This document shows, piece after piece, positions 1-64,000 of a DNA stretch of 64,000 bases. Source of the DNA: Gemmatimonadota bacterium (GTDB lineage Bacteria; Gemmatimonadota; Gemmatimonadetes; Palauibacterales; Palauibacteraceae); assembly GCA_965116475.1 (NCBI GenBank), contig OZ220691.1, positions 1,696,001 through 1,760,000 of the forward strand, written 5' to 3'. Both the position numbers and the translations under genes were made by a program. Each line of letters opens with the position of its first letter. Position 1 is the stretch's first letter. The notes beneath the pieces are model-generated. The model worked only from the letters and a program-made list of their open reading frames with translations, made no database searches and had not been told where the DNA came from.

Positions 1-71
1 GGTCCTTTCGCCGATGGCGTCACGGCCGGCCGCGGCGACACCTCGAGAGCGGGGCTCTCGTAAGGAGGCGC

Positions 72-317
72 ATGAAACGCTCGATCGAAGATGCGCAGCA
101 GCGGCTCGCCGAGAAGCTGCTTTCGCGCAAGGACGTGTCCGCCGTGGGCATCGGGGCCGACAACGGGGACCCGTGTCTGAAGGTCTACCTCTCCGGGTCC
201 TCTTCCCGGAAGTCGATTCCCGACCGGTACGACGGACACCCGGTGCGCGTGGTCGGCGGCGGCCCGTTCCGGGCGCAGGAGAACGGGCCGGCGGGCGCGG
301 CGACCGGCGGCGCGTGA
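72..317 (+). CDS. Small protein homologous to the N-terminal prodomain of the adjacent serine protease
   Basis: RBS AAGGAGG before ATG 72. VSAVGIG...CLKVYL...IPDRYDGHPVRVVGGGPFR aligns by eye with residues ~78-131 of the next ORF. Confidence 0.75.
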   Translation: MKRSIEDAQQRLAEKLLSRKDVSAVGIGADNGDPCLKVYLSGSSSRKSIPDRYDGHPVRVVGGGPFRAQENGPAGAATGGA

Positions 318-333
318 CGGGCGAGGAAGACAG

Positions 334-1479
334 GTGATGACGCCGCGCCGGAATCTCGTGCTTGCGATCGCCATCGCGGCCGCCACATGCGTCGGGGTCG
401 GCGTCCACTGGACCCTGACCTCCTGGCCGACACGACCCCCGGCGCTGCCCCCACCGCGGCTTCCCACGCGTCCGCCGCTGCCCCCGGGCGCCTCCGCCCA
501 GGAGTGGCTGGCGGCCGCCATGCAGGTGCAGAGCGACAACGAATCGATGCTCTTCGCCGTTCCGGGCGTGGTCGGCGTGGGCATCGGGTTCTCGGACGCC
601 GGAACGCCGACGATCAAGGTCTTCGTCGACCCCGCCGCCGCCCCCGTGTCGCGTGGCCTCCAGGGCATCCCGGAGGCGCTCGGTCTCTTCCCGGTCACCG
701 TCGAGCCGGCCGGCCCGTTCCGCGTCCTGCCGCCGGAGTCCGCCGCGCCGGCTTCGGCGGACGAAGGACCGGTGCCCACGGGGCGCTTCGACCGCCCGGT
801 GCCCATGGGCGTGTCCACGGGCCACACCCGCTCCACGGCGGGCACGATCGGCGCCGTCGTGACCGATGGCGAGCGCCGGTACGCACTGAGCAACTGGCAC
901 GTGTTCGTGCCGGGCGGCGAGGGACGGGTGGGCGACGTTCTCCTGCAGCCGGGACCCGTCGATGGCGGCTCGGATCCGGGGGATGCGATCGGCACGCTGA
1001 CGGCGTTCGAGCCGGTGGTGCTGTCGCCGTTCGCGACGAACCGGATCGATGCGGCGATCGCGCGCACGGACGAGGTGCTGCCGGAGACGCCGGTGGGGGG
1101 CTATGGGTCGCCGCGCGGCACGACGATGGCGGCGAAGCCGGGGCTGCAGGTCCAGAAGTACGGGCGGACGACGCGTCTCACGGTCGGGGAGGTGGAGGCG
1201 GTCAACGCGTCGATCAACGTGACCTACGGGTCGGCCGGGTCGCAGGTGGCCCGCTTTGTCGGTCAGATCATGGTGTGCTGCAACTTCAGCCAGGGCGGCG
1301 ATTCCGGCTCGCTGATCGTGGCGCGCGACCTGGACCGCGACGGGAACGCGGGCCCGGACGACCGCAAGCCGGTCGCCCTGCTCTTCGCCGGCGACGGCCG
1401 GCTCACGATCGCGAACCCGATCGACCTCGTCCTCGACCGCTTCGACGTGACGATCGTGGGCGAGGACGCCCGCCGCTGA
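334..1479 (+). CDS. Membrane-anchored/secreted trypsin-like (S1, Nal1-like) serine protease with prodomain
   Basis: N-terminal hydrophobic segment and Pro-rich linker. Catalytic triad motifs LSNWHV, IDAAIA, GDSGS; KYGRTT motif. Confidence 0.85.
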   Translation: MMTPRRNLVLAIAIAAATCVGVGVHWTLTSWPTRPPALPPPRLPTRPPLPPGASAQEWLAAAMQVQSDNESMLFAVPGVVGVGIGFSDAGTPTIKVFVDPAAAPVSRGLQGIPEALGLFPVTVEPAGPFRVLPPESAAPASADEGPVPTGRFDRPVPMGVSTGHTRSTAGTIGAVVTDGERRYALSNWHVFVPGGEGRVGDVLLQPGPVDGGSDPGDAIGTLTAFEPVVLSPFATNRIDAAIARTDEVLPETPVGGYGSPRGTTMAAKPGLQVQKYGRTTRLTVGEVEAVNASINVTYGSAGSQVARFVGQIMVCCNFSQGGDSGSLIVARDLDRDGNAGPDDRKPVALLFAGDGRLTIANPIDLVLDRFDVTIVGEDARR

Positions 1480-1573
1480 CGCCCGCCGCTGACGCCGACC
1501 CCTTGCGGCGGGCCCCCGGCAGCGACCGGCGGCCCGTGGCAAAACCCCGCTGCGGGTTGCTAGTTTGGCGACC

Positions 1574-1798
1574 ATGACACACTTCCGGTCGCACTTCCTG
1601 CCGCGCACGCCGACGGGCCGCCGGCTCGTCGTCCTCTTCCTGGTTCTGTTCGCGTTCACGCAACCGCCGCTCGTGTACGTGATCGGCAACCGCGTCGAGC
1701 CGTGGATCGCCGGCCTGCCCTTCCTCTACGTGTACCTGCTCGTCGTCTACATCCTCCTCATCGGAGTTCTGATCCAGGTGCAGAGGCGGGGGCTCTGA
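1574..1798 (+). CDS. Small two-TM partner of a sodium:solute symporter (DUF3311-like)
   Basis: NRVEPWIAGLPFLY motif; stop overlaps the SSS start (TGATG). Confidence 0.8.
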   Translation: MTHFRSHFLPRTPTGRRLVVLFLVLFAFTQPPLVYVIGNRVEPWIAGLPFLYVYLLVVYILLIGVLIQVQRRGL

Positions 1799-3291
1799 TG
1801 GAGGCGTGGGTCGTCGCGACGGGGCTCATCTTCGTCTACCTGGTGGCGACGATCGTGCTCGGGGCGATCGCGAACCGGCGCATGTCCGTGGACCTGGAGG
1901 ACTTCCTCCTCTACGGACGCAAGGCGGGGTTCATCGTCCTCTACCTCACCGTCGTCGCCACCTACCACTCGGCCTTCGCCTTCCTCGGTTCGGGCGGTTT
2001 CTTCTACACGCACGGGATCGGGTTCTGGGCGGCGGGCGCGTGGACCGTGCTCGTCGGGGCGATCACCTACGTGCTCGGGAGCCGGATCTGGGCGCTGGGG
2101 AAGACGTTCGGCTACATCACGCCCGCCGATCTGCTGGCGGACTTCTACGAGTCGGATGCCGTGCGCGTGGTGGCGGCGATCGTCTCCGTCCTGTTCACGA
2201 TTCTCTACATCCAGGTCCAGGCCGTGGGCCTGGGCTACATCCTCTCCGTGGCGTCGGGCGACCGGATCTCGTTCGAACTGGGAACGCTGATCCTGCTCGT
2301 GGTCGCCGCGGGCTACCTCATCGCGGGGGGTCTGCGGGCGGTCTACTGGACGGACGTGATCCAGGGCGTGTGGATGTACGTCGCCGTGTGGGCGGGCGCC
2401 CTCGTACTCGCCTTCGAACTGTTCGGCGGACCCCTCGAGCTATGGCGGCGGGTGGCGGCGGAGCGCCCCGATCTCCTGTCACTTCCGGGCCCGGAGGGGT
2501 TCTTCACGCCGGGGATGTGGTTCGGGATGATCGTCGTGCTCTCGTTCGGGATCGTCTTCCAGCCGCACCTCTTCATCCGCTACTACACCGCGGTTTCGGC
2601 CCGCACGATCAAGCTGCTGGGCGCGACGACGCCGATCTATCTCATGACCCTCTACATCCCGGCGGCGCTCGTGGGCCTGGGCGGCGCGCTGGTGATGCCG
2701 GACATCGCGATTCCGGACCGGATCTTCCCCGAAATGCTGTTCGCGTACGCCCCGGCCTGGCTCACGGGCGCGATCCTGGCCGGCGCGACGGCGGCGGCGA
2801 TGTCCACCCTCGACTCGATGCTGCACGCGAACATGACCGTGCTGACGCGCGATGTGTACCAGCGCTACATCCGCACCGGCGCGAGCCAGAATCACTACAT
2901 CCTCATCGGGCGCCTCATCGTCGTGGCCCTCCTCGCCGTGGGGTACTTCCTCTCAGTGAGCACGTTCGACTTCCTCGTGCAACTCGTGGCGCTGTCGGGT
3001 TCCGGGGCGCTGCAGCTGATGCCGGCCGTCCTCGGGGTCTGCTTCCCGGGGCGGTACCTGACGACGAAGGCCGGGGTCATCGCGGGCATCGGGTGGGGTC
3101 TCGCGACGCTCGGCGTCACGCTCATCTTCGTCCCCCATCCCCTCGGCCTGCACGGCGGGGTGTGGGGACTGCTGGTGAACTTCGTCGTGACCTTCGTGGT
3201 GAGCCGGTTCACGCTCCCGCCGAGCGACGTGACCGTGTCGCGGATCCACGGCGCGATCGAGCGCTTCGTGTACGAGGGCGACCCCGCTTGA
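1798..3291 (+). CDS. Sodium:solute symporter family transporter
   Basis: About 13 hydrophobic segments; SAFAFLG, GGLRAVYWTDVIQG, AAAMSTLDS motifs. Confidence 0.92.
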   Translation: MEAWVVATGLIFVYLVATIVLGAIANRRMSVDLEDFLLYGRKAGFIVLYLTVVATYHSAFAFLGSGGFFYTHGIGFWAAGAWTVLVGAITYVLGSRIWALGKTFGYITPADLLADFYESDAVRVVAAIVSVLFTILYIQVQAVGLGYILSVASGDRISFELGTLILLVVAAGYLIAGGLRAVYWTDVIQGVWMYVAVWAGALVLAFELFGGPLELWRRVAAERPDLLSLPGPEGFFTPGMWFGMIVVLSFGIVFQPHLFIRYYTAVSARTIKLLGATTPIYLMTLYIPAALVGLGGALVMPDIAIPDRIFPEMLFAYAPAWLTGAILAGATAAAMSTLDSMLHANMTVLTRDVYQRYIRTGASQNHYILIGRLIVVALLAVGYFLSVSTFDFLVQLVALSGSGALQLMPAVLGVCFPGRYLTTKAGVIAGIGWGLATLGVTLIFVPHPLGLHGGVWGLLVNFVVTFVVSRFTLPPSDVTVSRIHGAIERFVYEGDPA

Positions 3292-3317
3292 GCGCGGCCG
3301 CGGTCGGGGTCTGACCT

Positions 3318-3770
3318 TTGGGCAGGCTCATCGGAGGCGTCGCCCTTCTCGCGCTGGCGCTGTTCATGGTCGTGGGGTTCCTTCGCTCGGGCGTGGATCC
3401 GCTCGCGCTGAGGACGATCGTGGCGCTCTTCATCGCGGCCGGGCTGCCCGCCGCGGGCGGCGGCCTGCTCCTTGCGCGCCACTTCGGAGTCGGACGCCGC
3501 ATCGAACACCGGCGGGAGGCGCTCCGCCGCGACACGCTCGAGGCCGAGATCCTGAAGATGGCGGGACGCCACGGCGGGCGGCTGACGGCGGTCGAAGTCG
3601 CCGGGGAACTGGCGCTGCCGACGACGACGGCCGAGGAACTCCTGAACGAACTCATGGCGCGGGAGATGGCCGAGATCGAGGTCACGGATTCGGGCCTGCT
3701 CGTGTACTCCTTCCACGACGTGCGGCACCTGTCGGAGAAGGAAACCGCGCGCGGGCTTCTCGATCCGTGA
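3318..3770 (+). CDS. Two-TM membrane protein with C-terminal winged-helix-like domain
   Basis: Two TM helices, then ILKMAGRHGGRLTAVEVA...GLLVYSF; TTG start. Confidence 0.65.
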   Translation: MGRLIGGVALLALALFMVVGFLRSGVDPLALRTIVALFIAAGLPAAGGGLLLARHFGVGRRIEHRREALRRDTLEAEILKMAGRHGGRLTAVEVAGELALPTTTAEELLNELMAREMAEIEVTDSGLLVYSFHDVRHLSEKETARGLLDP

Positions 3771-3786
3771 GGGGAGAGCCGTCGTC

Positions 3787-4455
3787 GTGACCGAGACGCG
3801 CTGGCCGTGCCCCGTATGTCTCGGGACCAGGATGGAGAAGACGTCTCTCGGGACCGGGGCCGGAGACGCCCCGGGCCGGCTGACCCTCGACCATTGCGGC
3901 CGGTGCGGCGGCATGTGGTTCGAGTTGGGGGAGGTACAGCGCCTCCGTTCCGAGCGGCCCGAGTCGCTGTGGGCGCAGATCCCGGCCCGGGACGAGCGGC
4001 ACCGGGCCCAGTGTCACACGTGCCGCGCGTTCGTGGACCGCGATGCGCCGAAATGCGCCGCCTGCGGGGCGAAGACCCGCCTGAACTGCCCCGCCTGCGA
4101 TACCCGGATGCTGCAGGTCCGTCAGTCCTCGCTTACGCTCGATGTGTGCAAACGCTGCAAGGGCGTGTGGTTCGACCACCACGAACTCGAGGCGATCTGG
4201 GAGCTGGAGCGCGACCGGCTTATCGCGCGGCGGGGACGCGACGGAGCGGTCACGCGCAGCGCGGATACCGGCGCCGATGTCCTGTTCGAGACGCTCTTCT
4301 GGGCGCCGGATCTCGTCTTCGTGGGCGCGCACGTCGCCGGCCACGCCGCGGCGGCCGCGGTGGAAGCGGCGCCGGCCGCGCTCGACGCCGTCGGCGATGC
4401 GGCCGCGAGCGTGTTCGAGGCGATCCTCGAGATCGTGGGCGGCATCTTCGGCTGA
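3787..4455 (+). CDS. Multi zinc-ribbon (zf-TFIIB-like) protein
   Basis: Six CxxC pairs; two CxxCxGxWF(D/E)xxE(V/L) repeats. Confidence 0.8.
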   Translation: MTETRWPCPVCLGTRMEKTSLGTGAGDAPGRLTLDHCGRCGGMWFELGEVQRLRSERPESLWAQIPARDERHRAQCHTCRAFVDRDAPKCAACGAKTRLNCPACDTRMLQVRQSSLTLDVCKRCKGVWFDHHELEAIWELERDRLIARRGRDGAVTRSADTGADVLFETLFWAPDLVFVGAHVAGHAAAAAVEAAPAALDAVGDAAASVFEAILEIVGGIFG

Positions 4456-4509
4456 GTCCGCTCCGACGCGACGACGTTTCTTTCCTCTTTCCTATTGGAG
4501 AACCGACGA

Positions 4510-4926
4510 ATGGAAATCGTGCTGGCCACGCTGGCCGACGCCGCCAATACATCGAACGACGGCAAGCTCAATCTCATGGGCCTCTTCGACACGCTCTACG
4601 CCGGCGCCATGCCGGTGACCCACCCCTCCATGCAACTGGTCCTGAGGATCCGGGCCGAGCCGTCCGAAACCGACCGGCAGCACGAACTCGAAATCCGCTG
4701 CATGGACGAGGACGGAGAGGAACTGTTCAAGGTGACGGGCGGGTTCTCCGTCCAGGCCCCGCCGGGGAAGGCGGCCACCTTCAATCACATCGTGGGCATC
4801 GCCAACCTCACGTTCCAGAAATACGGCGGGTACACGTTTCCGATCTTCATCAACCGGGACCTGAAGCGGACGGTGGAACTCGACGTCATGCAGGCGGAGG
4901 CACCCGCGGATCCGCCGCGAGACTGA
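4510..4926 (+). CDS. Hypothetical protein (DUF6941-like beta-sandwich)
   Basis: LADAAN..DGKLNLMGLFD...F...G.Y.F.I pattern; GGAG upstream. Confidence 0.7.
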   Translation: MEIVLATLADAANTSNDGKLNLMGLFDTLYAGAMPVTHPSMQLVLRIRAEPSETDRQHELEIRCMDEDGEELFKVTGGFSVQAPPGKAATFNHIVGIANLTFQKYGGYTFPIFINRDLKRTVELDVMQAEAPADPPRD

Positions 4927-4959
4927 TCGTCCCGCCTCGAAACTGAAAGGACGGAAGGG

Positions 4960-7167
4960 TCAGCGGCCGTCCGGGCCGGGGTCCGGGGCGGGATCGGCGG
5001 ACGATTCCGCCTCCCACAGGCGCCGCTGCTCGCTGGTCAGGTAGTGCCGGATCGCCGTCGCGTCCTCCATCGAGAGGAGGTCGCCGAAGCCGGCCATGCC
5101 GTTCGCGGCGAGCGCGCCGCCGAGCACCACCGCGTCGAAGCTCTCCCACGCGCCGCCATCCATGCGGCGCAGATCGGGATAGGCGGAGAGGTGTTCGTCC
5201 GAGGCCCGGTGGCAGATGCCGCAGTGGACGCCGAAGAGTTCCGATCCGCGCCGGACCCTGGCCTCGTCGAGCGCGAGATCCGGCGGTTCCGGCGTCGTCG
5301 GCACGATCTGCGCGGGCGGTAGCGGCACTTCCCCGCCGTCGAGCCTGAAGACGAGCAGCCGTCCCGCGCTGTCGTAGTCGTACGCCGCCGAACCGAGCGG
5401 ATAGGCGGCGCCTCTCGGCCCGCCGTAGCCCGCCATGACCGCGATGTACTGCACGCCGTCGACCTCGTACGTCATGGGCCCCGCCATGACGCCGGTGCCG
5501 AGGTGGATGCTGTGGATGCGTGCGCCGGTGTCGGCCTGGTGGAAGTCGAGCGTGCCCACCGCCGTCCCCTGGATGACGAGGTTCCCTCCCGTCACCAGGG
5601 TGCCCCCGTTCCACATGCTGCCGCGCGGAACCCTCCACAGCTCGCGCCCCGCGACGGGGTCCCACGCGAGGAGAAACTCGTTCGGGCCAATGTCCGGGAG
5701 ACCGTCGGCGAGGTGCGCGAACGCCTCCGGGAACGGAGGCCACGAGGCCGTGAAGCCCTCGTACGCGACCTCCGGGCGATGGTCGAACGCCTCCAGCGAA
5801 CGCCACAGCATGGCCTGTTCGCGGGCGGGGATGTAGGCGATGCCCGTCTCGGGGTTGAAGGACATCGGCTGCCAGTTGTGCCCGCCCGCGGAGGACGGGA
5901 AGACGACCCGCGGTTCGTCGCGGTAGTCCGCGGCCGGGTTCGGGATCGGCCGGCCCGTCTCGAAGTCGATCCCCCGCGCCCACGTGACGGTCACGAAGTT
6001 CTCCGCCTGCAGCAGCTCCCCCGTGGCGCGGTCGAGCACGTAGAAGAAGCCGTTCTTGGGGGCCTGCATCAGGACATCGCGCGGGCCGCCGTCGATCGTG
6101 ACCGTGCTCAGGATGAGGTTCTGCGTCGCGGTGTAGTCCCAGATCTCGCCCGGCACCGTCTGGTAGTGCCAGACGAGGCGCCCGGTCTTCGGGTCGATGG
6201 CGAGGATGGAGACGAGGTAGAGGTTGTCGCCCCCCGACGGGCTCCGGTGCCAGATCGGGTACGGGTAGGCGTTCCCCGTCCCCACGTAGAGAAGGTCGAG
6301 CCGGGGGTCGTAGGCCATCTCCCCCCACACGGTGCCCCCGAGTCCCCCCTCCCAGGCCGAGTCCGGGTCCCACGTGGCGGCGGCCGCCTCCATCTCCGGG
6401 TGCTCGAAGCCCTCCGCCGGGTCGCCGGGAACCGTGAAGAAGCGCCACGCCTCCTCGCCGGTCTCGAGGTCGTAGGCCGTGATGTAGCCGCGCACGCCGA
6501 AGTCGCCGCCGGCGTTGCCGAGGACGACGACGTCGCCGGCGATCTGCGGCGAGCCGGTGCTCGTGTAGGAGAGGGACCGGTCGATGAAGGTGTCGACGCG
6601 CCACACCTCCTCGCCCGTCGCCGCGTCGAGCGCCACCAGCCAGCCGTCGAAGGTGCCGACGTAGACGCGCCCCTCCCACACCTCGAGTCCGCGGTTGACC
6701 GGGCCGCAGCAGCCCTTGCGCGTGGTGCTCGGGTCGACCGGCGGATCGTAGCGCCAGACCGGTGCTCCCGTCGCGGCGTCGAGCGCCGCGACGCTTCCCC
6801 ACGGCCCGGGCGAGTACATCACGCCGTCCACGACCACGGGAGTGGCCTCGAGCCCCCAGTGCACGGAGCCGACGTGGGACCGCCACTCGTATTCCCAGGC
6901 GAGCCCCACGGCGGCCGCGTTCATGACGTGAATCCGTCCGAGCGGAGAATACCGGGTCTCCCCGAAATCGCGGCCGGAGGTCAGCCACTCCGCCGCGACC
7001 GTATCCGTCGCCAGCAGACGGTCCCGGTTGACGGCGCCGGCCGCGTCGCGGGGCGGCGAGGGTGCGCAGGCCGCCAGCGCGCCGGCCACCAGTGCGCCGG
7101 CCACCAGCCCACAGGCCGCGAAGCGTGCGTCAGCCAGCCGACGGACGTCCGGATTGCCGCGAGCCAC
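4960..7167 (-). CDS. PQQ-dependent quinohemoprotein (type II) alcohol dehydrogenase with C-terminal cytochrome c
   Basis: Signal/lipobox LAAC; vicinal CC (GCCGPVNRG); WDYTATQ (Ca-type, not DxD); QAPKNGFFYVLDR; heme motif CGICH. Confidence 0.92.
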   Translation of the reverse strand: MARGNPDVRRLADARFAACGLVAGALVAGALAACAPSPPRDAAGAVNRDRLLATDTVAAEWLTSGRDFGETRYSPLGRIHVMNAAAVGLAWEYEWRSHVGSVHWGLEATPVVVDGVMYSPGPWGSVAALDAATGAPVWRYDPPVDPSTTRKGCCGPVNRGLEVWEGRVYVGTFDGWLVALDAATGEEVWRVDTFIDRSLSYTSTGSPQIAGDVVVLGNAGGDFGVRGYITAYDLETGEEAWRFFTVPGDPAEGFEHPEMEAAAATWDPDSAWEGGLGGTVWGEMAYDPRLDLLYVGTGNAYPYPIWHRSPSGGDNLYLVSILAIDPKTGRLVWHYQTVPGEIWDYTATQNLILSTVTIDGGPRDVLMQAPKNGFFYVLDRATGELLQAENFVTVTWARGIDFETGRPIPNPAADYRDEPRVVFPSSAGGHNWQPMSFNPETGIAYIPAREQAMLWRSLEAFDHRPEVAYEGFTASWPPFPEAFAHLADGLPDIGPNEFLLAWDPVAGRELWRVPRGSMWNGGTLVTGGNLVIQGTAVGTLDFHQADTGARIHSIHLGTGVMAGPMTYEVDGVQYIAVMAGYGGPRGAAYPLGSAAYDYDSAGRLLVFRLDGGEVPLPPAQIVPTTPEPPDLALDEARVRRGSELFGVHCGICHRASDEHLSAYPDLRRMDGGAWESFDAVVLGGALAANGMAGFGDLLSMEDATAIRHYLTSEQRRLWEAESSADPAPDPGPDGR

Positions 7168-7174
7168 GGGCCTG

Positions 7175-9328
7175 TTAGAAGCGCGGAGTTACGGTGAGGC
7201 GGAAGCTTCGGGTGGGTCCCGGACTCCGTTCCTGCACGTCCACATAGGTCGTCTGGAACAGGTTCTCGATCTTCGCCTGCACGCGAGTCCCCAGAATCCG
7301 GGTGCGCACGCGCAGGTCGACGAGGTTGATCGCGCTGCGCTCGTCGAGCGGGAAGGCGAGCACCTGCTCCACGCGGCTCCGGTGCCGGAAGTCGATGGCG
7401 ACCATGCCTCTCAACCCGGACGCCGTCGCCGTGAAGTTGTGTCGCGACCGGTAGGGGAGCGCGCGCCCGGTCCGGTCGTCCCTCGTGTCGAGGAAGGTGT
7501 AGTTCGCGTTGAGGTCCAGGCGGGTCGGGATCACGCCGATCCGCAAACCCGCGTCGACGCCCCGCACCATGGCCTCGGCGACGTTGCGGAACTGAAACAC
7601 GAACACGTTGTTGGGCGCCGGCGACGGTTCGATGAGATCGGTGTAGTCGCTCCAGAAGAGTCCGGCGTCCAGCCAGACGCGATCGCTCACGTGCACGGTC
7701 GCCCCGACCTCCCGGGCCCAGGCGGATTCTCCCCGCAGTTCGAGATTGGGGATGACGCGAAATCCGAACTGGGTCGTCGAAGTGAACTGCTCGGACACGC
7801 TCGGCGCCCGGTATCCGCGGCTGAGCGACCCTCGAAAGCTCAACCGGTCGCTCGCCTCGTACACGATCCCGAGTTTCGGATTGACGAACCGGTCCTCCAT
7901 CGCTGCCGAGGCGTTGTGGTAGTCGAGTCGCAGGCCCACCGAGCCGCGAACCCGATCCGAGAAAGTGATCTCATCCTGCGCGAACAGCGCGAGGTCCGTC
8001 ACGTCCGGCGACGGCGCCAGGAAATTCGAGGTCACGCCGGTGAAGGCGCCTTCCGCCCCGATCGTCAGCGCGTGCGAGCCGTTGGGAAAGAGGGACCACT
8101 GGAGATCGGTGCCGATCCGCGTGGAGCGGTGGAAATCCTCGTTGTCGTGGAAGTAGTTCTGGTTCCGCGCGTGGTAGACGTGCGGCCGCACCTGCACGCG
8201 GTGCTTCGGCGTGACGATCGGATTGGCCGTTACGCCGAAGACGATGTCGTCCGAGCGAATCCAGTCCCCGAGTTCCGTCGGATCGACTTCCAGGGGACGG
8301 TCCGCCGACAGCCAGGTGAAGAACTCCTCCTCTTCCTTTCGCGTCCAATTGACGAAGATCTCCCAAGGGTTGGAGGATTCCGCCGGGAAGACCGTCTTGA
8401 GCCGCATCCGCCAGCGCTCGAGCGCGCCGTTCTGCCGGAACCCGTCCGACTCCTCGCGCGCGAGGTACAGGGTGGCACCGACATCCCCGAGGCGGCGTGA
8501 GTGCTGCAGGGCGAGCCCTTCCCTGCTCAGGCTCTCGTCCGTGAACGAGTGTCGGGCCGGGGTGTCGAAGAGCCCCACGTAGCCGCGGACGATGGTCTCG
8601 GGCTCCGGGGGGGGGCGTTTCGTGATCACGTTCACGACGCCGCCCAGCGCGTTCGTCCCCCACAGGGTGGAATGCGGACCCTTCACGATCTCGATCTGGT
8701 CCACGTCCAGCACGGGCAGACCGCTGAAATCGATCGACGCGCCCACGCCGGAGAGCACCCGGTGGCCGTCGAGGAGCATGAGCACGCGGCTTCCGACGCC
8801 CCGCGCCAGGCCGGTGGCGCCGCGGATGTCCATCTGGCCGGAGTTGAAGATCACGCCCTGCGCGAAGGGGAGCGCCTCGTCGAGGGTGACGACGTCGCGG
8901 TTGCCGAGTTCGTCACCGCTGATGACGGCGACGCTCACCGGGGCCTCGCCGGAGCGGACGGCGGAGCGGCTCGCCGTTACGGTCAGCTCGGGCACATCGA
9001 ACATCCGGCGCTCGAGCAGGATGCTGAGTTCGCCCGGCTGACCGGTCCGCAGTTCGCGTTCGGCGACGCGAAAGCCGTCCGCGACGACGATCAGGGTGAA
9101 GGTCCCATCGGCGGGGGAGGCGATCCCGAAGCCGCCATCGGGCCGCGTCGTGGCGCTCAGCGGGGTGTCGCGGATGAGCACGGTGGCCCCGGCGAGCGGT
9201 GCGCCCGTCTCCGCGTCCAGTACGCGACCGCGCACGATGGCGTCCTGGGCCTGGGCGGCGAGCGGGGCGCTCGCGTAGAAGGAGGCGAGCGCCGCCCGCG
9301 CGTAGAAAGAGGCGAGCACCGCGCGCAT
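7175..9328 (-). CDS. TonB-dependent receptor
   Basis: N-terminal carboxypeptidase-regulatory-like domain, VTASR, plug motif IEIVKGPHSTLWGTNALGGVVNVIT, C-terminal Phe. Start codon uncertain. Confidence 0.9.
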   Translation of the reverse strand: MRAVLASFYARAALASFYASAPLAAQAQDAIVRGRVLDAETGAPLAGATVLIRDTPLSATTRPDGGFGIASPADGTFTLIVVADGFRVAERELRTGQPGELSILLERRMFDVPELTVTASRSAVRSGEAPVSVAVISGDELGNRDVVTLDEALPFAQGVIFNSGQMDIRGATGLARGVGSRVLMLLDGHRVLSGVGASIDFSGLPVLDVDQIEIVKGPHSTLWGTNALGGVVNVITKRPPPEPETIVRGYVGLFDTPARHSFTDESLSREGLALQHSRRLGDVGATLYLAREESDGFRQNGALERWRMRLKTVFPAESSNPWEIFVNWTRKEEEEFFTWLSADRPLEVDPTELGDWIRSDDIVFGVTANPIVTPKHRVQVRPHVYHARNQNYFHDNEDFHRSTRIGTDLQWSLFPNGSHALTIGAEGAFTGVTSNFLAPSPDVTDLALFAQDEITFSDRVRGSVGLRLDYHNASAAMEDRFVNPKLGIVYEASDRLSFRGSLSRGYRAPSVSEQFTSTTQFGFRVIPNLELRGESAWAREVGATVHVSDRVWLDAGLFWSDYTDLIEPSPAPNNVFVFQFRNVAEAMVRGVDAGLRIGVIPTRLDLNANYTFLDTRDDRTGRALPYRSRHNFTATASGLRGMVAIDFRHRSRVEQVLAFPLDERSAINLVDLRVRTRILGTRVQAKIENLFQTTYVDVQERSPGPTRSFRLTVTPRF

Positions 9329-9350
9329 GTAGAAGAAGAGGAGCGCGGCG
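9257..9350 (-). repeat. Imperfect 27-bp tandem repeat (about 3 copies) at the TonB receptor 5' end
   Basis: GTAGAA at 9275, 9302 and 9329; encodes FYMRAVLAS/FYARAALAS/FYASAPLAA. Confidence 0.7.
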
Positions 9351-9381
9351 CCTGCCGTGAGACGTGGTCGGATACCGACCG

Positions 9382-9846
9382 CTACTGCCGCTGCCAAACT
9401 GTCGTCGCGGCCGCCGCCGGGGGCTGCGTCACGATGACGGAGAGAACGTTCCCCGCCAGCGTGAACGTGCCGAGGTTCTGCTGCGCCTGCCCCGCAAACT
9501 CCCAGCTCCCGTCCGTCCGTAGCGTAAACGTCCCCTGGTCCGCGATTTCCGTGACCTCGCCGTTCAGCGGGTTCGTCACCGTGAGGGACATCGACATCGT
9601 GCCGGTCGCCGTGTCGCCCGATGCGGAGTTCTGCGACAGCATGGCCGTTCCGACGGCGATCGGCGGTCCGATCGTCGCCCCCCCGGTGATCGCGCCCGAC
9701 AGGGATACGAGACTGTACGTGCCCGACACGTCCGGCGGTCCGGCGGCGGGGGGCGGCTCCGGGTCCATCGTGTCGTCGCCACCGCAGCCCGCGACAAGGG
9801 TCGCGACGAGCACCGGCATGCACAATCTGAGTAAGCGCTTCTTCAT
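9382..9846 (-). CDS. Lipoprotein with lipocalin-like beta domain
   Basis: Lipobox LVAGC, RBS GGAGG, SGTYSLVS...GTFTL pattern. Confidence 0.75.
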   Translation of the reverse strand: MKKRLLRLCMPVLVATLVAGCGGDDTMDPEPPPAAGPPDVSGTYSLVSLSGAITGGATIGPPIAVGTAMLSQNSASGDTATGTMSMSLTVTNPLNGEVTEIADQGTFTLRTDGSWEFAGQAQQNLGTFTLAGNVLSVIVTQPPAAAATTVWQRQ

Positions 9847-9944
9847 GAAACCTCCGTCTTTTTCGGATCAGGCGTCCCTGCGCAGACGCCGCTTCCCTCA
9901 AGATAGCCGTCCGGTTCGGCGTTGCCGAGACCGGGGTGCGGCTG

Positions 9945-10238
9945 CTATTCGCCGTCCTCGTCCTCGGTGGGCACCGGAGAGCGGGTCGTTTCTGCCTCGG
10001 GTTCTTCGCGCTCCACCACGATCGAGCAGTTCGTGACGAGCGCCGCGATGGCGCCGATCGCCGCCCAGGCGGGCAGCATCAACGTCCCCACGACGCCGAT
10101 GGAGAGCGGCACCTCGATGAGTTCCTTGCCGTCTTCGTTCCGGATTGAGATGCGGCGGACGTTCCCCTCGCGGATGATCTCCTTGATCTTCCTGACGAGG
10201 TTCTCGCCCGGCACCCTGTGTTCCTCGGCCATGTCCAC
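9945..10238 (-). CDS. DUF4342-family small protein
   Basis: KIKEIIREGNVRRI...IEVPL..GVVG...AAIGAIAALVTNCSIVVER. Confidence 0.85.
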   Translation of the reverse strand: MDMAEEHRVPGENLVRKIKEIIREGNVRRISIRNEDGKELIEVPLSIGVVGTLMLPAWAAIGAIAALVTNCSIVVEREEPEAETTRSPVPTEDEDGE

Positions 10239-10383
10239 CTCCGTTGCGACCCTTGCGGCGCGCCCGCGAGTCCGGCTTGATGTTGGAGTCCGGCGTGATG
10301 CCGGATCCTGACAGCCCGTCGTACGCTCGCGATCCGGCCCGGGTTTTGCGAGCCGCGCGGAAACGCCTCTCCCGGGGAAAACG

Positions 10384-11349
10384 ATGAAACGCTACCGAAT
10401 GGAACTCCGCACCCTCGTGCTCGCGCTCGGCATTGCGGCCTGCGGGGAGGCGACGGAGGACGCGGAAACGTCCGCAGCCGGAGACGAACTCCCGGAGGGG
10501 GCGGAGGCGATCTCCCTCCTCGGCGAACCTCTCCAGCCGTCCCCCGCCTCGGCGGAGCAGGCGCAGGACATCGAAGTCGCGCGAGCCGACTACGACGCGG
10601 ATCCGGATGATGCGGACGCGATCATCTGGCTCGGCCGGCGCATTGGGTACACGGGGGCCTTCCGCGACGCGATCGACATCTTCTCGGAGGGGATCGAGCA
10701 GCATCCGAACGACGCGCGGATGTACCGTCATCGCGGGCACCGCTGGATCAGCGTGCGGGAGTTCGACCGCGCGATCGAAGACCTGTCTCACGCCGCGGAC
10801 CTGGTGCGGGGCGAGCCGGACGAGGTCGAGCCGGACGGCCAGCCCAACGCACGCGGGGTCCCGACGAGCACGCTGCAGTCGAACATCCACTACCACCTCG
10901 CGCTGGCCCGCTACCTGCAGGGCGACTTCGAAGGCGCGCTGCCGTCCTACGAGGCCTACATGGCCGTGACGACGAATCCCGACCAGCTCGTGGCCATCTC
11001 GCACTGGTGGTACATGGCGCTCCGGCGCCTGGGCCGCGACGCCGAGGCGGCGGCCGTGCTCGAACCGGTGACGGCGGAACTCGATGTCATCGAGAACACC
11101 AGCTATCACCGGCTCCTCCTCATGTACAAGGGGGAGCTCGATGCGGATGAGCTGTGGGATCCCGAGAGCGGAGATCCGGCGGGCGTGGCGGTCGCCTACG
11201 GGGTCGCGACCTGGCACCTCTACAACGGCCGCGAGGCGCAGGCGGCGGAGATGTACCGCCGCATTCTCGAGGGTTCCGGCTGGGCGGGGTTCGGCTACAT
11301 CGCCTCCGAGGCGGAGATCGCCCGCCTGGAGGCCGACGCGGGCGACTGA
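10384..11349 (+). CDS. Tetratricopeptide-repeat lipoprotein
   Basis: Lipobox IAAC; TPR-like helices (YRHRGHRWISVREFDRAIEDL). Confidence 0.8.
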   Translation: MKRYRMELRTLVLALGIAACGEATEDAETSAAGDELPEGAEAISLLGEPLQPSPASAEQAQDIEVARADYDADPDDADAIIWLGRRIGYTGAFRDAIDIFSEGIEQHPNDARMYRHRGHRWISVREFDRAIEDLSHAADLVRGEPDEVEPDGQPNARGVPTSTLQSNIHYHLALARYLQGDFEGALPSYEAYMAVTTNPDQLVAISHWWYMALRRLGRDAEAAAVLEPVTAELDVIENTSYHRLLLMYKGELDADELWDPESGDPAGVAVAYGVATWHLYNGREAQAAEMYRRILEGSGWAGFGYIASEAEIARLEADAGD

Positions 11350-11355
11350 CCCGCT

Positions 11356-11439
11356 GCAACTTTCTCCCCTCCAGCCTCGTTCCCGGAAAGGACGCGACCG
11401 GCCGCGACGGACCGCAACCTTTCGACGGCTCGAAGCGTC
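11356..11439 (+). promoter_or_regulatory. Two tandem ECF-sigma-type promoter motifs GCAAC(T/C)-N16-CGT(T/C)
   Basis: GCAACT-N16-CGTT at 11356-11381 and GCAACC-N16-CGTC at 11414-11439, upstream of the DUF5916 gene. Confidence 0.55.
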
Positions 11440-11531
11440 CTACTTCGCAAGATTGAGCAGCCCGTGGCAGCAGGGGCAGCAGGATTTGCCACGGGTGGCC
11501 GGGGTTCGGGCTGACTTAAGGAAGGTTTACG

Positions 11532-14243
11532 TTGGGGTTTTCCTCATTCTCTATAGATTTCGCCGCCCCGGTGCGCCGGTGGGCGGCGTTCGTGCTGCTG
11601 ATGGGCCTGGCCGCGCCGCTGGCGGCGCAGGACTCCGCGATCGGCGGCGAGACACACGCGCGGGCCGCCGCGGCGCCCGCACTTCAGGCGATCCGGGCGA
11701 CGGAGCCGCCGCAGATCGACGGGCGGCTGGATGAACCCGCCTGGAGCGGGGCGCCGACTGCCCGCGACTTCGTCCAGTACCGGCCCGACGCGGGCCAGCC
11801 GGCCAGCGAACGCACCGAGGTCCGGGTCCTCTACACGGACGATGCGGTCTACGTGGGCGCGCGGATGTACGACAGCGATCCCGGCGGGATCATCCGCCGG
11901 CTCGCGCGCCGCGATGAGCAGGTGACGACGGACGCCTTTCACGTCGCCTTCGACAGCTATTTCGATCACCGTACCGCGTTCCGTTTCTCCGTCAGCGTGG
12001 CGGGCGTCCAGAGCGACGGACTGCTCTTCTCGGACACGCAGGCGGACGACGATTGGGACGCGGTGTGGGAGAGCGCGACGCGCACGGACGAGAACGGCTG
12101 GACCGCCGAACTTCGGATCCCTCTCTCGCAGCTCCGGTTCGCCGGCTCCTCCGCGGACGGCGCCGGAAGCACGTGGGGCATCAACTTCCGACGCGAGATC
12201 GCCCGCCTCGAGGAGTCGAGCGTGTGGTCGCCCCTCCCGGAGGATGGCTCGCGGGTCGTCTCCGCGTTCGGCACGCTGCGCGACCTCCAGGGCCTCCGGC
12301 CGCGCCGCAATCTGGAAGTGCGGCCCTATGTCCTCTCCTCGGCGACGCGGGAGCCGGGCACCGCCGCCGATCCCTTCTACACCGCCACGGCCCTGCGCCA
12401 GACGGTGGGAGGAGATCTGAAGTACGGCATTACGGAGAACCTCACGCTCGACGTCACCGTCAACCCGGACTTCGGGCAGGTAGAGGCGGATCCATCCGTC
12501 GTGAACCTCTCGGCGTTCGAGACGTTCTTTCCCGAGAAGCGGCCTTTCTTCCAGGAAGGATCGGACATCTTCGGGTTTTCCTTCGGCGGGGGCGATGACA
12601 ACAACGAATCGCTCTTCTACAGCCGGCGCATCGGGCGGGCGCCCCAGGGGTCCGTGACGAGCCCGGCCGAGTACCGCGACGTGCCGGCGGCGACGAGCAT
12701 TCTCGGCGCGGCGAAGCTGTCCGGAAAGACGGCGAACGGCTGGTCGATCGGCTTCCTCGACGCGCTCACCTCGAACGAGATGGCGCAGTTCTCCACCCCG
12801 GGGGGGACGCTGGGCGAGCAGGTGGTCGAACCGGTGACGAACTACGCGGTGGGGCGCGTCATCCGGGACTTCCGCGACGGAGAGAGCGCGGTCGGCCTCA
12901 TCGCCACCGCCACGAACCGGCGCCTCGACGCCGGGGGGTCGCTCGCCTTCCTCGCCGACGCGGCGTACACGGGAGGGTTCGACTTCCGGCACCGGTTCGG
13001 GAACGGGAACTACCAGATCGACGGCCACGTGATCGGGAGCACGGTGAGCGGAAGTCCGGAGGCGATCGCCCGCATCCAGCGCTCCTCCGTCCACTACTTC
13101 CAGAACCCGGACTCCAGGCACGGACTGGACCCCACTCGCACGCGCCTCTCCGGGAGCACGTCGACGATCAGCTTCTCGAAGGTCGGGGGCGGCAACTGGC
13201 GCTACGGGCTGTTCGGCGAGAACCGGTCGCCCGGCTTCGAGGCGAACGACCTCGGATTCCAGCAGAACGCGGACTACCGGGTCGGGGCGGTGTGGGTGAA
13301 CTACGAGCAGTTCCGGCCGCAGGGGCCGTTCCGCAACTGGGGCGTGAACGCGGCAACGTGGTCCGGCTGGACGTTCCGCGGCGAACGGCAGTTCACGGGC
13401 GGAAACGTGAACGGGAACTTCCAGCTCAAGAACTTCTGGCGCGGCTTCGCCGGCTTCAACCAGGAGTGGGCGGGACTCTCCACCACGGCGCTGCGCGGAG
13501 GGCCCACGCTCTACCAGCCGAGCCAGTGGAGCAGCTGGGGCGGCATGTTCACGGACTCCCGGAAGCCGGTGCAGTTCGGAGCCGTCTTCAACGCCGGAGG
13601 AGAGTACAGCACCGCGACCCGCCGCCTGGGCGTGTCGCCGAACCTGAGGCTCCAGCCGTCGAGCCGACTCCAGCTCAACATCGGCCCGAGCCTGCAGTGG
13701 AACGATCAGGCGTGGCAGTTCGTCTCGCGGCCCGGCGCTTCGGACGGGACGCACTACGTGTTCGCGCGCCTGAGCCAGCAGACGGTCTCGATCACGACGC
13801 GCCTGAACTACACGTTCAGCCCGGATCTCTCGCTTCAGCTCTACGCCCAGCCCTTCGTGAGCGCGGGGAGCTACGACCGCTTCATGGAGGTCGATGATCC
13901 GCGGGCGTCCGGTTTCTCCGACCGCTTCCGGACGTACGGCGCGAACGAGATCCGGCGGGTGGAGGCGAACGGCTTCGGTCTCTACCAGGTCGACGCCGAC
14001 CGGGACGGGACGGCGGATTTCGGCTTCGCGGACCCCGACTTCAACGTGAAGTCCTTCCGCTCCAACCTCGTCCTGCGCTGGCAGTACCGGCCCGGATCTA
14101 CCGTGTTTCTCGTCTGGAGCCGCGACCAGCAGGCGTTCCGCAACGACGGTTCGTTCCGCCTCGGCGAGGATCTGACCGACCTCGCGCGGATTCCCTCCAC
14201 CAATATCTTCCTCGTGAAGTTCGAGCACTGGCTGGGACTGTAG
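11532..14243 (+). CDS. DUF5916/CBM9-like outer-membrane protein
   Basis: Signal peptide; PQIDGRLDEPAW, WTAELRIPLSQLRF, TVNPDFGQVEAD, FFPEKRPFFQEG, LFYSRRIG; beta-barrel-like C-terminus. Confidence 0.85.
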   Translation: MGFSSFSIDFAAPVRRWAAFVLLMGLAAPLAAQDSAIGGETHARAAAAPALQAIRATEPPQIDGRLDEPAWSGAPTARDFVQYRPDAGQPASERTEVRVLYTDDAVYVGARMYDSDPGGIIRRLARRDEQVTTDAFHVAFDSYFDHRTAFRFSVSVAGVQSDGLLFSDTQADDDWDAVWESATRTDENGWTAELRIPLSQLRFAGSSADGAGSTWGINFRREIARLEESSVWSPLPEDGSRVVSAFGTLRDLQGLRPRRNLEVRPYVLSSATREPGTAADPFYTATALRQTVGGDLKYGITENLTLDVTVNPDFGQVEADPSVVNLSAFETFFPEKRPFFQEGSDIFGFSFGGGDDNNESLFYSRRIGRAPQGSVTSPAEYRDVPAATSILGAAKLSGKTANGWSIGFLDALTSNEMAQFSTPGGTLGEQVVEPVTNYAVGRVIRDFRDGESAVGLIATATNRRLDAGGSLAFLADAAYTGGFDFRHRFGNGNYQIDGHVIGSTVSGSPEAIARIQRSSVHYFQNPDSRHGLDPTRTRLSGSTSTISFSKVGGGNWRYGLFGENRSPGFEANDLGFQQNADYRVGAVWVNYEQFRPQGPFRNWGVNAATWSGWTFRGERQFTGGNVNGNFQLKNFWRGFAGFNQEWAGLSTTALRGGPTLYQPSQWSSWGGMFTDSRKPVQFGAVFNAGGEYSTATRRLGVSPNLRLQPSSRLQLNIGPSLQWNDQAWQFVSRPGASDGTHYVFARLSQQTVSITTRLNYTFSPDLSLQLYAQPFVSAGSYDRFMEVDDPRASGFSDRFRTYGANEIRRVEANGFGLYQVDADRDGTADFGFADPDFNVKSFRSNLVLRWQYRPGSTVFLVWSRDQQAFRNDGSFRLGEDLTDLARIPSTNIFLVKFEHWLGL

Positions 14244-14249
14244 TTTCGC

Positions 14250-14277
14250 GTGGCGGGAGCGACGCCGTTCCCGCCAC
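14250..14277 (+). other. 12-bp GC-rich hairpin after the DUF5916 stop (possible terminator or stability element)
   Basis: GTGGCGGGAGCG-ACGC-CGTTCCCGCCAC; no U tract. Confidence 0.4.
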
Positions 14278-14383
14278 AGTCCGCCGGCGGTCGAGCGGTC
14301 CGTGGAAAAGCCCTTCGTAAGCGCCGGGAGCGGTGAGGCGCTCGCAGGCCTTCTGCCACGGGCTGCCAGAGCGGTGAGAATCG

Positions 14384-14620
14384 GTGACCGGGTACATTTT
14401 CGTGGCGCTTGCTGTGCTGGTGGCGGTGGCCGGCTGGAGACGCCGGAGCCACCTGCGTCGGCAGACCCGACCCGGCGTAACGGACGAGATCGTGCGGCGC
14501 ATCGAGACGGTGGGCCACGTGGACGCCGAGGATGTCGAACCGGTGGATCTCGAGTTGGCGAGGGCCGAGGAGGACGAATTCTGGGCCCAGACGTGGGACG
14601 AGCCCGAAGAAAACTGGTAA
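14384..14620 (+). CDS. Small single-TM protein with acidic C-terminus
   Basis: N-terminal TM, basic patch, acidic tail ending EEDEFWAQTWDEPEENW. Confidence 0.65.
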   Translation: MTGYIFVALAVLVAVAGWRRRSHLRRQTRPGVTDEIVRRIETVGHVDAEDVEPVDLELARAEEDEFWAQTWDEPEENW

Positions 14621-14637
14621 GAACTGGCGGGAATTCG

Positions 14638-15849
14638 ATGATGAACACGGCATGGAACTCCGGTGTGGCCCGCATCGGGCTGGTGGCGGCGGCGCTGTCC
14701 GCAGCGGGGCTGTCGGCGGCGGCTGTGTGCGGGGTGGAGGCGCAGGAGCCGCCCCGGGTGTCGTTCGGGCCGGCGGCCGCGGCCTTCGGGGACGGCCTCG
14801 GCTCCCTGCGCGGCGTGCGCGAACTCGAGGACGGGCGCGTACTCGTGGCGGACGGCTTCGGCGCCGCCGTCATCGCGTGGATGCCCGGGAGCGGCGCGGA
14901 TACGCTGACGAACACGGGCCAGGGACCGCAGGAATATCGGACGCCGGACGGTCTCTTCCCCCTTCCCGACGACGCGACGCTCCTCGTCGATCTCGGCAAC
15001 GCCCGGCTCACCCGCATCGAGGCGGATCTCGGCTTCGGCGAGACGTGGCCCATCGCTCAGGGGGCGCCGAATACCGGCATGACGATGATGATCCCGGTGG
15101 GGACCGACCGCGAGGGCGGCATCTACTTCCAGCGGCGACTCGACGGGATGGCGGGCACATCGGACTCGGCCGCCGTGGCGCGCTTCGATCCGGCCACGGG
15201 CGAGATCTCCGAGGTCGGCCGGATCCGGCTCGCGGCGCAGACGCGCGTGGAGTCGGGGGACGCCAACAACCGCAGCGTGAACATCCGGCCGGTGCCGTTC
15301 TCCAACCAGGATGCGTGGAACGTGGCCTGGGATGGCCGCGTGGCGGTCGCGCGCGCGGACGGCTACCGGCTGGAGTGGCTGGACCCGGCGGGCGGCGTCA
15401 CGCGGGGGCCCGAGATCCCGTACGAACCGGTGCGGGTGCGGCGGGCGGACCAGGATGAGTGGCTCGAGGCGCTCGGCGGCGGTCTGCGCGTCGAGGCCAC
15501 GGACGACGGGAGCGGGATGCGGATGTCCATGAGCCGCGCGCCTTCAGGCTCAAGCAACGCCGACCCTTCCGATTTCGAGTGGCCCAATGCGAAGCCGGTG
15601 ATTCCGGCCGGGGCGGTCGCGGTCGATGCGGCAGGCCGGGCCTGGGTGCGGCGTCATGTGCCGGCGGGGGAAGCGCACCTGTACGATGTGTTCGACGGCG
15701 GCGGACAGCGCATCGCGCAGGTGGAACTGCCCGAGGACCGGCGGCTCGTCGCCTTCGGTGCGGAGAGCGCCTACCTGGTCCGAAGCGACGAACTCGGTTT
15801 CGCCTGGCTCGAGAAATACCCGCTGCCCGCGTTGCCCGGGGCGCGCTGA
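14638..15849 (+). CDS. Secreted 6-bladed beta-propeller (NHL-like) protein
   Basis: Signal peptide; GQGPQEYRTP motif; VDAAGRAWV...YDVFD..G repeats. Confidence 0.75.
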   Translation: MMNTAWNSGVARIGLVAAALSAAGLSAAAVCGVEAQEPPRVSFGPAAAAFGDGLGSLRGVRELEDGRVLVADGFGAAVIAWMPGSGADTLTNTGQGPQEYRTPDGLFPLPDDATLLVDLGNARLTRIEADLGFGETWPIAQGAPNTGMTMMIPVGTDREGGIYFQRRLDGMAGTSDSAAVARFDPATGEISEVGRIRLAAQTRVESGDANNRSVNIRPVPFSNQDAWNVAWDGRVAVARADGYRLEWLDPAGGVTRGPEIPYEPVRVRRADQDEWLEALGGGLRVEATDDGSGMRMSMSRAPSGSSNADPSDFEWPNAKPVIPAGAVAVDAAGRAWVRRHVPAGEAHLYDVFDGGGQRIAQVELPEDRRLVAFGAESAYLVRSDELGFAWLEKYPLPALPGAR

Positions 15850-15897
15850 CGCCCTCGCGACGACTCCGACCTCAAACGCCGGGTACGGCGCCGCGCC

Positions 15898-17136
15898 TCA
15901 GTGCGGATGCCGTCTCACCAGGTCCGGGTCCGGCGGCAGTAGCGTCGCGTCGTCCGCGGGAACGAAGTCGGCGGAGCCGGTGAGGGGAATCGGGGGAGAC
16001 CACACCTCCGTGTCCGGCTGGAACGCCGCCCAGGCGAACCAGAACGCGTGGTACGCCTCGGGATGCGCTTCGAGTCTCTCTCCCTCCAGCGGTCCATCCA
16101 CGGCCCGGCCCGCAAAATTCCACACGCTCCCCGTTTCCACGTCCTGCCGGCGACCATCGACGACCTCGAACGTGAGCCGCCGGCCGTTGGCTCGAGCCCG
16201 GTAGATCCTCGCGCTCTGAGCGCTGGAGTTCCAGAACGCAACGATCGGCTCGCCGCGCGCCATGGCGCTCGCGGCCCAGACGGACGTGTTCTGACCCTCC
16301 TGGTCCCGGGCCGCGACCTCTCTCAGGTCGGCGATGGCGAACGCGATGCCACCGGTTCCCGACGGAACGCCGACCACGCGCTCCTTGGGCCTTCGGCGGG
16401 GATCGATCGGAGCCGAGGTCGGATAGAAGAGCGAGGCGTTGTCCGGGTCCCGATAGTTCCCGTACGGGTAGAGCGTGTAGAGGAAGTCGTGCCCCGTCGC
16501 GCGTGTCGCGACCCAGGTGTCCAGAAAGATCTGGAGCCAGGCACCGTACAGCATCAGCTCGTACGGCACGCGCGTCAGGCTGCTGCCGTCCCGCGGTCCG
16601 CACGTGGCGGAGCGCGTCAACTGGGGGTAGAGCGTCCCGGAGCCGTCGTCCATCACGAGGTTGTTGTCGAGAACGTAGTTGGACACCGCGAAGTCGGGCG
16701 TGTCGCGCGGCTCGGGATCGAAGACGCCTACCGACCCCGTAAGCGGCGAATAGGTGACCGTGAGCCGTTGCCCCGTCGCGGTCGAGTCGGCCGGGTCGGA
16801 CTCGGCCTGAAGGTTCAGAACTTCGTGGTACCAGAGGAGCTTGAGGGGTATGGCGAGAGGCTGGCCGTTGAACTCGAGCCCGATCACGAGATCGCCGCGA
16901 TTGACGTAACCGACGTGGGGCGCGATGAGCCGCGTGGCGACTTCCGGATTCGTGAGCGCCGGAATACTCGAGCGCTCCGCGCCGGCGTCCGTGAAGTTCG
17001 TGAGCGGAAGCGAGCAGTTCGAGAACCCGGTCGGCGGGCCGAAGCTCTCTCCGGAGCACGCGGCGAGCCCCACGGCACACAGCACCACGGCGGCACTATT
17101 GCTGGCTGGATTCATCCGGCGCCCCGCACCTGTCAT
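15898..17136 (-). CDS. DUF3179-family lipoprotein
   Basis: Lipobox LAAC; SIPAL.NP, HEVLN, VTYSPLTGS, NNLVMDD, W...G.A..GPL.G..L, FWFAWAAFQP. Confidence 0.8.
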   Translation of the reverse strand: MTGAGRRMNPASNSAAVVLCAVGLAACSGESFGPPTGFSNCSLPLTNFTDAGAERSSIPALTNPEVATRLIAPHVGYVNRGDLVIGLEFNGQPLAIPLKLLWYHEVLNLQAESDPADSTATGQRLTVTYSPLTGSVGVFDPEPRDTPDFAVSNYVLDNNLVMDDGSGTLYPQLTRSATCGPRDGSSLTRVPYELMLYGAWLQIFLDTWVATRATGHDFLYTLYPYGNYRDPDNASLFYPTSAPIDPRRRPKERVVGVPSGTGGIAFAIADLREVAARDQEGQNTSVWAASAMARGEPIVAFWNSSAQSARIYRARANGRRLTFEVVDGRRQDVETGSVWNFAGRAVDGPLEGERLEAHPEAYHAFWFAWAAFQPDTEVWSPPIPLTGSADFVPADDATLLPPDPDLVRRHPH

Positions 17137-17142
17137 GCCCGG

Positions 17143-17919
17143 TCACCGTCCGACGCGAGAGTTCCCGACGGCTCTTCGGGCGGAGAGACCGGCGAGGCCG
17201 CCGACCGTCCTGCCAGCAGGCCGGGCTGCTAGATGAACAAGGCCTCGTTCTCGGAATCGACTCCGTGGATGTCCGCCTTCTGCGCCCGCACATCCTTCTG
17301 GCCGACCTGACGCTGCCCGACGACGATCATCGCGATGCTCGCGACGAGCGCCAGTGCGATCCTGAGCTTCTTCATGGCGTCCCCCCTCCTCCATCGTCCC
17401 TGCCCCCAACGCCGGATCCGGACACAGATCGCTCCCATAGTATAAGGCCTTCCTGCCATTTAACGAACTTTCCGGCCCAATGGTGACACGCCGGAGGGGA
17501 GCGTCGGCCTCGATGACCCAGCGGTTGAGGGTGTCCCGGGCCAGCGCGAGATCGGTCTCCGCGAGGAGCATGCCTTCCGCCCCACGCGCCTCGAGGCGGA
17601 CCCGGTCGGCGCGCACCCGAATGTTCACGCGGACCGAATCCCCGCGCGGCACCGTATCGAGCACCACGCTCCCGGCTCCGGCCGCGGCGAAGACGTACGC
17701 GTCGATGTCGAGCGCATTGACGAGGCGGATCCGGTATTCGCGGGTCGGACCCTCACCCGCGAGCGGCGCGGGAGCGGCAGGGGCGGCAGCGCCATCGGAT
17801 GGCCCGGAATCGGGCGGGGTCGCGGAGGAATCCGGGGGGTCGCCGGACGGGGCGCACGCCGCCGCGAGGCAGACAAGCGCCGACAGCGCGCGGCCCGGCC
17901 GAAAAGGCCGCCCGTTCAG
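17143..17919 (-). CDS. Putative lipoprotein (possible CTG start; 3' end uncertain)
   Basis: RBS GAAGGAG 6 nt before CTG, which overlaps the glpD stop; lipobox LAAC; Pro/Ser linker and beta-rich domain. The frame stays open through the small ORF downstream. Confidence 0.5.
   Translation of the reverse strand: MNGRPFRPGRALSALVCLAAACAPSGDPPDSSATPPDSGPSDGAAAPAAPAPLAGEGPTREYRIRLVNALDIDAYVFAAAGAGSVVLDTVPRGDSVRVNIRVRADRVRLEARGAEGMLLAETDLALARDTLNRWVIEADAPLRRVTIGPESSLNGRKALYYGSDLCPDPALGAGTMEEGGRHEEAQDRTGARREHRDDRRRAASGRPEGCAGAEGGHPRSRFRERGLVHLAARPAGRTVGGLAGLSARRAVGNSRVGR
17229..17375 (-). CDS. 48-aa small protein with N-terminal signal/TM helix
   Basis: Strong RBS GGAGGAGGGGG; TATACT -10-like element upstream; MKKLRIALALVASIAMIVVG... 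Confidence 0.6.
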   Translation of the reverse strand: MKKLRIALALVASIAMIVVGQRQVGQKDVRAQKADIHGVDSENEALFI

Positions 17920-19643
17920 CGGATCTCCTTCGCGCGGGCCGCCAGTTCGCGGATCGCGCCGTCGTCCACCGCCCTGAAGGCCAGCGCCCGTTCCACTTCC
18001 TCCATCCGCCGTTCCTCCGTCCAGTCCAGTTCCGGGGCCACGGCTTCGGCGACGCGGCGTGCGGCCTCCGGCGTCCCGGAGCGCGTCTCGAGGCCGACTC
18101 GCATCCGCCGATAGAGAAGGTCCTCGACGTGACGGGCCATCTCGCTCCGTACCGAATACACCGCTTCGGCCAGAAGGTGCGGCCTCCCGGCAACGACCCT
18201 CTCGCCGAGCCGCGGGTTCCGCTCGACCAGGTCGAGCACCCGGTTCGCTCTCGTCCCGTATGCGCGCGTGAGGCGGTCGGCGGAAACGCGCTCGAGTCCC
18301 TGCGCGCGGGCACGGGCCCGGATGCGGCCGCGGAGCGCGTCCAGATCCCGGAACCGCGCGCCGGGAAGCGGGACTTTGTCCGTGTCCACCTTCCGAAGCG
18401 CCTTCACGCCGGCCGGCGCGAGGAACGCCTGCACGCGATCCACCGTGGCCTCTGCCATGTGCCGGTGAGAGGTGAGTTTTCCTCCGCTCAGGGTGAAGAA
18501 GCCGGGGGGATGCTGATGAACCTCGAACTCCCTCGAGACGGCACCCTCGTCGGAGCCGTCCGCGGGCGGCGCGACGAGCGGCCGCAGGCCGGCCCAGGCG
18601 CTGATCACGTCTTCCGGTCCCAGCTTCGACGCCGGGAGCAGGCGACGGGTGGCCTCGAGCAGGTAGGCGATGTCCTCGGGCGTGGCCGCGACCTCGTGCG
18701 GCGGGCCGTCGAAGAACTCGTCCGTGGTGCCGATGAGGGTCAGGTCCTCCCGCCACGGGAGGATGAACATCACGCGGCCGTCCCGGGGCGCCTCGAAGAT
18801 CAGGGCGCCGGAGTGCCCCACCCGGTCGCGCGCCACGTGGACGTGCGTCCCGCGCGAGGGACGGATGCGCACGGCGGACGCCGCGCCCTCCTCCGGCCCG
18901 GGTCCCTGCGAGCCCGCGGTCACGCGATCGAGCGTTTGCTCGGCCCACGCGCCGGTGGCGTTGACGATCGCAAGGGCGTCGACGCCCACTTCCCGTCCAC
19001 TTTCCGCGTCTCTCACCAGCACCCGGTGCCCCGGCCAGTCCGAGGCGTCGATGCGCACGACTTCGGCCCGGTTGAGTACGGTCGCGCCGGCCTCGACGGC
19101 CGCCACGATGGTCGTGACGACGAGCCGTGCATCGTCGACCTGGGCGTCGAAATAGCGCGCGCCGCCGAGCAGCCCCTCGGCGCGCAGCCCCGGTTCGCGC
19201 GCGAGCATGGCCACGGTGTCGAGCATCTGATGCCGTTCGATGTTCCGGAACAGCGAGAGCGCGTCGTAGAGCCACATCCCCGCGTCCAGCTTCCTCCGGC
19301 CGATGCGGCCGTCGCGGAAGATGGGAAAGTGGAACTCCAGCGGCCGGACGAGGTGGGTCGCGATCCGGAGCAGGGTCCGCCGTTCCTGGCTCGCCTCGAA
19401 CACGAGATCGAACTCGAAGTGCTCCAGGTAGCGCAGGCCGCCGTGGACGAGCCGGGATGAACGGCTGCTCGTGCCCCACGCGAAGTCCGCGGCTTCGACG
19501 AGCGCGGTGCGAAAACCACGGCGGGCCGCGTCGCGCGCCACCGCCGCGCCGGAAACGCCGCCTCCGATGACGAGGATGTCGAAGGCGGTCTCCGCGAGGC
19601 TCCGGAACCGCTCGGCGCGCCCCGGAGCCGTCGCGGGCCTCAC
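17916..19643 (-). CDS. glpD: FAD-dependent glycerol-3-phosphate dehydrogenase
   Basis: IGGGVSG, GTSSRSSRLVHGGLRYLE, DAQVDDARL, WAGLRPL, GGKLT; GTG start overlaps the upstream stop. Confidence 0.9.
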   Translation of the reverse strand: MRPATAPGRAERFRSLAETAFDILVIGGGVSGAAVARDAARRGFRTALVEAADFAWGTSSRSSRLVHGGLRYLEHFEFDLVFEASQERRTLLRIATHLVRPLEFHFPIFRDGRIGRRKLDAGMWLYDALSLFRNIERHQMLDTVAMLAREPGLRAEGLLGGARYFDAQVDDARLVVTTIVAAVEAGATVLNRAEVVRIDASDWPGHRVLVRDAESGREVGVDALAIVNATGAWAEQTLDRVTAGSQGPGPEEGAASAVRIRPSRGTHVHVARDRVGHSGALIFEAPRDGRVMFILPWREDLTLIGTTDEFFDGPPHEVAATPEDIAYLLEATRRLLPASKLGPEDVISAWAGLRPLVAPPADGSDEGAVSREFEVHQHPPGFFTLSGGKLTSHRHMAEATVDRVQAFLAPAGVKALRKVDTDKVPLPGARFRDLDALRGRIRARARAQGLERVSADRLTRAYGTRANRVLDLVERNPRLGERVVAGRPHLLAEAVYSVRSEMARHVEDLLYRRMRVGLETRSGTPEAARRVAEAVAPELDWTEERRMEEVERALAFRAVDDGAIRELAARAKEIR

Positions 19644-20674
19644 GGCTCGAGGACGAGCTTCCCGAAGACTCCGCCCGCCTCCAGCCGCTCGTGGGCCTCG
19701 CGCGCCCGGTCCAGCGGCCACAGGTCATCGACGACCGGGGCGAGGGTGCCGTCCAGCACGAGCCCCATCACGGCCTCGAACTCGGCACGCGTCGCCATCG
19801 TCGTCCCCATGATCGACGTCTGACTCCAGAACAGGCGCGCGATGTTGAGCGTGCCCTGCGGCCCGGTCGTCGCGCCGTACACGACCATCCTGCCCGCACG
19901 CGCCAGCGCGCGAACGCAGCCCTCCCACGTCGCCGCGCCCACGCTGTCGAGGACGAGATCGACGCCGCGCTTCCCCGTCTCCATCCAGACGCGCCGCGAA
20001 AAATCCTCCTCGAGACGGTCGATGACGAGGTCCGCGCCGAGCGCCTCCACGCGCCGCACGTTCTCGGAGCCGCTCGTGACCGCGAATACCCGCGCCCCGT
20101 GGTGTTTCGCGATCTGGATCGCGGCGGTGGAAACGCCGCCCGACGCCCCGGTAACGAGGACCGTCTCCCCCGGCGCCAGCCGCCCTCGCGACAGGAGTCC
20201 GCGCCACGCCGTCTGGTACACGAGCGGCGCGACGGCCGCGGTGGCGAACGGGAAGCCGTCCGGCAGCCGGACCAGGTTGCGCGCCGGAACCGCGACCTGT
20301 TCCGCGAAGCCGCCGGGTATGTGCTCGCCGAGGATGCGGTAGGACGTGCAGAGGGGGTGCTCGCCGCGGGCGCACCACTCGCAGCCGGCGCCGGCGCACC
20401 AGAGGCCCGGGTTCACCGCGACGCGGTCGCCGGGGGCCCAGCCCTCCACGCCATCCCCCGGCGCAATGACCTCGCCCGCCACATCCGACCCTCCGATATG
20501 CGGCATCTCCAGGGTGAGTCCCGGCAGGCCGCGCCGCGTCCACAGGTCGAGGTGGTTGAGTCCCGCCGCGCGCACGCGGATCAGCACCTCGCCGGGACCC
20601 GCCGCCGGCTCGGGCAGGTCGCCGACGCGGATGACGTCGGGCCCCCCGTGTCGTTCGAAGTAGGCCGCTTTCAT
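19640..20674 (-). CDS. Zinc-binding/MDR-family (quinone oxidoreductase-like) dehydrogenase
   Basis: GLNHLDLW, GSDVAG, structural Zn cysteines CAGAGCEWC...C, TGASGGV, GKLVL. Confidence 0.9.
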   Translation of the reverse strand: MKAAYFERHGGPDVIRVGDLPEPAAGPGEVLIRVRAAGLNHLDLWTRRGLPGLTLEMPHIGGSDVAGEVIAPGDGVEGWAPGDRVAVNPGLWCAGAGCEWCARGEHPLCTSYRILGEHIPGGFAEQVAVPARNLVRLPDGFPFATAAVAPLVYQTAWRGLLSRGRLAPGETVLVTGASGGVSTAAIQIAKHHGARVFAVTSGSENVRRVEALGADLVIDRLEEDFSRRVWMETGKRGVDLVLDSVGAATWEGCVRALARAGRMVVYGATTGPQGTLNIARLFWSQTSIMGTTMATRAEFEAVMGLVLDGTLAPVVDDLWPLDRAREAHERLEAGGVFGKLVLEP

Positions 20675-20838
20675 GGCCGCCAACCTACGGTCGCGCCGCA
20701 GCCCGTGCAGGAGCCTCCGACGTCTCCGAAACGGACGGGGACAGTCGAGCCAGGATCGCGCCACGACCGCGCCACAACAGTTGAGAACGGGTCTCAACAA
20801 GGCTTGATAAGGGGTCGCGCGCCGCGTACGTTGTCCGG

Positions 20839-20855
20839 CCGATAATCGTTATCGG
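20839..20855. promoter_or_regulatory. Fur/PerR-like inverted repeat upstream of sufC
   Basis: CCGATAAT-C-GTTATCGG, similar to the 7-1-7 Fur box TGATAATnATTATCA. Confidence 0.5.
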
Positions 20856-20931
20856 TTCAGCTTGATTCGATCGCTGCGTTTCAGGCCGGCGCTTTCGGGT
20901 GACCGGCCTTTTGCAACACAAGAGGACACGA

Positions 20932-21705
20932 ATGTCAGAACCGCTTCTGTCGATACGCGGACTCCGGGCGAAAGTCGAAGGCGAAGAGGGAGAGATCCTC
21001 CGCGGCGTCGACCTGGACCTCGAGCGCGGCGAAGTGCACGCGCTGATGGGGCCCAACGGCTCGGGCAAGAGCACGCTGGCCAAGGTCATCGCGGGCCACC
21101 CCGCTTACGAGGTGACGGCGGGCGAGATCCTGTTCGAGGGGGAGGACGTCCTCGAGCTGGAGCCGGATGAGCGGAGCCGCGCGGGGATCTTCCTCGCCTT
21201 CCAGTATCCGGCGGAGATCCCGGGCGTGTCGATCGCCAACTTCCTGCGCACCGCCGTGAACTCGCGGCTGGGCGAGGGCGAGGAGATGGACGTGTTCGGG
21301 TTCCAGCGCACGCTCACCGAGAAGATGGAGATGCTGAAGATGGATCCCGGCTTCGCCGGCCGGTATGTCAACGACGGCTTCTCCGGCGGCGAGAAGAAGC
21401 GGAACGAGATCCTGCAGATGGCCGTGCTTCGGCCGGCGCTCGGCGTCCTGGACGAGACGGACAGCGGACTCGACATCGACGCGCTCAAGATCGTGGCCCG
21501 CGGAGTGAACCGCCTGTCCGAGGCCGACGAGGCGCTCGGGGTGCTGCTCATCACGCACTACAAGCGGATCCTCAACTACATCCAGCCGGATGTCGTCCAC
21601 GTGATGATGGCCGGCCGCATCGCGGAGAGCGGCGGCGCCTCGCTTGCCGACAAACTGGAGGCCGAGGGGTACGACTGGCTGCACCAGGCGGCGGCCGCCG
21701 TTTGA
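20932..21705 (+). CDS. sufC: Fe-S cluster assembly ATPase SufC
   Basis: [47 protein letters not shown]. Confidence 0.97.
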
Positions 21706-21750
21706 CGCCGGCGGCGACCGTCTTACGCCGTAAGGGAAGATGGAGGAACC

Positions 21751-23166
21751 ATGCCACAGAACGAGACCATCACCGGGCTCGGGCTCGACGAGTACAAGTA
21801 CGGCTTCGTCACGGAGGACGAGCCCGTCTTCAAGGCCGTCCCCGGCCTCTCGAACGACATCGTGCGCCAGATCTCGCATCACAAGGAAGAGCCGGAATGG
21901 ATGCTCGACTTCCGGCTGAAGGCGCTCGATGTCTACTACTCCAAGCCGATGCCGAAGTGGGGCGGGGATCTCTCGAAACTCGAGGACACGCTCGACGAGA
22001 TCTACTTCTACCTGAAGCCGCAGGACCAGATGGAGCGGTCCTGGGACGACGTTCCGCAGGAGATCAAGGACACGTTCGAGAAGCTCGGCATCCCCGAGGC
22101 GGAGCGTAAGGCGCTCGCCGGGGTCGGGGCCCAGTACGAGTCCGAGATGGTCTACCACTCCCTGAAGGAGCAGTGGGAGGAGCAGGGCGTGATCTTCGAG
22201 TCGATCGAGGATGGGCTCGCAAAGCACCCCGAGCTGTTCCGGCAGTACTTCTCCACCGTCGTGCCCACGCACGACAACAAGTTCGCGGCGCTCAACTCGG
22301 CCGTGTGGTCGGGCGGGTCGTTCGTCTACATCCCGAAGGGGGTGAAGGTGGAGATCCCGCTGCAGGCCTACTTCCGGGTGAACGCGGAGCGCATGGGGCA
22401 GTTCGAGCGCACCCTCATCATCTGCGAGGAGGGGGCCGAGGCCCACTACATCGAGGGCTGTACGGCGCCCGTCTACTCGACGGACTCGTTCCACTCCGGC
22501 GTCATCGAGATCGTGGTCAAGAAGGGCGCGCGCTTCCGGTACACCACGATCCAGAACTGGTCGAACAACATGTACAACCTCGTCACGCAGCGTGCGCTCG
22601 TGCACGAGGACGCGAAGATGGAGTGGCTCGACGGGAACCTGGGCTCGAAACTCACGATGAAGTACCCGTCGTGCTTCCTGGTCGGAGAGCGGGCGCACGG
22701 CGAGATCCTCTCCATCGCGTACGCGGGGGACGGGCAGCACCAGGACACGGGCGGCAAGGTAATCCACGCCGCCCCGAACACGACCTCGCAGATCACCTCG
22801 AAGTCGATCTCGAGGGGGCTCGGGCGCTCCTCGTACCGCGGACTGTGCAAGGTGTACGACGGCGCGGAGGGCGCGAAGTCCAACGTCGAGTGCGATGCGC
22901 TGCTGCTCGACGAACAGTCGCGGACCGACACCTACCCCTACATCGAGATCGATGAGAACACGGCGTCGATCGGGCACGAGGCCACGGTCTCGAAGGTCGG
23001 CGACGAGCAGCTCTTCTACCTGATGAGTCGTGGCCTCGACGAGGCGGAGGCGATGGCGATGATCGTACGCGGCTTCATCGAGCCGGTGGCCAAGGAGCTG
23101 CCGCTGGAGTACGCGATCGAACTGAATCGGCTGATCGAACTGGAGATGGAAGGGTCGGTCGGATGA
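21751..23166 (+). CDS. sufB: Fe-S cluster assembly protein SufB
   Basis: [53 protein letters not shown]. Confidence 0.97.
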
Positions 23167-24503
23167 GCACAATGACAGCCGGGCCGGCGGAGTCGACGCT
23201 GTCGACGCTGGCCGCGGCGGATTTCGATACGCTTGCCGGCGGGCTGACGGAGCCGAAAGCGATCGCGGGGGCGCGGGCCGCCGCATGGGAACGGTTCACC
23301 GCCCTTCCCTGGCCGACGAAGAAGTCGGAGGAATGGCGGTACACGGACCTCACGAAGGTCGGCTTCGAGGCGCTCACGCCGGTGGTCCCGGCGCCCGCCA
23401 CGGCGGAGACGCTGTCGGCGGACGTGCGCGAGGTGCTCGGCCGCTCCGGCGAGCGGGCGGGTGTCGTCGTGCTGCGGGAGGGCCGGGTCGCGCACCTCGA
23501 ACTCGAACCCGAGGTGGCGCGGAGCGGCGTCGTCCTATACTCGATCCGGGACGCGGCGGACCGTCATCCGGAGGTGCTGCGGCGCGCGCTGTTCGAGGCG
23601 CAACCGGGCCCCGCCGAGGAGAAGCTCTGGGCGCTGCACCTCGCCCTCCTGGGCGGAGGCTACTTCCTGCACGTGCCGCGCGGGGTGGAGATGCCGGCGC
23701 CGATCCACGCGTTTCACATCGTCGAGCGGGCCGGGACGCTCTCCTCCGCCCATTCGTTCGTGTACGCGGAGACGGGCGCGCGGGCCGCGGTCATCGACGA
23801 GTTCCTCTCCGACGATCTCGATGCGGAAACGGTCTCGCTGCACGGGGCGACGATCACGGGGGAGGCGGGCGCGGGCATCGAGTACGTCGCGCTCCAGCGC
23901 TTCGGCCGGGGCGTGAAGCGGTTCTCGACGCAGCGCGTCGCCGCGGGCCGCGACTCGCGTATCGTAACCTTCAACGTCGCGCTGGGCGGCGACCTCTCGC
24001 GGGCGGACGTCACGAGCCGTCTCGACGGGCCCGGGAGTGACAGCGAGATGCTCGCGCTCTGGTTCGGCGACTCCGACCAGCACTTCGACCACCACACGCT
24101 ACAGCATCACGCCGCGCCGCACGCGCACAGCGACCTGCTGTTCAAGGGAGCCCTGACGGACTCGGGGTCGAGCGTGTTCCGCGGGCTGATCAGGGTCGAC
24201 AAGGGCGCCCAGCTCACGGACGCCTACCAGACGAACCGCAACCTGCTGCTGAGCGAAAGCTCTCACGCCTCCGCCCTTCCCAACCTGGAGATCGAGGCCG
24301 ACGATGTGCGCTGCTCGCACGGGGCGACGATCGGACAGGTGGAGGACGGACAACTCTTCTACCTGATGAGCCGCGGCCTCACGCGGCGGCAGGCCGAGCG
24401 CCTGCTCGTATTCGGGTTCTTCGACGAGGTTCTGGGGCGTCTTCCGATGGAGGGGGTGCGGGCTCGCGTACGCGAAGCGATCGAGGAGAAGATCGGGCTA
24501 TGA
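23163..24503 (+). CDS. sufD: Fe-S cluster assembly protein SufD
   Basis: [33 protein letters not shown]. Confidence 0.95.
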
Positions 24504-24811
24504 GCCGATTCGTCACGGTGGCCAGGATCGACGATGTGCCGGAGAACGGGACGTGCGGGGTGATGGCCGGGGAGCTGGCGATCGCCCTCATCCGGAGCGG
24601 GGGCGAGGTCTACGCGCTCGAGGACTGCTGCTCCCACGAGGAGTTCCCGCTCTCGGACGGCGAGGTCGAGGCGGGCGAGATCACCTGCCTCCTCCACGGG
24701 GCGCGCTTCGATCTTGCGACCGGCGAGCCGAGGGCGCTCCCGGCTGTCATGCCGGTCCGGACCTTCGACGTGCGGATCGAGGGGGACGACATTCAGGTCG
24801 ACCTCGCCTGA
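24500..24811 (+). CDS. Rieske-type [2Fe-2S] ferredoxin
   Basis: CSHE...CLLHGARFDLATG. Confidence 0.92.
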   Translation: MSRFVTVARIDDVPENGTCGVMAGELAIALIRSGGEVYALEDCCSHEEFPLSDGEVEAGEITCLLHGARFDLATGEPRALPAVMPVRTFDVRIEGDDIQVDLA

Positions 24812-24839
24812 GCCTGATTCAGCCGAGGATCCGGGGCCG

Positions 24840-26156
24840 ATGGTGGAGACGGCGGAGATGACCGCGGCGGCCGGCCGCCGCGACGCGGACGAGGCGTCGG
24901 GCGAGGCGTCGGGCGGCGGCGGTTGGGATCTCGCGGCGGTCCGGGCCCGGTTCCCCATTCTCTCGCGGGAAGTCAACGGCCACCCACTGGCCTATCTGGA
25001 CAACGCGGCGAGCTCGCAGCAGCCGCTCCGCGTTTTGAACCGGGTCGAGCGCTATCTGCGCCGGGAGCACGCGAATGTTCACCGCGGCGTGCACCAGCTC
25101 AGCGCGGAGGCGACGGAGGCCTACGAGGACGCGCGCCGCTCCGTGGCGGCGCACGCGGGCGCGACGGACCCGGCGGAGATCGTCTTCACGCGCGGCACGA
25201 CGGAGGCGGTGAACCTCGTCGCATCGAGTTGGGGGGACGCGTTCATCGGCGCGGGCGACGAGATCCTGCTCACGAAGATGGAGCACCACTCGAACCTCGT
25301 GCCGTGGCAACTCCTCGCGGGCCGCACGGGGTGCGATCTCCGCTTCGTCGACGTCACGCCCGGGGGCACACTCGATCTGGACGACTTCGACCGGCTGCTC
25401 GGGCAGCGAACCCGGCTGGTCGCCTGTACGCACGTCTCCAACAGCCTGGGGACGATCAACCCGGTGCGGGAGATCGTGGACAGGGCCCACGCGGCCGGCG
25501 CGCTGACGCTCATCGACGGCGCGCAGGCCGCACCCCACCTGCTGACCGATGTCGCGAACACCGGGTGCGATTTCTACGCGTTCAGCAGCCACAAGATGTG
25601 CGGTCCCACCGGCGTCGGGGCGCTGTGGGCCAGGCGCGAGCTGCTCGAGGAGATGCCTCCGTACCAGGGCGGGGGCGAGATGATCTCGGACGTAAAGCTC
25701 GAGGGGTCCTCCTGGGCGAAGGTTCCGCACAAGTTCGAGGCCGGCACGCCCAACATCTCGGGCGTCGTGGGCTTCGGCGAAGCCGCCCGCTTCCTCGCGG
25801 ACCTCGGGTCGGAGGCGGTCGCGTCGCATGAGGACGCCCTGATGCGCGCCGCTCTGAAACGGCTCGGCGAGATCGAAGGGCTTCGCCTGTACGGCCCGCG
25901 CGACGAGCGGACCGCGCGGACGGCGGTCTTCTCCTTCACCTACGGCGACATACATCCGCACGACCTCTCCACGATCCTCGACCAGCAGGGCATCGCGATC
26001 CGGGCGGGGCACCACTGCAACCAGCCGCTGATGGACCACTTCGGGATCAGCGCTACGGCCCGGGCGAGCTTCTACTTCTACAATTCGCCGCGGGAAATCG
26101 ACGCGCTGTGCGACGGCCTCGCCCTCGCAGCGGAAGTCTTCGGCGGACTGGCCTGA
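24840..26156 (+). CDS. sufS: Cysteine desulfurase SufS (group II)
   Basis: YLDNAASSQ, NVHRG, SSHKMCGPTG, RAGHHC. Confidence 0.95.
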   Translation: MVETAEMTAAAGRRDADEASGEASGGGGWDLAAVRARFPILSREVNGHPLAYLDNAASSQQPLRVLNRVERYLRREHANVHRGVHQLSAEATEAYEDARRSVAAHAGATDPAEIVFTRGTTEAVNLVASSWGDAFIGAGDEILLTKMEHHSNLVPWQLLAGRTGCDLRFVDVTPGGTLDLDDFDRLLGQRTRLVACTHVSNSLGTINPVREIVDRAHAAGALTLIDGAQAAPHLLTDVANTGCDFYAFSSHKMCGPTGVGALWARRELLEEMPPYQGGGEMISDVKLEGSSWAKVPHKFEAGTPNISGVVGFGEAARFLADLGSEAVASHEDALMRAALKRLGEIEGLRLYGPRDERTARTAVFSFTYGDIHPHDLSTILDQQGIAIRAGHHCNQPLMDHFGISATARASFYFYNSPREIDALCDGLALAAEVFGGLA

Positions 26157-26160
26157 ACCC

Positions 26161-26658
26161 ATGACCGACCCCCGTTCGAAACCGCCCGGGACCATCGACC
26201 GGGAGATCCCTTCGTCGCTCAACCAGCTGTACCAGGAGGTCATCCTCGACCACTACCGGAAGCCCCGGAACAAGGGGCATCTGGACGACGCCACGCACGC
26301 GATCACGATGAACAATCCGCTGTGCGGCGACGTGATCGAACTCATGCTGCGCGTGGAGGGCGGGAACATCGCGGAGGCGCGTTTCCTGGGCCGCGGGTGC
26401 TCGATCAGTCTGGCGTCCGCGTCGATGCTCACAGGACGCGTGCGAGGGAAGTCGCTCGATCAGGCGCTGGAACTCTCCGGGAAGTTCACGCACCTCCTGC
26501 ACGGAGACGGGGCGCTGCTGTCGGACGACGAGCTCGGCGATCTGCGCACGCTGGCTGGGGTCTCGAAATTCCCGGTTCGGATCAAGTGCGCACTGCTGGC
26601 CTGGAACTGTCTCGAGGAGCTGGGGGACGGGGCGGACGAGGACCTCGGCTCGGCGTGA
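26161..26658 (+). CDS. sufU: SUF-system NifU-family sulfur acceptor SufU
   Basis: LYQEVILDHY, NPLCGD, GCSISLASAS, RIKCALLAW. Confidence 0.93.
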   Translation: MTDPRSKPPGTIDREIPSSLNQLYQEVILDHYRKPRNKGHLDDATHAITMNNPLCGDVIELMLRVEGGNIAEARFLGRGCSISLASASMLTGRVRGKSLDQALELSGKFTHLLHGDGALLSDDELGDLRTLAGVSKFPVRIKCALLAWNCLEELGDGADEDLGSA

Positions 26659-27566
26659 CATCCGGTGGCCCCTCCGCTGCCGTCGGCCGCGTGCTGCGGA
26701 TCGCGGGCGGGGTCTATCACGTGGACGATTCCACGACCGTGGTCCGGGCGTCCCTGCGCGGGCGCCTGAAGCGAACGGATTCGCGCATCGTTTCGGTCGG
26801 CGACCTCGTCGAGCTGGAACGCGTCGGCGACGAGATGCGGATCGTGCGGCTCCGCGCACGCAGCGGCGCGCTTTCCCGGCACGGCGTCTCCAAGCGGCGC
26901 GAACAGGTGATCGTCGCGAACGTGGACCAGGTCGCCGTCGTCGTTTCGGTGACCGCGCCCGATCCCGATTTCCTCATGGTGGACCGACTGCTCGCGCTGG
27001 CGGCGATGAGCGGCATCGACGCCTTCCTCGTCGTGAACAAGACGGACCTCGCCCAGCCCGCGTCCCGGGACGACCTCGAGCAATACGCGGCGCTCGGCGT
27101 GGAGACGCTGCGGACGAGCGCTGAATCGAGGGCGGGACTGACGGGGCTGGCCGGACGCCTCGCGGGCCGGATCACCGTGCTCAGCGGGCAGTCGGGCGTG
27201 GGGAAGTCGAGCCTGCTGAACGCCCTCGTCCCCGAACTCGACCTCCGCGTGGGAGAGATCAGCGAGCGGCGGGGACGCGGGCGGCACACGACCGTGGCCT
27301 CGGCGCTCTACCGATATCCGGACGGCGGCTACGTGGCGGACACGCCCGGCCTGCAGTACCTGGCGCTGTGGGGGCTGGACCCAGCGGAGCTTCCGGGGGG
27401 CTTCGTCGAGATCGCCGCGGCGGGCGAGGGCTGCCGGTTCGCGGACTGCCGGCATCGAGTGGAACCGGATTGCGCGGTGCGCGCGGCCGTCGAGGATGGG
27501 ACGATCCGGCGGCGGCGGCTGGAGAGCTACCTGCGGCTCCTCGACGAAGCGGAGAAGGGTCGGTGA
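26655..27566 (+). CDS. rsgA: Ribosome small subunit-dependent GTPase A
   Basis: Circularly permuted GTPase NKTDL...GQSGVGKSS...GRHTT...DTPG; Zn site CRFADCRHRVEPDC. Confidence 0.95.
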   Translation: MTSGGPSAAVGRVLRIAGGVYHVDDSTTVVRASLRGRLKRTDSRIVSVGDLVELERVGDEMRIVRLRARSGALSRHGVSKRREQVIVANVDQVAVVVSVTAPDPDFLMVDRLLALAAMSGIDAFLVVNKTDLAQPASRDDLEQYAALGVETLRTSAESRAGLTGLAGRLAGRITVLSGQSGVGKSSLLNALVPELDLRVGEISERRGRGRHTTVASALYRYPDGGYVADTPGLQYLALWGLDPAELPGGFVEIAAAGEGCRFADCRHRVEPDCAVRAAVEDGTIRRRRLESYLRLLDEAEKGR

Positions 27567-28159
27567 GCGAAGCCTGGAGTCCGGGGCGGGTGGCGCGCCG
27601 GCTGGCGGCGGCGGGCCACACCGTCGTCGACGCCGGGGCGGCGGAGCGTCACGCGGCCGTGACGCTCGTGGTTCGCCCGCGGGACCGGGACCTGGAGGTG
27701 CTCTTCGTCCGGCGGGCGGAGCTCCCCGGCGACCCGTGGTCCGGCCACATGGCGCTTCCCGGCGGGCACCGGGATGCGGAGGACGCCGATCTCCTGGAGA
27801 CGGCGCGCCGCGAGTTGCGCGAGGAGGTGGGGCTCGATCTTCCGCGCGGCGGGTTCCTCGGGCGGCTCGACGACCTGCACCCGGTGACACGCCGGATCCC
27901 GTCGATCCTCATCTCTCCCTTCGTCGCCTGGCACGGGGAGGATGTCCGCGTCTCGACCAACGCCGAGGTGCAGTATCACGTGTGGGCTCCGCTCGGCGCG
28001 CTGCGCGACCCGTCTCTGCGCTCCGAGGTCCGCTATCCGGACGGTGGCCGCGAACACGTGTGGCCTTCCATCTTGTACGAGGGCGACGCCATTTGGGGGC
28101 TCACGCACCGCGTCGTCACGAACTTTCTCGAAATCATCAGGGAGAGAACCAGCCAATGA
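27563..28159 (+). CDS. Nudix hydrolase, CoA pyrophosphatase type
   Basis: WSGHMALPGG...ETARRELREEVG; IWGLT. Confidence 0.9.
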   Translation: MSEAWSPGRVARRLAAAGHTVVDAGAAERHAAVTLVVRPRDRDLEVLFVRRAELPGDPWSGHMALPGGHRDAEDADLLETARRELREEVGLDLPRGGFLGRLDDLHPVTRRIPSILISPFVAWHGEDVRVSTNAEVQYHVWAPLGALRDPSLRSEVRYPDGGREHVWPSILYEGDAIWGLTHRVVTNFLEIIRERTSQ

Positions 28160-28623
28160 GTGAAGTCGTCTACCGCTCGCACGTGAAGATCGTGCGGGAG
28201 AAGGGGCCGTACCGCACGGCGCAGATCCCGGCCACGGATGCACCGGTCGACTTCGGCGTCCACTCCGCGATCGCCGAATACTACGGGGTCCGCGACAACC
28301 GCGACGTCGCCACGACGCTCGACTACGTCATCGCCGCAACCGGCGGCTGACTGGCCGGAACCTTCGGGGGCGCGCTGGAAGCGCGCGGCGTAAAGGCGGA
28401 TGAGGGACGGTTGGTGGCGAACGTGGAGGGCGAGGTCGAGACGGACGACGGCGTGCTCGTGATCCGGCGGATCCGGACCCGGTACCGTCTCCAGGCGGAT
28501 GAGGGGCACGCCGACGCGATCCGGCGCGCGTTCGAGGCCCACCCGCCGAAGTGTCCGGTCTACCGAACGCTCTCCGGCTGCATCGAGATCACGACGGAAC
28601 TCGACGTCGTACCCGTGGCCTGA
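28156..28623 (+). CDS. OsmC-like protein, predicted selenoprotein (Sec at UGA codon 65, nt 28348-28350)
   Basis: DYVIAATGG-U-LAGTFGGAL matches the first conserved OsmC Cys; the frame continues to KCPVYRTL; hairpin 3' of the UGA. Confidence 0.8.
28370..28386 (+). promoter_or_regulatory. Putative bacterial SECIS element of the OsmC-like gene
   Basis: GCGCGCT-GGA-AGCGCGC; G-initiated loop starts 26 nt after the UGA. Confidence 0.6.
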
Positions 28624-28656
28624 ACCACGGGTCGCCCGGCTAACGGGGGCTGTCAG

Positions 28657-30030
28657 TCAGGTCAGCGGGTCGGCGAGGCGGCCATAGAGGTCGGCGAGGG
28701 CCGCGATCCCCTTTCGGTAGACGCCGAGATCGATCCACTCGTCCGGCGCGTGCATGTTGCAGCCGGGAAGCGCGAAGCCGATGAGGAGCGCGGGCGCGCC
28801 GAACGTCTCCTCGAATTCCTGCACGATGGGGATCGAACCGCCCTCGCGGATGTAGGCGGGCGGGGCGCCGAACCCCGTCTCCAGCGCCGCGGAGGCGGCG
28901 TCGAAGACGGGATGTTCGGTGTCGGCCACCCATGGCGCTCCGCCGTGCGAGCGCTTGATCTCGACGGTCACGCCCTCCGGCGCGAGTTCGCGGACCCGGG
29001 CCTCGAAGGCCTCGACGACCCGGGCCGGGTCCTGATCCGGCACCAACCGCATCGACACCTTCGCCATCGCTTGCGAGGGAAGGACGGTCTTCGAGCCCTC
29101 ACCGGTGAAGCCGCTGAGCAGGCCGTTCACATCCAGCGTAGGGCGATACCATAGCCGCTCCAGCGCCGTGAACCCGGCCTCCCCGCCGAGCGCCGGCGCA
29201 CCGACGCCCGCCCGGAGCGTCTCCTCGTCCATGGGGAGGCGTTCGAGATCGGCGCGCTCGCGGGGGCTGATGGGTCGAACGGCATCGTAGTAGCCCGGCA
29301 CGGTGACCCGGCCGTGCTCGTCCCGGAGGCCGGCGAGGATGGCGGCCACGGCGTTCGCGGGGTTCACGACCGCTCCGCCGTACGTGCCGGAGTGGAGGTC
29401 CGATCGGGGACCATAAACGTTGATCTCGGTGTAGACGATGCCCCGCAGTCCGGTCGTGACGCAGGGCAGCTCGGGGGAGAACATCCCGGTGTCGCTGACG
29501 AGGATCGCGTCACAGGCGAGCCGTTCGGCGTGCTCGTGGAGGAACGCTGCGAGGTGGCGGCTTCCCACCTCCTCTTCGCCCTCGATCACCAGCTTGAGAT
29601 TCACGGGGACATCCGCCCCGGCCGCGAGGCGCGTTTCGAGCGCCTTGATGTGCATGTGGACCTGCCCCTTGTCGTCGACCGAGCCGCGGGCGTACAGGCG
29701 GCCGTCGCGGACCTCCGGGTCGAACGGCGGACTCGTCCACAACTCGTCGGGCTCCGATGGCTGCACATCGTAGTGTCCGTAAACGAGCACGGTGGGGGCG
29801 TCCGCGGCGTGGGTCCATTCGCCCACGACGATGGGATGACCGCCGGTTTCGATGACCTCGGCCTCGTGCATTCCCGCCGCCAGGAGGTGCTCGGCGACCC
29901 AGTCGGCGCAGGCGCGGACATCGCCAGCATGCTCGGGATCCGTGCTGATGCTGGGGATGCGGAGAAAGGCCTCCAGTTCGTCTTGGAACCTCGCGAGTTC
30001 CCGGTCGATACGGGCAGCGAAATCGGACAT
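28657..30030 (-). CDS. M20 family dipeptidase
   Basis: [35 protein letters not shown]. Confidence 0.92.
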
Positions 30031-30108
30031 GTGACTCCTGGGCCGGTTGAGGGGATTCAGGGTGATCGACTATACCGACAGGGGGGGCCGCGGCAAGCCG
30101 CCGGGCGG

Positions 30109-31248
30109 TCAGTCGAAACGCTGCTCGCTGACGATCGCGCCGACCCGGGCGGAGGCGTCGAGGCCGAGGAGCCGGCGCAGGGCGGGGAGGCGGGCCAGGG
30201 CGAGGAGCGCCCCTGCGCCGGCGGCGCCGGACGGGCCCGCGATGATGCGGGCGCCCAGCCGCCCGGACTCGAGCGCCTCGGCGCCGGCGGCCCAGACGGG
30301 CTCGGGGAGCGCGACCGCCGCGTCGAGCAACGGCGCCAGACAGTCCCAGGCGATCGTCGACGCGACGCCGGCGGCGAGACCGCCCATCGCGGTGTCGAAC
30401 GGCGGTTCCGCGATGCTCGCCCGGCCGCGCCGCAGGCTCCGGCCGAAGCAGTCGGCCCGCCACGGCTCGACGGCGATGAAACGCGGCCGCCGCTCGCCGC
30501 ACACCTGCGCGAAGTGGCCGCACACCCCCGTCGCGAGGCCGCCGACGCCCGCCTGCACGAAGAGGTGCGTGAGCGGCGCCGAGCCGGCATCCGCGAGGTC
30601 GTCCAGCATCTCCGCGGCGAGGAGCGTGTAGCCCGCCATAATGCGGCGGGGCGTCTCCTCGTAGCCCTCGTACGCCGTGTCGGAGACGACGATCCAGCCG
30701 TTCCGCGCGGCCTCCCGGTCGGTATGCCCGACCACGCCGTCGTACTCGCCGGGCACACGGACCACCCTCGCTCCGTGTCCCTCGATCGCGCGGGCCCGGG
30801 CGGGGATCGCGTCCTCCGGCAGGAAGATCACGCAGCGGCAGCCGAACTCGGCGCTTCCCCACGCTACGGATCGGCCGTGGTTCCCCGCCGAGGCGGTCGT
30901 GACCGTGATCCCGGCCGCGAGCGGATGCCCGGCCCGCAGCTCCGCCGCCGTCGGCCGAGCACCGCTCCGACGCTCGATCTCGTCCTGCAGCGCGCGCAGC
31001 ACCGCGAACGCCCCACCGAGCGCCTTGAAGGAGCCGAGCCCGAAGCGCGGCGATTCATCCTTGACCCAAACCGCCTCGACGCCCAGCAACGCGGCAAGCC
31101 CCGGCAGTGTTACCATCGGCGTCGGGTCGTATCGACGCCAGCATCGTATGACGTCCCGAGCTTCGGCAGCCGCGTCCGGATCGAGGATCCCTTCCGCGGG
31201 CTCGCGCAGCAGCTTCGGAGATCGGAGCGAAAGACGCAGAGCGCTCAT
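30109..31248 (-). CDS. dpaL: Diaminopropionate ammonia-lyase-like PLP enzyme
   Basis: [53 protein letters not shown]. Confidence 0.85.
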
Positions 31249-31368
31249 CGCGCGGGCGGGCGGGACCGGAGGGCCGGGTGGCCTCGGCGCGCACGGTTGG
31301 TCGGGTGGCTGCCGGGCACCAGTTTCCCGGCGGCCATGGCCGCTACACTCCAAACCGGGAGCGAACTC

Positions 31369-31743
<375 letters not shown>

Positions 31744-31758
31744 CCCCTGGATGTCCGA

Positions 31759-33138
31759 GTGAGACGCCTCCCAACCCCGATCCGGCCTGAGTTGCGCGTT
31801 CCCGCGGGAACGTCACCGCTCCCGAACCGTCTCCGAATTCCCCGCATCGGCCGCCTCGCGGTCGCGGCCGGGCTCGTATCCGCCGCGTGCCTGGCGGCCG
31901 CCCCTCTCGCGGCGCAGGAGGTGACGCCCGTGACGCCCATTGCCAACGGCAACGGGGCGCTTCGCGTCTTCTTCGACTGCGATGGCGGCCGCGGGATGTG
32001 CGACTTCGACTTCTACCGGCGCGAGATCCCGTACGTGAACTACACGCGCGACCGGGAGGACGCGCAGGTCCACGTCCTCATGACCTCGGAAGACACCGGC
32101 AGCGGCGGCCGACGCTTCACGCTCGACTTCATCGGGCGGGAGGAGTTCGCGGAGGTCACGGACCGGCTCGAAGTGGTGACGCGCCCCAACCTCGCCCTGG
32201 AGCAGCGGCTGACGGACGTGGCCCGGACGCTCGAACTCGGACTGCTGCGCTACATCGCCCGCACCGACCAGGCCGCCAGCATCGACATCCACTACGACGG
32301 CGCCGACCACGGCGAGATCGCGGCCAGGCCCGAGGACGACCCGTGGAACTTCTGGACCTTCCGGCTGCGCGCGAACGCGGAACTCGACGTGGACGAGCGC
32401 ACCGAATCGTACGAACTGGAGAGCGGCTTCTCGGCCGACCGGGTTACGGACGCCCTGAAGCTCGAGTTCTCCGTCGACGCGAGCTATAACCGGCGGCTGT
32501 TCGAGACCTCCGACACAACGTCCATCACGAGTATTCGGGAGAGTTGGGAAGCCGACGGGCTCAGCGTGTGGAGTCTGTCGGATCACTGGTCGGCGGGCGC
32601 CGCGTACGAGGTGGGGCATTCCAGCTTCGCGAACGAGGACCTGCAGCTCCGGGTGGGGCCGGCGCTGGAGTACAACATCTTCCCCTACGCCGAGTCGACC
32701 CGCCGTCAGTTCAACTTTCTCTACACGATCGGCCTCCGGTACCACGACTACATCGAGCAGACCGTCTTCCTGAAGGACGATGAGACGCTCCCCCACCACC
32801 GGTTCAGCGTCCGCCTCAGCGTCCGGCAGCCGTGGGGCGAATCGTACGGCTTCCTGACCTTCTCGCAGTTCCTCCACGATCCCTCGAAGAACCGCTTCAC
32901 GGCGTTCGCGGGGGCCGATTTCCGGATCTTCCGCGGCCTGTCGCTCAGGTTGAACGCGAACTACTCGCGCATCCGCGACCAGCTCAACGTGCCGGCCGGC
33001 GATGCCACGACGGAGGAGGTCCTCCTCCGCCAGCGCATCCTCCAGAGCGGCTTCGAGTACGGCGTGTCGGTGGGGTTCTCCTACACGTTCGGGTCGATCT
33101 ACTCCAACGTGGTCAACCCCCGGCTGGACCGCTTCTAG
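31759..33138 (+). CDS. Hypothetical outer-membrane beta-barrel protein
   Basis: Signal peptide ending LAAQE; amphipathic beta strands; C-terminal FGSIYSNVVNPR. Start codon uncertain. Confidence 0.7.
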   Translation: MRRLPTPIRPELRVPAGTSPLPNRLRIPRIGRLAVAAGLVSAACLAAAPLAAQEVTPVTPIANGNGALRVFFDCDGGRGMCDFDFYRREIPYVNYTRDREDAQVHVLMTSEDTGSGGRRFTLDFIGREEFAEVTDRLEVVTRPNLALEQRLTDVARTLELGLLRYIARTDQAASIDIHYDGADHGEIAARPEDDPWNFWTFRLRANAELDVDERTESYELESGFSADRVTDALKLEFSVDASYNRRLFETSDTTSITSIRESWEADGLSVWSLSDHWSAGAAYEVGHSSFANEDLQLRVGPALEYNIFPYAESTRRQFNFLYTIGLRYHDYIEQTVFLKDDETLPHHRFSVRLSVRQPWGESYGFLTFSQFLHDPSKNRFTAFAGADFRIFRGLSLRLNANYSRIRDQLNVPAGDATTEEVLLRQRILQSGFEYGVSVGFSYTFGSIYSNVVNPRLDRF

Positions 33139-33306
33139 CAGCCCGGAGGGCGAGACGGCCGGTCTTGCCGGTCGTGGTTCGATTCCTATGCTTCAAGGCA
33201 GGGTGGCCGCCGCCCGGTGAGCCTCTTGCGCGCGCCGCGCGCGTCTGCCCGCGGGGGAAGGGACGTGTGCGGGGGGGCTTCACCACCTTCAGGCGGAGGG
33301 AACGCC

Positions 33307-33714
33307 ATGAACACGAAGTGCCTCATCGCCTCGATCGCCGGCGCCGTCGTCCTCTTTCTGGGCGGCTACGTCCTGTACGAACTGCTCCTGGGCGGCTTCT
33401 TCGAAGCCAACATGGGCTCAGCCACCGGTGTGATTAAGGAGTCTCCCGAATTCCTCTGGATCGCCGTCGGCCAGCTCGCCGGCGGCGGAGTGCTCGCGAC
33501 CGCCCTGGGTTGGAAGGGCGCAACGGACATCGCGGGCGGCGCCCAGGCGGGCGCCAAGCTCGGCGCCCTCATTGCCGCGACCTTCGGGTTCGTGGCGCTG
33601 GGCGCGATGAACACCTCGACCCTCACCTCGGTCGTCGTCGACGTCGTCGTCACGGCCGTCCTGTGGGGCGCCGCCGGCGCGGTCGTCGGCATGATGCTCG
33701 GACGCGGCGACTAG
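33307..33714 (+). CDS. Four-TM membrane protein (DUF1761-like)
   Basis: RBS GGAGGG; four hydrophobic helices. Confidence 0.7.
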   Translation: MNTKCLIASIAGAVVLFLGGYVLYELLLGGFFEANMGSATGVIKESPEFLWIAVGQLAGGGVLATALGWKGATDIAGGAQAGAKLGALIAATFGFVALGAMNTSTLTSVVVDVVVTAVLWGAAGAVVGMMLGRGD

Positions 33715-33899
33715 CGTCACGAACTGCTGACCCGGCTTGACCCCTGTCGGCGGAGGGTCGGTCGCTCGGACCGGCTCCCCCCGACCGGGTGTGCCTCCAC
33801 GCGCCTCGGGGCGGCCATCTGGACAGGCCGCCCCGACCTCCTCCACGTTCTCCGGCGTTCCTTCGTCCCGTTCCTATCACGACAGCCACGAGTCTTGCC

Positions 33900-36476
33900 A
33901 TGAACTCCGCCTACCGTGCCGGTTCACGCCTCTTTCTCTCGCTGGCGGCCGCAGTGCTGCTCGCGGTACCGCTCGCCGCTCAGGAAACGGGCGAGGGCCC
34001 GGCGAACTACCGCCTCGCGGCGCGCTTTGCGCCCTACAAGATCCAGGGTCTCGTCTACTCGACCTCGGTGGACCCGCAGTGGATCGAGGGCTCCGAGTCG
34101 TTCTGGTACGAGTGGGAAACCTCGGACGGATCCTTCTACTACATCGTGGATCCGGTGGCCGGAACGAAGCGCCAGGTCTTCGACAACGACCGGATCGCGG
34201 CCGAGCTGACCCGCATCACGCGCGACCCCTGGGACGGCCAGCACCTCCCGATCCGCGCGATCAAGTTCATTGACGCGAACACGCTCCAGTTCGAGGTCGA
34301 GTCTTCGCAGGACGAGGAGGAAGACGAGACGGAGTCCGAAATGGAGGAACTGGAGGAACTGGACGAGGAAGAGGAGGAGGGCGAACGGCAGCGCCAGCGC
34401 GCCCGCAAGAAAGTGTTCCACTTCGAGTACGACGTGAACACGCGGATGCTGCGCGAACTCGAGGACTGGGAGGCGCCCGACAATCACCCGTCCTGGGCCA
34501 GCGTGTCGCCGGACGGACAGACGGTGATCTTCGCCCGCCACCACAACCTCCACATGATGAGCGGGGACGATTACCAGCAGTTCCTCGAGGCCCGGCGCGG
34601 GAAGAGCGGGGACGAGGCGGACGAGGCCGAGGAGGGGATCGAGGCCGAGGAGACGCAGCTCACGACGGACGGGGAGGAGCACTACAGCTACGCGGTGTTC
34701 GAGCGCGGGGACACGGACATCGAGCGCGAGGAGAACGCGGACGGGCGGAAGCGGGTGTCGATCTCGTGGTCGCAAGACTCGCGCCGCTTCTCGCTGATCC
34801 GCCGCGACCGGCGCGAGGTGGGGAACCTCTGGGTCATCCACATGGTCGGCAACGAGCGGCCCGAACTCGAGTCCTACAAGTACGACATGCCGGGCGAAGA
34901 GACCGTGAGCCAGCCCGAGCTGCTCATCTACGACCTCCAGGACCGGAACATGGTCGAGGTCGCGATGCCGGAGGAGTGGAAGGACCACCGCCTGTTCACG
35001 ACGTCCGCGCGCCAGTTCCGCTATCCGGACAGCGAAGAGCCGTTCCGCTCGCTGTGGCTCTCACCCGGCTCGGACGAACTTCACTTCGTGAGGCAGAGCC
35101 GCGACCAGCACCGCGTCGACGTGATGGTGGCGGACGCCGCGACGGGCACGGCGCGCGTGCTGTTCGAGGAACGGCTCAACACCTACGTGGAGTTCCAGCG
35201 GCTTGAACGCCTCGAGTCGGGCGACATGCTCTGGTGGTCGGAGCGGGACGGCTGGGCGCACCTGTACCGCTTCGGGCCGGACGGCACGCTCCGCAACCGC
35301 CTCACCGAGGGTCCGTGGTCGGTGCGCCAAGTGGTCGGGATCGACGAGGCGGCCGGCGTCGTCTACTTCCAGGCCAACGCGCGCGAGGCGGGCGAGGATC
35401 CCTACTACCAGCACCTCTACCGCGTGAACCTCGACGGCTCCGGGCTGGCTCTCCTGAACCCCGGCGCCTTCGATCACCGGGTCGAGATGGGGGAGTCGAA
35501 CCGCTTCTTCGTCAGCAACTACTCGCGCGTCAACACGACGCCGACCGCCGCGCTCCACGCGGCCAACGGCCGCCGGATCATGGACCTCGAGACCGCCGAC
35601 TTCTCGAAGCTGGAGGAGGCGGGGTACGGATTCCCCGAGCCCTACACCGTGAAGGCGGACGACGGAGTCACGGACCTGTACGGCGTGATCTACAAGCCGT
35701 TCGACTTCGACTCGGAGAAGACGTATCCGATCGTCGCCTACGTGTACCCGGGGCCGCAGACGGAGGCCGTGGCGAAATCGTTCTCGACGGCGCGCTACGA
35801 GACGGCGCTGGCCCAGTTCGGGATGATCGTGATCACGGTGGGGAACCGCGGCGGCCATCCGGCCCGCTCGAAGTGGTACCACAACTACGGGTACGGGAAC
35901 CTCCGCGACTACGGGCTGGCGGACAAGAAGACCGCGATCGAGCAACTCGCCGACCGGCACGACTTCATCGACATCGACCGCGTGGGCATCTACGGGCACT
36001 CCGGGGGCGGGTTCATGTCGACGGCGGCGATGCTCGTCTACCCGGATTTCTTCAAGGTCGCGGTCTCATCCTCCGGGAACCACAACAACGACGTCTACAA
36101 CCAGAACTGGTCCGAGAAACACCACGGCGTGCGTGAGGTCGTGGACGACAGCGGGAACGTCACGTTCGAGTACGAGATCGAGCGCAACTCCGACTTGGCC
36201 GCGAACCTGAAGGGGCGCCTGCTCCTTACGACAGGGGACATCGACAACAACGTCCACCACGCCGGCACGCACCGCATGGCGGAGGCGCTGATCCGGGCCA
36301 ACAAGCGCTTCGACTACTTCGTCTTCCCCGGCCAGCGGCACGGCTACGGGGACATGAGCGACTACTGGTTCTGGCTGCGCGCGGAGTACTTCGTGAAGCA
36401 CCTGCTGGGCGACACGCGCTGGAGCCCGGACATCACGCAGCTGAACGTGGAGCGGGAGCAGACGGGCGGCCGCTGA
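33900..36476 (+). CDS. S9B dipeptidyl-peptidase IV-like serine peptidase
   Basis: Signal peptide; SERDGWAHLY; YVYPGPQ; nucleophile GHSGGG; GDIDNNVH; QRHGY. Confidence 0.92.
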   Translation: MNSAYRAGSRLFLSLAAAVLLAVPLAAQETGEGPANYRLAARFAPYKIQGLVYSTSVDPQWIEGSESFWYEWETSDGSFYYIVDPVAGTKRQVFDNDRIAAELTRITRDPWDGQHLPIRAIKFIDANTLQFEVESSQDEEEDETESEMEELEELDEEEEEGERQRQRARKKVFHFEYDVNTRMLRELEDWEAPDNHPSWASVSPDGQTVIFARHHNLHMMSGDDYQQFLEARRGKSGDEADEAEEGIEAEETQLTTDGEEHYSYAVFERGDTDIEREENADGRKRVSISWSQDSRRFSLIRRDRREVGNLWVIHMVGNERPELESYKYDMPGEETVSQPELLIYDLQDRNMVEVAMPEEWKDHRLFTTSARQFRYPDSEEPFRSLWLSPGSDELHFVRQSRDQHRVDVMVADAATGTARVLFEERLNTYVEFQRLERLESGDMLWWSERDGWAHLYRFGPDGTLRNRLTEGPWSVRQVVGIDEAAGVVYFQANAREAGEDPYYQHLYRVNLDGSGLALLNPGAFDHRVEMGESNRFFVSNYSRVNTTPTAALHAANGRRIMDLETADFSKLEEAGYGFPEPYTVKADDGVTDLYGVIYKPFDFDSEKTYPIVAYVYPGPQTEAVAKSFSTARYETALAQFGMIVITVGNRGGHPARSKWYHNYGYGNLRDYGLADKKTAIEQLADRHDFIDIDRVGIYGHSGGGFMSTAAMLVYPDFFKVAVSSSGNHNNDVYNQNWSEKHHGVREVVDDSGNVTFEYEIERNSDLAANLKGRLLLTTGDIDNNVHHAGTHRMAEALIRANKRFDYFVFPGQRHGYGDMSDYWFWLRAEYFVKHLLGDTRWSPDITQLNVEREQTGGR

Positions 36477-36539
36477 CCGGGCCGCCCGCCGCTCCCTGGT
36501 GCCCGGCTCGGGAGGCCGGGCGCGCTGCGGTTACTGCGG

Positions 36540-39296
36540 TTACGGGACGAGCTTGTTGGCGAAGTCGCCGCCCCGGATGATCGTCAGCTTCGTCGGGTCG
36601 ATGTGGCGCCGCATCGCATCCACGACGTCACCCGCCGTCAGCGCCTCGATCGCCGCCTCCTGCTCTGCGGTGAAGAAGAGCGGACGGTCCAGGAACAGGC
36701 TGTTCGACAGCATGTTCGCGATGACGGCGTCGTTCGCGCGGCCGTTCTGCTGCTGGTCCAGGTAGCCCCGCTTGGCGGCCTCAAACTCCTCCGGCGCGAA
36801 ACCATCGGCGAGGGTGGTCTCGAGGACGTCCTCGAACGAGGCGACCACCTTGTCCGCGTTCTCCGGCGCGAAGATCGCGAGCGCCAGGAACTGCGCGGCG
36901 TCATCGATCGGGGGCGCACCGTAGTTTGAACTCACGCCGTACGACAGGCCTTCCTCCCCCCGGATCCTGCTGAACAGGCGGGAGTTCATGCCGCCGCCCA
37001 GGATGTGGTTGCCGAGGAGGAGCGCCGGGTAGTCGGGGTGGTCGTCGCGCATCTGAATCGCGAGTCCGGCGAACATCATGGCGTTCGCCTTGTCCGGCGT
37101 CTCGATGTCGAGGGTCAGCGGCGCGATCTCGCGGTACTGGACCGGTACGCGGGCGTAGGCTTCGCTCGCGGTCCAGTCACCGAACAGTTCCTCGATCAGT
37201 GCACGCATCTCCGCGGCGTCGAAATCGCCGACCACGGACATGGTGCCGCCCTGTGCCCCGTAGAAGCCCTGCCAGAAGGCGCGCGCGTCGTCCACCGTCG
37301 CGGCCTCGAGGCGCTCGATCTGCTCCTCGAAGGTCGGCGAGTAACGGGGATGATCCGCCGGATAGTCGCCGAAGTGACGCTGGAAGGCCTGCACGACCAG
37401 GGCCTGCGGTTCCGACATCTGCGACTCGATGGCGGCGAGACGCTCCTCGCGCAGCAGTTCGAACTCCGCCGCGTCGAAGGCGGGCTGCCGGAGGATCTCG
37501 GCGCCGAGCCGGAGGACGGCCGGGACATTCTCCCGCACGGTGGTGAACGACCCGCTCGCCGTGGTGGCGCTCCCGTTGACTAAGCCCTGGGCCTTCAGGC
37601 GATCGAGCTCGTCGGAGATCTCCTGGCGCGAGCGGTTCTCCGTCCCCCGCATCAGCATGGCGCCGGCGAGGGAGCCCGCGGTCGCCTTCCCCATGAGGGC
37701 GCCCTCCGTGCCATGCCGCAGCGTGAAGCGCACGTTCACGGCATCGCCGCGGTTCTCCTTCGCGAGGAAGGCGACCTTGAGCCCGTTGGGCAGTTCGAAC
37801 CGCTCCGTCCGGGCCTCGATGTTCTCGATCGTGGGATCGAACGCCTCGCCTTCGGCGACCGCCTCGCGCCCCGTGTACGAGGCCACCAGCGCACCGACAT
37901 CCGGCGGCGCGGGGATCTCGGCGCGGGCCGGCGTCGCATCCGTCGGGTAGTAGTAGCCGATCGTCCGATTCGACGGTTTGAGGTAAGCCTGTGCGACCTG
38001 GTGGACCGCTTCCGGCGTCACCCGCTCCAGGCGGTCCCGGTGCAGGAAGAAGAGGCGCCAGTCGCCCATCGACGCCCATTCGCTGAGCTGCAGGGCGATC
38101 CCCTGAGGGTTGTTGAACGAGAGTTCGATGCCCGAGAGGAAGTCCGTCTTCGCCCGGTCGACCTCCTCCTCCGTGGGAGGTTCGTCGACGAGCGCCTGGA
38201 TCGTGGCGAGCATGACGTCGGCGGCTTCGTCGAGCGAGTCGCCCTCGCGCACCTCCGTGCCGGCGAACAGGAGGCCCGGCTCGCGCAACTGGAAGTTGCC
38301 GGCGAACGCGTTGGCGGCCAGGCCCGGCTCGACGAGCGCCTGGTAGAGGCGCCCGGCCGGACGCGTCGTGAGGATGTGCGTCATCACGTCGACGGCGGCG
38401 AAGTGCTCGTGAGAGCCCGGCGGCATGTGATAGGCCGCCATCGCGAATTGGACGTCACCGACGCGCCGCAGGGTGACCGTGCGCTCGCCGTCCTGGGCTG
38501 GTTCGGCCGTGTACGTCTCGAACAGCTGGTTCGCCCCGGTGCGCTCCGGCCGCGGGAGGGGACCGAACTTCTCGGCCACCAGTTCGAGCGCCCGCTCCGG
38601 CTCGAAGCGCCCGGCGACGACGAGGATCGCGTTGTCCGGCTGGTAGTACTTCCGGTAGAAGGCCTGCAGCCGGTCGATGGGCACGTTCTCGATGTCCGCG
38701 CGCGCGCCGATGGTGGAGTTGCCGTAGTTGTGCCAGTCGTAGGCCGCGGACAGGACGCGCTTCTGGAGTACGCCCCGGGGGCTGTTCTCCCCCGCCTCCC
38801 ACTCGTTCCGCACGACCGTCATCTCCGAATCGAGATCCTCTTGGGCGATGAACGAGTTCACCATTCGGTCGGCCTCGAGGTCGAGCGCCCACTCGAGGTT
38901 CTCGTCGGTGGCCGGGAACGTCTCGAAGTAGTTCGTGCGGTCGAACCACGTCGTGCCGTTCGGGAAGGCGCCGTGCTCGTCCAGTTCCTTCGGGATGTCC
39001 GGGTGGTTCGGGGTCCCCTTGAACACCAGGTGCTCGAGGAGGTGGGCCATGCCCGTTTCGCCGTACCCTTCGTGTCTCGAGCCGACGAGATAGGTGATGT
39101 TCACCGTGATGCGCTGGTTGCTCTGGTCGGGGAAGAGCAGGAAGCGCAGCCCGTTCTCGAGCCGATACTCCGTAATCCCCTCGACGCTGGCGACCTCGGT
39201 GACGCCCGCGGGAAGCTGGGCCTCAACCGCAACCGGTGCGGCCAGCGTGGATACGAACCCCGCCACCGCCGCCGCAAACCTGCCTGTCTTACTCAT
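36540..39296 (-). CDS. M16 (pitrilysin/PqqL-like) zinc protease, two-module
   Basis: Signal peptide; inverted zinc motif HLLEH, NGTTWFDRTNY; C-terminal RLFSRIR...GLSY. Confidence 0.92.
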   Translation of the reverse strand: MSKTGRFAAAVAGFVSTLAAPVAVEAQLPAGVTEVASVEGITEYRLENGLRFLLFPDQSNQRITVNITYLVGSRHEGYGETGMAHLLEHLVFKGTPNHPDIPKELDEHGAFPNGTTWFDRTNYFETFPATDENLEWALDLEADRMVNSFIAQEDLDSEMTVVRNEWEAGENSPRGVLQKRVLSAAYDWHNYGNSTIGARADIENVPIDRLQAFYRKYYQPDNAILVVAGRFEPERALELVAEKFGPLPRPERTGANQLFETYTAEPAQDGERTVTLRRVGDVQFAMAAYHMPPGSHEHFAAVDVMTHILTTRPAGRLYQALVEPGLAANAFAGNFQLREPGLLFAGTEVREGDSLDEAADVMLATIQALVDEPPTEEEVDRAKTDFLSGIELSFNNPQGIALQLSEWASMGDWRLFFLHRDRLERVTPEAVHQVAQAYLKPSNRTIGYYYPTDATPARAEIPAPPDVGALVASYTGREAVAEGEAFDPTIENIEARTERFELPNGLKVAFLAKENRGDAVNVRFTLRHGTEGALMGKATAGSLAGAMLMRGTENRSRQEISDELDRLKAQGLVNGSATTASGSFTTVRENVPAVLRLGAEILRQPAFDAAEFELLREERLAAIESQMSEPQALVVQAFQRHFGDYPADHPRYSPTFEEQIERLEAATVDDARAFWQGFYGAQGGTMSVVGDFDAAEMRALIEELFGDWTASEAYARVPVQYREIAPLTLDIETPDKANAMMFAGLAIQMRDDHPDYPALLLGNHILGGGMNSRLFSRIRGEEGLSYGVSSNYGAPPIDDAAQFLALAIFAPENADKVVASFEDVLETTLADGFAPEEFEAAKRGYLDQQQNGRANDAVIANMLSNSLFLDRPLFFTAEQEAAIEALTAGDVVDAMRRHIDPTKLTIIRGGDFANKLVP

Positions 39297-39307
39297 CTCT
39301 TTCTCCA

Positions 39308-40561
39308 TCACATGTTGTCGATCATGGCCCGGCCGAACTCGCTGCACCTGAGGAGCGTCGCGCCCTCCATCAGACGCTCGAAATCATACGTCACGCGCTT
39401 CTCGCTTATGGTGGCGCTCAGGGAGGATACAATAAGGTCTGCGGCTTCGTTCCACCCCAGGTGCCGCAGCAGCATCTCCCCGGACAGGATGACGGATCCC
39501 GGGTTCACCTTGTCCTGTCCCGCATACTTCGGTGCGGTGCCGTGCGTCGCCTCGAAGATCGCGTGACCCGTCTCGTAGTTGATGTTCGCGCCGGGGGCGA
39601 TGCCGATCCCGCCCACCTGCGCGGCGAGCGCGTCCGAGATGTAGTCCCCGTTCAGATTCATCGTCGCGATCACATCGTACTCCGCGGGCCGCGTCAGGAT
39701 CTGCTGCAGAAACGCGTCGGCGATCACGTCCTTGACGACGATGCCATCGGAGGTCCTGCACCAGGGACCACCGCCGAACTCCTGTGCCCCGAACTCGTCC
39801 TTCGCGAGCTCGTAGCCCCAGTCGCGGAAACCGCCCTCGGTGAACTTCATGATGTTCCCCTTGTGGACCAGCGTGACGCTATCGCATCCGCGGTCGCGGG
39901 CGTACCGGATCGCAGCGCGGACGAGTCGCCGCGTCCCTTCCCGCGAGATCGGCTTCACGCCGAAGGAACTGGTCTCCGGGAAACGGATCGTCGACACGCC
40001 CATCTCGTCGCAGAGGAAGGCGCGCAGCCGGCGGGCCTCCTCGCTCCCGGCCTCCCACTCGATGCCCGCGTAGATGTCCTCGGTGTTCTCGCGGAAGATC
40101 GTCATGTCCACGAGGTCCGGCTGGCGAACCGGCGACGGGACGCCCTCGAACCAGCGCACCGGCCGGACGCACGCGAACAGGTCGAGCTTCTGGCGCAGCG
40201 CCACGTTGAGCGACCGGATCCCTCCGCCAACCGGCGTCGTGAGGGGCCCCTTGATCGCGACGCGGTGATGCCGGATGGCGCGGAGCGTGTCGGCGGGGAG
40301 CCAGTCCCCGGTGCGATCGAACGCCTTCTGGCCCGCGAGCACCTCGAACCACGCGATTCGCCGCTCGCCGCCGTAGGCCTTCTCGACGGCCGCTTCGAGA
40401 ACCGCGCTCGCCGCGCGCCAGATGTCGGGACCGATCCCGTCGCCTTCGATGAAGGGGATGATCGGACGGTCGGGCACGTCGAGGCGGTCGCCCGCCATGC
40501 GGATCGTGTCCCCGCCGGAGGGCGTGCGCAGGGTGTCGTATGCAGGAGCCGCGTCGGACAT
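39308..40561 (-). CDS. icd: NADP-dependent isocitrate dehydrogenase
   Basis: [60 protein letters not shown]. Confidence 0.97.
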
Positions 40562-40626
40562 GGGGATTTCTCGAATGGTTCGGGGATCTTCCTTCGCCCA
40601 CCGGGGATCGGCGGCGGCGGGAGGGG

Positions 40627-40693
40627 AGATTACGCCCCCCCTTCACCGCTGACAAACGCCACGGCGTGTATACATCAACATCGAATGTATACA
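40627..40693 (-). promoter_or_regulatory. icd sigma70-type promoter with two upstream TGTATACA palindromes
   Basis: Minus strand TTGTCA(40655-40650)-N17-TAATCT(40632-40627); TGTATACA at 40667-40674 and 40686-40693. Confidence 0.55.
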
Positions 40694-40714
40694 ATCCATG
40701 CACACCGTTACCGA

Positions 40715-41737
40715 TCAGTGGCTTATGGGCACGATCTGCAGGCCCAGCACGAAGGTCAGATCGGTTTCGAGTTGAGGACCATCGAGGTCGCGAACGAGGG
40801 GCAGGAGCACCTCGCCGGCGATCCGAAAGGCTTTGGCCCGGGGGATGTAGAGATTGAGGCTGAACCCTCCCTCGACCACGGTGCCTGCTCGGAGGTCGGT
40901 GCGGGCCGTGGGCACCATTTGGGGGTTTACGCTGGGCGCGGCGTCCCTTCCGTCGATGTTCCCGGCCCGGGTCGCGACCACCCGCACGCCCGCCGCGACG
41001 TTGCGCGCCAGCTGCCGCGCCCACCACGCGGTTCCCTGTATCCGGTCGCCGAGCGCCCAATCGCGGTCGTTCATGCCCATGCGCATCACGGCATTCCCCT
41101 GGGCTCCCCAGGACCAGTCGCCCGCCTGGCCCAGCCAGGTGAGGCCGGGACGCAGATCGAACGTGCCGGAGCCGATCTGCATGGGATAGGGGAGCTGGAC
41201 CTCCATCCCCTGACTGATGGGGAGGACACCCTGCTCCTCGATCGATCCGGTCGGCAGGCCGACCATCGCGTTCAGATGGAGCGACTGGTTCGCCCAGTCG
41301 GCCAGGCCGATCATGGCGCCCACCTTGACGTCGCCCACGCCGCCCGATTCGGTCGTGAACGACCCGCCGGCGCGCGTGATGTGGTCCATCGAACTGGACA
41401 CGAAGGGGAGCATCGCCATGAAGGTGATGCGATCGGAGGGCGCGAACATGGCCCCGAACATGTGCATCGTCATGGGCATGCGGGTCGGCGTGATCATGAA
41501 CCGCCCGCCCGGAGAAACGATGTCCGCGTCGGTGATCGGATCCGTGCCGACGCGGCTTCCCTCCATGGTCATCGTCATGTAGCGGTAGGAGAGCATCACC
41601 TCGCCCGCCTCGTGTCGGTGGTCGGCCATGACTCCGATGGGGGCGTGGCTGTCCGCGCGCGAGGCGTTCCACTGCGCGGCGACGGGTGCGGCAAGGGCCA
41701 GCAGCGCACATGCGCCGAGTATCGTGCATTTCTTCAA
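40715..41737 (-). CDS. Met/His-rich outer-membrane transporter/porin-like protein (likely metal uptake)
   Basis: TTG start with SD GAGGAG; signal peptide; RADSHAPIGVMADHRH, MPMTMHMFGAM, GDVK, PTGSI, LPYPMQIGSGTFD. Confidence 0.75.
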   Translation of the reverse strand: MKKCTILGACALLALAAPVAAQWNASRADSHAPIGVMADHRHEAGEVMLSYRYMTMTMEGSRVGTDPITDADIVSPGGRFMITPTRMPMTMHMFGAMFAPSDRITFMAMLPFVSSSMDHITRAGGSFTTESGGVGDVKVGAMIGLADWANQSLHLNAMVGLPTGSIEEQGVLPISQGMEVQLPYPMQIGSGTFDLRPGLTWLGQAGDWSWGAQGNAVMRMGMNDRDWALGDRIQGTAWWARQLARNVAAGVRVVATRAGNIDGRDAAPSVNPQMVPTARTDLRAGTVVEGGFSLNLYIPRAKAFRIAGEVLLPLVRDLDGPQLETDLTFVLGLQIVPISH

Positions 41738-41742
41738 GGTTC

Positions 41743-41896
41743 GACTCCTCGTTCGGTAAGGATGCGCCGCCCGTCGATGCCGAGCGCCAACGGGCGCCGG
41801 GATCGATTCGGTAACGGACACGAGCACGCGTATGGACCTTCGTGGCCGACGCGGTTCGCGCCCTGGACGACTTGTACGGGCTAGTGTCGAGGAGTC
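41743..41896 (-). promoter_or_regulatory. Anti-SD/SD long-range pairing between the uORF stop and the transporter RBS
   Basis: mRNA GACUCCUCG (41896-41888, overlapping the UGA) is the exact reverse complement of CGAGGAGUC (41751-41743, the SD). Confidence 0.65.
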
Positions 41897-42395
41897 AGGC
41901 GGGGGGTGGCTGGGCGTACGGCTTGAGGTAGGCGGCCGGGTCGGGAGCGGGCCCGGCGTCGCGTCGCCTTCCCTGCGGCGTCTGGCTCTCCAGGGTCGGC
42001 TGGGCGGCCGGCGCGGCGGACGCCACCTGCGCCGGACCGGAGCAGGTGAGGCAGATGCCGAGGCAGTCGCACGGTCCGTCCGAATGGGGATGCGACGGTG
42101 TCGCTGCGCCGGCGCCATCGGCGTGAGAGGACCCCTGGTGGCGGTCCGTATCGCCGCGGTCCGCATGGCCGTGGTCCGCGTGGCCGTGGTCCGCGTGCGT
42201 CCCGTGGAGAGCGACGGCCCGGGTCCCCGCCTCGTCGCCGTGCGTCGCCCGGTGCTTCGGACAGGGCTGAACGGCCGCGCCGGGCCCGATGCCGATGAGG
42301 AAGGCCGCGATGACGGCGTACAAATCCATGCGGACGCGTACGCGCCGCCCACGGGCGATGGCGATCCTCCGTCCCGGACGCTTTCGAGCCATCAT
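41895..42395 (-). CDS. DUF2946/CutF/CruR-like His-rich CxxC leader protein
   Basis: Basic N-terminus plus hydrophobic segment; HADHG repeats; CDCLGICLTC; C-terminal PYAQPPPA. ATG 42395 overlaps the PDZ stop (alternative start 42329). Confidence 0.7.
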   Translation of the reverse strand: MMARKRPGRRIAIARGRRVRVRMDLYAVIAAFLIGIGPGAAVQPCPKHRATHGDEAGTRAVALHGTHADHGHADHGHADRGDTDRHQGSSHADGAGAATPSHPHSDGPCDCLGICLTCSGPAQVASAAPAAQPTLESQTPQGRRRDAGPAPDPAAYLKPYAQPPPA

Positions 42396-43501
42396 CGCCG
42401 GGGCCAGACCCCGCTCATCTCTTCGCCTCTCCGAACCCACACCACTCCGAGACCCTCGCTCTCCTCCGACTCGAGCGCGACGACGAGGTCGTCCAGTTCG
42501 CGGATCGGACGCTCGCCCGCTCTCACGAGGAGATCTCCCGGCCGGAGCCCGAGGCGGTCGGTGACCGTCCCTCTCGCAACCCTGAGCACGAGCAGGCCGT
42601 CGAGGGCGGGGCGGTCGGAAAAGTCGCGCACGGGCTCGAACTCGGCCCCCGCGAACGTGCGGTGGAAGCGGACGGCGAGTTCGGTTTCCGTCAATGCCAG
42701 TTGAGCGATGCGAATCGCGCGGCGCCGAAACTCCATCGGCGAGAGGCGGGCCCGTACCGCTCCGACACGTTCGAGCGCGACGGCGAAGTTTCGATAGGCC
42801 GATTCCGACTCCCGCTGCAGGTCGCTCAGCACTTCCCGGCGGACCGCCGGCAACTCCGAGGCGGGGCGGTCCCGCACCGGCAGAATGTTGAGCCGGCCGT
42901 CGACGACGCGCACGGCGGAGGGCTCCACGGCCACGCCGATGTCCTCCGTATCGCGGACGGTGAGAGCGAATCCGGGGCGGTCGCCATCCGCCGGATCCGT
43001 CAGCCAGAGCACGAACATGTTCCGCTGCGGGTCCCCGGCGGTCGCCACCACCGTCCGGCGGCCCACCATCGGAAGGTCGTCCGCATCCGCCGGCCGGACG
43101 TCCGGAATCACTTCAAAGGCCTGGCGCAGTCCGTCTCGAGTCACTTCCAGCCGAACGGGAACGCTCGGGCGGATGGACGCGAGCCTGTCCGGCAGGTTCG
43201 CGAGCGTGAGTTCCACGCCGTCCATCGCCGCGAGTCGGTCGCCGGCGCGGAGCCCCGCCCGCTCCGCCGGCCCCCCTTCCTGCATCTCGCGAATCCGGAG
43301 AATGAGCGTGCAGTTCTTCCAGTCTTCCGAAGTCTCCCAGCCGCAGTTGTAGCGTTCGTCGATCCGCACCCCGATCCAGCCGGCGGATTCCGCCGTCCCG
43401 GCCTCCTGCGCGGCGCCGGCGAGGACGGCGAACGGCAGGGCGGCCAGAGCCAGGGCCGAGGCAAGCAGCGCGCGCGGAGACCGCGGGAGGGGCCGGGTCA
43501 C
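42392..43501 (-). CDS. Exported PDZ-domain protein (two PDZ-like domains)
   Basis: Signal peptide; GWIGV...GGPAERAGLRAGD; second GLLVLRV...LGLRPGDLL; no protease triad seen. Confidence 0.8.
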   Translation of the reverse strand: MTRPLPRSPRALLASALALAALPFAVLAGAAQEAGTAESAGWIGVRIDERYNCGWETSEDWKNCTLILRIREMQEGGPAERAGLRAGDRLAAMDGVELTLANLPDRLASIRPSVPVRLEVTRDGLRQAFEVIPDVRPADADDLPMVGRRTVVATAGDPQRNMFVLWLTDPADGDRPGFALTVRDTEDIGVAVEPSAVRVVDGRLNILPVRDRPASELPAVRREVLSDLQRESESAYRNFAVALERVGAVRARLSPMEFRRRAIRIAQLALTETELAVRFHRTFAGAEFEPVRDFSDRPALDGLLVLRVARGTVTDRLGLRPGDLLVRAGERPIRELDDLVVALESEESEGLGVVWVRRGEEMSGVWPRR

Positions 43502-44184
43502 CAGGTTCGCGTCCCGTTCGCGCGGCCGAGATCCTCCGCGAGCCGATCGCGCATCTCCACGAGTTCCAGCAGATAGGCGCTGGCGAAGGGATCGTCGGGA
43601 TAGGTCTCGAGGCGGTCGCGCAGGGCGCGGATCGACCCTTCGAGCCTCGCCAGCCTCTGCGCCATCTCCAGGGGATCTTCCCCCCTCAGCCCTTCCGAAG
43701 CGGGACCCGTCCCACCCTCTCCGACCTGTCGGAGCGGCGACCGCAGCGACTCCATCCGGCTGAGCCCGTCCACGAGGGCGCGACCGTCATCGGTGGAGAC
43801 GACGGCCGGGAGATCCGCGGCCGGCGGGTTCGCGGACCGGCCGCCCGTGAACTGCAGGCCGGCGATCACGCCGCCGGCGAACAACGTGAGGGCGGCGGCG
43901 GCCTGGAGCGGTCCCCGGACGAAGAGACGGCCGACGAGGCCTCCTCCGACCCGGCGGACGCCGGCACGCGTCGCGCCGGCATCGAGCGCGGCTTCGATAG
44001 CGGCCCACTGTCCCGCGGGCGCCTTCTCATCCGGAAGCGCGGACAGCGCCATGCGCATCCGGCTCAACCGCTCGAACTCCGCCTGGCACTCGCCGCATGT
44101 CGCGAGGTGGGCCCGGCAGTCCCCGTCCGCCCACGGCTCGTCGAGCAGTGCCGAGATTCGCTCGGCATCCATGTGGTTCGCCAT
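43498..44184 (-). CDS. Zinc-binding (ZAS) transmembrane anti-sigma factor
   Basis: HLATCGEC (Hx3Cx2C) motif and a single TM; directly downstream of the ECF sigma. Confidence 0.85.
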   Translation of the reverse strand: MANHMDAERISALLDEPWADGDCRAHLATCGECQAEFERLSRMRMALSALPDEKAPAGQWAAIEAALDAGATRAGVRRVGGGLVGRLFVRGPLQAAAALTLFAGGVIAGLQFTGGRSANPPAADLPAVVSTDDGRALVDGLSRMESLRSPLRQVGEGGTGPASEGLRGEDPLEMAQRLARLEGSIRALRDRLETYPDDPFASAYLLELVEMRDRLAEDLGRANGTRTW

Positions 44185-44198
44185 CTCTTCTATCCCTC

Positions 44199-44756
44199 TC
44201 AGAGGCCCGCTTCGCCACGCGCACCGCCGTTCCCGGAATCTTCCGGAGCGATGAGCTTCCGCATGCGCGCCCGCGCCTTGTGCAACTGCGATTTCGACGT
44301 GCCGGGCGCACACCCCAGCTCCTCGGCGATGTCGTTGTGCGTCCAGCCCTCCACGTCGTGCAGCACGAGGACTCTCCGGTACCCCGGCGGCAACTGGTCC
44401 AGCGCCTGGGTCAGGACCCGCCGCGTAACGATCACGTCGTCGTGCGCCCGCGCCACGCGCGGGAGCTCCGCGGCGGACTCCACCGGCCGCCGCTTCGACG
44501 ACCGGCGCAGCCGGTTGAGCGCCACGTTCGTCGCCAGCCGGTAGAGCCACGTGCCGAAGGCCGCATCGCCGCGAAAGAGGTGGAGCTTCTCGAACGCACG
44601 GATCCACGCTTCCTGGGAGAGGTCCTCCGCGAGGTGATCGTCGCCCACGAGGCGGCGAATCACGGTGTAGACGCGCCGCGCATGGAGTTCGTACAACTCT
44701 CCCATCGCGGATCGCTCTCCCGCCTTCGCGCAGGCGATCAGGTCGCGTTCTTCCAC
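44199..44756 (-). CDS. ECF RNA polymerase sigma factor
   Basis: AEDLSQEAWIRAF, FGTWLYRLATN, HDVEGWTHNDIAEELG..PGTSKSQLHKAR. Confidence 0.95.
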   Translation of the reverse strand: MEERDLIACAKAGERSAMGELYELHARRVYTVIRRLVGDDHLAEDLSQEAWIRAFEKLHLFRGDAAFGTWLYRLATNVALNRLRRSSKRRPVESAAELPRVARAHDDVIVTRRVLTQALDQLPPGYRRVLVLHDVEGWTHNDIAEELGCAPGTSKSQLHKARARMRKLIAPEDSGNGGARGEAGL

Positions 44757-44795
44757 GTCATCCCTCTGCAGGTCACCTTCCGGATCCACCGCTTT

Positions 44796-44821
44796 GATGC
44801 GCGGTTCAGGCGGCGGGTTGC
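44796..44821 (-). promoter_or_regulatory. Putative autoregulatory ECF promoter GCAACC-N16-CATC
   Basis: About 40 nt upstream of the sigma start; same geometry as the motifs at 11356-11439. Confidence 0.5.
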
Positions 44822-45693
44822 CCGCCCTCGGGTGCTCCGGCGTCCCCGGCCCGGGATTCGGTCGCCCGCAGTACGGCGCAGACCAGCAGCCCGAGCAGGA
44901 TGCCCGCGAGGGCGTCGGCCGCATAGTGGAAGCGACCGTACACCGTCCCCGCCGTCAACGCGAGTTCCGGGACGATGAGGAGCCAGAACCAGCGTCGATC
45001 CTCGCGTCCGGCGGCTACGACCGCGGCCAGGGAGGCGGCGATGTGGGAACTGGGGAAAGCCGTGCCCTTCGACGATCCGGCCTCCAGGATCCCGTGCACG
45101 ATCCCGAACAGCGTCCCCTCGCCGATCGCGCCGCCGATCTGCGCGAACTCGTAGCGGGGGCCCGCGACCGGGAAGAACATGAAGATGAGATAGGAGACGA
45201 AGAAGGCGGCGGCCACGGCGAGGGCGGTGCGCTGCAGGGCCTCGACCCCCCGCGTCGCGAACACGCCCAGGATGGCGGCGGGGATGACGGCGTAGTAGGC
45301 GAAGTAGCCCAGGTGCAACACCTCGGAGAAGGGGAGCCAGGGGAGCGACGCGCTGAGGCCGATGCTCGGCTGTCCGCCGAACATGGCGGCATCCCACGCC
45401 TGCACCGTGGCGTCGAAGTACCGCTGCGTGAGAAAGCGGTTGAGGACCGCGAGTTCCGCATAGAGGAGGGGCGTGAGGAGCACGGCGTACGCCGCCCTCG
45501 CGATCGCGGCGAGGCCGGCGCGGGGGTGCCAGGCCGCAAGTCGCGTGATCCCGAACACGGCGATCGCGTGGGCCGCGGCGATGCCCGCGCCGGGCAGGCC
45601 GCCGAACGCCAGCGAAACGAGGCCCGTGCAACCGAAGTAGCCGATGGCGACGCGATCGACGGGCAGGAGCCCTCCGCTGCGGCCCACGCTCAC
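44806..45693 (-). CDS. PAP2-superfamily membrane protein, Aur1/IPC-synthase-like
   Basis: Multiple TMs; FPVAGPRY, AFPSSHIA, VYGRFHYAAD catalytic motifs; GTGA overlap with the upstream gene. Confidence 0.8.
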   Translation of the reverse strand: MSVGRSGGLLPVDRVAIGYFGCTGLVSLAFGGLPGAGIAAAHAIAVFGITRLAAWHPRAGLAAIARAAYAVLLTPLLYAELAVLNRFLTQRYFDATVQAWDAAMFGGQPSIGLSASLPWLPFSEVLHLGYFAYYAVIPAAILGVFATRGVEALQRTALAVAAAFFVSYLIFMFFPVAGPRYEFAQIGGAIGEGTLFGIVHGILEAGSSKGTAFPSSHIAASLAAVVAAGREDRRWFWLLIVPELALTAGTVYGRFHYAADALAGILLGLLVCAVLRATESRAGDAGAPEGGQPAA

Positions 45694-46643
45694 AGCCAGC
45701 CCATGCGGCGATACCAGTCGGCGGTGCGCGCGAGCCCTTCTTCGATACCGACGCGCGGGCGCCAGGGGTCGAGATGCTTGCGGCTCGACTCGATGTCGCA
45801 CGTCCACGCGTATGCGGACAGATCCCGCGCGCGCCTCCGGTCGAAGGCCGGAGCGTTGCCCGTCAGGCGGCCCGCGAGTTCCGACAGCGCCCCGGCGGCG
45901 AGGAAGAGCGCGGACGGCACCCGCAGAACCCGGCCGGGGCGGCCCACGGCGGCCATCAGCCCGCGCGCCACCGCCGGCCAGGTACGGCGTTCCGCGCCGG
46001 CGACGGGAAGCGGGCGCGGCGCCGGCGGCGCCTCGAGGGCGGCGAGGACGGCCGAGACGACATCGGCGACGTACACCGGCTGCAGGGGCGCGTCGTTGCG
46101 CGGAATCGCGGTCCACCCTCGCGCCGCCAGCCGGAAGAGCGGCAGCAGGTCGGAGTCCCGCGGGCCGTAGACGCCGCCCGGCCTGAGCACGGCGATCTCC
46201 ATCGGCCCGCGGACGGAGGCGAGCGCCGCCTCGGCCCTGGCCTTCGAGCGACCGTACGGGCTCACGGGTCCGGCCGCGCCGTCGGGTCCGCGGGCCGCGA
46301 GGCTGCTGATGAAGACGAACCGTCGCACCCCCGCCTTCGCCGCCGCCCGTGCGAGCCTCCGCGTGCCGGCGGCGTTCACGGCCATGAACTCCGACTCGCT
46401 GCGCGCCCGCGTGAGCGCGCCGCAGTGCACGATGGCGGCGCAGCCCTCGAGTGCCGCGGCCGCTTCTCTCCTGTCCTCCAGCCCGAGGTCGAGTTCGATC
46501 TTCCTCAACTCGAGGCGGTCGAGACGACGCGTGTCGCTCGTTCGCCGCACGCTCGCGGTGACCCGATGTCCGGCCGCGACGAGGGCCTCGGCGAGATGGC
46601 CGCCGAGGAAACCGCTTCCCCCCGTGAGAAGGACCGATGCCAC
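45690..46643 (-). CDS. NAD(P)-dependent extended SDR, candidate ceramide reductase (CerR-like)
   Basis: TGGSGFLG, FVFISSLAA, YGRSK, LRPGGVYGPRD; coupled to the GNAT gene. Confidence 0.8.
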   Translation of the reverse strand: MASVLLTGGSGFLGGHLAEALVAAGHRVTASVRRTSDTRRLDRLELRKIELDLGLEDRREAAAALEGCAAIVHCGALTRARSESEFMAVNAAGTRRLARAAAKAGVRRFVFISSLAARGPDGAAGPVSPYGRSKARAEAALASVRGPMEIAVLRPGGVYGPRDSDLLPLFRLAARGWTAIPRNDAPLQPVYVADVVSAVLAALEAPPAPRPLPVAGAERRTWPAVARGLMAAVGRPGRVLRVPSALFLAAGALSELAGRLTGNAPAFDRRRARDLSAYAWTCDIESSRKHLDPWRPRVGIEEGLARTADWYRRMGWL

Positions 46644-47773
46644 TAAAGGGCCGCTTCGTACAGCCGGTAGGTCCGGTAGACCCTGCCGCCGAGACGCTCG
46701 ATGGCCTGGTTCATCTTCTGGTTGTCCTCGAGAATCCAGGACTGCTCGGCCGACGTCATCCCGGCGGCGATCCCCTTCCTGAACAGCCAGAGGTAGAGGA
46801 GGACATCGACGGCCTTGCCGCGCCATTCCTCGGCAAGCCCCAGGATGATCACGCGCATGCAGGTGATTCTTCGCCGGTAGATGAGCGCCTTGAGAATCCC
46901 GAACGGAAACAGCCGCCCGTTCATGCGGCGCAGCACCTGGTTGAAGTCCGGGAGAGCGAGGGCGAAGCCGGCGGTCTCGCCCTCCGGCGTCTCGGCGAAG
47001 AGGGCAAGTTCGGGGTCCAGGATGGGCTTGAGTTCGGCCGCCATGTGATCCATCTCGGCCTCGGTCATGGGGACGAAACCCCAGTTCTTCTCCCAGGCCG
47101 CGTTGTACAGGCGCTGGACGCGGCCGAGTTCTTCGTCGAATCGCGCCATGTCGAGCGTCTTGATCCGGATGCCGTACCTGCGGGTCACCACCTTTTCGGC
47201 GCGGAAGAGGTGCGGCGGCCAGTCGCCCTTCTTCATGAGCCAGGCGAAGAGATCCTTGGCCTTCCGCAGCCCCGCAGCCTCCATCAGCGCGGGATAGTAC
47301 GGCGGGTTGTAGGCCATGAGGACGACCGGCGGCCCGGGATCTCCGTCTATAAGCAGGCCGCAGGTCTCGTTGGTCGAGAAGCTGGCGGGACCCCGCATCG
47401 CGGTGAGTCCGCGTTCCCGGAGCCAGGCCCGCACCGCGTCGAGCAGCGCCCCGGCCACCTCCCGGTCGTCAACGCACTCGAACCAGCCGAAGAACCCCAC
47501 GGATTCGTCGTGCGTCCGCTCGTGATTCCGGTTCCGGATCGCGCAGATCCGGCCCACGGCCCGGCCATCGCGCAGCGCGAGGTAGGGCTGGACCTCGGAG
47601 TGCAGGTGAAACGGGTGTTTCGCCGGATCGAACGCCGCCCGGACATCTCGCTTCAGCGGGGGCACCCAGTCGGGATCGCCCCGATAGATGGACCACGGCA
47701 GGTCGATGAAGCGCTTCAGATCGGCGCGGCTCTCGACGGGGACGACGCGCACGGAGGAGGCGAGACTCGTCAT
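46643..47773 (-). CDS. GNAT-fold protein, candidate bacterial ceramide synthase (bCerS/YghO-like)
   Basis: FIDLPWSIY..DP.WVPPL, VGRI.A, GFFGWFE, MRGP, MAYNPPYY, WEKNWGFVPMT, ALPDFN, SWILEDN. Confidence 0.8.
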   Translation of the reverse strand: MTSLASSVRVVPVESRADLKRFIDLPWSIYRGDPDWVPPLKRDVRAAFDPAKHPFHLHSEVQPYLALRDGRAVGRICAIRNRNHERTHDESVGFFGWFECVDDREVAGALLDAVRAWLRERGLTAMRGPASFSTNETCGLLIDGDPGPPVVLMAYNPPYYPALMEAAGLRKAKDLFAWLMKKGDWPPHLFRAEKVVTRRYGIRIKTLDMARFDEELGRVQRLYNAAWEKNWGFVPMTEAEMDHMAAELKPILDPELALFAETPEGETAGFALALPDFNQVLRRMNGRLFPFGILKALIYRRRITCMRVIILGLAEEWRGKAVDVLLYLWLFRKGIAAGMTSAEQSWILEDNQKMNQAIERLGGRVYRTYRLYEAAL

Positions 47774-47789
47774 GGTGGAAGGCGCCGGT

Positions 47790-48992
47790 TCAGACGACGC
47801 CGAGCTTCTTCCCCACGCGCTCCACCTGCTCGAGCACGAAATCGAGGTCGTCGTCCGAGTGCGTGGCCATGTAGCTGGTCCGCAGGCGGCAACTCCCCTC
47901 GGGAACCGCGGGGGGGACGACCGGGTTGGTGAACACGCCCGCTTCGAACAGGGCGCGCCAGAACACGAAGGTCTTCTCCATGGGCCCGATGAGAATGGGG
48001 ACGATCGGGGTCTCGGTCGGCCCGATGTCGAACCCGATCGACTTGAAGCCCTCCATCATCCTGTACGTGTTCTTCCAGAGCTGCTCGCGGCGCTCCGGCT
48101 CATCGCGGATGATCTCCAGCGCCTTCAGCACGGTGGCGGCGGAGGCGGGAGGCATGCTCGCGCTGAACATGAGGGCGCGGGCGTTGTGCTGGAGGTAGTC
48201 GATGACGTCGGCGCGGCCCGCCACGAAGCCACCGATCGAGGCGAAGGACTTGGAGAACGTGCCGAGGATCAGGTCCACCTCATCGGTGAGCCCCCAGTGC
48301 TCGGCGGTCCCGGCCCCGGTCTCGCCCAGAACGCCCACCGCGTGCGCGTCATCCACGAGGATGGCGGCGTCGTACTCTCGCCTCAGTTCGACCAGGGTGG
48401 GCAGATCGGCGATGTCGCCTTCCATGCTGTACACGCCGTCCACCGCGATGAGCTTTCCGCGCGAGGGCGCCTCCGCCTCGAGCATGCGGCGCAGCGTCGC
48501 GAAGTCGTTGTGGTTGAAGCGGCGCGTGCGGCCGAGCCCCAGGCGTACACCGTCCTGGAGGCTGGCGTGGTCCAGCTTGTCGATGTAGACCGTGTCCGCG
48601 CGACCGATCAACGCGCCGAGCGTGCCCAGATTCGTCTGGTAGCCCGTCGAGAATACGAGCGCGGCCTCCATGCCGGTGAAGTCGGCGAGTTCGTCCTCGA
48701 GTTGCTCGTGAAGATCGAGGTTGCCGTTGAGGAAGCGGCTGCCCGTATTGCCGCTGCCGAACTTGTTGAGGGCGTCGCGGGCCGCCTCGAGGACGCGCGG
48801 ATCGTGGGTGAGTCCCATGTAATTGTTGGAGCCCACCATGATCTTGCGGGCGCCGTCGATGACGACCCACGTGTCGTGAGAGGCCTCGATCGGCATGAAG
48901 TACGGATAGAGACCGGCCTCGCGGAGGTTGTGCACGGTCGCTAGTTCACGACACTTGGCAAGGATCGAAGGCGGCTGGACGCGGCTTTTCAT
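47790..48992 (-). CDS. spt: Alpha-oxoamine synthase, most likely serine palmitoyltransferase
   Basis: GLYPYF, GSNNYMGLT, GSRFLNG, DGVYSMEGD, VDDAH, PLP lysine GTFSKS; operon context. Confidence 0.8.
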   Translation of the reverse strand: MKSRVQPPSILAKCRELATVHNLREAGLYPYFMPIEASHDTWVVIDGARKIMVGSNNYMGLTHDPRVLEAARDALNKFGSGNTGSRFLNGNLDLHEQLEDELADFTGMEAALVFSTGYQTNLGTLGALIGRADTVYIDKLDHASLQDGVRLGLGRTRRFNHNDFATLRRMLEAEAPSRGKLIAVDGVYSMEGDIADLPTLVELRREYDAAILVDDAHAVGVLGETGAGTAEHWGLTDEVDLILGTFSKSFASIGGFVAGRADVIDYLQHNARALMFSASMPPASAATVLKALEIIRDEPERREQLWKNTYRMMEGFKSIGFDIGPTETPIVPILIGPMEKTFVFWRALFEAGVFTNPVVPPAVPEGSCRLRTSYMATHSDDDLDFVLEQVERVGKKLGVV

Positions 48993-49129
48993 TGAGCCCG
49001 ACCGGGTCACCGCAGCTTGGGATGTAGGATTCTGCACGAAGCGAAGCTAAGCGCGAATCGGGACGCCCGGCAAGGAAAAACGGCCGTCCCGGCCCGTTGA
49101 ATCGATCACCCTCCACGGGGAGCAGGAAC

Positions 49130-50602
49130 GTGGTTCGAAACCGGACGTTCGACATCGTAGCCATCGGCGGGGGTACGGCGGGTCTTGTGACGGCGGCCGG
49201 AAGCGCGGGGCTGGGCGCAAGCGTGGCCCTGGTCGAGCGCGACCGCCTTGGCGGCGACTGCCTGTGGACGGGATGCGTACCGTCCAAGGCCCTCATCGGC
49301 TCGGCCCGCGTGGCCCGGCACGTTCGCGACGCGACCTCGTTCGGACTCGGGGTCCCGCGGCAGGAGATCGAAGCGGACGGCGTGCTGTCGAGCGTCCGCG
49401 AGGTCCGCGCGCAGATCGAGCCGCACGACGATCCGGAGCGTTTTCGCGCCATGGGCGTCGATGTCGTCGAGGGAGAGGCGCGCTTCGTGTCGCCGCACGA
49501 AGTCGAGGTGGACGGCCGGCGCCTCCGCGCGCGGCGCTTCGTGATCGCCACCGGCTCGAGAGCCGCGGTGCCCCCCATCCCAGGGCTCGAGGAGGCGGGT
49601 TATTTCACGCACGCCGAGGCGTTCGACCGTGACACGATCCCCGCCTCGCTCGCGGTGGTGGGCGGCGGGCCGATCGGCGTCGAACTCGCCCAGGCGTATC
49701 GCCGTCTCGGGACCGAGGTCACGGTCGTCGAACTGCTCGACCGGCTCATGGTGCGCGAGGAACCCGAACTCGCGGACCTGCTGACGAGCAGGCTGCGCGA
49801 CGAGGGTATCCGTATCCGCACGGGCCGAGTCGTGACGCGGGTCGACCGCGCCGGGAACCGCCGGCGGGTGACGATCGCGCCTCCCGCCGCCGCGGAGGGG
49901 GGGACGAGCGGGGAGGAGGGGAGCGAGACGTTCGAAGTCGACGAGGTTCTCGTCGCCGCGGGGCGGGCGCCCAACACGGAGGGTCTGGGACTGGACGCCG
50001 CCGGGGTCGAGACCGCCGGGGGCTGGGTCACCGTCGACGCCAGGCTCCGCACTTCCCGCAAGCACATCTTCGCGGCGGGCGACGTGACCGGCGGGTTCCT
50101 GTTCACGCACGTCGCCGACCACGAAGCGCGCACCGTGGTCCAGAACGCGCTCTTTCCCGTGCGCGCCAACATCGACTATCGCGTGATCCCCTGGTGCACC
50201 TATACCGACCCCGAACTCGCGCACGTCGGCCTCACCGAAGCCGAGGCGCGAGATCGGCACGGGGCCTCGGTGTCCGCCCACGTCTACGACATTGGGAATC
50301 TCGACCGCGCGATCGCCGAACGCGCCGCCATGGGCCGGGTGAAGATCGTCGTCGGCAAGGGGGGCCGGATTCTCGGCGGACACATCCTGGCGCCCGACGC
50401 GGGGACGATGATCGCGGAGATCTCGCTCGCCATGAAGGCCGGGGTGAAGCTGGGGACGCTCGCGTCGCTGGTTCATCCGTATCCGACGATGAGCGAGGGC
50501 GTGAAGCGTACCGCCGACGCCTACCGCAGATCGACGCTGACGGGATGGAGGAAATCGGCCGTCGACCTCGCGCTCAGGATCGGGCGCGCGCTACCGCCCT
50601 GA
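49130..50602 (+). CDS. Pyridine nucleotide-disulfide oxidoreductase (Lpd/MerA-like)
   Basis: GGDCLWTGCVPSK, GGGPIGVE, HPYPTMSE; no C-terminal Cys-Cys. Confidence 0.88.
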   Translation: MVRNRTFDIVAIGGGTAGLVTAAGSAGLGASVALVERDRLGGDCLWTGCVPSKALIGSARVARHVRDATSFGLGVPRQEIEADGVLSSVREVRAQIEPHDDPERFRAMGVDVVEGEARFVSPHEVEVDGRRLRARRFVIATGSRAAVPPIPGLEEAGYFTHAEAFDRDTIPASLAVVGGGPIGVELAQAYRRLGTEVTVVELLDRLMVREEPELADLLTSRLRDEGIRIRTGRVVTRVDRAGNRRRVTIAPPAAAEGGTSGEEGSETFEVDEVLVAAGRAPNTEGLGLDAAGVETAGGWVTVDARLRTSRKHIFAAGDVTGGFLFTHVADHEARTVVQNALFPVRANIDYRVIPWCTYTDPELAHVGLTEAEARDRHGASVSAHVYDIGNLDRAIAERAAMGRVKIVVGKGGRILGGHILAPDAGTMIAEISLAMKAGVKLGTLASLVHPYPTMSEGVKRTADAYRRSTLTGWRKSAVDLALRIGRALPP

Positions 50603-50612
50603 ATACACCTCT

Positions 50613-50642
50613 GCCGACACTTCAGCCGACACTTCAGCCGAC
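50613..50642. repeat. 12-bp tandem repeat spanning the fdhD stop
   Basis: GCCGACACTTCA x2 plus GCCGAC. Confidence 0.8.
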
Positions 50643-51470
50643 GCGGTGGCGCCCGGCGTAGATGTTGAAACCCGTCGGCTTCGCGAAGCCAATCAGCGTC
50701 ATCCCGAACTCGCCGGCCACATCGACGGCGAGGCTGGAGGGGGCGCCCACGGCCGCGACGATCGGGATGCCGGCGGCGAGCGCCTTCTGCATGATCTCGA
50801 AGGAGGCCCGGCCGCTCACGGCCAGCACCGCGTCGCCGAGCGGCAGATCTCCCTCGAGGAATCGGTCGCCGATCACCTTGTCGAGCGCGTTGTGGCGCCC
50901 GATGTCTTCGCGCAGGAGACGCAGTTCACCCGCCGTATCGAACAGGCCGGCCGCGTGCAGCCCGCCCGTCCGTTCGAACACCGGCTGCCGACTGCGGAGC
51001 GCTTCGGGGAGGGTGCGGACGATCTCGGCCGCGATGGTCGGGCCTTCCGCCGGCACGGGGGCACAGCCCCGAATCTCGATCGCCTCGAGGGAGGCTTTTC
51101 CGCAAACGCCGCAACTCGATGTCGTATAGAAGTTCCGGGTGAGTTCCGCCGGGTCGAAGCGCGCCGTGTCGCTCAGGTGCGCGGTGACGATGTTGTATTC
51201 CTGCGGTTCCACATCGACGCAGTACCGCAGGTCGGCGATGTCGGACCGCTGTCCCAGCAGCCCCTCCGAGAAGAGGAACCCGGCCGTGAGGTCGAAGTCA
51301 TCCCCCGGGGTGCGCATGGTCACGGCCACCTGGTGCTCGCCTCCATCGGCGGGCGCGATCCGGATCTCGAGCGGCTCTTCGACCGCGACGGCGTCGCGCC
51401 GCCTGCGGCTGGACGCTTCGGACACGCGATCGATGTCGACGCGGGCGGTGTTCCTCCGGGGCGTAATCAT
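50634..51470 (-). CDS. fdhD: Formate dehydrogenase accessory sulfurtransferase FdhD
   Basis: EEPLEI, MRTPGDD, SSCGVCG, TGGLHAA, EDIGRHNALDK, SGRASFE. Confidence 0.95.
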   Translation of the reverse strand: MITPRRNTARVDIDRVSEASSRRRRDAVAVEEPLEIRIAPADGGEHQVAVTMRTPGDDFDLTAGFLFSEGLLGQRSDIADLRYCVDVEPQEYNIVTAHLSDTARFDPAELTRNFYTTSSCGVCGKASLEAIEIRGCAPVPAEGPTIAAEIVRTLPEALRSRQPVFERTGGLHAAGLFDTAGELRLLREDIGRHNALDKVIGDRFLEGDLPLGDAVLAVSGRASFEIMQKALAAGIPIVAAVGAPSSLAVDVAGEFGMTLIGFAKPTGFNIYAGRHRVG

Positions 51471-51572
51471 GGGCCGAAGTTACGCCGCCTCCGGAAACGG
51501 GGGGAGACGCCGACGCCCCGCGCGGGTGGAAGTCGTTTGCCGGTATTCGTGTCTGCGGGTAACTATGACGGC

Positions 51573-53243
51573 ATGAACACGCCCTCGGACGCGGAACTTC
51601 TCGCGAAATGGCGGGAGGAGCCCGCTCCTCTGCTCCCCCTGCTGCACGAGTTCCACGAGAGGGACGGGTACCTCTCGGAGGACGCCCTGCGCGCGATCTC
51701 CGATGACCTGCGGATCCCGATCGCCGACCTCTTCGGGACGGTCACCTTCTACCACCACTTCTCACGGGAGCCCGGGGGCCTCGCCCGCGCCCGGGTCTGC
51801 ACGGGACCCGTCTGCGCCCTGCTCGGGGCGAACGAACTGCTGGCCGGGCTGCCGAACGCGCATGCGATGCCCTGCCCCGGCCGCTGCGACGAGCCGATTC
51901 CGGTCCTGGACCGGGAACGGGTCCTCTGCGGGACGACCGCGGCTGAACTCTCCTCTCGACCCTCTCCTCTCCCGCCCGCTCCGCACCCGGACATCGAGGA
52001 GTGCGTATTTGCGCACATCCGGGCTCCCGGACGCGCCACGCTGGCGGGCTATCGGGCGACGGGCGGCTATTCCGGCCTCGAGAACGCCCTCCGCGGGCAG
52101 CCCGGCGCGCTGCTTGATGTCATCGATGCGAGCGGCCTGGCGGGGCGGGGCGGCGCCGGCTTCCCGACCGGGCGGAAGTGGCGGGCGGTGGCGGAGGCCG
52201 CGGGCGAGCCCAAAACGATCGTCTGCAACGCCGATGAGGGAGAGCCGGGCTGCTTCAAGGACCGGGCGCTGATGGACTACGACCCGCACGCGGTGATCGA
52301 AGGGATGATCGCCGCCGGCTTCGCGACCGGCGCCACGCGGGGGTTCATTTACCTTCGTTACGAATACCCGGATACGCTGCGCATCCTGGAGACGGCCCTG
52401 GAAGAGGCCCGTGGCGCCGGACTGCTCGGGCCCGAAGCCCTGGGGCCCGGGCGACCGTTCGACCTCTGGGTGCGGCGCGGCGCCGGCGCCTACATCTGCG
52501 GCGAGGAGACGTCGCTTCTCAACAGCCTCGAGGGCAAACACCCGTTCCCGCGCAACCGGCCGCCCTTCCCTGTGACGCACGGGTACGAGGACCTTCCCAC
52601 GGTCGTGAACAACGTGGAGACGCTGGCTTCGGTGCCCCACATCCTCGTGCACGGCGCCGACTGGTACCGCGGGCTGGGGATCGGCGACCACGCGGGCACG
52701 AAGGTGATCTCGCTCTCCGGGGACGTCACGCGCCCCGGCAACTACGAAGTGCCGATGGGCTTCCCCCTGATGACGCTGATCGACGACTGGGCCGGCGGCG
52801 TGCCGGACGGACGTAAGATCCAGGCGGTCACGATGGCGGGGCTCTCGGGCGGCTTCCTCGCGGGCGAGGACCTCGCTGTCACGCTGGACGAGCCCGACAT
52901 CCGCTCGAAGGGGTCGTTCCTGGGCGCGGGCGGCATCATGGTGTTCGACGACTCGCGGGACATGATCGAGGTCGCACATTCCGCCATGGAGTTCTTCGCC
53001 GAGGAATCCTGCGGCAAGTGCTTCCCGTGCCGCATCGGCACGCAGCGCCTGACGGAGCGCCTGCACGGCGACGGCCCGCCCGACATCGGCGCCTGGGTCG
53101 ACGAGGTGCACGATCTCGGCGACACGATGATGCAGACGAGCGCCTGCGGCCTCGGGCAGGCGGCCCCGCTCATCACGGAGAGCCTGATCCGCTACTTCCC
53201 CGATCGCGTGTCGAGCCACGTCACGGACTCCGCCGGGGGATAG
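51573..53243 (+). CDS. NuoE-NuoF-like fused NADH/flavin subunit of NAD-linked formate dehydrogenase
   Basis: N-terminal TFYHHF, CTGPVC, CPGRC; GRGGAGFPTG, NADEGEPG, YICGEETSL, CGKCFPC, CGLG. Confidence 0.9.
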   Translation: MNTPSDAELLAKWREEPAPLLPLLHEFHERDGYLSEDALRAISDDLRIPIADLFGTVTFYHHFSREPGGLARARVCTGPVCALLGANELLAGLPNAHAMPCPGRCDEPIPVLDRERVLCGTTAAELSSRPSPLPPAPHPDIEECVFAHIRAPGRATLAGYRATGGYSGLENALRGQPGALLDVIDASGLAGRGGAGFPTGRKWRAVAEAAGEPKTIVCNADEGEPGCFKDRALMDYDPHAVIEGMIAAGFATGATRGFIYLRYEYPDTLRILETALEEARGAGLLGPEALGPGRPFDLWVRRGAGAYICGEETSLLNSLEGKHPFPRNRPPFPVTHGYEDLPTVVNNVETLASVPHILVHGADWYRGLGIGDHAGTKVISLSGDVTRPGNYEVPMGFPLMTLIDDWAGGVPDGRKIQAVTMAGLSGGFLAGEDLAVTLDEPDIRSKGSFLGAGGIMVFDDSRDMIEVAHSAMEFFAEESCGKCFPCRIGTQRLTERLHGDGPPDIGAWVDEVHDLGDTMMQTSACGLGQAAPLITESLIRYFPDRVSSHVTDSAGG

Positions 53244-53362
53244 GAGCGCGGACCCGGGGCGCACGCGGATTTGTCGCGGCGCGCGCGGCGCGTCATGTTA
53301 GTGGGCCCGGCAGTTTCCAGCAGTGCGGGGTCGGGACACGACACCTGCCTCCGGAGGTGGGC

Positions 53363-56086
53363 TTGAGCGACAACTCGGGCAACGGCACGGGCTTCGATTT
53401 CGAGATCGCGCTCGACGGCGAGAAGGTCGGCGTCCGTCGCGGCGAGAGCCTGTACGAGGTCTCCGAGCGGCACCGCAAGGAGATCCCGACGCTGTGCTAC
53501 GATCCGCGCCTCGAAGCCTTCGGCGGCTGCCGCCTCTGCATCGTGGAACTCGACGGCGCCCGCAACCCGGTCGCCTCCTGCACCACGCGGGCGGAGCCCG
53601 GGATGCGGATCACGACCCGCTCCGCGCGGCTCGACATGCACCGCCGGGTGCTCATGGAGATGGTCGCCTCCGAGAACCGCGACACGGATGTCGACCCGCT
53701 CTCCGGATACGCCTCGCAGGAGATGGCGGAGCTGCTCGACCGCTACGACGCCCGGACGGGCCGCTTCGCCGGGGCCACGTCCGGCCGCAGCCGGCCGGAC
53801 GACGACAACCCCTTCATCCTCCGCGACTACGAGAACTGCATCTCCTGCTATCGCTGCGTGCGCGTCTGCGCCGAGCAGGAGGGCGACTACGCGATCTCGG
53901 TCATGAATCGCGGCTTCGAGACGCAGATCACGACGGAGTTCGAAGGTCTGCTGGGGAACTCCGCCTGCACGTTCTGCGGACAGTGCATACAGACGTGCCC
54001 GACCGGGGCGCTCGCCGACATCAAGGCGCTCGCGAACGCCGCGGTCCCCGGCGAGACGAAGAAGACGCGGACCGTCTGCCCCTACTGCGGCGTCGGGTGT
54101 TCCGTCGACCTGCTGTCGCGGGACGACAAGCTGATCGGCGTCCAGCCGGCGATGGATGGGCCCGCCAACGAGGGCGCACTCTGCGTGAAGGGGCAGTTTG
54201 CGTTCGACTTCGTACAGCACCCGGACCGGCTGGCCCATCCGATGGTGCGCGGCGAGGACGGCGAACTCCACGAAACCGACTGGGACACGGCCCTCGACCG
54301 CGCGGCGGCGGGTTTCACGGCGGCGGTGGAGAATCACGGCAGACACTCCGTGTACGGCGTCGCCTCCGGGCGCGCGCCGCACGAAGCGGCCTACATGATG
54401 CAGCGGTTCATCCGAGGCGCGTTCGGTACGAACCAGATCGACAACTGCAGCCGTGCTTGACACGCCCCCACGGTCGCCGGTCTGGCGGCCTCTATCGGAC
54501 GGGGGGCGATGTCGAATCCACTCGCGGACATGGATAAGCCCGATGTGATCTTCTGCATCGGGACCAACATGACCGAGTGCCATCCCGTTGCGGCCACCCG
54601 CATCAAGCGCGCGGTGGCCCGTGGCGCCAAGCTCATCGTCGCCGATCCGAGGCGGATCGCGCTGGCCGAGATGGCCGACATCTACCTGCCGCTGAGAGTG
54701 GGATCGGACGTCGCGCTGCTGCTCGGCATGGCCCACACGATCGCTCGCGAAGGGCTGCTGGACGAAGGCTTCGTGGCCGACCGCACGACGGAAAGCCGCG
54801 ACTTCGTAGAGCACGTCCTCGAGTACCCGCCGGAATGGGCCGAATCCATCACCGGGGTGGATGCGAAGCTTATCGCGGAGGCGGCGCGCTGGTATGCGAC
54901 GGCCGAGCGCGGCGCGATCTACTACACGCTCGGGATCACGGAGCACATCTGCGGCGTGGACAACGTGCAGAGTCTCTGCAATCTCGCCCTCATGACCGGC
55001 AACGTCGGCCGGGAGGGAACCGGGATCAATCCGATGCGCGGCCAGAACAACATCCAGGGCGCGGGAGACTCCGGGGCGCTGCCGAACAACTATCCCGGCT
55101 TCCAGGACGTGCGGGACCCGGCGTACCAGGCAAAGTTCGCCGCCGCCTACGGCCGGGAGGTGGACCTCGAACTGGGTCCGACGAAGGTCACGGCGCTCGA
55201 CATGTGCGGCGACCGGATCCGCGCCATGATCATCAACGGCGAGAACACCGTCGTCACGGACCCGGACCGGGAGCATTGCGAGCACGCGCTCAGGAGCCTC
55301 GACCACCTCGTCGTGATCGACATCTTCCTCACCGAGACGGCGCAGCTGGCCGATGTCGTCCTCCCGGCCACCGCGTGGGCGGAGACGGACGGTGTGTGCT
55401 CGAATACGGAGCGGCGCGTTCAGCGGCTGCGGAAGGCGGTGGACCCGCCCGGCGAGGCGAAACCCGACTGGTGGTGCGTGTCCCGCATCGCGCAGCGCAT
55501 GGGGTTGAAGGGTTTCGAGTTCGAGTCGGCGAAGGAGGTGTTCAACGAGCTCTGCTCGCTCTCGCCGATCTACGCCGGCCTCGACTGGGATCTCATCGCC
55601 GACGGCGAGTACCACTGGCCGGTGCCGGAGCGGGGCCACCCCGGCACGCCGATCCTTCACGAGGGCGAGTTCGAGAACGGGCGCGGGATCTTCCAGTTGA
55701 TCCGGTACCGGGACCCGGCCGAGACGATCTCGGAGGAATACCCGGTCTGGCTTACGACCGGGCGCCGCCTGCCCGCCTATCACACGAGAACCCAGACCGG
55801 GCGGTCGGCGGGAATCGAGTACCTGTTGTCGGAGGAGCGCCTCGAGATGCACCCGGCCGACGTGTCCAAATGGGGTCTCGAGGACGGCGGCTGGGCGATG
55901 ATGTCGAGCCCGCGCGGCCAGGTGCGGATCAAGGTCGAAGCGAACGACCGATCCCCGCCCGGGACCGTGTTCGCGTCATTCAGCTTCAACGACGTGCCGG
56001 TGAACTTCCTCACCGGAGGCGGCTACGACCCGATCACGCACACGGCCGAGTTGAAGGTGTGCCCCGTGAGGGTCGAACCCGTCTAG
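53363..56086 (+). CDS. fdhF: Selenocysteine-containing formate dehydrogenase alpha subunit (Sec at 54458-54460)
   Basis: TTG start after GGAGG; N-terminal Fe-S domains; CPYCGVGC; DNCSRA-U-HAPTV; MRGQNNIQG. The two track ORFs are in the same frame. Confidence 0.92.
54472..54490 (+). promoter_or_regulatory. SECIS element of FDH alpha
   Basis: GGTCGCC-GGTCT-GGCGGCC starting 11 nt after the UGA; resembles the E. coli fdhF SECIS. Confidence 0.8.
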
Positions 56087-56117
56087 TTCGCCCCGGAATC
56101 CGCCGAGAATCCGCGAG

Positions 56118-58148
56118 CTACCGGGAGCGGGTGGCGCCGCGGCTCCACGGCTGGTCTCCGTACGCGACGATCTTCCCCTCGATCGCCGAGGCCACGCACG
56201 TCAGGGGACTTGCCAGGTACACCTGCCCCGGTCCGCTGCGGCCGGGGAAGTTCCGATTGATGGAGCTGATCGTGACCTGGTCCTTCGTCGTCGAGACGCC
56301 CGGCCCCGCGTTGATGCAGGCTCCGCAACCGGGAGCGAGAACGTCGAATCCGGCATCCCGGAGCGCCCGGTCGTGGCCCCGTTCCCGGCTCCACGCCTCC
56401 ACGTCGATGGACCCGTACTGGGCATAGGCGCGGACGGACGCGGGCACGCGCCTCCCCGCCGCCACCGCCTCCCGCGCCACCGCGGCATACATCTCGAAGT
56501 CCGCGCGCTTCGCCCCCGTGCAGGCTCCGACGAACACCGTGTCCAAACCCACGTCTCCCTCGAGGGCCGAGACCGGCAAGCCGTTTCCGGGATCGCCGGG
56601 GGTCGCGAGCATCGGTTCGATGCCGCCCGCGTCCATCTCGATCGTCGCCGCGTATCCCGCCCCGGCGTCGCTGTGCAGTCCGTCGCACAGCGCCCGGACC
56701 TCGTCCTCCGCCAGGCCGCGCCGCCCGGCGATCCACGCCACCGTCCTCGCGTCCGGGGCGATGATGCCGGTGAAGCCACCGACCTCGGCCGCCATGTTCG
56801 TCAGCGTCGCGCGTTCGTCGATGGACAGCGCCTCCACGGCCTCTCCCGTGAATTCGATGATGCGTCCGATGGCCTCGCCGCTCTTGACGGTCGGGTGGCG
56901 CAGCAGTTCGAGGATGAGGTCTTTCGCCACGACGCCGGGTGGCGGCTCGCCCGTGATGTTCACGCGGATGGACTCCGGCACCTCCAGCCGAACGTCGCGG
57001 GTCGCCCAGGCGTTGACGATCGCCGACGTACCCACACCGAAGGCGACGCATCCCAGCGCCCCGGAATGAGGGGTGTGAGAATCGCTGCCGATGATGATCT
57101 GGCCCGGGAGCGCATAGCGGTCCTGCACCATGATGTGGCAGATCCCCTCGCTCCCCGTGCGGTCGGACAGTTCGCCGTGCAGGCGCACGCCCTTGGCGGC
57201 GGCGAACTCCCGCTGCCGGTCGTGCAGGGCATGGGCCGCGTCGAGCAGGCCGGCCGCCTTCCTCTCTTCCGTGATGACTTCGTCGAGGAACGCGAGGTGG
57301 TCCCGGAAGAAGACGATGGACTCGGTATGGTTCAGTCCCGCGTCGCCCGCGAAGTCCTCCCAGAACGTCGACGCCATGGGCGTCACATACTCGTGGGAGA
57401 AGCGAAGATCGGCCCGGAGAAAGCCGGTGTCGCCCGGCTTCACGGTCGGAACGCCCAGCGCGCCGGAGGCCGCGTCGGTGACCCAGTGCCGGGCGATGAT
57501 CTTCTCCGCGATCGTCTGCGGACGGTCCGCCGGGGTCGTGATGCCGGGGAGCGCGACGAGTCCCTTCAGTCTCGCCACGGCGTAGTCCAGCAGCCCGCCG
57601 TATTCGATGATGTCGCGCTGAATGCGCCCCGCGTCGCCGATGAACGCGTCGAGCGGGATCTCCTCCCCGCGCCGGATCTTCTCGATCAGGGAGAAATCCG
57701 TCGAAGCGAGGAGGCCGATGTTCGCGCAGTTCTCCCCGTAGATGCGCTCGATGTTCTCCCCGATGACGACGCGGAGGCCCGCGGCGCGCTCGGCATACGG
57801 CGAGGCCTCCCGGCTCGACCCCTTCCCGCGTCGCTTTCCGGACACGGAGCACACGAAGCCGCCCGTCCGGATGTCGTTGCGGCCGATCGGGCGCTCATCG
57901 CCACACAGGAGGCCCACATAGGGGTATTCCCCCAACTTCTCATCGAAGTGGTAGCAGACCCAGCCGGGCGTGATCTCATCGGTCGAGATATCGTCGCGCA
58001 GCGGGATCGATGGATCCCAGTCGAGGTCCTCGCCCGCGAGTTGGCGGCGGATGAGGTCCGGATCTTCGGTGAGGAAGAGGATGCGGCCCTTGAGGCGGAC
58101 GGTCGGCGGACGCCTCGCCACCTCGGTCTCGAGCAGATGTTCCAGCAT
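56118..58148 (-). CDS. Aconitase-family hydratase with N-terminal swivel (LeuD-like) domain fused to a LeuC-like large domain
   Basis: DDISTDEITP and GKGSSRE, then QTIAEKI, DSHT, ERATLTNM, GACTG, PGCGAC, NRNFPGR. Confidence 0.88.
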   Translation of the reverse strand: MLEHLLETEVARRPPTVRLKGRILFLTEDPDLIRRQLAGEDLDWDPSIPLRDDISTDEITPGWVCYHFDEKLGEYPYVGLLCGDERPIGRNDIRTGGFVCSVSGKRRGKGSSREASPYAERAAGLRVVIGENIERIYGENCANIGLLASTDFSLIEKIRRGEEIPLDAFIGDAGRIQRDIIEYGGLLDYAVARLKGLVALPGITTPADRPQTIAEKIIARHWVTDAASGALGVPTVKPGDTGFLRADLRFSHEYVTPMASTFWEDFAGDAGLNHTESIVFFRDHLAFLDEVITEERKAAGLLDAAHALHDRQREFAAAKGVRLHGELSDRTGSEGICHIMVQDRYALPGQIIIGSDSHTPHSGALGCVAFGVGTSAIVNAWATRDVRLEVPESIRVNITGEPPPGVVAKDLILELLRHPTVKSGEAIGRIIEFTGEAVEALSIDERATLTNMAAEVGGFTGIIAPDARTVAWIAGRRGLAEDEVRALCDGLHSDAGAGYAATIEMDAGGIEPMLATPGDPGNGLPVSALEGDVGLDTVFVGACTGAKRADFEMYAAVAREAVAAGRRVPASVRAYAQYGSIDVEAWSRERGHDRALRDAGFDVLAPGCGACINAGPGVSTTKDQVTISSINRNFPGRSGPGQVYLASPLTCVASAIEGKIVAYGDQPWSRGATRSR

Positions 58149-58279
58149 GTTGTACTCCCGCCCTGACCGGGCCGAAGATCGGGGTGACATTGGTCTGGTG
58201 TCCGACACCGGGATGTCGAAACATCGTCCGGGGGATGTTCAGGTGAAGCGCGCCCCGGCGCCAGTCGGGAGGTGAAGTC

Positions 58280-59191
58280 ATGCAGCGGGTCCTCGTCGCG
58301 GGTGGAACAGGCTTCCTCGGGCGTGCCTTCGTCCGGGGGCTGCACGGTCGCGGGGCGCGGGTGGCCGTGCTGACCCGAAACCCCGCCGGCGCGGGGAGGC
58401 TCGGGCTCCCGGCGGAATACGTCGGGGGGGATGTGCGTCGGCCCGCCGCGCTCGCAGCGGCGATGGACTCCGTGGACGCAGCCATCCTCTCCGTCCAGTT
58501 CCCGGGCTATCCGGTGGAGGCGCCCGCGCGCGGCCGGACGTTCATGGAGGTCGACGCCCGTGGCACCGCCGCCCTGGTGGAGGCCGCGGTGGAGGCGGGC
58601 GTGCGCAAGCTCGTCTACCTGTCCGGGGTCGGGGCCGATCCGGGCTCCGCACGTACCTGGTATCGCGCCAAGGGGCTGGCGGAGGCATCCGTTCGGGACT
58701 CGGGCCTCGACCACGTCATCGTTCGACCTTCATGGGTCTACGGCCCGGAGGACCGGAGCCTCAACCGCTTCATCGCGCTCATTCGCCGGATTCCGTTCGT
58801 TTTCCCCCAACTGGGGGACGGCTCCGGACGAATCACCCCGATACATGTCGATGACCTGGCCGACCTCGTGTGCGAGGCGACGCTGGGTTCGGCGGGGGAC
58901 GGACTCGTGCTGGAGGCGGGTGGCCCGCATGTCCTGTCGCTGGACGATGTCGTGAGGACGGCCATGGCGGCGCTCGGACGTCGGCGGGCGATTCTCCACA
59001 TCCCGGACGGTCTCATCAAGCTTGCCGCCGCGTGTGCCGAGCTTCTCCCCGGCCAGATCCTGTCGCGCGATGCCGTAGACTTCGCAACCCAGGAGGGGAT
59101 CGCCGATTCCGACCTGGCCCGCCGTCGTTTTCCGGCGTTTCGCCCACGCGACCTCGCGACGGGATTGGCGGCGTACGTCTCCCGTGCCTGA
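58280..59191 (+). CDS. NDUFA9-like atypical SDR (NAD(P)-binding)
   Basis: GGTGFLG, YLSGVGA, YRAK, VRPSWVYGPED, PIHVDD. Confidence 0.85.
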   Translation: MQRVLVAGGTGFLGRAFVRGLHGRGARVAVLTRNPAGAGRLGLPAEYVGGDVRRPAALAAAMDSVDAAILSVQFPGYPVEAPARGRTFMEVDARGTAALVEAAVEAGVRKLVYLSGVGADPGSARTWYRAKGLAEASVRDSGLDHVIVRPSWVYGPEDRSLNRFIALIRRIPFVFPQLGDGSGRITPIHVDDLADLVCEATLGSAGDGLVLEAGGPHVLSLDDVVRTAMAALGRRRAILHIPDGLIKLAAACAELLPGQILSRDAVDFATQEGIADSDLARRRFPAFRPRDLATGLAAYVSRA

Positions 59192-59435
59192 GCCGTGGAT
59201 CCGCGCGGGTTCGGGAGCCTGATCGGCATCCCCGCGACAAGGGTTTCGCACGCACCGGAGCACGCGTTGTATCTCTTGCATGTCATTCGACATCGGGCTT
59301 AGCTTGCATCGATTTTTCCGGCGACATCGGAGGCCGGGTGCCGCTGGTTGCAGTCGGACGTTCGTGCCTGGTTCGCGTAGCGAATCAGACGGCCCGCGCG
59401 TTCCTCGGCAGCCTCATAACTCGCAGGAGGTCGAT

Positions 59436-60107
59436 ATGAAGGATGTGTTCAGAAAGCTGGTGTTGGTGGTTGGCGCGATGGCCGCGTTCGCTTTTCTGCC
59501 GGTCCGGGCGGAGGCCCAGAGTCCCTATTCTCCGATGTTCTGGTCGTTCGAGGGCGGAGTCGGGATGGCCGTCCCGATGGGTGAGATCGCCGATGCCGCC
59601 GAGGCGGGTCCGTCATTCTCGGGCGCGGCGTCCTACTTCCTGCGCCCGCGTCTGGCGCTGCGGATCGAGGGGGCTCTCGACATGCTCGGCACGAAGGGAG
59701 CGATCGACCCGAACTTTCAGATCTTCCATCTGACGGGCGGGATCGAGTATCACCTCACGGATCCGATGGGAAGCGCCACCGTTGCGGTCGATTTCGGCCT
59801 GGGCGCCTCGACGCTCAATTCGGACGCGTTCCTGCTGCAGAACCATCCGCGTCCGGGACTCCATACGGTGGGCCTGGTGAACGGATCGTATGTCTCCGGC
59901 AACGCCGGCATCAAGGCGGGGCTCAACTTCGCTCGCCATGCGGAGACGGACGTACCGATGGTCACGCTCTTTGCGCAGCTCGACCTCCGCTACGTCATGA
60001 CGGACGAGGAAGATACGCACGTGTATGGTGAACTCAACAACGTTCACGGGTTCAGTTCCATAATGGAAATCCCGCTCTCGGTTGGCCTCCGGGTCAACTT
60101 CCCATAA
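59436..60107 (+). CDS. Outer-membrane beta-barrel protein (OmpA-like TM domain)
   Basis: RBS AGGAGG; signal peptide ending AEA; about 8 amphipathic strands; ends GLRVNFP. Confidence 0.75.
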   Translation: MKDVFRKLVLVVGAMAAFAFLPVRAEAQSPYSPMFWSFEGGVGMAVPMGEIADAAEAGPSFSGAASYFLRPRLALRIEGALDMLGTKGAIDPNFQIFHLTGGIEYHLTDPMGSATVAVDFGLGASTLNSDAFLLQNHPRPGLHTVGLVNGSYVSGNAGIKAGLNFARHAETDVPMVTLFAQLDLRYVMTDEEDTHVYGELNNVHGFSSIMEIPLSVGLRVNFP

Positions 60108-60132
60108 GCCGGCAAAAGGAGGAGTAGTCAGG

Positions 60133-60771
60133 ATGCGCCAGAACAGGGTGTGGGTGCCGATGGTTGTGGTGACTCTAGCCTTCCTGTCTGCGGGTTGCAT
60201 GCAGCTCGTGCGCCAGTGGGAACTCGATCGCGTCATGGAGCCCGTTAACGGGCAACTGGCCGATCATGAGGGCCGCATCGCGGCGAATACGGCCGCGGTG
60301 GAGGCGCTTCAGGGTGATATAGAGGAGTTGCGGAGTGGGCTTGATCGTCTGCAGCAGGAGTTCGGAGGTCACGTCAGCGACGACGACATGCACGGGACGG
60401 GACTCGCGGTTTCCCTTCCGGTGCACTTCGACTTCAACAGTGCCGAGGTGCGGGCCGTCGACCGCCCCATTCTGGACGCGTTCGCGGCCACGGTCCTGGG
60501 GTCGTTTCCTCAGGCCCGGATCACGGTGGAAGGCTCTGCCGACAGTGCCGGATCCGAGGCGTACAACATGAGGCTGTCCCAGGAGCGCGCCGACAGCGTG
60601 AGGGATTATCTCGTGCAGAACGCGGGGATGAACGCCGACAACATCCGTACGGTGGCCATGGGTGAATCGCGCCTCGTCAACGAGGACACCGGGGCCGAAG
60701 ATCGCCAGACCGGGATCGAGAACCGGCGCGCGACGTTCGTCGTCGAGTGGGCCGGACCAGGCTCGAGCTAG
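60133..60771 (+). CDS. OmpA C-terminal-domain lipoprotein with coiled coil
   Basis: Lipobox SAGC; HFDFNS, VEGSAD..GSEAYNMRLSQERA, NRR. Confidence 0.88.
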   Translation: MRQNRVWVPMVVVTLAFLSAGCMQLVRQWELDRVMEPVNGQLADHEGRIAANTAAVEALQGDIEELRSGLDRLQQEFGGHVSDDDMHGTGLAVSLPVHFDFNSAEVRAVDRPILDAFAATVLGSFPQARITVEGSADSAGSEAYNMRLSQERADSVRDYLVQNAGMNADNIRTVAMGESRLVNEDTGAEDRQTGIENRRATFVVEWAGPGSS

Positions 60772-60816
60772 ATCGGCGATGTCCTGAGTTGCGCGTTATG
60801 GCCACGTTGGAGCCAG

Positions 60817-60847
60817 GCTCCCGGGTTTCGGCCCGGGAGTTTTTTTT
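60817..60847 (+). terminator. Intrinsic terminator
   Basis: CTCCCGGG-TTTCGG-CCCGGGAG followed by T8. Confidence 0.85.
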
Positions 60848-60886
60848 GCCGCCGCTCCCGGCGCTGACGCGGGGTTTTGCCACGGA

Positions 60887-61996
60887 ATGCTGCAGCGCCG
60901 CGTCGACCTGATGCCGCAGGATGCCGCGTCTGAGGGGTATCGAGCCGCCATCGAGCGCGTCGGACTGTTTTCGAACGTTCGGCGCGCCGTCGTCGCCGTA
61001 TCGGGTGCGGGGGCGCTACGAGTCGTGAACGGCCTCGCCTCGAACGATGTGAAGGACGTCCCGCTGGGGCGGGGCGTCTATTCCTTTCTCCTGGACCGCC
61101 GCGGCCGCGTTGTCGCCGATCTGCGGATTCTGCCCGTGACGGGGTTCGAGCGAGGCGCCGGAGACGCTGAAGCGGAGACCCTCTGGCTGGACGCTCCGGG
61201 CGATGCGCGCCCCGCGCTGATGAACCACCTTCGGAAGTACGTGCCTCCGCTGTTCGCCGGGCACCGCGAGACGAGCATTGCCGTGCACTCGCTCATCGGG
61301 CCGCGGGCCGCCGAGGCGTTCGAAGGCTGGGAAGCGGCCGAGAAAGTCTCGTCGGTGCGGCGCCCGGGGGAACTGGTCCCCCTCGAAGCGACATCCGTCC
61401 GGATCGGCGGTGCCCCGGGTCTCCTGGTTTGCCGGGAGGCGGTCGAGGGGGCCGGTTTCGACCTGTATGTCGATCACGCCGGCCGGGCAGCCGACGCGGA
61501 ACGGCTATCGAGACAGCTCGAGGGCGCCGTCGCGCGGGTTGGTGGAGCCGTCGGCTGCCGCGAAGACCGGGAGATCCTGCGGCTGGAACAGGGATTGCCG
61601 GTGTTCGGGTCCGAACTGGGAGCCGAGCGATTGGCCCAGGAGGCGGGTCAGGACGACCGGGCGATCAGTTTCACGAAAGGGTGCTTCACCGGCCAGGAGG
61701 TCGTCGCCCGCATCCACTACCGGGGCCATGTGAACCGCCACCTGCGCGGGCTCCGCTGGGCGCCGAACGCCCTCCGGGAGGCGGACGACCTCATCGGCGC
61801 CGAACTTCGAGCGCCTGACGGCACCGGTGGCACAAAGTCGGTCGGTCTCGTCACTTCCGCGGCTCATTCTCCGCGTCTCGGACCCATCGGCCTGGGTTAT
61901 GTCCGGCGCGAGGTCGCCCCCGGCGCGGTGCTGGAGTCGACGGACCCTCCGGGCGTCGCGCTGCACGTGACGGAAGTGCCCTTTACGTTCGAGTAA
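60887..61996 (+). CDS. ygfZ: Folate-binding YgfZ/GcvT-family protein
   Basis: Signature KGCFTGQEVVAR. Confidence 0.88.
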   Translation: MLQRRVDLMPQDAASEGYRAAIERVGLFSNVRRAVVAVSGAGALRVVNGLASNDVKDVPLGRGVYSFLLDRRGRVVADLRILPVTGFERGAGDAEAETLWLDAPGDARPALMNHLRKYVPPLFAGHRETSIAVHSLIGPRAAEAFEGWEAAEKVSSVRRPGELVPLEATSVRIGGAPGLLVCREAVEGAGFDLYVDHAGRAADAERLSRQLEGAVARVGGAVGCREDREILRLEQGLPVFGSELGAERLAQEAGQDDRAISFTKGCFTGQEVVARIHYRGHVNRHLRGLRWAPNALREADDLIGAELRAPDGTGGTKSVGLVTSAAHSPRLGPIGLGYVRREVAPGAVLESTDPPGVALHVTEVPFTFE

Positions 61997-62051
61997 AGGG
62001 CGGTGCGCGAAGCGTTGCTGATACGGACGTGGCGCGGTTATTCTTTGGGTC

Positions 62052-63026
62052 GTGGCTACCTATCTCGAAGCGATTCGACAGGCGATCCGTGAGGAGATGC
62101 GGGCAGACGCCGACGTCTTCATCATGGGCGAGGACATCGGCGCCTACGGCGGCGCCTTCAGGATTACGGAGGGACTGCTCGCGGAATTCGGGGAAGATCG
62201 CGTCATCGACACTCCCATCAGCGAGGCGGCGATCGCAGGCGCGGCGATCGGGGCGGCGCAGATGGGCCTGAAGCCCGTGTGCGAGATGCAGTTCATCGAC
62301 TTCATCGCGCCGGCCTTCAACGTGATCGTCAACTTCGCCGCCAAGGTCCGCTACCGGACGGGGGTGGGGGCCGGGCTGGTGATTCGCGGACCCTGCGGCG
62401 CGGGCGTGCGCGCGGGGCCCTTTCACTCGCAGAACGTCGAGTCGTATTTCGCCAACGTGCCCGGCCTCAAGCTGGTGGCCCCGGCCACGGTGAGGGACGC
62501 GAAGGGGCTGCTCAAGGCCGCGATTCGGGACCCGGACCCGGTCCTCTTCTTCGAGCACAAGTACCTGTATCGGAGACTTCGGGAAGAGCTTGAGGAGGGC
62601 GAGGAGTTTCTGACTCCCCTCGGGAAGGCCCGAACGCACCGCGGAGGAACGGACCTCACGCTGGTCACGTATGGGGCCATGGTCCATACTGCGCAGGAGG
62701 CGGCGGAGCAGGTGGCGGCCGAGGATGGCGCGGAAATTGAGATTATCGATCTGAGGACGCTGCAGCCGCTCGATGGCGCCGCGATCCTCGACAGCGTGAA
62801 GAAGACGGGGAGACTTCTCGTCCTGCATGAAGCGCCGCGGTTCGGCGGCTTCGGCGGCGAGGTGGCGGCGCTGGTTTGCGAGCGGGCGTTCGAGTGGCTT
62901 GACGCTCCGGTCCGGCGGGTGGCCGCACTCGACACGCCGGTGCCTTACGCGGCCGAGCTGGAGGAGGCGCATCTGCCCCAGGTAGCGGACATCGTCTCGA
63001 TGGCCCGCCTGCAACTGAGTTACTGA
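62052..63026 (+). CDS. 2-oxoacid dehydrogenase E1 beta subunit
   Basis: GEDIG..GGAF, DTPISE, EMQFIDF, HSQ, DPVLFFEHK, IDLRTLQPLD. Confidence 0.95.
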   Translation: MATYLEAIRQAIREEMRADADVFIMGEDIGAYGGAFRITEGLLAEFGEDRVIDTPISEAAIAGAAIGAAQMGLKPVCEMQFIDFIAPAFNVIVNFAAKVRYRTGVGAGLVIRGPCGAGVRAGPFHSQNVESYFANVPGLKLVAPATVRDAKGLLKAAIRDPDPVLFFEHKYLYRRLREELEEGEEFLTPLGKARTHRGGTDLTLVTYGAMVHTAQEAAEQVAAEDGAEIEIIDLRTLQPLDGAAILDSVKKTGRLLVLHEAPRFGGFGGEVAALVCERAFEWLDAPVRRVAALDTPVPYAAELEEAHLPQVADIVSMARLQLSY

Positions 63027-63060
63027 ACCCACGCGGCTGCAAGCCGGGGAAGAACAACAA

Positions 63061-64000
63061 ATGTCCAGAGTGGATGTCATCATGCCGCAGATGGGGGAAT
63101 CCATCGCGGAGGGGACGCTGACGCGCTGGCTCAAGAACGTCGGGGATGCGGTCGAGCGTGACGAGGATCTGTTCGAGATATCCACGGACAAGGTGGACGC
63201 GGACATTCCGTCGCCGGCGGCCGGGGTGCTGGCCGAAGTTCTCGTGCAGGACGGGGAGACGGTCGAGATCGACACGGTGGTGGCCCGCATTGAGACCGAT
63301 GCGACGGTCGCCGCACCCGCCGCACCTCCGGCGCCAGCGGCAGACCCGCCGGCGGACGCCGGGGCCGCGGCGCCCATGGCGTCGACTGCGGCGCCGGCTG
63401 CCGTCCCCGCCAGGCAGCCCGCGGCCGCCACGCCGGCGTCCCCGGGCCCGGCGGCGGACGGCTCGCCCGCCAGTCGGGGTGAGCGGCTAAGGGCCCGATC
63501 GACCCCGCTGGTGCGGAAGATCGCCGCGGAACACGGGGTCGACATCCACCAGGTGCCGGGGACGGGCACCTCCGGTCGCGTGACCCGGGATGACATTCTG
63601 GCGTTCATCTCGGCCGGCGCGCCGGCGACCGAGATGGCGCCCGCCCCCCCCGCGGCCCCCGCACCGGTGACGGCGCCTCCCGCGGTCCCGTCTCCGGTCC
63701 CGGCCTCCGATGTGAAGGCCCCGGAGCCCGCGCTCCCCGATGCGACGGAACCCGCGCCGGCGGCGCCCGGCACGCTTCGGATCCCGATCCACGGGGCTAC
63801 CCTCGATGTCCGGCTCGGCTCCGTGCCGATTCGCGAGCGCGACCGCGTCGAGGAGATGAGCAGAGTCCGCCTGCGGACGATGGAGCACATGCTCATGTCC
63901 AAGCGCGTTTCCGCGCACGTGACGTCGGTGACCGAAGTGGACTTCGAGCGGATCGTTCAACTCAGGCGCTCGCTCAAGTCGCGCTTCGCCGACCAGGGCG
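63061..64000 (+). CDS. Dihydrolipoamide acyltransferase E2 (truncated by window end)
   Basis: MPQMGESIAEG, lipoyl-lysine motif EISTDKVDA, E3-binding TPLVRKIA..GTGTSGRVTRDD. Confidence 0.93.
   Translation, partial: MSRVDVIMPQMGESIAEGTLTRWLKNVGDAVERDEDLFEISTDKVDADIPSPAAGVLAEVLVQDGETVEIDTVVARIETDATVAAPAAPPAPAADPPADAGAAAPMASTAAPAAVPARQPAAATPASPGPAADGSPASRGERLRARSTPLVRKIAAEHGVDIHQVPGTGTSGRVTRDDILAFISAGAPATEMAPAPPAAPAPVTAPPAVPSPVPASDVKAPEPALPDATEPAPAAPGTLRIPIHGATLDVRLGSVPIRERDRVEEMSRVRLRTMEHMLMSKRVSAHVTSVTEVDFERIVQLRRSLKSRFADQG

Follow-up and report, generated by a model that had tools for sequence, protein, structure and literature searches.

In Rhodobacter capsulatus, a switch was described in which CutF, a small exported protein that has a signal peptide, contains CxxxC and ends in PPP, acts with a stem-loop over cutO's Shine-Dalgarno (SD) sequence to make translation of this gene, which encodes a periplasmic multicopper oxidase, dependent on copper (PMC9973294; bioRxiv 10.1101/2025.02.05.636593). 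The logic proposed for CutF-cutO is that a ribosome held at PPP melts the anti-SD/SD stem by which the leader masks the ribosome-binding site of its target. A second prototype is CruR (Bp2923) of Bordetella pertussis, a protein roughly 145 aa long that carries an export signal, a Cys motif and, three residues from its end, a RAPP motif, the last two being set at a fixed spacing of 45 intervening residues; it precedes, over a long spacer, the gene of the TonB-dependent transporter BfrG, uses Rho-dependent termination and has its stall relieved by copper, and its homologues head their operons (PMC9426467). Stem opening by an exported arrest peptide is also found in SecM-secA of Escherichia coli, where the stalled ribosome exposes the masked downstream ribosome-binding site, but SecM senses the pulling force of secretion instead of a ligand and has no Cys/His motif (bioRxiv 10.1101/2025.02.05.636593). 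Outer-membrane channels of the COG4313/PF13557 type, such as Pput2725 (PDB 4rl8; PMC4493636), have been linked to hydrophobic substrates and not to metals.

By analysing a 64-kb window of a Gemmatimonadota genome (the whole stretch of DNA under study, 64,000 nucleotides), we found a leader gene and a transporter gene whose arrangement resembles that of the CutF/CruR copper-sensing leaders and, as comparison of homologous loci shows, recurs across the phylum Gemmatimonadota. The features of the locus are the following.

42395-41895, minus strand: leader open reading frame ('uORF'), 166 aa, ATG at 42395, TGA stop at 41897-41895
42270..42323, minus strand: hydrophobic segment L25-V42 (LYAVIAAFLIGIGPGAAV), 18 residues, preceded by an Arg-rich N-terminus
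42252..42263, minus strand: CPKH motif C45-H48, immediately following the putative anchor
42136..42195, minus strand: His-rich HADHG region, a 15-nt tandem repeat in 3 copies
42042..42071, minus strand: Cys cluster CDCLGICLTC, C109-C118, with family-wide core C-x-C-x3-C
41901..41909, minus strand: PPP codons CCA CCC CCC, P163-P165, candidate ribosome-arrest motif one residue before the stop
41888..41897, minus strand: anti-SD arm UGACUCCUCG, which includes the UGA stop and pairs with the SD arm
41752..41887, minus strand: interior of the intergenic spacer, with local hairpins inside the anti-SD/SD helix in the minimum free energy (MFE) fold
41742..41751, minus strand: SD arm CGAGGAGUCG, SD core GAGGAG at 41749-41744
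40715..41737, minus strand: predicted outer-membrane 12-strand-type beta-barrel 'transporter', 340 aa, TTG start at 41737-41735

Translation of the leader gives a protein that includes THADHGHADHGHADRG, CDCLGICLTC and a C-terminal AQPPPA, so that the signal-bearing reading frame with HADHG repeats, Cys cluster and proline end announced in an earlier note on this DNA is indeed present. Its hydrophobic segment, kept across two leader-family alignments of which one holds 66 sequences, is read as a putative signal anchor or signal peptide from inspection and alignment conservation. In the 66-sequence alignment C45, C109 and C111 are invariant, H48 is nearly so and C115 is conserved in at least 90% of sequences; the CXXC motif CLTC lies within CDCLGICLTC, but its last Cys is not conserved family-wide. 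The copy number of HADHG differs among relatives, with more copies in locus L001 and none in L005 and L007, while P164 and P165 are invariant in the leader-family alignments. The leader starts on the TGA of an upstream PDZ-domain gene (ATGA overlap) and is the fourth gene, not the first, of an ECF-sigma/anti-sigma/PDZ cluster; with this length and position it may serve as a functional protein of the envelope and not just as a sensor. A search of Rfam over 41500-42500 gave no match at E<=1, and a scan of 40400-45200 found no promoter-like site and a single terminator-like site, on the opposite strand, leaving the minus strand without an intrinsic terminator.

Leader and transporter are separated by a spacer of 157 nt. 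The 9-nt arms GACTCCTCG (41896-41888) and CGAGGAGTC (41751-41743) are exact reverse complements placed 136 nt apart, which bears out the perfect pairing over the leader's UGA that had been proposed at a distance of about 140 nt; the additional G-U pair claimed at the same time is there as well, so that 10 pairs are formed in all. The MFE fold of 41910-41720 contains the helix, which forms in both MFE and ensemble folds, in line with the pairing proposed earlier; the fold stability of the whole region is unremarkable (z-score -1.36). When perfect inverted repeats of 9 nt are counted whose arms lie 20-200 nt from each other, the window has 199, compared to 183.1±20.9 in 20 random first-order Markov sequences; the repeat by itself is thus no more than chance, and it is position, conservation and co-variation that set the feature above chance. 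When the last Pro codon occupies the P site, the anti-SD bases of the helix are found +6 to +15 nt downstream, counting from that codon's first base. This puts them inside a ribosome's footprint and fits the earlier suggestion that a ribosome at PPP would cover the anti-SD.

Across lineages the complementarity is retained while the sequences change. For 15 lineage representatives (L001-L008 being omitted, the window standing for them), the mean energy of a duplex formed by the stop region (-18 to +15) with the SD region (-20 to -1) is -14.5 kcal/mol for cognate and -11.0 for non-cognate partners (permutation p=3e-5), and cognate pairing at the stop remains significant when start codons are set by an objective rule (p=0.0015). 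Offset controls gave p=0.022 at -12, 0.003 at +12 and at least 0.099 at 9 other offsets. The arms vary between lineages as complementary sets, for instance CUCCUCG/CGAGGAG, CCUCUUUCC/GGAAAGAGG, CUUCUCCU/AGGAGAAG and CCUCGGU/ACCGAGG, and with spacers of 67 to 200 nt the full-spacer MFE fold has at least 6 pairs between stop region and SD region in 13 of the 15 lineages, compared to 29% of 450 shuffles; with 40 nt of further sequence at either end, the closing pairs remain in 10 of the 15. Convincing cognate pairing is absent in four of these lineages (L062, L027, L025 and L016). Relative to the last Pro codon, the anti-SD bases of the helix are situated between -6 and +23 nt in 15 of the 16 loci examined, the exception being L025 (+14 to +34).

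Within the close clade the picture differs. Both arms are invariant there save for one uncompensated mismatch in L002, the SD arm being the same in 9 of 9, and the closing helix is therefore uninformative on co-variation; the anti-SD/SD co-variation that the earlier note had named as a check is thus seen between lineages and not among close relatives. The spacer interior has diverged (mean column identity 60% over 11 sequences), and the RNAalifold consensus of 9 close relatives contains two inner hairpin domains with compensatory changes at 7 pairs. Column-wise co-variation was confined to these 9 relatives: the 11-spacer MAFFT alignment was excluded because it misaligns the SD regions of L009 and L010. 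A single-locus sliding-window control, in which 0 to 24% of windows equalled or beat the observed duplex energy, is weak because GC-rich sequence pairs readily, and the cognate versus non-cognate comparison was used instead. As Pro, Leu and Ser codons are inherently anti-SD-like, the pairing signal may in part reflect protein constraints.

The conserved unit at these loci, judged from gene order, is the leader-transporter pair: in 22 of 80 transporter loci the leader-family HMM detects a homologue of the leader as the immediate same-strand neighbour upstream, and the genes flanking the pair vary between lineages. The leader family counts 265 representatives at E<=1e-3, with lengths of 90-223 aa, mostly 123-181 aa, among the 70 family representatives listed. 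CxC and a C-terminal PP occur together in 161 of 163 members; measured from the first cysteine of CxC to the first proline of PP, the distance is 53-56 residues in 144 of these 161 (mode 55, in 76 members), and the sequence in between is unconserved despite its fixed length. Counted from the end of CLTC, the first Pro follows after 44 residues in 9 homologues and after 43 in L010. A spacing between Cys motif and Pro motif that is constant within a few residues is a mark of the DUF2946 family that these leaders share. Further marks of that family are a conserved CXXC metal motif and, at the N-terminus, an export signal or a transmembrane segment of N-in/C-out orientation (PMC9426467). PP stands 1-3 residues from the C-terminus in 110 of 161 members, a tail of three residues behind the invariant PP being the commonest (61/161), and the terminal motifs of the 161 include NAPP (36), TAPP (29), NGPP (27) and AQPPP (12). 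At the terminal Pro positions the rare codon CCT makes up 13 of 34 codons, compared to 10 of 289 Pro codons in the transporter genes (Fisher p=1e-8).

This combination of putative export anchor, Cys motif, C-terminal PP(P) and fixed Cys-to-PP spacing is the architecture of CutF and CruR, with which the earlier note had compared the leader; membership of DUF2946, the type that the note gives for those two, did not hold for it. Pfam DUF2946 (PF11162) scores the window leader at 8.9 bits (E=3.3), below the gathering threshold of 23.7, and no Pfam or NCBIfam match was obtained for it at E<=0.1. DUF2946 is the sole family listed for 4 of 13 aligned homologues (best E=2.3), and of 68 representatives of the wider family, two score 21.6 and 17.9 bits while the other 66 give no match. 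In the alphaproteobacterial locus L058 a true DUF2946 protein (36.1 bits) precedes the same transporter family, and hhalign of the 66-sequence leader profile against this one true leader gave a probability of 0.2, that is, no signal. In the ESM Atlas the leader has as neighbour a cluster labelled 'DUF2946 domain-containing' (score 0.96), which we take as a lead only; homology of the leader to DUF2946 is, on sequence grounds, not established. Held against the rule set for CutF-like proteins (PMC9973294), the window leader has PP near its end and a same-strand gene after 157 nt, its length of 166 aa from the first ATG exceeds the limit and an internal ATG would give 144 aa. A stem that sequesters the SD within reach of a ribosome at the leader's Pro motif, as in CutF-type switches, is predicted by computation. 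The RAPP ending of CruR is not found: AQPPPA has no Arg-Ala ahead of its prolines and one residue behind them.

Encoded downstream is a protein whose TTG start lies 7 nt past GAGGAG and whose family carries the invariant Met/His motifs DxHAPxGVMxDHxH, MxMxM, MPMxMHM and MDH, so that the start codon and the Met/His-rich character given for the target in the first description both stand. In a word-limited search the window protein had at least 2,589 relatives. Pfam PF13557 (Phenol_MetA_deg) matches the window transporter at 16 bits (E=0.013), below its gathering cut-off of 22, and is precomputed on many homologues of 49-91% identity. The AlphaFold2 model (mean pLDDT 79.8, pTM 0.78) has as top Foldseek matches FapF (5o67_B, E=1.3e-13) and the COG4313 channel 4rl8_C (E=1.3e-12; TMq 0.61, TMt 0.76), and its predicted fold is a 12-stranded barrel like that of Pput2725, in agreement with the COG4313/PF13557 channels; a PDB sequence search with the transporter profile returned one irrelevant match (E=0.46). 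The window protein differs from those channels in its sub-threshold Pfam score and in belonging to a subfamily with invariant Met/His motifs.

The locus shares with CutF-cutO a small protein with a putative export segment, a Cys metal motif and a C-terminal PPP, a leader-target stem predicted to mask the ribosome-binding site, and the proposed melting of that stem by a ribosome held at PPP. Compared to CutF, the target is a COG4313-like outer-membrane barrel instead of a periplasmic multicopper oxidase; the leader has C-x-C-x3-C(-x2-C), an upstream CPxH and a His-rich repeat instead of CxxxC; the helix is long-range, closes a multi-hairpin spacer and has an anti-SD arm overlapping the stop; and the leader has no Pfam DUF2946 match and does not come first in its cluster (PMC9973294; bioRxiv 10.1101/2025.02.05.636593). 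With CruR-bfrG it has in common the putative export signal, the Cys motif, a C-terminal motif of the xAPP type, the strictly conserved motif spacing and the long spacer ahead of an outer-membrane transporter gene. It is set apart by ending in QPPP-A (NAPP, TAPP or NGPP in relatives), by a target outside the TonB-dependent class and by a leader within an operon (PMC9426467). The likeness to SecM-secA lies in the predicted unmasking by an exported arrest peptide, the sequences being unrelated. The words 'Gemmatimon', 'porin' and 'COG4313' are absent from the main texts of PMC9973294 and PMC9426467; 'phenol' is absent from the main text of the former and appears once in that of the latter, outside any transporter context, and Table S1 of PMC9426467 has no Gemmatimonadota entry. 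Literature searches on CutF in Gemmatimonadota and on 'MetA-pathway of phenol degradation' together with copper returned unrelated papers only, and no report of a regulated target of the COG4313-like barrel class was found in the literature searched. Two of the features on which the earlier note had based a new variant lose this role: a QPPP-type motif is no novelty, as CutF itself stalls on a C-terminal PPP (bioRxiv 10.1101/2025.02.05.636593), and mixed Cys/His sets such as the extra ligands seen here are known for CutF-like clusters (PMC9973294). The claimed novelty shrinks accordingly, because the leader falls below the DUF2946 threshold and CutF too ends in PPP.

Taken together, we consider it somewhat probable that the locus works as a CutF-type translational switch: a ribosome lingering at PPP or the stop would expose the transporter's ribosome-binding site. 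The leader protein would be exported during its synthesis, its N-terminal anchor being followed by Cys/His ligands and these, after some 45 spacer residues, by PPP, Ala and the stop. On the resting mRNA, 10 nt including the leader's UGA would pair with the SD region of the transporter, and we propose that the TTG-started channel gene is poorly initiated because this helix closes a structured spacer of 157 nt. A ribosome at PPP or the stop would cover and unwind the anti-SD arm, a longer dwell keeping the ribosome-binding site open longer, and dwell time would be set by metal occupancy of the Cys/His motif on the exported nascent chain. Against this reading, EF-P normally relieves stalls at PPP. 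What we infer is the arrest at PPP, the sensing of metal, which metal this is and the direction of regulation; copper would be the likeliest metal because the channel is Met/His-rich, and regulation may follow CutF, metal lengthening the stall and turning the target on, or CruR, metal lifting the stall and turning the target off, with a slight lean to the latter because a passive barrel suits uptake better than export. No conserved metal-homeostasis gene was found nearby among 55 proteins of 13 leader-bearing loci and 55 proteins of 14 loci from other phyla, the sole HMA-domain gene of these 14 being in L072.

Part of these observations would also arise from plain translational coupling, with neither programmed arrest nor metal sensing. 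The leader would then be a periplasmic protein, anchored in the inner membrane, that binds metal and partners the channel as a chaperone or relay; the stop/SD helix would only tie channel synthesis to translation of this partner, and xAPP/PPP would be a structural or interaction motif. A helix over the stop would open under any terminating ribosome, and the leader would suit such a partner: it is long (166 aa), stands behind other genes in its operon here, belongs to a conserved protein family with 265 representatives and has a His-rich part that varies like a metal-binding tail. A partner, however, would not require a Cys-to-PP distance of 53-56 residues over an unconserved linker, rare CCT codons at PP or a PP 1-3 residues from the C-terminus, and these are hallmarks of the CruR and CutF arrest peptides (PMC9426467; PMC9973294); we regard coupling without arrest as rather unlikely.

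Lower still we rate transcription attenuation as in CruR, by which arrest at PPP would protect the nascent transcript, Rho would end transcription inside the 157-nt spacer once the ribosome is released, and the helix of anti-SD and SD would be secondary. One of the two studied prototypes works in this way, also with a long intergenic distance (PMC9426467); the spacer holds more C than G (57 versus 47 of 157 nt), and the scan of 40400-45200 found no intrinsic terminator on the minus strand. For the spacer, however, extensive structure is predicted and its hairpins carry compensatory changes, which does not resemble a rut site free of structure, and co-variation joins the stop region specifically to the SD, which a Rho mechanism does not require; attenuation and a CutF-type switch are not mutually exclusive. 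That the complementarity is mere chance, the 9-nt repeat being one of many in GC-rich DNA and the genes simply neighbours, would agree with the repeat count of the window and the fold z-score. It appears highly improbable in view of the advantage of cognate over non-cognate pairing (p=3e-5) and its restriction to the stop codon, the closing helix kept in 13 of 15 lineages despite spacers of 67-200 nt and the conservation of the gene pair in 22 of 80 loci.

Beyond the CutF-type switch at this locus, we tentatively offer a wider reading, possible but doubtful as it stands: the Met/His-rich branch of the COG4313-like barrels may be a passive outer-membrane copper channel, and in several phyla exported arrest peptides may gate its synthesis. 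These peptides would be Gemmatimonadota-type leaders unseen by Pfam, the true DUF2946 leader of an alphaproteobacterium and, in Rhodothermales, Bacteroidota, Thermodesulfobacteriota and Anaerolineaceae, further leaders that combine Cys with PP. In many Gemmatimonadota lineages the rare CCU Pro codons or the stop would themselves form the anti-SD arm, and under this same tentative reading peptide arrest and RNA unmasking would be physically fused, because arrest site and RNA switch share nucleotides. If the switch is real, arrest-based metal sensing of the CutF/CruR kind would extend to the Gemmatimonadota and to a leader family undetected by current domain models, and the stem-masking step, which previously rested on work in one organism, would gain comparative support from co-variation. 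The overlap of arrest or stop codons with the anti-SD would then be a compact design rule by which further switches may be found.

The window, at 69% G+C, has Candidatus Palauibacter genomes (phylum Gemmatimonadota) as its nearest relatives; the leader ORF lies in it in the following gene order:

44924-44199, minus: ECF sigma factor, first in order
between the sigma factor and the PDZ gene, minus: anti-sigma factor with an H-x3-C-x2-C motif (zinc-binding anti-sigma-like)
43501-42392, minus: PDZ-domain protein
42395-41895, minus: leader ORF, 166 aa (ATG 42395, stop TGA 41897-41895)
between leader and transporter, minus: spacer, 157 nt
41737-40715, minus: transporter, 340 aa, TTG start at 41737
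40561-39308, minus: isocitrate dehydrogenase, after the transporter

The leader comes fourth in a minus-strand cluster (42392-44924; ECF sigma, anti-sigma, PDZ, leader), its ATG overlapping the TGA of the PDZ gene (ATGA, 42395-42392). Between the transporter stop and the isocitrate dehydrogenase gene, the 8-nt palindrome TGTATACA occurs twice (40693-40686 and 40674-40667) in an unusually AT-rich stretch (40667-40693); the pair may be an operator site.

The complementarity between leader stop and transporter Shine-Dalgarno (SD) region, proposed in an earlier note as 9 nt plus one G-U pair, is exact: GACTCCTCG (41896-41888) is the reverse complement of CGAGGAGTC (41751-41743), and a flanking U·G pair extends the helix to 10 pairs. 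The folding asked for in that note returned this helix in the minimum free energy (MFE) structure of 41910-41720, where it encloses the entire spacer; GAGGAG lies 7 nt upstream of the TTG. Taken alone, the 9-nt repeat is not beyond chance: perfect inverted repeats of 9 nt whose arms are separated by 20-200 nt occur 199 times in the window, compared to 183±21 in random sequence, and the z-score of the fold is -1.36. Among 9 close relatives the arms are unchanged, except for one uncompensated mismatch in locus L002, and the interior has diverged; RNAalifold predicts the 10-pair closing helix and two inner hairpin domains with 7 compensated pairs. Because invariant arms are uninformative on structure, the comparison was made between lineages.

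One scan of GTDB species-representative genomes provided 80 transporter loci (L001-L080). With the window leader alone as query, a same-strand homologue was found directly upstream of the transporter in 12 of them, and with an HMM from the 265-protein search described below a family member in 22, all in Gemmatimonadota-type genomes. Upstream of the pair, L009 again has a sigma factor and a PDZ-domain gene, and L010 a sigma factor; otherwise neighbours beyond the pair are unrelated, with no conservation in more distant lineages, so the conserved unit is a two-gene leader-transporter module.

Pairing was compared in 15 lineage representatives, the window (standing for L001-L008) and 14 others, by computing duplex energies of stop segments (-18 nt to +15 nt of the stop) against SD segments (20 nt before the start) in all combinations. 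Chance complementarity, compatible with the repeat count and the fold z-score, is disfavoured by this comparison: mean energy was -14.5 kcal/mol for cognate versus -11.0 kcal/mol for non-cognate duplexes (permutation p=3e-5; p=0.0015 under an objective start-codon rule that altered 3/15 starts), 10/15 stop segments ranked their cognate SD in the top three, and the cognate advantage was limited to segment offsets of -12, 0 and +12 from the stop, being absent at nine others. Likewise, at least 6 stop-region:SD-region pairs were present in the whole-spacer MFE structure of 13/15 lineages versus 29% of 450 dinucleotide shuffles (10/15 lineages with 40 nt added on each side). The arms diverge in sequence yet remain complementary, also outside the SD core (e.g. 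CCUCUUUCC/GGAAAGAGG, CUUCUCCU/AGGAGAAG and CCUCGGU/ACCGAGG). The covariation looked for in the earlier note holds for cognate over non-cognate pairs across the 15 lineages, but convincing stop/SD pairing was not seen in four of them (L062, L027, L025 and L016).

Counted from the opening nucleotide of the final Pro codon, the window's paired anti-SD bases occupy +6 to +15 nt. Since ribosome footprints reach, with the P-site codon as origin, to roughly +15 nt, this arm would be covered or melted by a ribosome that halts at PP(P) or the stop. Where the tail is xAPP(L/S), the anti-SD consists of the very codons for Pro, Leu and Ser. At the terminal PP(P), CCT, a rare proline codon, is in strong excess: it accounts for 13/34 Pro codons there and for 10/289 in the neighbouring transporter genes (Fisher p=1e-8; 15 lineages: window, L009, L010, L014, L016-L018, L025, L027, L029, L042, L062, L075, L077, L080), which fits selection for a CCUCC-type arm, slow decoding, or both.

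From N- to C-terminus, the leader has an Arg-rich N-terminus, hydrophobic LYAVIAAFLIGIGPGAAV, QPCPKH, His-rich HADHG repeats, CDCLGICLTC, a 44-residue linker and PPP-A-stop, the translation bearing out the HADHG, cysteine and PPP motifs first read from the sequence. The HADHG units are encoded by a 15-nt tandem repeat (42136-42195), and close relatives vary in how many they carry (L001 has more, L005 and L007 have none), which suggests that slippage makes the tract grow and shrink. An exhaustive profile search (E<=1e-3) returned 265 representative family proteins, nearly all of about 125-180 aa and aligned over their full length. A CxC and a PP in the last 14 residues occur together in 161/163 sequences, 53-56 residues apart in 144 of these 161 (mode 55), with no sequence conservation of the linker. 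The commonest tails are NAPP, TAPP, NGPP and AQPPP, then mostly 1 to 3 residues.

This signature mirrors that of CutF, in which a signal peptide and CxxxC are combined with PPP at the C-terminus (PMC9973294; bioRxiv 10.1101/2025.02.05.636593); CutF-like proteins are reported to be widespread, with varied Cys/His motifs and neighbours (PMC9973294). The kind of system is therefore already known, and the novelty claimed for a 'QPPP-type' motif fails since PPP is CutF's own. By profile, the leader is not detectable as a DUF2946 member: it scores 8.9 bits against a threshold of 23.7, 2/68 wider relatives give sub-threshold scores, and hhalign of the family against one true DUF2946 leader gives a probability of 0.2; in the ESM Atlas it adjoins a 'DUF2946 domain-containing' cluster (score 0.96), a lead only. 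It probably works like a CutF/CruR leader, by analogy, through either remote homology or convergence. In the texts and supplements covered on CutF/CruR leaders and COG4313, we found no report of this Gemmatimonadota leader family, of a COG4313-like barrel as leader target, or of an anti-SD that sits on stop or Pro codons and is backed by co-variation; the preprint supplements and File S1 of PMC9973294 may bear on all three points.

The transporter has at least 2,589 relatives (word-limited search). It scores 16 bits against the Pfam PF13557 cut-off of 22, and PF13557 is precomputed on many relatives. Its AlphaFold2 model (mean pLDDT 79.8) has its top matches in the barrel of FapF and in Pput2725, a COG4313 channel (E ~1e-13 to 1e-12), and is accordingly that of a predicted outer-membrane barrel. 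Besides the TTG start, the Met/His-rich motifs pointed out earlier were recovered, being invariant in a 22-sequence alignment (to 50% identity) as DxHAPxGVMxDHxH, MxMxM, MPMxMHM and MDH; from these motifs, a metal may be the substrate.

In other phyla the transporter often follows a different, unrelated-looking small ORF that combines a Cys motif with a C-terminal PP, which a simple motif screen showed for 13 of the 58 remaining loci (L058:2180-2569, L013:3541-3894, L030:3407-3826, L038, L048, L061, L050, L054, L064, L066, L072, L079 and L012), with tails including RAPP, RGPP, RSPP, HPP and FRPP. With 36.1 bits, the alphaproteobacterial ORF of L058 is a true member of DUF2946, and in L030 and L013 stop-proximal codons are again complementary to the downstream initiation region. 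Together these loci support the view that the barrel may be a habitual target of Cys/PP leaders. In a Kordia genome, a heavy-metal-associated (HMA) domain gene (L072:2793-3296) lies directly upstream of leader and transporter, the only metal-related neighbour in the two neighbourhood scans. No leader ORF was found by the Cys/PP screen upstream of cyanobacterial transporters (L020, L022-L024, L026, L032, L033, L039, L043, L046, L049, L052, L056, L063, L065, L067-L069, L073, L074, L076); their frame runs open well upstream of the conserved motif, suggesting an N-terminus extended by a long stretch of low complexity.

With the anatomy, predicted structure and comparative signals shown here, a CutF-type switch is the best-supported reading of leader and stem. 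Its rivals are plain translational coupling, with the leader as a working partner protein, and CruR-like Rho attenuation within the spacer. For the CutF-type switch we infer ribosome arrest, metal dependence, which metal acts and the sign of control. The anti-SD/SD helix would mask the TTG-started transporter gene's ribosome-binding site, and the dwell of the leader ribosome at PPP or the stop would set how long this site stays open, a dwell that, by analogy, would be governed by metal on the nascent chain's exported Cys/His motif.

Follow-up and report, generated by a model that had tools for sequence, protein, structure and literature searches.

Does the four-gene cluster examined here build a ceramide in a member of the Gemmatimonadota, and does its last gene complete that ceramide with a head group? 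The window, by which we mean the whole 64,000-nucleotide stretch analyzed (contig OZ220691.1, positions 1,696,001 to 1,760,000), carries four co-oriented ORFs on the minus strand at 44806..48992 in the order spt - bcerS - cerR - PAP2. A sequence-only reading had described this arrangement and stop/start overlaps among the last three genes, and both are borne out: a 16-nt gap separates spt from bcerS, bcerS and cerR overlap by 1 nt (TAG/GTG), and cerR and the PAP2 gene overlap by 4 nt (GTGA).

48992-47790, minus strand: spt, ATG start, 400 aa, an alpha-oxoamine synthase (AOS) of the Bacteroidota-like serine palmitoyltransferase type
47773-46643, minus strand: bcerS, ATG start, 376 aa, a GNAT-fold protein of the YghO family with a predicted tandem GNAT fold
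46643-45690, minus strand: cerR, GTG start, 317 aa, an extended SDR homologous to ceramide (3-keto) reductase
45693-44806, minus strand: PAP2 gene, GTG start, 295 aa, a predicted Aur1-fold PAP2_3 membrane enzyme

All four ORFs show a GC3 of 0.88-0.91 against a GC2 of 0.43-0.61 in a genome of ~69% GC, a pattern typical of real genes at this GC content. The grouping is not a product of chance: when related loci were retrieved through the GNAT protein, 52 of 79 carried all four genes and 47 of 79 preserved both order and strand. The bcerS/cerR overlap is not fixed, as these two genes are separated by a gap of ~25 nt in the close relatives L028, L029, and L031. The host had been suspected to be Gemmatimonadota-like, and its nearest relatives are indeed "Ca. 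Palauibacter" (Gemmatimonadota). The closest relatives derive from sponge metagenomes, and bCerS is present in 24 of the 25 genomes of the genus examined for it.

We find it fairly likely that the operon as a whole makes a phosphosphingolipid, judging its enzymatic activities by homology, phylogeny, fold, motifs, synteny, and co-occurrence. The four-gene cluster is an extension of a known pathway and not a new system, and genes 1 to 3 very probably make ceramide by the known bacterial route in this sponge-associated member of the Gemmatimonadota. In a tree of AOS enzymes, gene 1 falls, as had been expected of it, inside the Spt clade (support, 100/99), with BioF, Kbl, and HemA all outside. This clade comprises 25 of the 32 rows, among them the gene 1 product, the Spt of E. 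coli, an acp-linked AOS from Roseomonas, and one Bacteroidota Spt that exceeds the NCBIfam cut-off; the tree is midpoint-rooted and has long branches on the BioF rows. SerpalmtaseCFB (NF047600) ranks first among 15 NCBIfam models with 527 bits versus 394 for BioF and 378 for Kbl; the score does not reach the model's cut-off of 640 bits, and the Spts of myxobacteria, KSB1, and Gemmatimonadales likewise score 516-541 bits. The best PDB match is an Spt at 451 bits, with the next AOS at 304, and the closest solved structure is the Sphingobacterium-type Spt (PDB 3a2b, 8guh), with which gene 1 shares the PLP-site motifs. That gene 1 is instead a BioF or Kbl with unrelated neighbors seems exceedingly improbable. 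The BioF, Kbl, and BioF/Kbl-like models do reach 378-397 bits and thermophile BioF/Kbl structures 304 bits, but the tree places gene 1 among the Spts, its order is conserved with the bCerS and CerR homologs, and the second AOS of the genome is a separate Kbl, over its cut-off and beside a tdh-like gene.

Gene 1 could alternatively condense another amino acid, in which case the cluster would make a ceramide analog, either a sulfonolipid (from cysteate) or a 1-deoxyceramide (from alanine or glycine). Sulfonolipid and sphingolipid condensing enzymes are alike in fold and in most active-site residues, marine waters contain 1-deoxy and sulfono ceramides, and alanine is usable by Spt according to the literature. 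Spts have been distinguished by conserved Asn, His, and Arg residues and by Ala rather than Lys at the position of SulA Lys281 (PMC9304779). The active-site residues of gene 1 are the PLP lysine K248, H142, R371, N56, and A278, and Ala278, as positioned by its +30 offset from the PLP lysine, stands where the lysine is found in SulA/CapA. Together with the 451 bits to Spt versus 244 bits to cysteate-C-fatty acyltransferase in the PDB search, and the serine-derived 1-OH that a head-group enzyme requires, this makes an analog very unlikely.

The GNAT protein has no sequence match in Pfam, NCBIfam, or the PDB, and its GNAT label is thus owed to its predicted model (pLDDT, 91.5), which matches tandem GNAT structures with E values down to 2e-14. 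It aligns over its full length with E. coli BL21 YghO (ECD_02850), a published homolog of CC_1154 (bCerS), at 35% identity across 378 columns (E = 5e-75), and a YghO search of the genome returns gene 2 as the sole and best match. Gene 3 is 32% identical to ECD_02852, a homolog of CC_1164 (CerR), and is the best match of an ECD_02852 search of the genome, with an E value of 4e-25 versus 4e-6 for the next protein. It carries the Pfam Epimerase domain, a nucleotide-binding glycine motif at residue 7, and a catalytic YxxxK at 130; its N terminus opens directly at a Rossmann strand and shows no sign of a signal peptide. Its scores with the HpnA and OleD models, 95-98 bits, fall far short of the respective cut-offs. 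The identification of gene 3 as CerR leans on its synteny with spt and bcerS, because the SDR family is broad and the bCerS-negative genomes G072, G079, and G102 hold SDRs similar to gene 3 at E values of 1e-22 to 4e-36. The earlier assignments of the ~376-aa GNAT as bCerS and of the extended SDR as CerR are thus upheld, with the E. coli BL21 homologs, not the Caulobacter proteins themselves, as pathway references.

In the route we consider highly likely, Spt would form 3-ketosphinganine from L-serine and either a fatty acyl-CoA or an acyl-ACP, bCerS would N-acylate the amine, and CerR would carry out the NAD(P)H-dependent reduction of the 3-keto group that gives dihydroceramide; the order of the bCerS and CerR steps is disputed in the literature. 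Homologs of all three enzymes of the Caulobacter crescentus pathway (Spt, bCerS/CC_1154, and CerR/CC_1164) are present, and ECD_02854, yghO ECD_02850, and ECD_02852 of E. coli BL21(DE3) each find their operon counterpart as the best genome match. In contrast to the Caulobacter and E. coli pathway, however, Spt is Bacteroidota-like and the operon holds no acpR/aasR, no dedicated acp, and no lptFG paralog. The sphingolipid genes are clustered in this genome, whereas those of Bacteroidota are usually unclustered, and bcerS is overlap-coupled to cerR, unlike the bacteria in which it forms a transcription unit separate from the de novo genes (PMC11324152).

Given dihydroceramide, the fourth gene would likely provide a head group: with a glycerophospholipid as donor and the 1-OH of ceramide as acceptor, the Aur1-fold enzyme would transfer the phospho-head group via a phospho-His256 intermediate and release diacylglycerol, where Caulobacter uses a six-gene CPG2 set. 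Gene 4 matches Pfam PAP2_3, and its predicted model finds two Aur1 structures as its only Foldseek matches at E <= 0.001. VIA-align superimposes it on yeast Aur1 over 272 residues (Z, 18.3); PAP2 phosphatases reach a Z of no more than 15.3, with 162-183 residues aligned, and SMSr reaches 11.4. The match to the yeast Aur1 IPC synthase (PDB 9ivc, 9vj4) spans the whole length at 16-18% identity and 5.4-6.4 A rmsd. S215 and the triad H217/H256/D260 are invariant in 41 homologs and share the spacing of Aur1 S253/H255/H294/D298, including the Ser before the first His; the operon differs from the yeast system in having no Kei1-like partner. Gene 4 therefore looks like a transferase rather than a phosphatase and probably attaches a phosphate-linked head group to ceramide, and, because of this resemblance to Aur1-type transferases, the end product is probably a dihydroceramide with a phospho-head group.

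Lipid phosphate phosphatases of the PAP2 type, such as PgpB and LpxE, bear the motifs C1 KxxxxxxRP and C3 SRxxxxxHxxxD. The His-His-Asp triad is common to all lipid phosphatases and phosphotransferases, which leaves room for genes 1 to 3 to make dihydroceramide beside a hydrolase, be it a ceramide-1-phosphate, PGP, or PIP phosphatase or a phospholipase-C-like remover of head groups. PgpB and LpxE are the top PDB sequence-profile matches of gene 4, PgpB (E = 2e-5) ranking above Aur1 (E = 0.02) over the C-terminal motifs only, and 10 of the 41 homologs weakly match an undecaprenyl-diphosphate phosphatase model. Of 510 proteins matched by a search with the PAP2 profile, the 120 listed were either unnamed or labeled generically as "phosphatase PAP2 family." The genome has no PgpA/BT_1525 homolog, and another enzyme must therefore dephosphorylate PGP and PIP. 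We nevertheless judge a hydrolase unlikely: the full-length fold match is to Aur1, with phosphatases aligning over only ~165-180 residues, and Thr250 replaces the Arg of the PgpB C3 motif. No C1 motif was seen in gene 4, and no Lys or Arg is invariant among the 41 homologs.

The distribution of the subfamily also bears on this choice. Among 121 genomes of the phylum, it occurs in 69, all with bCerS, and in none of the 41 bCerS-negative genomes, 29 of which have MIPS, which argues against a hydrolase. In 63 of these 69 genomes, a subfamily member and bCerS are no more than 2.5 kb apart, and 11 of the 80 bCerS-positive genomes showed no member. This co-occurrence largely tracks family lines (54 of 58 genomes in one family, 3 of 28 in another). 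The spt-linked Aur1-fold subfamily comprises 1,462 clusters at 50% identity (E <= 1e-30). In this analysis it was seen in Gemmatimonadota, Myxococcota, Desulfarculaceae, Acidobacteriota, Poribacteria, KSB1, and Calditrichia, and its members still adjoin spt/bcerS in the rearranged clusters of Myxococcota, Desulfarculaceae, and Solibacteraceae.

Which phospholipid would donate the head group to this predicted transferase can be approached through BT_1522 of B. thetaiotaomicron, the PI-dihydroceramide synthase of the BT_1522-1526 inositol cluster (PMC9246714, PMC8791184). Like BT_1522, which acts on dihydroceramide, gene 4 is PAP2_3/Aur1-like, and a BT_1523-like putative PIP synthase gene adjoins MIPS in this genome, ~1.63 Mb from the operon. 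Unlike BT_1522, gene 4 is linked to spt-bcerS-cerR and not to MIPS. We rejected gene 4 as a BT_1522 ortholog, as the BT_1522 model NF052609 (cut-off, 480 bits) has no match in the genome at E <= 0.001, with B. thetaiotaomicron as a positive control; 7 of the 41 gene 4 homologs match it weakly. MIPS does not point to inositol specifically because it is nearly universal in the phylum (104 of 121 genomes, including 29 of the 41 without bCerS). Two myxobacteria carry both the spt-linked gene 4 type and a separate MIPS-linked IPC-synthase-like gene, the two types having no significant pairwise similarity; cultured examples with both are Hyalangium versicolor and Citreicoccus inhibens. The loop motif of gene 4 is PxxGP, compared with PAAPPWY in the MIPS-linked myxobacterial enzymes. 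An inositol head group, initially favored, was thus lowered since MIPS does not track the operon, NF052609 is unmatched, and these myxobacteria keep a MIPS-linked paralog, which makes phosphoglycerol as likely as inositol. The genome also encodes two proteins of the PLD family and a pgsA that exceeds its cut-off. Phosphatidylinositol(-phosphate) and phosphatidylglycerol are the likeliest donors, with roughly equal probability. A less probable reading is that the spt-linked subfamily represents a separate non-inositol ceramide phosphotransferase, which would transfer phosphoglycerol from PG to dihydroceramide in a single step.

A transferase with another donor or acceptor seems quite unlikely, whether it would draw on host PC or PE to form sphingomyelin or ceramide phosphoethanolamine or would exchange glycerolipid head groups. 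The fold also resembles SMSr, many genomes of the phylum hold two or three paralogs of gene 4, some of them unlinked to bCerS, and relatives from sponge metagenomes would have host lipids at hand. PS decarboxylase (Psd) occurs in 58 of 61 other Gemmatimonadota, but it was not found in this genome and is present in only 1 of 31 genomes of the genus, compared with bCerS in 24 of 25, which disfavors PE as a donor. PssA and Pcs are likewise absent among the three CDP-alcohol transferases of the genome.

Homologs of Spt, bCerS, and CerR have already been predicted across 40 phyla (PMC11334938), and the ceramide core is an expected further instance of the published pathway; the one uncharted part is the subfamily of the predicted head-group enzyme. 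Our literature search found no paper reporting sphingolipids in Gemmatimonadota, although published organism lists may already include the phylum. The analysis leads us to expect phosphosphingolipids both in this widespread phylum and in common symbionts of sponges, and it draws attention to a large uncharacterized enzyme subfamily. If the donor is not inositol, this subfamily would supply a gene for the bacterial ceramide head-group step; one paper from 2022 reported that the ethanolamine phosphoceramide synthase of eukaryotes had no match in bacteria (PMC8791184). Transfer from PG to dihydroceramide, if true, would differ from both the Caulobacter CPG and the Bacteroides inositol routes. The product would then rank among the main membrane components of "Ca. 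Palauibacter," an abundant sponge symbiont that has no classical PE pathway, and would be a bacterial source of sponge sphingolipids.

Family models identify three genes downstream of the PAP2 gene:

44199..44759, minus strand: ECF sigma factor, separated from the PAP2 gene by 46 nt
43498-44175, after the ECF sigma gene: anti-sigma factor
42392-43501, after the anti-sigma factor gene: PDZ protein

These genes are possibly cotranscribed with the operon. An ECF sigma ortholog (63-98% identity) lies directly 3' of the PAP2 gene in 22 of the 79 loci, and no terminator-like site was found between the two genes; such sites were uninformative overall. A search for sigma-70-type promoters found 0 versus 0.3 expected. 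Contigs of one sponge metatranscriptome cover every one of the 30 bins across 42300-50700 and derive mostly from related strains, with 6 of 116 pieces at >=99% identity; this coverage is no evidence of transcription because the contigs show neither strand nor a single transcript and the data may include DNA. One DNA run covers the 42300-50700 stretch in one piece.

The sequence-only reading took four co-oriented genes for a ceramide operon, and this core reading holds on the homology of genes 1 to 3, the alpha-oxoamine synthase (AOS) tree and conserved synteny. All four lie on the minus strand, as it stated:

48992-47790, minus strand, AOS (gene 1, spt), 400 aa
47773-46643, minus strand, GNAT-fold protein (gene 2, bcerS), 376 aa
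46643-45690, minus strand, SDR (gene 3, cerR), 317 aa
45693-44806, minus strand, PAP2 protein (gene 4), 295 aa

The first two genes are 16 nt apart, cerS and cerR overlap by 1 nt and cerR and pap2 by 4 nt, and GC by codon position in all four ORFs follows the pattern of real genes. The surrounding genome is one contig of 3.62 Mb (96% complete), whose nearest named relatives are Ca. Palauibacter and further Gemmatimonadota genomes (GNAT identity 95-97%); sponges and marine sediments are the described habitats of the Ca. Palauibacter group (PMC10469786). The pathway of three enzymes has been established in Caulobacter, and with this ceramide core it gains an expected member; whether acylation or reduction comes first is disputed (PMC11087976, PMC11324152). 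Potential producers by homology already span 40 phyla (PMC11334938), and Gemmatimonadota is not named in the main text of that paper or of the preprint; the supplement or the founding 2022 paper may list the phylum. Our literature search found nothing relevant joining Gemmatimonadota with sphingolipids. The main text of the Palauibacterales paper contains none of "sphingo," "ceramide" or "lipid" (PMC10469786), and passages of PMC12724326 and bioRxiv 10.64898/2026.04.12.717747 hold nothing further.

Of the NCBIfam models, that for Bacteroidota serine palmitoyltransferase scores gene 1 highest (527 bits, below its cut-off of 640), with BioF at 394 and Kbl at 378. Among solved structures the Spts 3a2b and 8guh match it best (451 bits); a BioF/Kbl reaches 304 bits and cysteate-C-fatty acyltransferase 244. 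In a 32-row IQ-TREE phylogeny, midpoint rooted, with long BioF branches and 20 of the 63 Spts extracted from loci, gene 1 falls where the sequence-only reading had placed it, within a 25-row Spt clade (100/99) that also holds the E. coli BL21 Spt, a Roseomonas acp-linked AOS and a Bacteroidota Spt above cut-off; the BioF (three), Kbl (three) and HemA (one) rows branch outside it. Residue 278, +30 from the PLP lysine K248, is Ala; Lys at the matching position is a hallmark of sulfonolipid enzymes (PMC9304779). The only other AOS in the genome is a Kbl above its cut-off. Among other Spts, those of Myxococcota reach 511-518 aa, roughly 110 aa more, and extend C-terminally past the Spt model (L067:4376-5929, L082:4418-5950, L100:4405-5955, L078:4389-5921). 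A lone AOS on a Priestia megaterium plasmid (L123:4995-6209), 53% identical to the window's Spt, sits inside the Spt clade and has no cerS or cerR neighbors.

The references for genes 2 and 3 were yghO/ECD_02850 and ECD_02852 of the E. coli BL21(DE3) cluster; YghO has reportedly been assayed in vitro. They are homologs of Caulobacter CC_1154 (CerS) and CC_1164 (CerR), respectively, and their activities are worded as likely (PMC9386255). Gene 2 shares 35% identity with YghO over 378 columns (E 5e-75), and structure prediction (pLDDT 91.5) gives it a tandem GNAT fold; between gene 3 and ECD_02852 the identity is 32%. E. coli Spt, YghO and CerR, queried against the whole genome, each ranked the operon's own gene first, which for genes 2 and 3 supports the proposed match to the Caulobacter proteins through their E. 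coli homologs. The CerR query found the operon SDR at E 4e-25 and the next SDR at E 4e-6. The CerR assignment is weaker than that of bCerS, because bCerS-negative genomes hold similar SDRs.

A bCerS homolog is present in 40 of 41 relatives and in 80 of 121 phylum genomes. All four genes occur in 52 of the 79 loci fetched with the GNAT, and order and strand are kept in 47; the five rearranged four-gene loci belong to Gemmatimonadaceae (1), Desulfarculaceae (1), Solibacteraceae (1) and Myxococcota (2). The distribution is patchy, with the pathway in 57 of 58 genomes of one family and 5 of 28 of another. Downstream of the operon (42392-44759, minus strand), with no evident terminator between, lie genes for an ECF sigma factor, an anti-sigma factor and a PDZ protein. 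The sigma and anti-sigma genes hold this position in 22 of the 79 loci, and in 20 the PDZ gene does too; these genes hint at a link of the operon to envelope-stress control.

The variant worth attention is gene 4, a predicted Aur1-fold enzyme of a widespread subfamily tied to ceramide genes. It belongs to Pfam family PAP2_3, and its residues invariant across 41 aligned homologs (out of 52 extracted plus the window's, those left out being mostly near-identical) include P175, G178, P179, F213, P214, S215, H217, H256, Y257 and D260. The spacing of S215/H217/H256/D260 is exactly that of Aur1 S253/H255/H294/D298. The Aur1 triad is essential and is shared by every lipid phosphatase and phosphotransferase (PMC13133130); it is therefore not decisive alone. 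The modeled fold separates transferase from phosphatase better: Foldseek matched the gene 4 model (pLDDT 93.9) at E<=0.001 to two Aur1 structures only, and 272 residues align with Aur1 (Z 18.3, rmsd 5.5), compared with 162 for LpxE (Z 15.3, rmsd 2.8) and a Z of 11.4 for SMSr. The Arg of phosphatase motif C3 is Thr in gene 4. By sequence profile PgpB outscores Aur1, over the last 75 positions only, and the Aur1 match is weak (positions 61-275). The subfamily was found in 69 of 121 genomes, every one bCerS-positive, and in none of the 41 bCerS-negative genomes searched; in 63 of the 69 no more than 2.5 kb separates it from bCerS. Related genomes are not independent, so this co-occurrence is supportive and carries no statistic. 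The characterized bacterial Aur1-like enzyme is BT_1522 (PMC9246714, PMC8791184). Judged by sequence, the gene 4 subfamily is distinct from this known bacterial IPC synthase.

Gene 4 has no match to the BT_1522 model, which counts against inositol as the head group. So does the near-universal presence of MIPS, also where bCerS is missing: it occurs in 104 of 121 phylum genomes and 29 of the 41 bCerS-negative ones, and one subfamily-positive genome is without it. This distribution suggests that inositol lipids are widespread across class Gemmatimonadetes, on which our literature search found no paper. In the myxobacteria Citreicoccus and Hyalangium, a second Aur1-like gene overlaps MIPS, besides the spt-linked subfamily member:

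L130:342-2580 (G171), MIPS and overlapping BT_1522-like gene
L131:673-3001 (G172), MIPS and overlapping BT_1522-like gene

The MIPS-overlapping genes score below the cut-off of the BT_1522 model (E 8e-39 and 6e-44) and show no significant pairwise similarity to the spt-linked copies in either genome. Two paralogs in one cell suggest two head groups. PMC9246714 cites ceramide phosphoinositol from Myxococcus xanthus; the MIPS-overlapping gene is a good candidate for the synthase that makes this lipid in myxobacteria. Palauibacter yielded no PAP2_3 protein other than the spt-linked enzyme, which could therefore still transfer inositol there.

The window's genome encodes two PLD-family proteins and three CDP-alcohol phosphotransferases (PgsA, PgsA/ClsA-like and PIP-synthase-like), the last 25 nt upstream of MIPS:

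G000:C1:3375393-3377397 (L108:9394-11398), PIP-synthase-like gene, then MIPS

Neither phosphatidylserine decarboxylase (Psd) nor PgpA was found in this genome, and no PssA-type gene was seen. Psd is present in 1 of 31 genus genomes (G000, G001-G024, G165-G170) versus 58 of 61 phylum genomes; it was likewise not found in G091, a sponge-type Longimicrobiales-genus genome. The genus therefore retains the operon without the classical PE route, and Ca. Palauibacter may be free of PE, relying instead on PG, CL, PI and sphingolipids. Gaopeijia lipids comprise PE, PG, DPG and an unidentified aminolipid (PMC11651109). Lacking the classical PE route, the genus is left with PI(P) and PG as evident donors, and the odds between them are about even. 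Cer-PG is listed for Porphyromonas in a review table (PMC10626005).

Sponge-associated Longimicrobiales-type genomes (G109, G152, G157-G164) carry an orphan bCerS (L036, L039, L040, L042-L047; 6001-7131) with 72-74% identity to Palauibacter bCerS, versus 50-53% for the order's sister family. These 10 genomes, of which G152 and G159 look identical, yielded neither a CerR at E<=1e-20 nor a close Spt (best AOS 44-45%), and those tested had no PAP2 subfamily member. The orphan may be a transferred gene used for re-acylation of host sphingoid bases. The sole AOS match in G152 (469 aa) scores about 360 bits with both the BioF and the Spt model. A YegS/DAGK-family lipid kinase gene follows it directly and an acyltransferase gene lies opposite; the locus (L124:5701-8719) may be a second sphingoid or ceramide-kinase module. 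Another Gemmatimonadota genome, G144, holds a proteobacterial-type cluster (L125:2685-8036) of AMP-ligase, reductase, ACP, Spt above the SerpalmtaseBetaP cut-off and convergent bCerS, and the pathway therefore has at least two origins within the phylum. In G107 (L126:2569-14616), a 1647-aa protein fuses fatty acyl-AMP ligase, acyl-CoA dehydrogenase, ACP and AOS. Next to it are genes for a CerR-like SDR, bCerS, an MBOAT and a PAP2 subfamily member, and the fusion may build a desaturated sphingoid base in assembly-line fashion. On a Streptomyces plasmid (L122:3772-8298), spt-like, bCerS-like and CerR-like genes overlap one another, with a condensation-domain gene where PAP2 would stand. Two Myxococcota loci (L078 and L082, about 8200-9300) carry a second bCerS paralog immediately 3' of cerR.
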